A DNA stretch of 29,483 bases from Bryobacterales bacterium (GTDB lineage: Bacteria > Acidobacteriota > Terriglobia > Bryobacterales > Bryobacteraceae), in the NCBI GenBank assembly GCA_043743755.1, contig JAYTVY010000710.1:1-29483 (forward strand). Reading direction: 5' to 3'. Below are positions 1 to 29,483 of the stretch, piece by piece; within the stretch, counting starts at the first letter, position 1; each line of letters opens with the position of its first letter. The notes under the pieces are model-generated. The model saw nothing but the letters and a program-made list of their open reading frames with translations, ran no database searches and had not been told where the DNA came from. Made by a program: the position numbers and the translations under genes.

Positions 1-420
1 CTTCCAGCGCGCGATGGCTTCCGCTAGCGGCTGGTCGATGTTTTGAAAAGCCTGCTCGGCGACGGCATTGCCGGACTTACGCCAGTGGTCAAACACGCGG
101 CGTGCTTCGGCGCGCAGCTTCGTCTCGTGGCAGAGGAACGCGTATTCAAGAGCGGCCTGGGCGTCCGACGGATTCAGTCGCATGGCATCGGCAAACTGGC
201 CCCGGGCGGACTCATTCTCGCCGATCTTGAGCAGCGTGTAGGCAAGGTCCTTGTGAATAGCTGCCTGATCGGGCGTAGCAGCTATCGCCTGGTGAAAGGC
301 GCGAACCGCCTCGTCATATTGATTCGCGCGTAATGACCGGTAGGCAGCTTCCAGCGGCGCAACCGGCTGCGCCATCGCCGGCCAAGCCGATATCGCGAGC
401 AGAAGCATGTGGCGTCGCAC
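1..420 (-). CDS. Tetratricopeptide-repeat protein with N-terminal signal peptide (5' part only; runs off the window edge)
   Basis: Hand translation from GTG 420 (GAGGG 6 nt upstream) is open for 140 codons to position 1: MRRHMLLLAISAWPAMAQPVAPLEAAYRSLRANQYDEAVRAFHQAIAATPDQAAIHKDLAYTLLKIGENESARGQFADAMRLNPSDAQAALEYAF... The A-x-x-x-x-P-D/N..A..LA/Y pattern is TPR-like. Absent from the ORF track; 43..333(+) is its antisense shadow. Confidence 0.85.
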   Translation of the reverse strand, partial: MRRHMLLLAISAWPAMAQPVAPLEAAYRSLRANQYDEAVRAFHQAIAATPDQAAIHKDLAYTLLKIGENESARGQFADAMRLNPSDAQAALEYAFLCHETKLRAEARRVFDHWRKSGNAVAEQAFQNIDQPLAEAIARWK

Positions 421-520
421 GCTATACCCTCTTGGGTCTAGTGGCGGGCGCGAGCAGTTCTTCTCACAGCTTTCGGCGGCTTCGGGAGCGTCGAAAAAGG
501 AGGGCCGCAATTTCCTATCT

Positions 521-626
521 AGGAGGGATACCCCTCAAAAGAAGCGACTTCCTAAAAGCCAGCGCCGCCGCCGGCGCTCTATTCGTAACCAAGAAGCGAG
601 CTTCCGCTCAAACTTCGCCAACCTGA
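521..626 (+). pseudogene. Remnant of the 5' end of a Tat-exported protein gene
   Basis: AGGAGG at 521-526. The codon 7 nt downstream (534-536) is CTC rather than a start codon. The frame reads KRSDFLKASAAAGALFVTKKRASAQTSPT-stop, i.e. an RRxFLK motif with the second R replaced by S, an h-region and an ASA-Q cleavage-like site. Confidence 0.55.
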
Positions 627-808
627 TTCCCATCCTCTGGTCCGCCGGCGCCGCCGCCGATGTGATGAAGCGAATCGCCGCGCCCATCGTGGGTGGTATC
701 TTCACTTCATTCCTGCTGGAGCTGGCGGTATACCCGGCGCTTTAAGAAATCTGGAAGTGGCACACCGTGGTCAAAGTGGGGCAGGTTAGTAACCTGCGGG
801 CCGATTAG
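623..808 (+). pseudogene. C-terminal remnant of a CusA/CzcA-family heavy-metal RND efflux permease
   Basis: Reads LIPILWSAGAAADVMKRIAAPIVGGIFTSFLLELAVYPAL-stop-EIWKWH, matching the final TM hairpin of CusA ([25 protein letters not shown]...). TAA at 743-745 sits where a Tyr is expected. There is no upstream body. The frame continues into the repeat and ends at TAG 806-808. Confidence 0.8.
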
Positions 809-817
809 CAATCGGCC
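776..817 (+). repeat. REP-like double-hairpin repeat, copy 1
   Basis: GTGGGGCAGGTTAGTAACCTGCGGGCCGATTAGCAATCGGCC contains two perfect stems, GCAGGTT-agt-AACCTGC (781-797) and GGCCGATT-agc-AATCGGCC (799-817). It is 38/42 identical to 25270-25311. Confidence 0.8.
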
Positions 818-821
818 GGAA

Positions 822-3011
822 CTATTTACGCCGGTCTATAAACTGCAACCCCACGCATAAAATTAAACCCGCCAGCGCCAGCGCCGCGCCCGTGAATACC
901 GATCCTGGTAGATACCGGAATGCCACACGGTGCTGACCGGAATCCACTACCACGCCTCGCACCAGATTGTACGCCTTGTAAATCCGGACTTCGCGGCCGT
1001 CCACATACGCGTGCCAGCCGGGGAACCAGGTGTCGCTGAGAATTAACATGCCGCGGCAGCGCATGGAGACGTCTAGCGTGATGCGGGCCGGCTCCCAGGC
1101 GCGTGTCTGAATTTGATCTCCTGCGTCGCAGGTTTCTAGCGCCGGTGCATCCCCAACCAGGAGCGCCGTGCGATCCCTGTGCAGTGCGGGACTCTCCAGC
1201 GCATACCCAAACTCTTTCTCCGGCAGCCCGAGCGCTTCGTGCACGGTACGCAGGCGCGGCAAAGCATCGGGATTGCGATATACATGCGCGCCGCTGGCGG
1301 CATCGAATACGGAAACCTGATTCGGCCGGGAAGGCGCATTTCCCACGTGGAATCCCGTGCCCAGCAAATCGCGGATTACGGGGCTCGCCTGCACCGTGGA
1401 CAAATAGCGCAGCATGCTGGGCCCCGGCCCGCCAAATTCATCGACACCCCACCAATCGCCGAAACCATACGGAATCACGGCCGGATCCACATCCACCCGA
1501 ATCGGCTGCGGCTGGGCCTTCAGAAACGCCGCCACATCCGCGTTTTCGGAGAGCCGGTGGACTTCCGACCCAGGCTGATCGCGCTGCCGCATCCCGTAGT
1601 TGCTGACATTGCTCAGCTCGAATAGCAGCGCCAGGATGGCGAGCGCGCCGCCCGCGCGAGCGGACAGGCGCGAGGGCGTCCAGAGCGCAAGCAATCCGCC
1701 AATCAGAACCGCCGCCAGCGCGGCCTCTGCCAGAAATTTGTACTCTTCGCTCTTTTCGGGCCGCACCGTGATCAAAACGGTAAGAGCGGCGTAGAGCAAG
1801 CCCCCCAGGGAAAGCAGCACGCGCATAGCTGCCTTTCTAGCGCCCTCCACGTCCACCGGCCGCCGCAGAAATGCTTCCAGCCCGAAGGCTGCCAGCATCG
1901 CCGCAGCCGCGTTCACAAGCGCCGCCGCCGCTACCGGCGATCGTGATTTATCGAAACTCGGAATCAGCGCATAGAGGACCCCATGAAACAATCCATAGGC
2001 GCCGAGCGCGAACAGCACCGCTCCCAGGGCGATCGCGAGAATCGTCCGCACGCCGCGGTCGCGCCAGCTGACAACGGCCCCCACCCAGGCCAGCGATAGC
2101 ATGGTGAAGCCCAGGAATATGGCCGCCCTTTTCTGGAATCCTGGCAGCAGCAGACCCAGCAGCGAAGTTGGATAGAGCGAATACTGCTCGTGGATGTTGT
2201 ACGTAACTTTATCGTTCCAACCCAGCGGTCCGGGTGCACCCACCCAGCGCACCGAAGCCTGTCCTAGTTCCGTGGCGGGTAGAATCTGGGCCGCTGCGAT
2301 GAACAGGAAGCACGCCCCGAACGCCGCGGCCGGCAACAAGGTCCGCCAGTGCCGGGGACGCTGAATAACCGCGTAATAATAGATCCATAGTGCGCCCATC
2401 GTCATCGTCATGATCCAGGGAATGTCGTGATGGCCGCTTAAATAGGAGACACCCAGCAGTGTGCCTGACACCGCGGCATTGGCCAGCTGACGCTCTCCAC
2501 GCAATACGCGAAAGAAGAAAAGCAGGATCAGCGGAATCCAGATCGCGCCCATCTCCCGCTGCAGGAATCCCACCGTCCCCAGGAATCCGCCCATACCGAA
2601 TGCGATCCCGCCTAGCAGCGACGCGGTTCGCGATAGCCGCAGATCGCGGCAAAACATGTAGGTGAACAACGCTGCCAGGTAGTGGATGAATACATAAAGT
2701 AGATGCAACGTCTCGATTCGGAAGCGGCCCTGGTTCAGCGGAACTGAGAACGCGATCCAGTTCAGGGGATTCAGCGTTCCCAGCTGAACCTGGCCCGGTA
2801 TCGGCTGGCCGGCCCATGTGTGCGGATCCCAGAGAGGAAAATGGAAGTGCTGCCACTGCTCGTTCTGGGCTTGAAACCAGGGCAGCAGCTCCCTTGCATT
2901 ATCGGGTCCCTCGAGCCACGTGTATTGCGATGTGAGGGTCAGCTTCCAGAAGAAGAGCACCGTCATCGCCAGCAGAAGCAGCGGCATTCGCGCGCGTTTG
3001 AGCCGGATCAT
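822..3011 (-). CDS. YfhO-family polytopic membrane protein (GT-C-like), paralogue 1, 729 aa
   Basis: Many TM segments, an early loop with PD..LLPW and FPLWDPHTWAGQP, a GFLG/SGH region, and C-terminal LILSDTWFPGWHAYVDG...NLVRGVVVDSGQHRVAFRY typical of YfhO proteins. ATGA overlap with the upstream paralogue. Confidence 0.8.
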   Translation of the reverse strand: MIRLKRARMPLLLLAMTVLFFWKLTLTSQYTWLEGPDNARELLPWFQAQNEQWQHFHFPLWDPHTWAGQPIPGQVQLGTLNPLNWIAFSVPLNQGRFRIETLHLLYVFIHYLAALFTYMFCRDLRLSRTASLLGGIAFGMGGFLGTVGFLQREMGAIWIPLILLFFFRVLRGERQLANAAVSGTLLGVSYLSGHHDIPWIMTMTMGALWIYYYAVIQRPRHWRTLLPAAAFGACFLFIAAAQILPATELGQASVRWVGAPGPLGWNDKVTYNIHEQYSLYPTSLLGLLLPGFQKRAAIFLGFTMLSLAWVGAVVSWRDRGVRTILAIALGAVLFALGAYGLFHGVLYALIPSFDKSRSPVAAAALVNAAAAMLAAFGLEAFLRRPVDVEGARKAAMRVLLSLGGLLYAALTVLITVRPEKSEEYKFLAEAALAAVLIGGLLALWTPSRLSARAGGALAILALLFELSNVSNYGMRQRDQPGSEVHRLSENADVAAFLKAQPQPIRVDVDPAVIPYGFGDWWGVDEFGGPGPSMLRYLSTVQASPVIRDLLGTGFHVGNAPSRPNQVSVFDAASGAHVYRNPDALPRLRTVHEALGLPEKEFGYALESPALHRDRTALLVGDAPALETCDAGDQIQTRAWEPARITLDVSMRCRGMLILSDTWFPGWHAYVDGREVRIYKAYNLVRGVVVDSGQHRVAFRYLPGSVFTGAALALAGLILCVGLQFIDRRK

Positions 3012-5227
3012 GCTGTCTTCCTTCGCCGATCACCGAGCTGCAGGACGCCGCACAATGCGATTCCGAGCAGCGCCAGAGCGGCCCCGGTAAATACCGATCC
3101 CGGGAGATAACGGAACCTCACGTGGTGACTCCCGCTATCCACCACAACACCTCGCACAAGATTGTAAGCCTTGTAAATGGGAACGCGGCGGCCGTCGACG
3201 TAGGCGCGCCAGCCCGGAAACCAGCTGTCACTGAGTATCAGCATTCCGCGGCAACGCATACTGACGTCGGCTTCGATTCGGGCGGGTTCGCGAACGCGGA
3301 TCTGGATCTCATCTCCTCCCTGGCAATTATCCAGCTTCGGAGCGTCCGCGGGAACAATCACGGTACGATCCGGGTGCAGGTCGGGACTGAGCAGCGCGTT
3401 GGTGAACGCTCTCTCGTTGCCGATACCGATGGCTTCGTGAACGGTGCGAACACGAGGGAGCGCATCGGGATTGCGAAAAACCTTCAGACCGCTTGCGCCT
3501 TCGAAAACCGGAGTCTGCTCGGGACGCGCGGGCGTCCGGCCCAGGTGGAAGTTCGCCGAGAGCAGCCTATGGACGCCGGGCTCGCTGTGGACCGAAGCAA
3601 GGAAGCGAAGCATGCCCGGCTGGTAGCCCTCCAGCTGATCGATGCCGAACCAGTCGCCGAAATTGTAGGGAAGCTCTTTGCGGTCCGCTTCCAGGCGGAC
3701 GGGGTCGGGCTGGGCTTTCAAGAATGCGGCGATATCGGAGTTCTCGGAGAGTTTGGATAGTGCGGAGCCGGGCGCGCCCCGAAAATGGAGCGGATAGTTG
3801 GTGACGAAGTTAAGCTCCAGTAACAAAATCAGCAGTATCAGAACCGAGCCCGCCGGCGCGGACAGGCGTGACGGCGTCCAGCTGCCGAACAGAGCCCCCA
3901 GCAGCATCGCGACAAACGCGGCTTCCGCCAGAAACTTGTATTCTTCGCCAGTCTCCGCTCGGACCGTGAGTAGAATGGCCACCGCGCCAAACAGGAATCC
4001 GCTCATAAGCAGTAGCGCGCGGCCCGCGAGTTTCCGGGACGCCTGCGCCTCGGCTGGAAATCGCCGCAGCGCGTCCACGCCAAACGCCGCCAGCACGGCG
4101 CAAGCTGCGTGCATCAGCGCCACTGCATCCTGGGGCGCCCGGGCTTTATCAAAACCGGGAATGGTGGCGTAGATCACGCCATGCAGCAGACCGTATGCGC
4201 CAAGCGCGAAGATCAAAGCGCCGGCGCCGAAGACCGCCAGAGTTCGCACGCCCGGCTCGCGCCGGCAAACCACTAATCCAATCAGCGCCAGGGTGAACGT
4301 GGTAAGCCCGATAAACGCGGGAGCATCGCGCTCGAAACCCGGCAGCACGATTCCGATAACCGCCGGCGGATAGACCGAATATTGCTCGTGAACCTGGTAG
4401 GGAACTACCTGATCCCACGCCGAAGGTTCCGAAGCGCCCGCCCAGCGTACCGACTCCTGTCCCAGTTCGGTCGCCGGCAAGACTTGCGCAGCGGCGATGA
4501 GCAGAAAACAAGCTGCGAATGCGGCAACCGGCAGCAAGGCTTGCCGGCGTCGGGGGCGAACCGTGGCACAGTAGTAAATCCATAACCCGGCCATCGCCGC
4601 GCTCATGAACAGAGGTACGTTATGGTGCGTGCCCAGAAATGAGATTCCGAGGAAAGCGCCAGAAGCCGCGGCGCTGGCTAGCGGCCGCTGCCCGCGTTGG
4701 GCGCGAAAAAAGAATAACAGAATCAACGGCAGCCACAGCGCGGACATCTCCCGCTGAAGGAGGCCCTCATTGCCGAGGAATCCTCCCAGTCCGAACGCGC
4801 ACCCGCCCAGCAGAGCGGCGCTGCGCCCGGCGCCCAAGTCGCGGCAAAGACCGTATGCGAACAGGACTGCCAGCCAATGGATGAATACGTAAAATTCATG
4901 GACCGTCCCGATGCGGATAGTCCCATGAGACAGAGGCATTGAAAACAGGATCCAGTTCAGAGGACCGAGCGCCCCCGGCTGTACCTGACCGGGAAACGGC
5001 AGACCGCCCCAGTGCAGGGGATCCCAGAGCGGAAAATGACCCTGATGCCACTGCGCGGCCTCGGCTTGCAGCCACGGCAGCGCCTGATTCACATTGTCGG
5101 GCGAATCCAGGAACGTGTACTGGTTGCTGAGAACCAGTTTCCAGAAGAAGAGCACGACAATCAGCAGCATCAACGCCGGCATGCCCCACTTTGCGCGTCG
5201 TGCGAATGCCGTGGCGGAAACGGTCAC
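3008..5227 (-). CDS. YfhO-family polytopic membrane protein (GT-C-like), paralogue 2, about 739 aa
   Basis: Colinear with paralogue 1 (FFWKLVLSNQYTFLDSPD...FPLWDPLHWGGLP...LILSDSWFPGWRAYVDG). Start is uncertain. GTG 5227 is preferred because it matches paralogue length and avoids overlap with ORF6N; ATG 5182 is an alternative. The ORF-track start 5431 overlaps the ORF6N gene. Confidence 0.78.
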   Translation of the reverse strand: MTVSATAFARRAKWGMPALMLLIVVLFFWKLVLSNQYTFLDSPDNVNQALPWLQAEAAQWHQGHFPLWDPLHWGGLPFPGQVQPGALGPLNWILFSMPLSHGTIRIGTVHEFYVFIHWLAVLFAYGLCRDLGAGRSAALLGGCAFGLGGFLGNEGLLQREMSALWLPLILLFFFRAQRGQRPLASAAASGAFLGISFLGTHHNVPLFMSAAMAGLWIYYCATVRPRRRQALLPVAAFAACFLLIAAAQVLPATELGQESVRWAGASEPSAWDQVVPYQVHEQYSVYPPAVIGIVLPGFERDAPAFIGLTTFTLALIGLVVCRREPGVRTLAVFGAGALIFALGAYGLLHGVIYATIPGFDKARAPQDAVALMHAACAVLAAFGVDALRRFPAEAQASRKLAGRALLLMSGFLFGAVAILLTVRAETGEEYKFLAEAAFVAMLLGALFGSWTPSRLSAPAGSVLILLILLLELNFVTNYPLHFRGAPGSALSKLSENSDIAAFLKAQPDPVRLEADRKELPYNFGDWFGIDQLEGYQPGMLRFLASVHSEPGVHRLLSANFHLGRTPARPEQTPVFEGASGLKVFRNPDALPRVRTVHEAIGIGNERAFTNALLSPDLHPDRTVIVPADAPKLDNCQGGDEIQIRVREPARIEADVSMRCRGMLILSDSWFPGWRAYVDGRRVPIYKAYNLVRGVVVDSGSHHVRFRYLPGSVFTGAALALLGIALCGVLQLGDRRRKTA

Positions 5228-5294
5228 TGAGGATAAAGCTATCGGAATAGCCTGTGTCGCTGCAACCTTGAACACTCTCCCAGACGGCAGCCCG

Positions 5295-5825
5295 CTAAAA
5301 CCCGATGCGTCGCTTCGGAACAACGTCGGGTGCCAGAATCTTCCGGATGGCATGAAATACGTTGGCGATCTGCTTATCGTGCAGCAAGAACTTGCCCTCC
5401 AGATCGTCCAGCTTCCGAGCGAGATCTTCATGAGTCGCGAGAAGGTAGCGAAGCTTCACGAAAGCCCGCATGATTGCGATGTTCACGTGGACCGCGCGCT
5501 CGCTGGTAAGCACACTCGACAGCATCGCCACACCCTGTTCAGTGAACGCATACGGCAGGTGCCCGCCGAAGCTGTGCCGGTTTGGTGTCACATTTTGTGA
5601 CACCAAAAGTTTGGCCTCACTGGCCTTCAATTGGAACGTGAAGTCCTTTGGAAAACGGCCCGGATTGCGCTTCACTTGTTGACGTAACGCCGTGGGCCGA
5701 ACGTCATACAATTTAGCGAGATCGCGATCCAGCATCACGCGCTGGCTCCTGATGGTGTAGATGTGCCGTTCGATCTGCGGAACGGGAATATTGGAATGCC
5801 GGACAATTTTGTTAGTGGGTTTCAT
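5295..5825 (-). CDS. ORF6N domain (KilA-N-like) DNA-binding protein, 176 aa
   Basis: IYTIRSQRVMLDRDLAKLYDV...LRQQVKRNPGRFPKDFTFQL...SQNVT...GGHLPYAFTEQGVAMLSSVLTSERAVHVNIAIMRAFVKLR, a coiled coil, and terminal KRRIGF: the characteristic ORF6N architecture. Confidence 0.92.
   Translation of the reverse strand: MKPTNKIVRHSNIPVPQIERHIYTIRSQRVMLDRDLAKLYDVRPTALRQQVKRNPGRFPKDFTFQLKASEAKLLVSQNVTPNRHSFGGHLPYAFTEQGVAMLSSVLTSERAVHVNIAIMRAFVKLRYLLATHEDLARKLDDLEGKFLLHDKQIANVFHAIRKILAPDVVPKRRIGF
5581..5607. repeat. Perfect inverted repeat (12-bp arms, 3-nt spacer) inside the ORF6N CDS
   Basis: TTTGGTGTCACA-TTT-TGTGACACCAAA; the arms 5581-5592 and 5596-5607 are exact reverse complements. Confidence 0.95.
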
Positions 5826-5893
5826 CGCTTAGGAAGTGCGCTGCCGCGGCAGTTGCTCTCGCATGGATTGGGCGGGGATGCGAGAATGGCCCA

Positions 5894-7264
5894 ATGGACC
5901 GCGAATTCGGGCTGACTCCCCAGTCGGTGCCGCCCGTCGAGACCCGCTTCAGGCGGATTGCCACCCCGCTTCCGGTGCCCGAATCCGTGCCGCTGCTTGA
6001 GCAACTGCGGCGCTTCGAGCCGGTGGCCATGCAAGGCCAGCCGCCGGTAGTCTGGCGCCGGGCCGAGGGATTCCAAGTTTGGGACGCATGGGGCAATTGT
6101 TGGATCGACTGGTCTTCCGGCGTATTGATCGCCAATGCGGGACATGGCCGCCGTGAGGTAATGGACGCCATCGCCAGCCAGGCGGCATCCGGTCTTCTTA
6201 CCAGTTACTGCTTTCCGAATGCGGCGCGCGCAGCCCTGGTGGAACGGTTGTGCGCGCTGCTGCCGCCGCCGCTCGATAAGGTGTTTCTGCTCACCACTGG
6301 ATCCGAGGCTGTGGAGTGCGCCATCAAGCTCTGCCGCATGCATGGCGTGCGCGCCGGCGGCCGAGGCAAGCACGTGATCGTCTCCTTCACAGACGCCTTC
6401 CACGGACGCACGCTGGGTGCGCAGCAGGCCGGCGGAATCCCGGCGCTTAAGGAATGGATCGTCAATCTCGATGACGGGTTCGTTCAGCTTCCGTTCCCAG
6501 ACGGATTCCGAACGCGTGACACATCCTTCGAGATGTTTCAGCGCCGCCTCGCTGAGACGGGCATTGAACCCCACCGCGTAGCGGGCGTGATCCTCGAGAC
6601 CTATCAGGGCGGCAGCGCCGCATTTGCGCCCACCGAATACATGCAGGCACTGCGCGAATGGTGTACAGGCCATCGCGCGCTGCTGGTTTGTGATGAAGTG
6701 CAGGCAGGCTTCGGACGCACCGGCAGGCTCTGGGGATTCGAGCATTATGGCATCGTCCCGGATCTCGCCACCTTCGGCAAGGGCATCACCAGTTCACTTC
6801 CACTGGCCGTGGTCGCCGGTCCCGCCGCCATTCTGGATTTGCCCGGACCCGGATCGATGACGTCGACGCATAGCGGCAATCCAGTCTGCTGCGCGGCCGC
6901 GCTCGCGTCCATTGACCTGATCGTCCAAGAGCGCTTGGCTGAGCGCGCTTGTCGCACCGGCGCCGTTCTGCATAAGCGGCTGCGCGAGATCCAGCAGCGC
7001 TTTCCGCGAATCGGGTTTGTAGCGGGCCAAGGGCTGGTGGCCGGACTGTCCTGCGCGGAGCCAGGTACGTTGCGCCCCGATGGCGACCTCGCCTGGGACG
7101 TCGTCCGGCGTTGTTACGAAAAAGGCGTGCTCATGTTTGCGCCGGTCGGTTTGGGAGGCGCAACTGTGAAAATCTCTCCGCCGCTGACCATTCCCGAAGA
7201 CGCGATCCTCGAAAGCGCCGCTGTTCTCGAAGCGGCGTTCGAAGAAGCAGGAGCGGGTGCATGA
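5894..7264 (+). CDS. Class III PLP-dependent aminotransferase (GabT/ArgD-like family), 456 aa
   Basis: TTGSEAVE, AFHGRT, DEVQAGFGRTG, FGKG (PLP lysine) and STHSGNP motifs. Confidence 0.92.
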   Translation: MDREFGLTPQSVPPVETRFRRIATPLPVPESVPLLEQLRRFEPVAMQGQPPVVWRRAEGFQVWDAWGNCWIDWSSGVLIANAGHGRREVMDAIASQAASGLLTSYCFPNAARAALVERLCALLPPPLDKVFLLTTGSEAVECAIKLCRMHGVRAGGRGKHVIVSFTDAFHGRTLGAQQAGGIPALKEWIVNLDDGFVQLPFPDGFRTRDTSFEMFQRRLAETGIEPHRVAGVILETYQGGSAAFAPTEYMQALREWCTGHRALLVCDEVQAGFGRTGRLWGFEHYGIVPDLATFGKGITSSLPLAVVAGPAAILDLPGPGSMTSTHSGNPVCCAAALASIDLIVQERLAERACRTGAVLHKRLREIQQRFPRIGFVAGQGLVAGLSCAEPGTLRPDGDLAWDVVRRCYEKGVLMFAPVGLGGATVKISPPLTIPEDAILESAAVLEAAFEEAGAGA

Positions 7265-8445
7265 GCCGGCTCGAAGTGTTGATCGTCGGCGGCGGAATGA
7301 TTGTTCACGATCAGCTGCTGCCGTCGTTCTATCAACTCCAGCGCCTGTCGATCGCGGGCGAACCAGGCGTCTGTTCGCAACATGGGCGAACGCTGCAGCG
7401 TTTGCGCGACTCCGAGACTCTGCGGCGTGCTTTTCCCGGCAGCAGCTTCCGCGGCTGGCCCGATTCGGCCGAGGATCCCGGCGTTGCCCACCCGGAATTG
7501 TATCTGAAAGCGATCGCGGGCCTGGCTCCCGGCAGTCTGGTCGCGGTTGCCTTGCCCGATCACCTGCACTTTAACGCCGTGATGACCGCGTTGAAGGCCG
7601 GACAACACGTTCTGGCGGTAAAGCCGCTGGTGCTGCGCGTCGCCGAGGCGGAAGCAATCGAAAAGGAAGCGGCGGCGCGCCATCTTCTGGTGGCCGTCGA
7701 GTATCACAAGCGCTTTGACGATCGAAGTCTGATGGCCCGGCGGAAGTACCGTGAGGGCGCGTTTGGAGAATTCCGCCTTGGAAGCGCTTGCCTCATGGAG
7801 AAGTGGCATTACCGTCACTCTAATTTTCAGAATTGGTGTACCGTCGAGAACTTGGACGCGTTCACCTACATCGGCTGCCACTACGTCGACCTGGTGCACT
7901 TCATCACCGGACTTCAGCCGGCGGCGGTGAGTGTGTACGGAATCCGCGACCGATACCCGAACGGGAATGAGGGCTTCCTGTGGACGGACGCGCGCGTCCT
8001 GTGGAACAACGGCGCGTGTCTGAATGTGCAGAACTCGCTCAGTCTTCCCGATGCCGCGCCCGGATCAAACGCGCAAGGCATGACGCTGTACTGCTCGGGA
8101 GAAGACCGGGGCGGCCTGCTGCGACATTCGGATCAGTACCGCGGCCTCGAATATGTCTTCACAGAATCGCCGGGTTACGTCGAGCCGAGCCCGGACTATT
8201 TCCAATACCTGGATCTAGGTGGCGAGGGGTTGACTCCGGCCGGCTACGGTTACCGGTCCGTAGAGCAGATCGTGCGAGCCTGTCTCCGGGTGAAGCAAGC
8301 GTCCGATCCGGGGGCGGTCTTGCGCGAGATCGATGCGGCTGGGTTGCTGGCGACGCCCGCCAATAGCCGTCATAATGAACGCGTGATCGAGGCCGCGCGG
8401 CGCTCGATCCTCGAGAATGGAAGGGAGGTTCGAATCGAATGCTAG
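7261..8445 (+). CDS. Gfo/Idh/MocA-family NAD(P) oxidoreductase, 394 aa
   Basis: Start ATG 7261 overlaps the aminotransferase stop (ATGA). Rossmann VLIVGGG, then ALPDHLH, HVLAVKP, VEYHKRFD and HYVD. Confidence 0.88.
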   Translation: MSRLEVLIVGGGMIVHDQLLPSFYQLQRLSIAGEPGVCSQHGRTLQRLRDSETLRRAFPGSSFRGWPDSAEDPGVAHPELYLKAIAGLAPGSLVAVALPDHLHFNAVMTALKAGQHVLAVKPLVLRVAEAEAIEKEAAARHLLVAVEYHKRFDDRSLMARRKYREGAFGEFRLGSACLMEKWHYRHSNFQNWCTVENLDAFTYIGCHYVDLVHFITGLQPAAVSVYGIRDRYPNGNEGFLWTDARVLWNNGACLNVQNSLSLPDAAPGSNAQGMTLYCSGEDRGGLLRHSDQYRGLEYVFTESPGYVEPSPDYFQYLDLGGEGLTPAGYGYRSVEQIVRACLRVKQASDPGAVLREIDAAGLLATPANSRHNERVIEAARRSILENGREVRIEC

Positions 8446-8792
8446 TACCAGCAGTCCGGCGGATCCTGGCAGTGTTTGGGCTCGCGGTGATTGCCCTGGC
8501 CGGCGGTCCGGGTTTTCGCAGCCGTGCGCAGTTCGACCAGCATTTCCAAAAACACGGGTCCGAATTCGGAAGCATCGGCCAGCAGGAATATCTGCGGCTG
8601 GCGCAAGAACTGCGCGATGCGCCCGTGGGCGGCCCGATTCTGGAGCTCAAACGCGAGGACGGCCAGTTCAGCCGCTTTGACCGGCGGCACAAATACTTCG
8701 GCGCTTACAATCCCGATCGCACCATTCGCACCTTCTTCATCCCCAACGACGGCGAGCGCTACTTCCAGCGCCAGGCCCGGACGCATCGATGA
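8439..8792 (+). CDS. Small secreted protein, colicin-D/BECR-like putative RNase domain, 117 aa
   Basis: Sec-type signal (MLVPAVRRILAVFGLAVIALA), then FDQHFQKHGSEFG..EY..A..REDG..FD..YNPDRTIRTFFIPNDGERYFQRQ. It overlaps both neighbouring genes. Function is inferred from motif resemblance only. Confidence 0.65.
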   Translation: MLVPAVRRILAVFGLAVIALAGGPGFRSRAQFDQHFQKHGSEFGSIGQQEYLRLAQELRDAPVGGPILELKREDGQFSRFDRRHKYFGAYNPDRTIRTFFIPNDGERYFQRQARTHR

Positions 8793-9148
8793 CCGGCGCC
8801 GAACTGGAACAGTACCTTAGCCAAAACGGCTATCCCGAACACTTAGTTCGCGCGGGAAAGGCTGGATTGATCCAGCGCTGGCGCAAGTTTGTAGAAGAGG
8901 TTGAGCACGGCTATAAATTGGGCCTGGAAGACTACCGGAACGACCTCGATCTGCGGGCCATCATCGCTCTGGCAGGGCTCGATCAAGATGTCCTGGAGCT
9001 TGATCGCAAATTCGAAGCCATGTTAACCGCCCGCGAAGTGCGAATCTGGGAAAGCGCTGCCGGAGACGCTTTTTGGGACTTTGGATACCCTCGAAACGCC
9101 AGCGGTGAATTGCTAGAAAGCCTTAAAGAAGAAGGACTTGTTCCATAA
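8789..9148 (+). CDS. Hypothetical acidic cytoplasmic protein, 119 aa (candidate inhibitor/immunity protein)
   Basis: ATGA overlap with the upstream gene; helical W..FVEEVEHGY..EDYRNDLDLR and FWDFGYP segments; no signal peptide. Confidence 0.7.
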   Translation: MTGAELEQYLSQNGYPEHLVRAGKAGLIQRWRKFVEEVEHGYKLGLEDYRNDLDLRAIIALAGLDQDVLELDRKFEAMLTAREVRIWESAAGDAFWDFGYPRNASGELLESLKEEGLVP

Positions 9149-9163
9149 TCACCCAATTCTCCA

Positions 9164-9192
9164 TGGACAATCAGTAGATTACATGATACTCT
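9164..9192 (+). promoter_or_regulatory. Candidate sigma70 promoter of cysD (extended -10)
   Basis: TGGACA (9164-9169), 17 nt, then TACTCT (9187-9192) preceded by TGn. ATG 9200 lies 7 nt downstream and no Shine-Dalgarno is visible. Confidence 0.5.
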
Positions 9193-9199
9193 GGTGGCA

Positions 9200-10102
9200 A
9201 TGCTTCGATTGAACCATCTGGCGGCGCTCGAAGCCGAAAGCATCCACGTGTTGCGCGAGGTGGCCAGCGAATTCCAGCGGCCGGTCCTCCTGTACTCCAT
9301 CGGCAAGGACTCCTCGGTTCTTCTCAGGCTGTGCCAAAAGGCGTTTTATCCGGCTCCCGTTCCGTTTCCCCTCCTGCATGTCGATACCACCTACAAGTTC
9401 AAGGAGATGATCGAGTTTCGCGATAGTTACACTCGCGAGCTAGGGCTGAAATTGATTGTCCATACCAACGGGGAAGCCATCGAGGACGGCGCCAACCCAT
9501 TCAGGCTGGGCACCCAGCGCTGCTGTGGCCTGTTGAAAACTCAAGCCCTGCTGGACGGCTTGCGCGCGGGTGGATTCGACGCGGCCATTGGCGGAGCCCG
9601 ACGCGATGAAGAGAAATCGCGCGCCAAGGAACGCATCTTTTCCTTCCGGGACGCGCGCGGGCAATGGGATCCCAAGAACCAGCGGCCGGAGTTGTGGAAC
9701 CTGTACAACCCGCGCATCGATCCGGGCGAGAGCTTGCGCGTATTTCCCCTGTCGAACTGGACCGAGCTGGATATCTGGCAGTACATTCACGTGGAACGCA
9801 TTCCCATCGTTCCGCTGTACTTCGCACAGGAGCGGCCGATGCTGGTGCGGGGCGATTCGCTGATTATGCTGGAGCAGCCGTTCGTGCCCATGCTGCCCGG
9901 CGAGAAGCCGCAAATGGTGCGCTGCCGGATGCGCTCGCTCGGGTGCAGTCCTTGTACCGGCGCCATCCGGTCCGCTGCCGATACGGTCCCGAAGATCATC
10001 GAAGAGCTGATTTCGTTCCGGCGCTCGGAGCGCGAGAACCGCATCATCGATCATGATCAGGATGGCTCGATGGAAATGAAGAAGCGGGAGGGCTATTTTT
10101 AA
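9200..10102 (+). CDS. cysD: Sulfate adenylyltransferase subunit 2
   Basis: [66 protein letters not shown] and [13 protein letters not shown] 9194 is an alternative start. Confidence 0.97.
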
Positions 10103-11758
10103 ATGGTAGCCACCGTGACGGAACGTTTCTTCGATATCGAAGGCTTTCTCGAGCGCGAATACGCGAAGGACTTGCTGCGTTTTACGACGGCAGGCAGCGT
10201 GGACGACGGCAAATCTACTCTGATCGGCCGGCTGCTCTACGATTCTCGCAACGTTTATGAAGATCAAATCCAGAGCGTCACCAAAGCTTCGGTAAACCTT
10301 TCGGCCGGCCCCATCGATTTTTCGCTGCTCACCGACGGACTGCGCGCGGAACGGGAACAGGGGATCACCATCGATGTGGCGTATCGCTATTTCGCCACCG
10401 CGAAACGCAAGTTCATCATCGCCGACACGCCGGGCCACGAGCAGTACACGCGCAACATGGCCACCGGCGCGTCTACCGCGGATCTGGCCATCATTCTCAT
10501 CGATGCGCGCAACGGAGTGCTGCGGCAATCGCGGCGGCACGCCTATATCGCGTCGCTCCTCGGTATCCCGCAAATTGTAGTTGCCATCAACAAGATGGAT
10601 CTGATGGATTATCGCGAAGACGTCTTCGCGTCTATCCAGACCGAGTTCCTGGAGTTTTTGGGTCATCTCAGCCTGCGCCATGCCTGGTTCCTGCCCATCA
10701 GCGCCCTCAATGGCGACAACGTAGTCGATCCCAGCCGCAATATGCCCTGGTTCAGCGGTCCCAGTCTGCTGGAGTATCTGGAGACCGTTCGTATCGAGCA
10801 TGAAGGCCCGGCGCCGTTTCGTTTTCCGGTGCAGCGAGTGGTTCGTCCCGACCAGGATTTTCGCGGCTACGCGGGTCAGATCGCTTCCGGCGTGGTGCGG
10901 CCGGGCGACGCCGTGGTCGTGCTGCCGTCCGGCCGCAAGACGCGCATCGAAAGCATTGTCACCTTTGACGGCAAGCTGGATGAGGCGCAGGGTCCCATGC
11001 CGGTCACCGTGACGCTGGAGGATGAGATCGATATCAGCCGCGGCGACCTGATCGCCTCCGCGTCCGAACCTCCGCAAGCCGCGCGCCTTTTCGAAGCCGA
11101 CATTGTCTGGATGAGCGAGCAGCCCCTGGACCCCTCGCGCACCTATCTGCTGAAACACACCACGCAAACCGTAGCGGCGGAGATCAAGGCTCTGCGCTAC
11201 GCGGTGAATATTCAGACGCTGGAGCACGAGCCCGCCGAGTTCCTCGACATGAATGGCATAGGCGTGCTGCGCATCCAAACCGCGCGGCCCATCTTTTTCG
11301 ATTCTTACCGCCGCAATCGAAATACCGGCTGTTTTATCTTGATCGATCCGGTGACCAATACCACCGCCGGCGCGGGAATGATCCGCAACGCCGTCACGCT
11401 GAATCGCCAGCGCTCCTCAGCCGCCAGCGCTGAAGCGGGACCGGTAACCGCCGCCGAGCGGATGGGCCGCTACCGGCATGCGGGAGTTATCCTGCGACTA
11501 GGCCGCCGCGCGGAGGTCGCAGCGCTCCTCGAACGCCGGCTCTTCGATCGTGGCTGCGCCGTGGTGCTGCTGCCATCCGAAGACGAAACCGCGGCCCAGA
11601 CTCTGGAAAATGCCGGCCTGATCGTACTGATGTCCGGCGATGAAGACGTGGCGCTTCCCAAGAGCGACCATATTGCCGCCGGCGTCCTCTATCAGCAACT
11701 GGAAGAGTCCGGCATTCTGCTTCCGGAAGAAAACCTTACCGGCGGCGGAGGAATCTAG
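10103..11758 (+). CDS. cysN: Sulfate adenylyltransferase subunit 1 (GTPase) with an eroded APS-kinase-like tail
   Basis: LLRFTTAGSVDDGKSTLIGRLL, EREQGITIDVAY, IADTPGHEQYTRNM, AINKMD, PISALNGDN and TAGAGMI; the C-terminal roughly 105 aa lack a P-loop. Confidence 0.95.
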   Translation: MVATVTERFFDIEGFLEREYAKDLLRFTTAGSVDDGKSTLIGRLLYDSRNVYEDQIQSVTKASVNLSAGPIDFSLLTDGLRAEREQGITIDVAYRYFATAKRKFIIADTPGHEQYTRNMATGASTADLAIILIDARNGVLRQSRRHAYIASLLGIPQIVVAINKMDLMDYREDVFASIQTEFLEFLGHLSLRHAWFLPISALNGDNVVDPSRNMPWFSGPSLLEYLETVRIEHEGPAPFRFPVQRVVRPDQDFRGYAGQIASGVVRPGDAVVVLPSGRKTRIESIVTFDGKLDEAQGPMPVTVTLEDEIDISRGDLIASASEPPQAARLFEADIVWMSEQPLDPSRTYLLKHTTQTVAAEIKALRYAVNIQTLEHEPAEFLDMNGIGVLRIQTARPIFFDSYRRNRNTGCFILIDPVTNTTAGAGMIRNAVTLNRQRSSAASAEAGPVTAAERMGRYRHAGVILRLGRRAEVAALLERRLFDRGCAVVLLPSEDETAAQTLENAGLIVLMSGDEDVALPKSDHIAAGVLYQQLEESGILLPEENLTGGGGI

Positions 11759-11759
11759 A

Positions 11760-12425
11760 ATGTCCCTCGAAGTGAAAGTGGGGGCGGCGCGCGGCTTGAT
11801 CCGCGAGATCCTGGCGCAACCCGGCGCGGTCTGCGTTACCTCCAGCTTTCAGGTGGAATGCATGGCTCTGGTGGATCTGGTTACCGCGGAGCGCGCCGAC
11901 ACCCCCATTCTGTTTCTCGATACGGGCTACCATTTCCCGGAAACATATGCCTATCGGGATGAAATGGCGGAGCGCATGAAGCTCAACTTGAAAAACCTGG
12001 TTCCCACGCTTACCGTGATCCAGCAGGAACGCGAGTTCGGGATTTTGTATGAGAACGCCCCCGACCGCTGCTGCGGGATGCGCAAGGTGGAGCCTCTGTT
12101 CGCCGGCCTCGCTCCTTACGACACATGGTTCACGGCGCTGCGCCGCGATCAATCGCCCACGCGCGCCAACCTTCAGGAAGTGGACACGTTCCGGCTGCCG
12201 GCGGGCAAGGAGCTGCGCAAGATCAGCCCATTGGCCGGTTGGACCGCCGCGGACGTGTGGGCGTATTTGAAACTACGCGGGATTCCCGCACTCCCGCTTT
12301 ACGATCGGGGTTACACCAGCATCGGATGCGCTCCGTGCACCCAGCCTCCACCGGATCCTGACAATCCCCGCTCGGGCCGTTGGTCCGGACAAAAGCTGGA
12401 ATGCGGCATCCACATATCGAGTTGA
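11760..12425 (+). CDS. cysH: APS/PAPS reductase, Fe-S (APS-reductase) type, 221 aa
   Basis: TSSFQ, FLDTGYHFPET, DRCCGMRKVEP, RRDQSPTR, YDRGYTSIGCAPCT, RSGRW and ECGIH. ATG 11760 follows the cysN stop. Confidence 0.93.
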   Translation: MSLEVKVGAARGLIREILAQPGAVCVTSSFQVECMALVDLVTAERADTPILFLDTGYHFPETYAYRDEMAERMKLNLKNLVPTLTVIQQEREFGILYENAPDRCCGMRKVEPLFAGLAPYDTWFTALRRDQSPTRANLQEVDTFRLPAGKELRKISPLAGWTAADVWAYLKLRGIPALPLYDRGYTSIGCAPCTQPPPDPDNPRSGRWSGQKLECGIHISS

Positions 12426-12429
12426 TGCG

Positions 12430-13182
12430 ATGGAGTTTGTAACCGGATTCCTGATTGCGTTGGCCATCGGGCTCACGGGCGTAGGCGGCGGCACCATCAC
12501 CGCCCCCGTGCTGATGCTCTTTTTCGGCCTGCCGCCCGCCCAGGCGGTGGGTACCGCACTGACGTTTACAGCCGCGGTAAAACTGCTGGCAGCGCCCCTG
12601 CATCTGTATCGCGGACACGTGAATTTCCGGGTGCTGGGGTACCTTCTGCTTGGAGGATTGCCGGGAGTGCTGGCCGGATCTCTGCTGCTGGACCGGATGA
12701 CCACCACCAACAGAAACGGATTGCTGCCCGCCGTGCTCGGCGCAACTATCGCGATTACCGCCCTAATTAACCTGTATCGAATGACTCGTCCCGCAGCCCC
12801 GCGGCCGGAAAGGGACCGGTCGGGCTGGCTGGCGGCCCTGGCACTCCCTATCGGCGCCGAGGTCGGGTTTTCCTCCGCTGGCGCCGGAGCTTTGGGTACA
12901 CTCGCGCTCTTCTCGCTCACCTCGCTGACCGCCGCGCAAGTGGTGGGAACGGATCTCACGTTCGGACTGGCGCTATCGCTGGTTGGCGGCGGGATCCAGT
13001 TCACTGCCGGGAATTACAGCGGCGCGATGCTGGCGAAGCTGATCGCCGGAGGTTTGGCCGGTGCGCTGGTGGGTACGCATCTGGCGGGCGTGCTCCCGGC
13101 ACGCGCGTTGCGCGCAGCCGTCTGCGTCTGGCTGGTCACCCTGGGCGGCCAGTTATGCTGGACCGGAGTGCGCCACTGGTAA
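12430..13182 (+). CDS. TauE/SafE-family sulfite exporter, 250 aa
   Basis: GLTGVGGG...P, AVGTAL, GFSSAGAG and VGTDL two-repeat membrane pattern; located directly after cysH. Confidence 0.88.
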   Translation: MEFVTGFLIALAIGLTGVGGGTITAPVLMLFFGLPPAQAVGTALTFTAAVKLLAAPLHLYRGHVNFRVLGYLLLGGLPGVLAGSLLLDRMTTTNRNGLLPAVLGATIAITALINLYRMTRPAAPRPERDRSGWLAALALPIGAEVGFSSAGAGALGTLALFSLTSLTAAQVVGTDLTFGLALSLVGGGIQFTAGNYSGAMLAKLIAGGLAGALVGTHLAGVLPARALRAAVCVWLVTLGGQLCWTGVRHW

Positions 13183-13191
13183 CCCGCCTCC

Positions 13192-13221
13192 TTGACTTTA
13201 GCCTCGTGAGTATTTTACTGT
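13192..13221 (+). promoter_or_regulatory. Candidate sigma70 promoter of the anti-sigma pair
   Basis: TTGACT (13192-13197), 18 nt, TACTGT (13216-13221) in an AT-richer intergenic gap. Confidence 0.35.
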
Positions 13222-13263
13222 AAACATTCGACTTGGCCACGCTGCGGCCCGGCCCCTCGAACT

Positions 13264-13707
13264 ATGGCAGAAAACCAGAGCGGCGAGATCCAAAGCGTGG
13301 ATACGATGCTGGACTCCACGCTGGACAGCGTCGACGCCGCCGAAAGAGAAGTATTGCGGGTGGCCATGGAGATCGGATTTCCCGAGGATGATCTGCATCA
13401 GATCGGGATGGCGATCCGCGAGTCCATGGTGAACGCGGTGGTTCACGGGAATCGGTATAACGCCCGCAAGAAAGTGCATCTGGCGGTTTCAAAAGCGCCG
13501 GATCATCTGACGGTGGTGATCGCCGATGAGGGAGAGGGTTTCGATTTGAATACGCTGCCGGATCCGCTGGCGGAAGAGAATCTGCTTCGGCAGTCCGGCC
13601 GCGGGCTGCTGCTGATTCAGGCGTTCGTGGATGAGTTCATCGTCCGTCGCCGCCAGCCCTCGGGTACGGAAGTGCGCATGGTGAAATACTTGGCCAAGGC
13701 CAGTTGA
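13264..13707 (+). CDS. RsbW/SpoIIAB-like anti-sigma factor / Ser kinase (HATPase_c)
   Basis: AIRESMVNAVVHGN (N-box), IADEGEGFD (G1) and SGRGLLLI (G2). Confidence 0.92.
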   Translation: MAENQSGEIQSVDTMLDSTLDSVDAAEREVLRVAMEIGFPEDDLHQIGMAIRESMVNAVVHGNRYNARKKVHLAVSKAPDHLTVVIADEGEGFDLNTLPDPLAEENLLRQSGRGLLLIQAFVDEFIVRRRQPSGTEVRMVKYLAKAS

Positions 13708-13739
13708 CGGATATAGAGAGATAGCAAGGAGGTTCTAGA

Positions 13740-14084
13740 GTGAGCGTAAAATTGAGCACGCGTCAGGTTGGCGGTATAACGGTGATCGACGCTTCCGGGC
13801 GAATTACACTGGGCGAGGGCGCCAGCGCGTTCCGCGATCTGATCCGCGATTTGGCCGCCAAGGGCGACAAGAAGATTTTGCTCAACCTGAGCGACGTCAC
13901 CTACATTGACAGCTCGGGAATCGGCGAGATGGTCTCCGGCTACACCACTGTGACGAACCACGGAGGCGTGTTGAAGCTGCTGGGATTGAACAAGCGCGTC
14001 AAGGACCTTCTGCAGATCACCAAGCTATACACGGTGTTCGAAGTGCACGAAGACGAAGCCAGCGCCGTCCGCAGTTTCGCCTAG
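13740..14084 (+). CDS. RsbV/SpoIIAA-like STAS anti-anti-sigma factor
   Basis: GTG start with AGGAGG at 13727-13732; LNLSDVTYIDSSGIGEMV carries the phospho-acceptor DSSG. Confidence 0.93.
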   Translation: MSVKLSTRQVGGITVIDASGRITLGEGASAFRDLIRDLAAKGDKKILLNLSDVTYIDSSGIGEMVSGYTTVTNHGGVLKLLGLNKRVKDLLQITKLYTVFEVHEDEASAVRSFA

Positions 14085-14260
14085 CCGCGCAAGGGATCCG
14101 CCGGAAACGACGGCGGCGTCAACTGCCGGTGGAAGCATCGCCGGCAGCTCCGGCACCGGTAAGGCGCCAGCAGGAACCGGCGCAGCACGCGTTCCAGCAG
14201 ACCCTCGCGCTTCAAACGACGAACGTCTCTTGACCCGCAACCGGGGCATTTCAGATCCAT
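14081..14260 (-). CDS. Small Zn-ribbon protein, 59 aa
   Basis: MDLKCPGCGSRDVRR...APYRCRSCRRCF has two CxxC pairs and fills an otherwise empty gap. GTG 14272 is an alternative start. Confidence 0.6.
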   Translation of the reverse strand: MDLKCPGCGSRDVRRLKREGLLERVLRRFLLAPYRCRSCRRCFHRQLTPPSFPADPLRG

Positions 14261-14323
14261 ATCTCGCCACACATATATAAGACCGGCGAGCGCCTCATTT
14301 TTCTCAATCTTTCTGCAAGCCGT

Positions 14324-15394
14324 CTACGGCTCCAGCATGATGCCGGCTATCGTTTGAGCCAGCGCGCCCGCTGGCGCTCCTTCGCGGTTCATCATCACCG
14401 CCACCGCCAGTCCCTGGTCGGGAAACAGCAGCAGCATGGTGGAAGTCCCCTGCTGGCCGCCGGAGTGGGCAGCCATTCTCAGCTCTTTAAACGTGGACAC
14501 TCCCCATCCCATTCCGTATGGACTGCTCTTCCCATCGCGCAGCGTTTGCGCCGTGAACATCATCCGCGTGGATTCGGATTTCACCAGCTTGCCCGAGTTC
14601 AGCGCCAAGGCAAACCGCACCAGATCGCCGGCCGTCGAAATCAAGCCGCCGCCCGGCACTTTATTACTGGTATCGGCAAGGCCGCAGTTACGGATCTGTT
14701 TATCCGCCGTCAACTCGTAACCGCGCGAGCGGTGCGGGATGATCGCGTACCCGTCGTCCAGCCCGATGGAATGCATTCCCGCCGGTTCGAAAATGTTCTC
14801 TCGCAAGTAATCCTCGAACGGCTTTCCCGAAACCATCTCCACCGCCGCGCCCAGCAGGTTGAAACCGTAGGTGGTGTAAGAAAACTGTGTTCCCGGCTCG
14901 AACTTCAGCGGATCGTCCTGAAAAATCTTCAGCGGTTCCACGCGATTCAGGTAGTGCCGGGTGCTGGCCACTTCTTCATCGCTGGCATAATGTCGAATGC
15001 CGCTGAGATGCCCCAGCAGCAGCCGCACGGTCACCGGCCACTGCTTTTGCGGGAAGGTTGGAACGTATTTCTGAATGGGCGCATCCAGCTCCATCTTGCC
15101 TCGCTCCACCAGTTGCATCACGGCGGTCGCTGTAATGGGCTTCGTGATGGACGCCAGGCGAATTCGCGTCTGGGCCGTCGCCGGCACCATATTCTCCAGA
15201 TCCGCCATGCCGAACCCGTTATCCCAATACAATCCTTCCGCCGAGCCGATCGCCACCGTCACTCCGGGTACGCTGGCCTCCGACATCTGGCGCGAAACCG
15301 CGTCGCCAATCTTGCCGGCCTGTCCAGGAGTCAGCTGCTGGGCGGACCAACACAGCGAGCTGATAGCCAATAAGAGAAACACTCGGAATCGCAT
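14324..15394 (-). CDS. Secreted serine hydrolase, beta-lactamase/AmpC-like family, 356 aa
   Basis: Signal peptide MRFRVFLLLAISSLCWSA; SxxK (ASITK), LLGHLSG, FEPGTQFSYTTYG, GGLIST and HSGG. The ORF-track extension to 15916 is antisense to the PRT gene. Confidence 0.92.
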   Translation of the reverse strand: MRFRVFLLLAISSLCWSAQQLTPGQAGKIGDAVSRQMSEASVPGVTVAIGSAEGLYWDNGFGMADLENMVPATAQTRIRLASITKPITATAVMQLVERGKMELDAPIQKYVPTFPQKQWPVTVRLLLGHLSGIRHYASDEEVASTRHYLNRVEPLKIFQDDPLKFEPGTQFSYTTYGFNLLGAAVEMVSGKPFEDYLRENIFEPAGMHSIGLDDGYAIIPHRSRGYELTADKQIRNCGLADTSNKVPGGGLISTAGDLVRFALALNSGKLVKSESTRMMFTAQTLRDGKSSPYGMGWGVSTFKELRMAAHSGGQQGTSTMLLLFPDQGLAVAVMMNREGAPAGALAQTIAGIMLEP

Positions 15395-15397
15395 GCA

Positions 15398-16063
15398 ATG
15401 ATTGTAGCGGTGACGGAACAGCCCGTTCCATTTCGAGATCGCGCCGATGCCGGACGCCGGCTGGCGCGACTGCTGTCCGCCTATGCCGGGAAGCCCGGCG
15501 TCATCGTACTCGCGCTGCCTCGCGGCGGCGTCCCCGTGGGCTACGAAGTAGCGCGCGCGCTGGACGCCCCGCTGGACGTTTTCGTGGTGCGCAAGCTGGG
15601 GGTTCCCGGACACGAAGAGCTGGCCCTGGGCGCCATCGCGTCTGGGAACGTGCGCGTGCTCAATGACGATGTAGTTCGCGCGCTCCGCATCCCGCCCGAA
15701 GTAATCGCCCGCGTTGCGGAGGAAGAACAAATCGAGCTGGAACGGCGTGAGCGGCTTTACCGGGGCGGGCGCGCAGCCTTGGACGTGCGCGGTCTCACCG
15801 CGATCCTGGTGGATGACGGCTTGGCCACGGGCGCCAGCATGTCCGCCGCCGTGGAAGCTTTGCGGGAACTCGGGCCCAGCCGCATCGTGGTGGCCGTCCC
15901 GGTGACCGCCCCCCAAGCCTGCGATGCATTCCGGAGCAGGGTGGATGAAGTAGTGTGCGCCCTCACGCCGGAATCATTCCAGGCCGTGGGCGTCTGGTAC
16001 AACGACTTCTCCCAAACCACCGACGACGAAGTACGCAAGCTGGCAACCGGCCCGCGGCCGTAA
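15398..16063 (+). CDS. Type I phosphoribosyltransferase-fold protein
   Basis: FRDRADAG, LALPRGGVPV, VRKLGVPGHEELALGA, PRPP-binding LVDDGLATG and AVGVWYNDFSQTTD. GTG 15410 is an alternative start. Confidence 0.92.
   Translation: MIVAVTEQPVPFRDRADAGRRLARLLSAYAGKPGVIVLALPRGGVPVGYEVARALDAPLDVFVVRKLGVPGHEELALGAIASGNVRVLNDDVVRALRIPPEVIARVAEEEQIELERRERLYRGGRAALDVRGLTAILVDDGLATGASMSAAVEALRELGPSRIVVAVPVTAPQACDAFRSRVDEVVCALTPESFQAVGVWYNDFSQTTDDEVRKLATGPRP
15401..15406 (-). promoter_or_regulatory. Candidate -10 element (TACAAT) 6 nt upstream of the serine hydrolase ATG
   Basis: The minus strand reads TACAAT-cattgc-ATG(15394), with no Shine-Dalgarno. Confidence 0.5.
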
Positions 16064-16064
16064 G

Positions 16065-16212
16065 CGTGAAATAATCCACGTGCCTTGATCGAATGCCGCT
16101 TTCAGAGCCGCGCGCGGTCAGCAAGCGTACGTAATTCCGGAGGCCCGTGGCGCTCCCTTACGGTCACGGCTCAGAAAGCGGCATTCGATCACGCCACGAG
16201 GATTATTTCACG
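16065..16212. repeat. 148-bp element with 48-bp imperfect inverted arms (REPIN/MITE-like) between convergent genes
   Basis: Arm 16065-16112 versus the reverse complement of 16165-16212: 43/48 identical (CGTGAAATAATCC.CGTG.C.TGATCGAATGCCGCTTTC.GAGCCG.G). Confidence 0.85.
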
Positions 16213-16228
16213 GACCCGTAAGGAAGCG

Positions 16229-17383
16229 CTAAGCTCCCAGCGCCTTCGCCAGAAACGGCAACCCGCGCTCCCCGTGAAACTCGTGCACCCCGCTGAAAAT
16301 CTCCTGCTCCACCGCACCACCCGCCCCAAACACCGCATACATCTTCCGCACGCGCTCAAAGCTCTCCTTCGCCGCCGCCACCGGAAATATCGGGTCCCGG
16401 TCCCCGCCTTCGGAAAACAGCGCCCGCGGCGCGATGAGGCCTGCGATATCGTACATCTCGGCCCAGTTCAGAATTCCCGGAACGTAATTATCGATGCAGT
16501 GCGACAAACTGAGAATGCTGTCTCGAAACGTATTCAGATATCCGCTCACGAAGGCTGCCTTTATGCGCGTATCCAGAGCTGCCGCGAACAGCGTGCATGT
16601 GCCGCCTCCGGAAATACCCATGCACCCGACGCGGCGCGCATCCAGCTCGGGACGCGTTGCAATCCAGTCAATCGCTCGCATCACGTCCCACACCCGCCAC
16701 CCGATCATGGTCTCGCCGAATAGGAGCGCCGCGCCCGCTGCCGGATAACACGCCGTACTCCCGAGTCCCTTTTTTCGCGTGATGGCATCGCGCCGGCATC
16801 CGAACGCCAGCGGCTCAATCGCCAGCGCCGCCATTCCATGCTCCGCTACTTGCAGCGCGAAATCGTGCTGGTAGCCGGGGCGGTCCGTCCGGTCGTGTCC
16901 GCCTTCGTCGATGCCCACAATATCCTCGACACCGCGTCCGTGCCCCGGCACGCAGATTACCGTGGCCAAAGGACTCTTGACTTGCGTGGGAGTGATCAGG
17001 AACGCGAGTACCCCCACGCCCGGCCGGCTCTCGAACACGAATCTCTCGCGCCGGTACGCCGGAAAATCGCGCGACTCCAGCGTGGTTGCCTTTAGCGGCG
17101 CGCCCGATTGCGGAAAGCCGCCCAGCAACTCCGTCACCTTCTCGCGCAGTTTCTTTTGCCACTTCTCGGCATCCTTGCGATCCTTCGCCCGGAAGGCCAG
17201 CCGCAGAGGCGCGGCCTTATACCGCTCGCGCGACCACGCCACCGGATCGAATTCGGCCGGGTCCACGCGTCCTTCAAAACCGTCCAGCGCACCCGCGTGT
17301 TTGGCAGCCACGCCGGACTGGGCCATCGCCGTTCCGGCCACCGCCGCCAACCCTAACTCCCGCCGCGAAATTCGATTCGACAT
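16229..17383 (-). CDS. Tat-signal alpha/beta hydrolase (dienelactone hydrolase / carbohydrate-esterase-like), 384 aa
   Basis: MSNRISRRELGLAA..AMAQ leader; PGHG oxyanion loop, nucleophile GISGGG, acid DPIFP and base HEF. Confidence 0.88.
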   Translation of the reverse strand: MSNRISRRELGLAAVAGTAMAQSGVAAKHAGALDGFEGRVDPAEFDPVAWSRERYKAAPLRLAFRAKDRKDAEKWQKKLREKVTELLGGFPQSGAPLKATTLESRDFPAYRRERFVFESRPGVGVLAFLITPTQVKSPLATVICVPGHGRGVEDIVGIDEGGHDRTDRPGYQHDFALQVAEHGMAALAIEPLAFGCRRDAITRKKGLGSTACYPAAGAALLFGETMIGWRVWDVMRAIDWIATRPELDARRVGCMGISGGGTCTLFAAALDTRIKAAFVSGYLNTFRDSILSLSHCIDNYVPGILNWAEMYDIAGLIAPRALFSEGGDRDPIFPVAAAKESFERVRKMYAVFGAGGAVEQEIFSGVHEFHGERGLPFLAKALGA

Positions 17384-17392
17384 GGGACCAGT

Positions 17393-18022
17393 TTACTTCC
17401 GCACCAGAAACACCGCGACTTCGGCCATCAAGTTCGGCAATGCGTGCACGCTGCGCGCTCCCGCCAGAAATATCCGCCGCTCCACCCGCCAGCCTTCTCC
17501 GCGCGCCAGATTCTCAAAATCGTTCACGGTGAGAAAGTGAATGTTGGGCGAGTCAAACCAGTCATGCGGGAACAGCCGCGTTTTCGGCGCCCCGCCCGTG
17601 AACAGGTGTGCCAGCCGCGCCGACCAGTGCCCGAAATTCGGAAACGCCACGATGGCCCGCCGTCCCACGCGCAGCATCTCGCGCAACACCTTGAGCGGAT
17701 GCCGCGTCTCCTGCAGGGTCTGGCTCAGGATGATGTAATCGAAGGCTTGATCGGGATAGTCCGCCAGCCCGTCGTCGATATCGCCCTGATAGACCGAGAC
17801 GCCCCGCGTGATGGCGCGCTGCACTCGCGATCCCGAAATCTCGACGCCGCGCGCGTCCACGCCCTTATGCGCCGCCAGCCACGCCAGCAGCTCGCCATCG
17901 CCGCAACCCAGGTCCAGCACCTTGGTGTTCGGCTCCACAATCTCGCCAATGATGGCATAATCGCGGCGTCCCAGGATCTCGCGCACAAACGGGCTGGCGC
18001 TGCTGGTGGCGGGCGCCGCCAT
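17393..18022 (-). CDS. metW: Methionine biosynthesis protein MetW (SAM methyltransferase fold), 209 aa
   Basis: AAGGAG RBS; KVLDLGCGDG, ILSQTLQ, IVAFPNFGHW and NIHFLTV; located directly after metX. Confidence 0.92.
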   Translation of the reverse strand: MAAPATSSASPFVREILGRRDYAIIGEIVEPNTKVLDLGCGDGELLAWLAAHKGVDARGVEISGSRVQRAITRGVSVYQGDIDDGLADYPDQAFDYIILSQTLQETRHPLKVLREMLRVGRRAIVAFPNFGHWSARLAHLFTGGAPKTRLFPHDWFDSPNIHFLTVNDFENLARGEGWRVERRIFLAGARSVHALPNLMAEVAVFLVRK

Positions 18023-18023
18023 G

Positions 18024-19130
18024 CTATTGCTTCTCCTTGAAGGTGCTGGCCAGGAAGCCGCGGACCATCTCCGTCTGCCCGCCCACATCCACCAGGAACG
18101 CGTCATGCCCGTAATTGGACGGCAGCTCGCAGTAAGCCACGTCGCGGTTGCGCCCCCGCAGCGCGCGCACTATCTCCAGCGATTGATAGCTCGGATACAG
18201 CCAGTCGGACGTGAAGCTGATCACCAGAAAGCGCGCCTTCACTTCTTCGAATGCGGCGGCCAGCGACGTGCGGCTGCCGGCGAGATCGAAGTAATCCATC
18301 GCCTTGGTGATGTAGAGGTACGAATTGGCATCGAAGCGATCCACGAACTGACTGCCGCGATAGCGCAGATAGCTCTCCACTTCGAATTCCGCCGGAGAAT
18401 CCAACTCCAGCGCTTCCTTCTCGCGCATGCGGCGTCCAAACTTTTCCCGCATTGAGTCGTCGCTCATGTAGGTGATGTGCCCCACCATGCGCGCCACCGA
18501 CAAGCCGCGCGCCGGCGGCGTCTGCCCGTAGTAATTGCCGCCGCGCCAGTCCGGATCGCCCATGATCGCCTGCCGCCCTACTTCATTGAACGCGATCTGC
18601 TGCGCGCTGTGCCGCGCCGTGGACGCGATCGGAATCGCCGCCGCCACCGAGTCCGGATACGACACGGCCCACTCCAGCGCCTGCATGCCGCCCATCGATC
18701 CGCCGGTCACCGCCAGCAGCCGCTCAATGTCCAGATGGTCCATCAGCATTTTCTGAACGCGCACCATGTCCGCGATTGTCACTACTGGAAACGACATGGC
18801 GAAGGGACACCCTGTTTCGGGATTGATCGAGCTCGGCCCCGTAGTCCCCCGGCAGCCCCCGAGCACGTTTGAGCAGACCACGAAATATTTGTTGGTATCG
18901 AACCCCTTGCCAGGTCCGATCATGTTGTCCCACCATCCCGGCTTGCCATCTTCGTGGCTCACCCCAGCTGCGTGCGCGTCCCCTGAAAAAGCATGCTCCA
19001 CCAGGATTGCGTTCGTGCGCGAAGCATTCAGCTCACCGTAGGTTTCATAGGCTACTTGCAGCGGCGCAATAACAACTCCCGAGTCCAACGGCACGGACTC
19101 AAATCGCGCAATTTGTGTTTCAGCGATCAT
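18024..19130 (-). CDS. metX: Homoserine O-acyltransferase MetX
   Basis: [39 protein letters not shown] and YGHDAFL. ATG 19130 was chosen over TTG 19157. Confidence 0.94.
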
Positions 19131-19166
19131 CGCGGGGTGTGTAGAAAATGATAACAAGCGGGCAGC

Positions 19167-19952
19167 CTACTTCGGCGGATCGACGGTAATAGTGGACTGT
19201 ACGTCGAACTTCTGGAACTTGGAGTTCTTGTACTCCGTCCTCACCGCGGGCTTGATGAATTTGGCGAATTGAAGACGGCCGTTAATCACGCCCGAGCTCG
19301 CCAGCCAGGCGTCGTCGTTGAGCTTTTCGAATTCCCATGTAATTGTGGAGCCCGGCATCAAGGCGATGTGCTGACCGGTCACCGTGTACTCCGTTTTCAC
19401 CGGTACATACTCCGCCTGATCGATCCATAGTTTTCGAACGAAACTGAGCGCCTCTTTCTCCTGCGCGTTGGCCGGAACGCGGCCCGCCTTCGGCGTACAC
19501 TCAATCACCCATGTTTTGCGGCCGTGAAGCTCCTCTTCTCCCAGGACTCGATTGTCGAAAAGCGTGAGTAGGTCGTTGTCCGACCCCAGGCTGACGTTCT
19601 TGTGAAATATTCCTGAGCGGCGCTGCTCACGGCGTTCCTGGGCCGTGCGCTGCAATAACTTGTCCTCCTTGGCTTGCTCTTTCGGCTCCAGCGGCCGTTC
19701 GTTCCGGGCGATCGTCTTCTTGTACGCCTCCCCCTCTAGAAAGATAATTTCATGCGTCTCCGAGCGGTTCTTCTTAGCTTGGCCGCTCTTGTCGACGCTG
19801 AAAAAGTCGGCCTGTTCCACGTAGGTGTACTGGCTGGCGCGCTCCCAGTTCTTCGCTTGTGCTTCGAGGAACCGCTTGACGATAACGCCGGCGTCCTCGG
19901 CCCCCCACAGAGACAGTGAGGCGAGCAAGAATGCAGCGCACGCCGGCTTCAT
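19167..19952 (-). CDS. Secreted/periplasmic hypothetical protein, beta-rich (possibly LolA-like fold), 261 aa
   Basis: Signal peptide MKPACAAFLLASLSLWG; ATGA overlap with the methyltransferase; GEEELHGRKTWVIECTPK...KLWIDQAEY pattern. The fold is a guess. Confidence 0.72.
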   Translation of the reverse strand: MKPACAAFLLASLSLWGAEDAGVIVKRFLEAQAKNWERASQYTYVEQADFFSVDKSGQAKKNRSETHEIIFLEGEAYKKTIARNERPLEPKEQAKEDKLLQRTAQERREQRRSGIFHKNVSLGSDNDLLTLFDNRVLGEEELHGRKTWVIECTPKAGRVPANAQEKEALSFVRKLWIDQAEYVPVKTEYTVTGQHIALMPGSTITWEFEKLNDDAWLASSGVINGRLQFAKFIKPAVRTEYKNSKFQKFDVQSTITVDPPK

Positions 19953-20854
19953 GGTCGTTTCCTGATCATAAATTCCATTTGCGTCCCCGCCTTCGCCGCG
20001 ATCCCCGGAATCTTCAACAAATGCAGCGGCAGCCTGAGCCATCGTAACGTTCGCGGTGAAACCTCCGCTGTTTCATGCGACCTCCGGAAGCCCACGGTAT
20101 CAAATCCCGCCTTATCGAACATGGCCCGCGCGGTAGCGGGAGTGAACTCCCAGACATGCAACGGGATATGGTTGCATGACCAGATCCAATCCCGCCGCAG
20201 CGCCCTGGCGAGCAGCCGCAAATAGCGCGATTCCAGGGAAGTAATATCGGGAAACGTGATCAGCATATGACCGTCTGGCTTCAGATACTCACGCACTGTC
20301 TTCAAGTAGCGCAGCGGGCACTCGGTATGTTCCAGCACATCGGTCATCGAAATGAAATCGTAGGAGCCGGGTTCAGCGTCGCTCTCCTCGAGTCCGCTGT
20401 TTCGGATCTTCACTCCAAAATGCGCTTGCCCCCATTCGGCGCTCGCCTTGTTGTATTCGAGACCTTCCGCCTCAAGGCCGGCCCCCTTCAACAGACTCGG
20501 AAACAGTCCGGTGGACGTGCCGATATCCAGGCTCCGCCCGCCTTTGACGAACTTCAGCGCCCAGTCGCGATACCGTGCGAACTTCAGGCCGAATCTCTTC
20601 TCGCTGCCCCCGGCCTCGCGCAGGTCCGCATGATAATCGCCTTGATAGAAGCCCTCGATCTCGGCGGCTGTCGGCGTCGGTGTACAGAAGTGCAGCCCGC
20701 ATCCTCTGCACCGCGCCAAATGATATTCCTTTTTGTCGAATGTGCTTGCCGCCAGGATCCTGGATTCCGCCGCCCCGCACATCGGGCAAGCATCAATTCC
20801 TCTCACTCGTCCGCGTCCCCTCTTGGTTCCATGCGACGTTTCTATGGCCATCAT
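19949..20854 (-). CDS. Class I SAM-dependent methyltransferase with N-terminal Zn-binding CxxC pairs
   Basis: CPMCG...CRGCG, SLDIGTSTG (motif I), MTDVLEH, GHMLITFPD and PLHVWEFTP. Confidence 0.88.
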   Translation of the reverse strand: MMAIETSHGTKRGRGRVRGIDACPMCGAAESRILAASTFDKKEYHLARCRGCGLHFCTPTPTAAEIEGFYQGDYHADLREAGGSEKRFGLKFARYRDWALKFVKGGRSLDIGTSTGLFPSLLKGAGLEAEGLEYNKASAEWGQAHFGVKIRNSGLEESDAEPGSYDFISMTDVLEHTECPLRYLKTVREYLKPDGHMLITFPDITSLESRYLRLLARALRRDWIWSCNHIPLHVWEFTPATARAMFDKAGFDTVGFRRSHETAEVSPRTLRWLRLPLHLLKIPGIAAKAGTQMEFMIRKRP

Positions 20855-20918
20855 ACGCTCCGTGGACTACAATAAGGAAACAGGCCCCGCCTGTACCCCA
20901 CTGGAGGATTAACCGGCA

Positions 20919-22049
20919 TTGAATCAAGCTATGCTCGCACTCGAGGACGGCACGGTCTTCGAGGGCCGGCGTTTTGGTGCGCCCAGGGACACCACGGGCG
21001 AAGTCGTCTTTAACACCGCCATCACCGGCTATCAGGAAATCTTCACCGATCCTTCCTATGCCGGACAAATCGTAGTCCTCACCAATCCCCAGATCGGCAA
21101 TTACGGCGCCAACGCATACGACCAGGAAGCCTCGCGGCCCTACATTGAAGGCTTGATCGTTCGCGAATTCGCGGCCGTCGCCAGCAACTGGCGCTCGGAA
21201 GAGGATGCCGGGCGCTTCCTCGAGGAAAACGGGATTCCCGTCGCCGCGGAGATCGATACTCGCGCGCTGGTGCGCCACCTGCGAACGCGCGGCGTGATGC
21301 GCGGCGTCCTGGCGGCGGCGACATCGGACCCCGCGCAGCTAGTGGAACGCGCGCGAGCCATCCCCACCATGGAAGGGCTCGATCTCGCCACTCGCGTCAG
21401 CACAGCGTCCAGCTATCAATGGGATCAGCCAGTGGTCCCATGCTCGCCATCGGATCTGGTTGGAACTCCCGCCCAGGCCCATTGCCACGTGGTGGCGTAC
21501 GATTTCGGCATCAAGCGCAACATCCTGCGTCGCCTGGTCCATGTCGGCGCGCGCGTAACCGTAGTGCCCGCGGGAACCACCGCGGAGGAAGTACTCGCGC
21601 TCAAGCCCGACGGAGTGGTCCTCTCCAACGGCCCCGGCGATCCCGGCGTACTCACCGCCCAAGCAGGCGAAATCCGCCGTCTCATCGGCAAGGCTCCCAT
21701 CTTCGGCATCTGCCTCGGCCACCAGATCTTGAGCCACGCTCTAGGCGGCAAGACTTACAAGCTCAAGTTCGGACACCGCGGCGCAAACCATCCCGTGCTG
21801 AATCGCGTAACCAATAAAGTTGAGATCACCTCGCACAATCACGGCTTCGCGGTGGATCCCGATTCGCTCCGCGATTCCGATATCGAGTTTACTCACTTCA
21901 ATCTCAACGACGATACTCTCGAAGGCTTCCGCCACCGCCGCGAGCCGGTCTTCTGCGTCCAATATCATCCCGAAGCGTCGCCCGGCCCGCACGACTCGCA
22001 TTATCTCTTTGACGATTTCATGAAGCTCATCCAGGAGTGCAAAGTCTGA
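20919..22049 (+). CDS. carA: Carbamoyl-phosphate synthase small subunit
   Basis: TTG start with GGAGG; [38 protein letters not shown] and [10 protein letters not shown]. Confidence 0.97.
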
Positions 22050-22053
22050 GCCC

Positions 22054-25302
<3,249 letters not shown>

Positions 25303-25348
25303 CAATCGCCCCCCGGAACCTTTTCGCATTTCAGCCGTATCTACCCTT

Positions 25349-25495
25349 ATGAAGTCGCTCCTCCAGGACGCTCGCTTCAGTCTTCGTTCCATTCGCAAAG
25401 ACCGTGGCTTCTTCCTCGTCGCCGTCCTGGCCTTGGCTCTCGGTATTGGATCCACCACCGCGATCTACCCCGTAATCTCCCTCCGCTACGAGTAA
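25349..25495 (+). pseudogene. N-terminal remnant of a MacB/ADOP-type ABC permease (48 codons)
   Basis: MKSLLQDARFSLRSIRKDRGFFLVAVLALALGIGSTTAIYPVISLRYE-stop matches the conserved start of these permeases (LQDLRYALRxLRKxPGFxxVAVLTLALGIGANTAIF). The rest of the roughly 800-aa gene is absent. It is below the ORF-track cut-off. Confidence 0.8.
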
Positions 25496-25515
25496 CCACG
25501 CACGACAGCCCTCTG

Positions 25516-26019
25516 CTACCCGGGGGCGTTCCGGAACATCGAAATCCCCGCGACACCCACAGCCCCCGCCTCAACACACGCCGCCGCATTCTCCCAGCTC
25601 ACGCCGCCCAACGCAAACACCGGCAGCCTCACCGCCCCTGTCGCGGCGCGCAACCCCTCCAGCCCCACCGCCCGCTTCGAAAACACCGGACCAAACACAG
25701 CGAAATCCGCCCCCTCCCGCTCGGCCGCCCGCAACTCGTCCACGGTGTGACACGAGACTCCAATCAGAAATCCCGGCGGCGCAATTCCCCGAATCTTGCT
25801 CGCCGCGATTGACCCGGCCGGCAAATGCACGCCGTGCGCGCCGCAAGCCAGGGCGACATCCACGCGCGTATTCACTAGGACTCGACTCTCCCCCGCTACT
25901 GCCAGCGCCCCCCGCACCAACTCAGCCAGCGCCCGCCCATCCAAGTCCTTCGCCCGAATCTGGATCATCTCCACTCGCGGCAGCGCCGAAAGCGAATCCG
26001 TGATGCAGTACAGCCTCAC
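25516..26019 (-). CDS. Thiamine-phosphate synthase / TenI-family TIM-barrel protein, short (167 aa)
   Basis: GTG 26019 overlaps the modC stop (GTGA). [39 protein letters not shown] and GVAGIS. Whether it is ThiE or TenI cannot be decided. Confidence 0.8.
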
Positions 26020-27086
26020 AAAATCCGCAGCCCGCTCTGCGGAAAATCGATCACCCAGTCTTTGGTATTCCGGAATGGCTCGAAGCGCCACGCCGGTAGT
26101 TCCACCGCGATGTCGCCTTCAAACTCCAGCCGCACGTTTTGTGGACGCTCCACCGCGCGCACCAGCGTCGCCGGAAGCTGATTCGCCCCCGGCCGCCCAT
26201 CGCGCGGCGCGGCCGAAAGCGCATCCGGCGAAACGCACAGCCACACGCGATCCCCGATCAGCCGCCCCGGAAAATACGGCCCGCCGAACTCAAATTCATC
26301 GTATTTCAACCTGCTGGAGTTACGGCCCGGATCCAGCGCGCGAATCTCCACCGCCAGCAGGTTGTACACTCCCAGCAAGCGCGCCACATCCACGCTCGCG
26401 GGCTGATCGAATACCTTGCGCGGCGAACCGCTCTGCACCAGCCGTCCCTCGCGAATCACCAGCATCTCATCGCCCAGCTCGAAGCACTCGGTGAAATCGT
26501 GCGTCACCAGCAGCGCGGGAGTTCCGAACTCGGCCCGCACCTGCCGCAGCACGGCATAAAACTCGGCCTTCAGCAGCGCATCCAGTCCGCGCGCGGGCTC
26601 ATCCAGTAGCAGCGCCCGTGGCGACCCGATCAGCGCTCGCGCGATCGAGCATCGCTGTTTCTGTCCCCCGGAAAGCTCGTGCGGCCGGCGCGCTGAAACC
26701 TCGGTCAGCCGGAACCGCTCCAGCATTTCATTAACCCGCCGATGGCGCTCCAGCCGCGGGCGGCTCTCCACCGCGAACTCCAGATTCTGCCGAAGCGTCA
26801 TGTGCGGGAACAGCGCGTAATTCTGGAACACGTAGCCGCACTGGCGCTTTCGCGGCGGTAAGTGCACGCCCGCCGCGCCATCGAACAAAATCGCGTCGTC
26901 CAGCAGAATGCGCCCTTCATCCGGACGCACGAAACCCGCCACGGAGTCCAGCGTCAGCGTCTTGCCGGAGCCGCTGGGTCCGAAAATAACCGTTACGCCC
27001 GCCGCCGCGCTGAACTCCAAATCGAGTGAAAACGCCGCCGAGCCCGGCCCGGACGCGAACCGCTTCCGGATGCGCGCTTGAATCAT
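26016..27086 (-). CDS. modC: Molybdate ABC transporter ATP-binding subunit
   Basis: Walker [45 protein letters not shown] and a C-terminal TOBE-like region. Confidence 0.88.
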
Positions 27087-27766
27087 GATGCCGGCTGCCG
27101 CGGCCCAAATGGATTGGTTGCAAAACGGTTCGCCAGCGCCAGAATGATCAGCGACACCGCTGAGATCACCAGCACCAGCGTCAGCGCGACCGTTCGGTTG
27201 CCCGCCTCCGTTGCGTCATAGATCGCGATCGCCGCGGTCTGCGTGCGGCCCGGAATATTCCCCGCGATCATCAGCGTCACGCCGAAGTCGCCCAGCGATC
27301 GGGCGAACGCCAGCGCGCCCGCGGCGAGTATTGACCGGCCTGACAGCGGCAGCGTCACGCGCCAGAATAGCCGCGCTTCGCTCGCTCCCAGCGTGCGCGC
27401 GGCTCGCTCATAGCTATGCTCCACGCTTTCAAACGCCGCTCGCGCCGACTTCACCAGCAGCGGCGTGGAATGAAACAACGCCGCCACCACCGCTGCCTGC
27501 CATGTGAATACCAGTGGCTGGCCGAATATCCACTCGTACAGCGTGCCCAGCGGGCTGCTCCGTCCCAGCAGCACCAGCAAATAATAGCCCAGCACCGTCG
27601 GCGGCAGCACCAGCGGCAGCGTAACCGCGGCGTCCAGGATTTCCTTGCCCCGGAATTCGCGATTTGCCAGTACCCACGCCAGACACAGCCCGATCCCCAG
27701 CGCGATTACCGTGGACAGCGCTGCCACGCGCAGGCTCAGCCACAACGGGAACCAGTCAATGGGCAT
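27083..27766 (-). CDS. modB: Molybdate ABC transporter permease
   Basis: LPLVLPPTVLGYYLL, EAA-like ERAARTLGAS and FARSLGDFGVTLMIAGNIPGRTQT. Confidence 0.93.
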   Translation of the reverse strand: MPIDWFPLWLSLRVAALSTVIALGIGLCLAWVLANREFRGKEILDAAVTLPLVLPPTVLGYYLLVLLGRSSPLGTLYEWIFGQPLVFTWQAAVVAALFHSTPLLVKSARAAFESVEHSYERAARTLGASEARLFWRVTLPLSGRSILAAGALAFARSLGDFGVTLMIAGNIPGRTQTAAIAIYDATEAGNRTVALTLVLVISAVSLIILALANRFATNPFGPRQPAS

Positions 27767-27775
27767 GGATATTCA

Positions 27776-27781
27776 ATTATA
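27776..27781 (-). promoter_or_regulatory. Perfect -10 hexamer TATAAT 9 nt upstream of the modB ATG
   Basis: The minus strand reads TATAAT-tgaatatcc-ATG(27766). TTCATA lies 16 nt further upstream as a possible -35. Confidence 0.5.
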
Positions 27782-27798
27782 GTGATCGAGGAGGGTTT

Positions 27799-28224
27799 AT
27801 GAATCGGCACGCAACAGCGGTATGGAGCGGAGGTCTCCGCGACGGCAAGGGCGCTATTTCCACGCAGAGCGGAGTGCTTTCCGGCACTCAATATTCTTTT
27901 TCGACTCGCTTCGAGAACGGCATCGGAACCAATCCCGAGGAGTTGATCGCCGCCGCCCATGCCGGCTGCTTCGCCATGGCGCTCTCGGGACAGTTAGGCG
28001 AGGCCGGCATGATTGCCGAGAAAATCGACGCTACCGCCACGGTTACGCTTGAAAAAGGAGAAGGCGGATTCGCCGTCACCCAGAGTCACCTCGATGTCAC
28101 CGTCCGCATCCCCGGCGCGGATCAAGCCGCGTTCGACACGGCCGCGAGCAACGCCAAGGCTGGTTGCCCCATTTCCAAACTTCTGAACGCGAAAGTTACG
28201 ATGACCGCGAAGTTGGAGAGCTGA
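27799..28224 (+). CDS. osmC: OsmC peroxiredoxin, 141 aa
   Basis: GAGGAGG at 27788-27794; [24 protein letters not shown] and GCPISK (both catalytic Cys). Confidence 0.95.
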
Positions 28225-28754
28225 TGCTGAGAGTCCTTGCGTTCGTCGTCTTGATGGCCGCTGTATCGCTGTCTGCCCAAAAACCGGCGAATCCGTGGGC
28301 GTCCATCGAGTTCCTGCTGGGCGACTGGGTGGGCGAGGGCGGCGGCGGACCCGGCCAGGGCAGCGGCGAGTTCTCGTTCCATAAGGACCTGGACGGCAAA
28401 GTGATCGTCCGCAAAAACTTCGCGCAGTATCCCGGCGTGCGCCATGACGATTTGATGATCGTCTATCCGGACTCGGGAGCCTTGCGCGCTATCTACTTCG
28501 ACAGCGAGGGCCACGTCGTCAACTACTCGATACAAGGCGCGAAGGATTCCGCCGTGTTCCTCAGCGACGTGGTTCCCGCGGCCCAGCGCTTCCGCTTGAC
28601 GTACCAGCGTACCGGTCCGGACACCGCTGGCTTGAAGTTTGAAATCGCCCCGCCCGGTAAACCTGACGCGTTCGCAACGTACATCCAGGCTAAGGCGCGG
28701 CTCGTTAACGCGGCGCGCTCGTCAGCTTCTCCCACTCCGCATCCGACTCAATAG
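28224..28754 (+). CDS. Secreted hypothetical beta-barrel-like protein, 176 aa
   Basis: TGATG coupling to osmC; signal peptide [18 protein letters not shown]; FLLGDWVGEG...HDDLMIVY...YFDSEGHVVNY. Confidence 0.75.
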   Translation: MLRVLAFVVLMAAVSLSAQKPANPWASIEFLLGDWVGEGGGGPGQGSGEFSFHKDLDGKVIVRKNFAQYPGVRHDDLMIVYPDSGALRAIYFDSEGHVVNYSIQGAKDSAVFLSDVVPAAQRFRLTYQRTGPDTAGLKFEIAPPGKPDAFATYIQAKARLVNAARSSASPTPHPTQ

Positions 28755-29478
28755 CCACCGCGCCTTTGCTCAACGCCCACTCCACGAATCCCGGCGGCGC
28801 ATTCTTCACCTTGAACACATTGGCGAGTCTGATCGCCGCGATATCCGCCCACTTCATGTTCCGCAAATCACAGCTTTTCAGGTCCGCCGCCGTGAGATTT
28901 GCGCCGCCCAGCTTCGCGCCGGCAAGGTTGGCGCCCTCTAGATCGGCATCCTCAAGATTCGCGTATTGCAGATCCGCGTTCCGCAAGTCGCCATCGCGCA
29001 GATTCGCGTCCTTTAAGTTGGAGTACGTCAGATCCGCATCCTTCAGATCGCAATTTCGCAAGTCGGTGGCTTCAAAATTGGATCGCAGCAGCGGCGCCTT
29101 TACCAGCCGCACGCCCGCCAGAAACGCCCCCGCGGCATTCACGCCCACCAGCGATACATGGTCGTGATTCAGTTCCTGCAGCGCCTCGATCCGGCCCCCG
29201 CTGCCGCCCTTGCCCTGCGCCGTGTTGATCACCTGCCACGCCTGGTAGTGCTTCTGCTTTTTCCGGTCGGGAGCTTCGTTGAAATACACAGCCACGGCAA
29301 ACAAGACCGACAGAAAACTCGAGTACTCCAGGATCCTCAGCAAGCCCCATCGACCGAGATAATAAACAACCCACTCGACCACCCACTTGACTGCGAAAAT
29401 CGGCAGTTCCCAGCCATGCAGAAGCTCCGCGCGCTGGTCGGCCCACGGAGCTGGTTGTTGTCGGGGTCCGGATGGCAT
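28705..29478 (-). CDS. Membrane-anchored pentapeptide-repeat protein (true start may lie beyond the window)
   Basis: N-terminal hydrophobic helix, HYQAWQVIN..GRIEALQEL, then A[DN]Lxx repeats (ADLTY, SNLKD, ANLRD, ADLQY, ANLED, ADLEG, ANLAG). The frame is still open at the window edge. Confidence 0.88.
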   Translation of the reverse strand: MPSGPRQQPAPWADQRAELLHGWELPIFAVKWVVEWVVYYLGRWGLLRILEYSSFLSVLFAVAVYFNEAPDRKKQKHYQAWQVINTAQGKGGSGGRIEALQELNHDHVSLVGVNAAGAFLAGVRLVKAPLLRSNFEATDLRNCDLKDADLTYSNLKDANLRDGDLRNADLQYANLEDADLEGANLAGAKLGGANLTAADLKSCDLRNMKWADIAAIRLANVFKVKNAPPGFVEWALSKGAVAIESDAEWEKLTSAPR

Positions 29479-29483
29479 ACAGC

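What the first reader, a model, noticed from the sequence alone, without database searches (positions are those of the whole stretch)
5581..5607. Perfect palindrome embedded in the ORF6N gene, encoding the SQxVT segment of the DNA-binding domain
Seen: TTTGGTGTCACA-TTT-TGTGACACCAAA is an exact 12-bp-arm inverted repeat inside a CDS. It encodes L74-V-S-Q-N-V-T-P81, between the conserved FxFQL motif and the GG..PYAFTEQG motif. It is the longest perfect stem I noticed in any CDS of this window, and it has the dyad geometry of an operator (TGTCACA-N3-TGTGACA). Recollection, unverified: ORF6N homologues vary at this spot (e.g. LRSQFVTS, LKSQIATS, LMSQFATS), and such peptides are compatible with self-complementary codons. 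That would mean the hairpin rather than the peptide is under selection. Inference, four options. (a) A self-referential regulator, where the protein binds a palindrome that also encodes part of its own DNA-contacting surface, so site and specificity co-evolve. (b) A diversification hotspot, where template switching between arms reshuffles these residues while keeping the dyad. (c) A recombination or mobilisation site for this orphan gene. (d) A functional mRNA hairpin. I know of no description of such a system.
Basis: partly seen in the sequence, partly recalled or inferred. Interest (0 to 1): 0.82.

Follow-up and report, generated by a model that had tools for sequence, protein, structure and literature searches.

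The report
Operator-like palindrome inside ORF6N gene
A perfect 27-bp DNA palindrome inside a small DNA-binding (ORF6N, candidate phage-defence) gene is kept as DNA rather than as protein in nearly all relatives, and its bases change together with one residue of the protein's DNA-reading helix, so it is most likely the protein's own binding site hidden in its own gene.

Summary
TTTGGTGTCACA-TTT-TGTGACACCAAA (5581-5607) lies in a 176-aa ORF6N gene (5295-5825, minus strand) and encodes L74-P81.

It is neither chance nor peptide constraint:
- In 142 dereplicated homologues the same 27 nt average 9.5 of 12 pairs, against 3.1 elsewhere in the gene and 5.0 after synonymous resampling.
- 10 of 12 pairs show compensatory changes.
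- A subgroup keeps the palindrome in another reading frame.
- The closest relative (85% nt identity) has no change in it.

Evidence on mechanism:
- G.T and A.C mismatches are balanced, so there is no RNA wobble signature.
- The 3-nt centre is almost always AAA, AAT, ATT or TTT (no TpA step).
- Residue 49, in the predicted recognition helix 25 codons upstream, predicts arm bases 9-10 along the classical code: Q-TCACA, E-TCGCA, K-TTCCA, R-TGCCA, L-TTTCA. This held in 29 further genomes (27 of 28) and in the shifted-frame genes.
- The window's genome has one more, identical copy, intergenic, before a Ser/Thr kinase gene.

Best reading (about 0.55): a double-stranded operator bound by the gene's own product, probably for promoter-independent autoregulation. 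No binding was shown.

This scan has noted the phenomenon on many other genomes. I found no paper describing it.

The parts
5581..5607 (.). Perfect palindrome TTTGGTGTCACA-TTT-TGTGACACCAAA. It is the proposed operator, of the Q-type core class TCACA-WWW-TGTGA.
   Evidence: homologous position conserved as a dyad in homologues
5295..5825 (-). 176-aa ORF6N gene: N-terminal helix-turn-helix-like domain and C-terminal long helices. It matches the PADLOC candidate defence family PDC-S05.
5664..5696 (-). Codons 44-54 (PTALRQQVKRN), the predicted recognition helix.
   Evidence: AlphaFold2 model H44-53; column entropies and covariation
5679..5681 (-). Codon 49 (CAA, Gln), the residue that predicts arm bases 9-10 across the family. 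Q goes with TCACA, as found here.
5826..5893 (.). Gap between the ORF6N start and the divergent aminotransferase gene. It holds no copy of the palindrome and no sigma-70 consensus.

Best explanation
The palindrome is a double-stranded DNA binding site (operator) for the ORF6N protein that the same gene encodes. Two subunits each place the recognition helix (residues 44-53) in the major groove of one arm. Residue 49 reads arm bases 9-10: here Gln reads the A of TCACA. The A/T tract at the centre supplies a narrow minor groove. The site sits about 220 nt into the coding sequence, so it travels with the gene on horizontal transfer. The likely use (inferred, about 0.35) is negative autoregulation that needs no particular promoter, either by blocking elongating RNA polymerase or by looping to a second site where one exists. 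The identical intergenic copy on contig C33 would put the Ser/Thr kinase gene behind it under the same protein. What is shown: the dyad is selected at the DNA level, and it co-varies with residue 49. What is inferred: binding itself, the oligomeric state and the regulatory outcome.
For: (1) The dyad is conserved beyond coding needs. Mean pairing is 9.5 of 12 at this offset, against 3.07 +/- 0.81 at all other offsets. Under synonymous resampling P(>=11) is 6e-4, yet 55% of genes reach it. In the formal count 91.8% of cells are paired, against 72.5% in shuffles (0 of 500) and 27-43% when slid, and 10 of 12 pairs change on both sides.
(2) A subgroup keeps the same DNA core in a reading frame shifted by 2 nt, where it encodes VVTNCDHL.
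(3) The closest relative differs at 78 of 531 nt but at none in a 34-nt block around the site.
(4) Residue 49 predicts bases 9-10: Q-CA 44 of 45, E-CG 10, K-TC 7, R-GC/AC 10, L-TT 2. This matches the classical Gln-A, Glu-C, Lys/Arg-G and hydrophobic-T contacts (general knowledge).
(5) The rule replicated in 29 further genomes, 27 of 28. It also holds in the shifted-frame genes, 6 of 6, where the bases encode other residues.
(6) On a tree of the rest of the protein the two traits change together: 24, 26 and a joint 26 changes.
(7) G.T and A.C mismatches are 13 against 17. The centre is AnTm in 70 of 71 in-gene and 16 of 17 flanking copies.
(8) Extra copies exist. There is an identical 23-bp copy on C33; by my arithmetic the chance is about 2e-6. 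There are cognate upstream or solo copies in G233, G247, G135 and G292. Class palindromes reach 0.27 per kb within 300 nt of genes.
Against: No binding experiment or protein-DNA model was available. Only about 8% of genes have an upstream copy and about 8% a downstream copy, so a promoter operator is not the rule. Flanking copies are often not cognate (p=0.08; L043, L199, G292). The tree is poorly resolved, and only 3+3 well-supported independent contrasts back the residue-49 rule. Inheritance of codons 44-82 as one block could mimic part of it. Outer arm positions 4-7 also stay paired, and no reader residue could be assigned to them. The fold has no solved homologue; the best match is a weak MarR-like hit at E about 0.1. 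No promoter consensus lies near either site in this genome.
Confidence: 0.55

Rival explanations
1. A structure-specific element. The palindrome acts as an intrastrand hairpin or extruded cruciform, in single-stranded DNA or RNA. It is recognised by its shape and its loop-proximal bases, either by the ORF6N protein or by host machinery, for example in replication, transfer or mRNA control.
For: Conservation is highest next to the centre (pairs 11, 12 and 8), while the rest of the stem varies but stays paired. Several different but individually perfect palindromes can sit beside one gene (L199, L043). The strand folds at -12.6 kcal/mol as DNA, z = -3.9. A hairpin stem is also a duplex, so the residue-49 rule does not exclude it.
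Against: There is no excess of G.T over A.C mismatches (13 against 17; inner pairs 7 against 13), which argues against a sense-strand RNA hairpin. Loops would have no obvious reason to avoid TpA steps. There is no Rfam match and no terminator T-run. The same rule in two arms fits a symmetric dimer on duplex DNA.
Confidence: 0.2
2. A recombination or mobilisation site. The palindrome is where ORF6N genes are cut, joined or exchanged, which would explain their spread as orphan genes.
For: 8 of 23 truncated copies end at HMM positions 66-78, just at the site. Several split genes in relatives break there. L028 and L038 are about 95% identical up to the 3' edge of the palindrome and about 68% identical after it. 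Palindromes sit right at gene ends (+18 to +52) and starts. The family is 60-67% identical across phyla.
Against: No recombinase is linked to the gene in this window. N-half against C-half identity differences are mostly within noise. Palindromes are indel-prone in any case, so breakpoints there need no function. The residue-49 covariation is not predicted by this model alone.
Confidence: 0.1
3. A mutational by-product. Template switching between the arms during replication keeps a quasi-palindrome perfect without any selected function.
For: The mechanism is known to perfect quasi-palindromes (general knowledge). Many copies are 12 of 12.
Against: It does not explain retention at one codon position across phyla and in two frames. 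It does not explain the conserved CA-WWW-TG core and TpA avoidance. It does not explain the link to residue 49, 80 nt away.
Confidence: 0.04
4. Chance, or a side effect of the conserved peptide and codon usage.
For: The peptide LVSQNV(I/T)P is itself conserved in the closest subfamily. Three of the 12 pairs follow automatically from first codon positions.
Against: The synonymous null gives a mean of 4.96 pairs, and none of the resamples reached 12. Rare A/T-ending codons are used in a genome of 61.6% G+C. A second identical copy is non-coding.
Confidence: 0.01

Closest known systems
Operators inside coding sequences (lacO2 in lacZ, galOI in galE, the PurR box in purB acting as a roadblock); general knowledge
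   Same: A dyad-symmetric repressor site placed downstream of the start codon, which must coexist with a reading frame. It acts by looping or by blocking elongation.
   Different: Those sites lie in target genes, are single cases, and are not conserved across a protein family. Here the site lies in the regulator's own gene, at one fixed codon position, in nearly every member across phyla. It shapes a conserved protein motif.
parS inside parB/spo0J, and ori-lambda iterons inside gene O (cis sites within the gene of the protein that binds them); general knowledge
   Same: The binding site travels inside the gene of its binding protein, so the pair cannot be separated by recombination.
   Different: Those proteins are partition or replication-initiation factors, with spreading or several tandem iterons. 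Here there is a single palindrome in a small HTH-like protein with no replication or partition genes nearby.
Repressor-operator specificity families of temperate phages and controller (C) proteins of restriction-modification systems
   Same: The recognition-helix residue and the operator bases diversify together into orthogonal pairs.
   Different: Their operators are intergenic. Here each change of specificity also forces amino-acid replacements (positions 76 and 79), because the operator is translated.
REP elements with RAYT, and IS200/IS605 end hairpins
   Same: Short palindromes of one class found inside, beside and away from a cognate gene, sometimes in arrays (L043).
   Different: No HUH nuclease is involved. 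There are only two copies in this genome. The evidence points to duplex readout rather than single-strand hairpin recognition.

Membership tests
ORF6N domain proteins (Pfam PF10543) | Profile score above the curated gathering cut-off | tested here: met
   107.8 bits against 27.8; residues 21-105 cover profile positions 2-86 of 86
PADLOC candidate defence family PDC-S05 | Match to the family's profile | tested here: met
   E=3.9e-52 over residues 13-164
PADLOC candidate defence family PDC-S05 | Protection against phage | not testable with these tools
   One representative, annotated with a RhuM domain, lowered plating of T7/T5 about 1000-fold and T4 about 10-fold in E. coli B (preprint 10.1101/2024.09.26.614923). 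It is not shown to be an orthologue of this protein.
Protein-bound operator within a coding sequence (self-site) | Dyad symmetry kept at the DNA level beyond what the encoded peptide needs | tested here: met
Protein-bound operator within a coding sequence (self-site) | Site bases co-vary with a DNA-reading residue of the cognate protein | tested here: met
   Residue 49 against bases 9-10: 73 of 74 and 27 of 28 in a fresh sample. The rule holds in the shifted frame. Few well-supported independent contrasts exist.
Protein-bound operator within a coding sequence (self-site) | Physical binding of the protein to the site, and an effect on transcription | not testable with these tools
   No protein-DNA modelling or expression data were available.
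Functional mRNA hairpin / known RNA family | G.U wobble pairs tolerated on the transcribed strand; match to a curated RNA family | tested here: not met
   G.T 13 against A.C 17; no Rfam match at the site
Intrinsic transcription terminator | G+C-rich stem followed by a T-run | tested here: not met
   No terminator-like site in 5100-6000 or at the C33 copy
Dispersed hairpin repeats (REP/RAYT-like) | Many copies per genome | tested here: not met
   Exactly two palindromes of the class in 3.77 Mb (genome 70% complete), with none intermediate up to 4 mismatches
Iterons of an initiator inside its own gene (lambda O type) | Several tandem repeats of the site within the gene | tested here: not met
   A single site in this gene

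The most novel reading that the evidence does not exclude
Across the ORF6N family, and at least part of Bro-N, each gene carries its own operator written into its coding sequence. The 'conserved protein motif' (L/W)-x-S-Q-x-V-T-x is then largely a translated binding site. Switches of DNA specificity at residue 49 drag amino-acid replacements at positions 76 and 79 with them. The family would be a natural library of orthogonal, self-contained regulator-operator cassettes that keep their feedback wherever they land. Such a cassette is possibly the control core of a phage-defence gene.
Probability: 0.45. Interest if true: 0.85.

Novelty: new variant of a known kind. Interest (0 to 1): 0.74.

Why it matters
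If the reading is right, it matters in several ways.
- A very large and almost unstudied gene family (more than 8000 hits at 60-67% identity across phyla) gains a concrete, testable mechanism.
- It would be a clear natural case of a nucleic-acid signal dictating a conserved protein motif. That is a warning for motif-based annotation and for dN/dS analyses.
- The simple residue-to-base rule (Q/E/K/R/L at position 49) offers ready-made orthogonal repressor-operator pairs for synthetic biology.
- It gives a handle on how a candidate anti-phage gene (PDC-S05) is controlled.
- For this genome, it predicts that a Ser/Thr kinase next to an ECF sigma/anti-sigma pair is under ORF6N control.

Tried and rejected
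- **Self-association job** (two copies of the protein with alignment A1): no verdict. It counts neither way.
- **Structure search:** Foldseek against the PDB gave only weak MarR-like rows (E about 0.1, TM about 0.22). A profile search of PDB sequences gave only coiled-coil noise.
- **C33 solo site in relatives:** only the kinase domain matched in relatives, and none had a palindrome there. Conservation of that site is therefore unknown.
- **Are flanking palindromes cognate to the in-gene copy?** Mean 7.1 of 10 against a null of 6.7, p=0.08. Not significant. Some apparent matches were second genes in the same locus.
- **N-half against C-half identity:** correlation 0.32, but the spread is close to sampling noise. 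Only L028/L038 is a clear mosaic.
- **Single versus double changes among close pairs:** only 5 close pairs, none informative.
- **Promoter and terminator consensus scans:** nothing at either site.
- **Whole-genome 2x2 test of cognate against non-cognate extra sites:** 4 cognate against 1 non-cognate. This is too few for a test.
- **The 35 exact copies of the window's variant in 185,579 species' genomes:** 22 lie in loci without an ORF6N hit. Many of those have G/C-containing centres, several of them in Streptomyces.

Full report
**1. The observation**

The + strand at 5581-5607 reads TTTGGTGTCACA-TTT-TGTGACACCAAA, with 12-bp arms, a 3-nt centre and perfect complementarity. It is the only perfect inverted repeat of 12 nt or more with a short spacer in the 29.5-kb window. 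The 14-base core is expected 0.03 times in shuffles.

It lies in a 176-aa minus-strand ORF (5295..5825) that matches Pfam ORF6N at 107.8 bits. The palindrome runs from the third base of codon 73 to the second base of codon 82 and encodes L74-V-S-Q-N-V-T-P81. All paired positions are either first with first codon positions, or second with third. Third positions must therefore follow the second position of the partner codon. The arms use rare A/T-ending codons in a genome of 61.6% G+C.

**2. It is a family-wide DNA feature, not chance and not peptide constraint**

The protein belongs to a very large family, with 8000 scored hits. The best are 60-67% identical and are named from Omnitrophota, Gemmataceae, Patescibacteria, Terriglobia and Margulisiibacteriota. 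The local consensus in the closest subfamily is LVSQNVIP.

I fetched DNA for homologues from metagenomes, relatives' genomes and viral contigs.

- At the homologous 27 nt, most genes have 10-12 of 12 pairs but with different arms and different peptides. Examples are GAGGTCGCA/TGCGACCTC (LRSQFATS), GAGGTTCCA/TGGAACCTC (LRFQFGTS) and AAGGCGCCA/TGGCGCCTT (SRRQFGAL).
- In 142 dereplicated genes the mean is 9.5 pairs at this offset. All other offsets average 3.07 +/- 0.81, and the next best reaches 5.75.
- Resampling synonymous codons gives a mean of 4.96 and P(>=11) = 6e-4, while 55% of genes reach 11 or more.
- On 79 distinct segments the pair-counting tool gives 91.8% paired cells. Shuffles give 72.5 +/- 0.8 (0 of 500 as high), and slid partners give 27-43%. 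Ten of 12 pairs change on both sides, and the covariation score is 0.517 against 0.184.
- The low scorers nearly all carry the palindrome in another register. In particular, one subgroup has the same core shifted by 2 nt, for example GAGGTGGTCACA-AAC-TGTGACCACCTC, which encodes VVTNCDHL.
- The closest relative (94% protein and 85% nucleotide identity, from a soil metagenome) differs at 78 of 531 nt, 62 of them third positions. It has no change in a 34-nt block around the palindrome; for the nine third positions alone P is about 0.02.

One unpublished genome (G001) contributed one gene copy (L100) to the pooled counts.

**3. Anatomy of the site**

- Pairs 11 (C:G), 12 (A:T), 8 (T:A) and 4 (mostly G:C) are nearly constant. 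Pairs 5, 6, 7, 9 and 10 vary but stay paired.
- The centre is AAA, AAT, ATT or TTT in 70 of 71 A/T-only in-gene centres and 16 of 17 flanking ones. It is an A-tract followed by a T-tract and almost never contains a TpA step.
- AAT/ATT and AAA/TTT are the same centre read in the two orientations. They correspond to the peptide alternatives Q-I/Q-F and Q-N/H-F.
- G.T and A.C mismatches are balanced, 13 against 17 overall and 7 against 13 in the inner pairs. There is therefore no wobble signature of a sense-strand RNA hairpin.
- No Rfam family matches, and no T-run follows the stem.

**4. Link to the protein**

The AlphaFold2 model (pLDDT 74) shows strands, then helices 33-39 and 44-53 (helix-turn-helix-like), and long C-terminal helices. 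Residues 73-82 are the least confident part of the domain. No solved homologue was found.

- A mutual-information scan of all protein columns not encoded by the palindrome picked column 49, in helix 44-53, as by far the best predictor of arm bases 9 and 10. Normalised MI was 0.92-0.94.
- The table reads Q with TCACA (44 of 45), E with TCGCA (10), K with TTCCA (7), R with TGCCA, AGCCA, CGCCA or TACCA (10), and L with TTTCA (2). These are the textbook side-chain to base preferences: Gln-A, Glu-C, Lys/Arg-G, hydrophobic-T (general knowledge).
- Residue 46 follows as well: R with E49, N with K49.
- On a tree built without columns 44-54 and 72-90, the classes are scattered and the two traits change together (24, 26 and a joint 26 changes). 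That tree is poorly resolved, and only 3+3 well-supported contrasts exist, all concordant.

Two further tests broke the obvious confounds.

- In the shifted-frame genes, the same bases encode Thr/Ala and a silent Cys position instead of Ser/Val/Ala. The rule still holds: Q-TCACA 4 of 4 and E-TCGCA 2 of 2, plus one more E-type gene in the new sample.
- I drew a fresh sample of 29 genomes of the phylum with the Pfam model. The palindrome was present in 28 and the rule held in 27 of 28. The exception (L257, R49) carries one Q-type and one R-type half-site, which looks like a transition state.

The window's gene obeys the rule: Q49 with TCACA.

**5. Copies outside the gene**

- The window's genome (3.77 Mb, 70% complete) has exactly one further palindrome of the class, and nothing intermediate up to 4 mismatches. 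It is TGGTGTCACAA-T-TTGTGACCA-type with full identity of the 20 specified bases, at C33:6377-6399. By my arithmetic from base composition the chance is about 2e-6.
- That copy is intergenic. It lies 1 nt after the stop of a zf-HC2 anti-sigma-like gene and about 24 nt before the start of a Ser/Thr kinase gene, with an ECF-type sigma gene further upstream. Its flanks are unrelated to the ORF6N gene. Relatives did not keep the region.
- Across one genome for each of 185,579 species, the exact 18-base variant occurs in 35 stretches. Four are in-gene at the homologous spot. Nine lie within about 5-250 nt of the start or stop of an ORF6N gene or fragment.
- Around 127 dereplicated genes, 101 have a stringent in-gene site. 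Ten have one within 300 nt upstream and ten downstream, mostly at +18 to +52. The density is 0.27-0.28 per kb near the genes against 0.06-0.09 per kb further away.
- Flanking sites are sometimes cognate (L010, L093, L094) and often not. L043 has three different perfect palindromes about 32 nt apart.
- In single-ORF6N genomes, Q-type genomes held only Q-type sites (one extra upstream copy, in G233). E-type genomes held extra E-type sites in G247 (upstream), G135 (solo, with arms as in its gene) and G292 (solo), and one non-cognate Q-type site in G292.

**6. Interpretation**

Five observations fit a duplex operator read by a symmetric oligomer of the gene's own product:
- Watson-Crick-only symmetry.
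- An A-tract centre.
- A recognition-helix residue that follows the bases in a chemically sensible way.
- Persistence of that rule across reading frames.
- Cognate extra copies.

About 85% of genes have no other copy nearby, so the in-gene site is the core of the system. A site at about +220 that travels with a frequently transferred orphan gene would give feedback that does not depend on the local promoter. It would work as a roadblock, or by looping where a second site exists. This last step is inference.

The hairpin/cruciform alternative remains possible, because a stem is also a duplex. It would better explain why several non-identical perfect palindromes can flank one gene.

A role in recombination is suggested only by three observations. 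Truncated copies end at the site (8 of 23), split genes break there, and there is one clear mosaic junction (L028/L038).

**7. Context and knowns**

The neighbours here are a YfhO-like membrane protein gene, a class-III aminotransferase gene and a GFO/IDH/MocA oxidoreductase gene. This is not a defence island.

The protein matches the PADLOC candidate family PDC-S05. One representative of that family, carrying a RhuM domain, was reported to protect E. coli against T7, T5 and T4.

Twelve papers mention ORF6N, all in passing as far as listed, and none appears to concern a palindrome. Searches for PDC-S05 and for self-encoded operators found no description either.

The scan's own notes record the same phenomenon on many other genomes. 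I re-derived the main claims independently here. Bro-N genes of the same phylum also show an ACA-WWW-TGT palindrome at nt 137-149 of the domain in 8 of 14 cases.

**8. Verdict**

The best mechanism is a self-encoded operator (0.55). In kind it is a new variant of intragenic and self-linked cis sites. It is striking because it is family-wide and because it shapes a conserved protein motif.

Noticed in passing
own genome, G000:C33:6377-6399 (L001 1498-1520): A second, identical copy of the palindrome (TGGTGTCACAA-T-TTGTGACACCA) lies between the stop of a zf-HC2 anti-sigma-like gene and the start of a Ser/Thr kinase gene, downstream of an ECF-type sigma gene. It predicts ORF6N control of that kinase.
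   Followed up: partly
L043 (metagenome contig Ga0299912... region downstream of the ORF6N gene, +18, +52, +82): An array of three different, individually near-perfect palindromes of the same class, spaced about 32 nt apart. None is cognate to the in-gene (R-type) site.
   Followed up: partly
L028 vs L038, gene codons 10-176: A mosaic pair: about 95% nt identity up to about 10 nt past the palindrome, about 68% for the next ~130 nt, then about 90% again. One recombination junction sits at the edge of the palindrome.
   Followed up: partly
L257 (G105:C15), homologous site: A hybrid site, TGAGGTCACA-ACT-TGGCACCTCA, in a gene with R49: one Q-type half and one R-type half. It is a possible intermediate of a specificity switch.
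   Followed up: no
L240-L253 (Bro-N genes of the same phylum): 8 of 14 Bro-N domains carry a palindrome with an ACA-WWW-TGT core at nt 137-149 of the domain (for example GGGGGACA-ATT-TGTCCCCC), so the feature is not limited to ORF6N.
   Followed up: partly
L195, L198, L214, L218 (Streptomyces records): The variant GGTGTCACA-TGA/TCA-TGTGACACC recurs in four Streptomyces species with no ORF6N gene in the locus. It may be the operator of an unrelated regulator.
   Followed up: no
window 3008-5431 (-) vs 5295-5825 (-): The longest reading of the YfhO-like membrane protein ORF overlaps the 3' end of the ORF6N gene by 137 nt. Its true start is probably further downstream (GTG at about 5189-5191), which would leave about 100 nt between the genes.
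   Followed up: no
own genome G000:C382:17151-17267: A weak N-terminal ORF6N fragment (residues 10-48; 25.8 bits) without the palindrome region. It is probably a decayed copy.
   Followed up: no
relatives' genomes, (e.g. G033:C2:209015-209505, G038:C86:16410-16902): Several ORF6N copies are split into two overlapping frames exactly at the palindrome-encoded residues (about 79-91). This points to frameshifts or small duplications at the site.
   Followed up: partly
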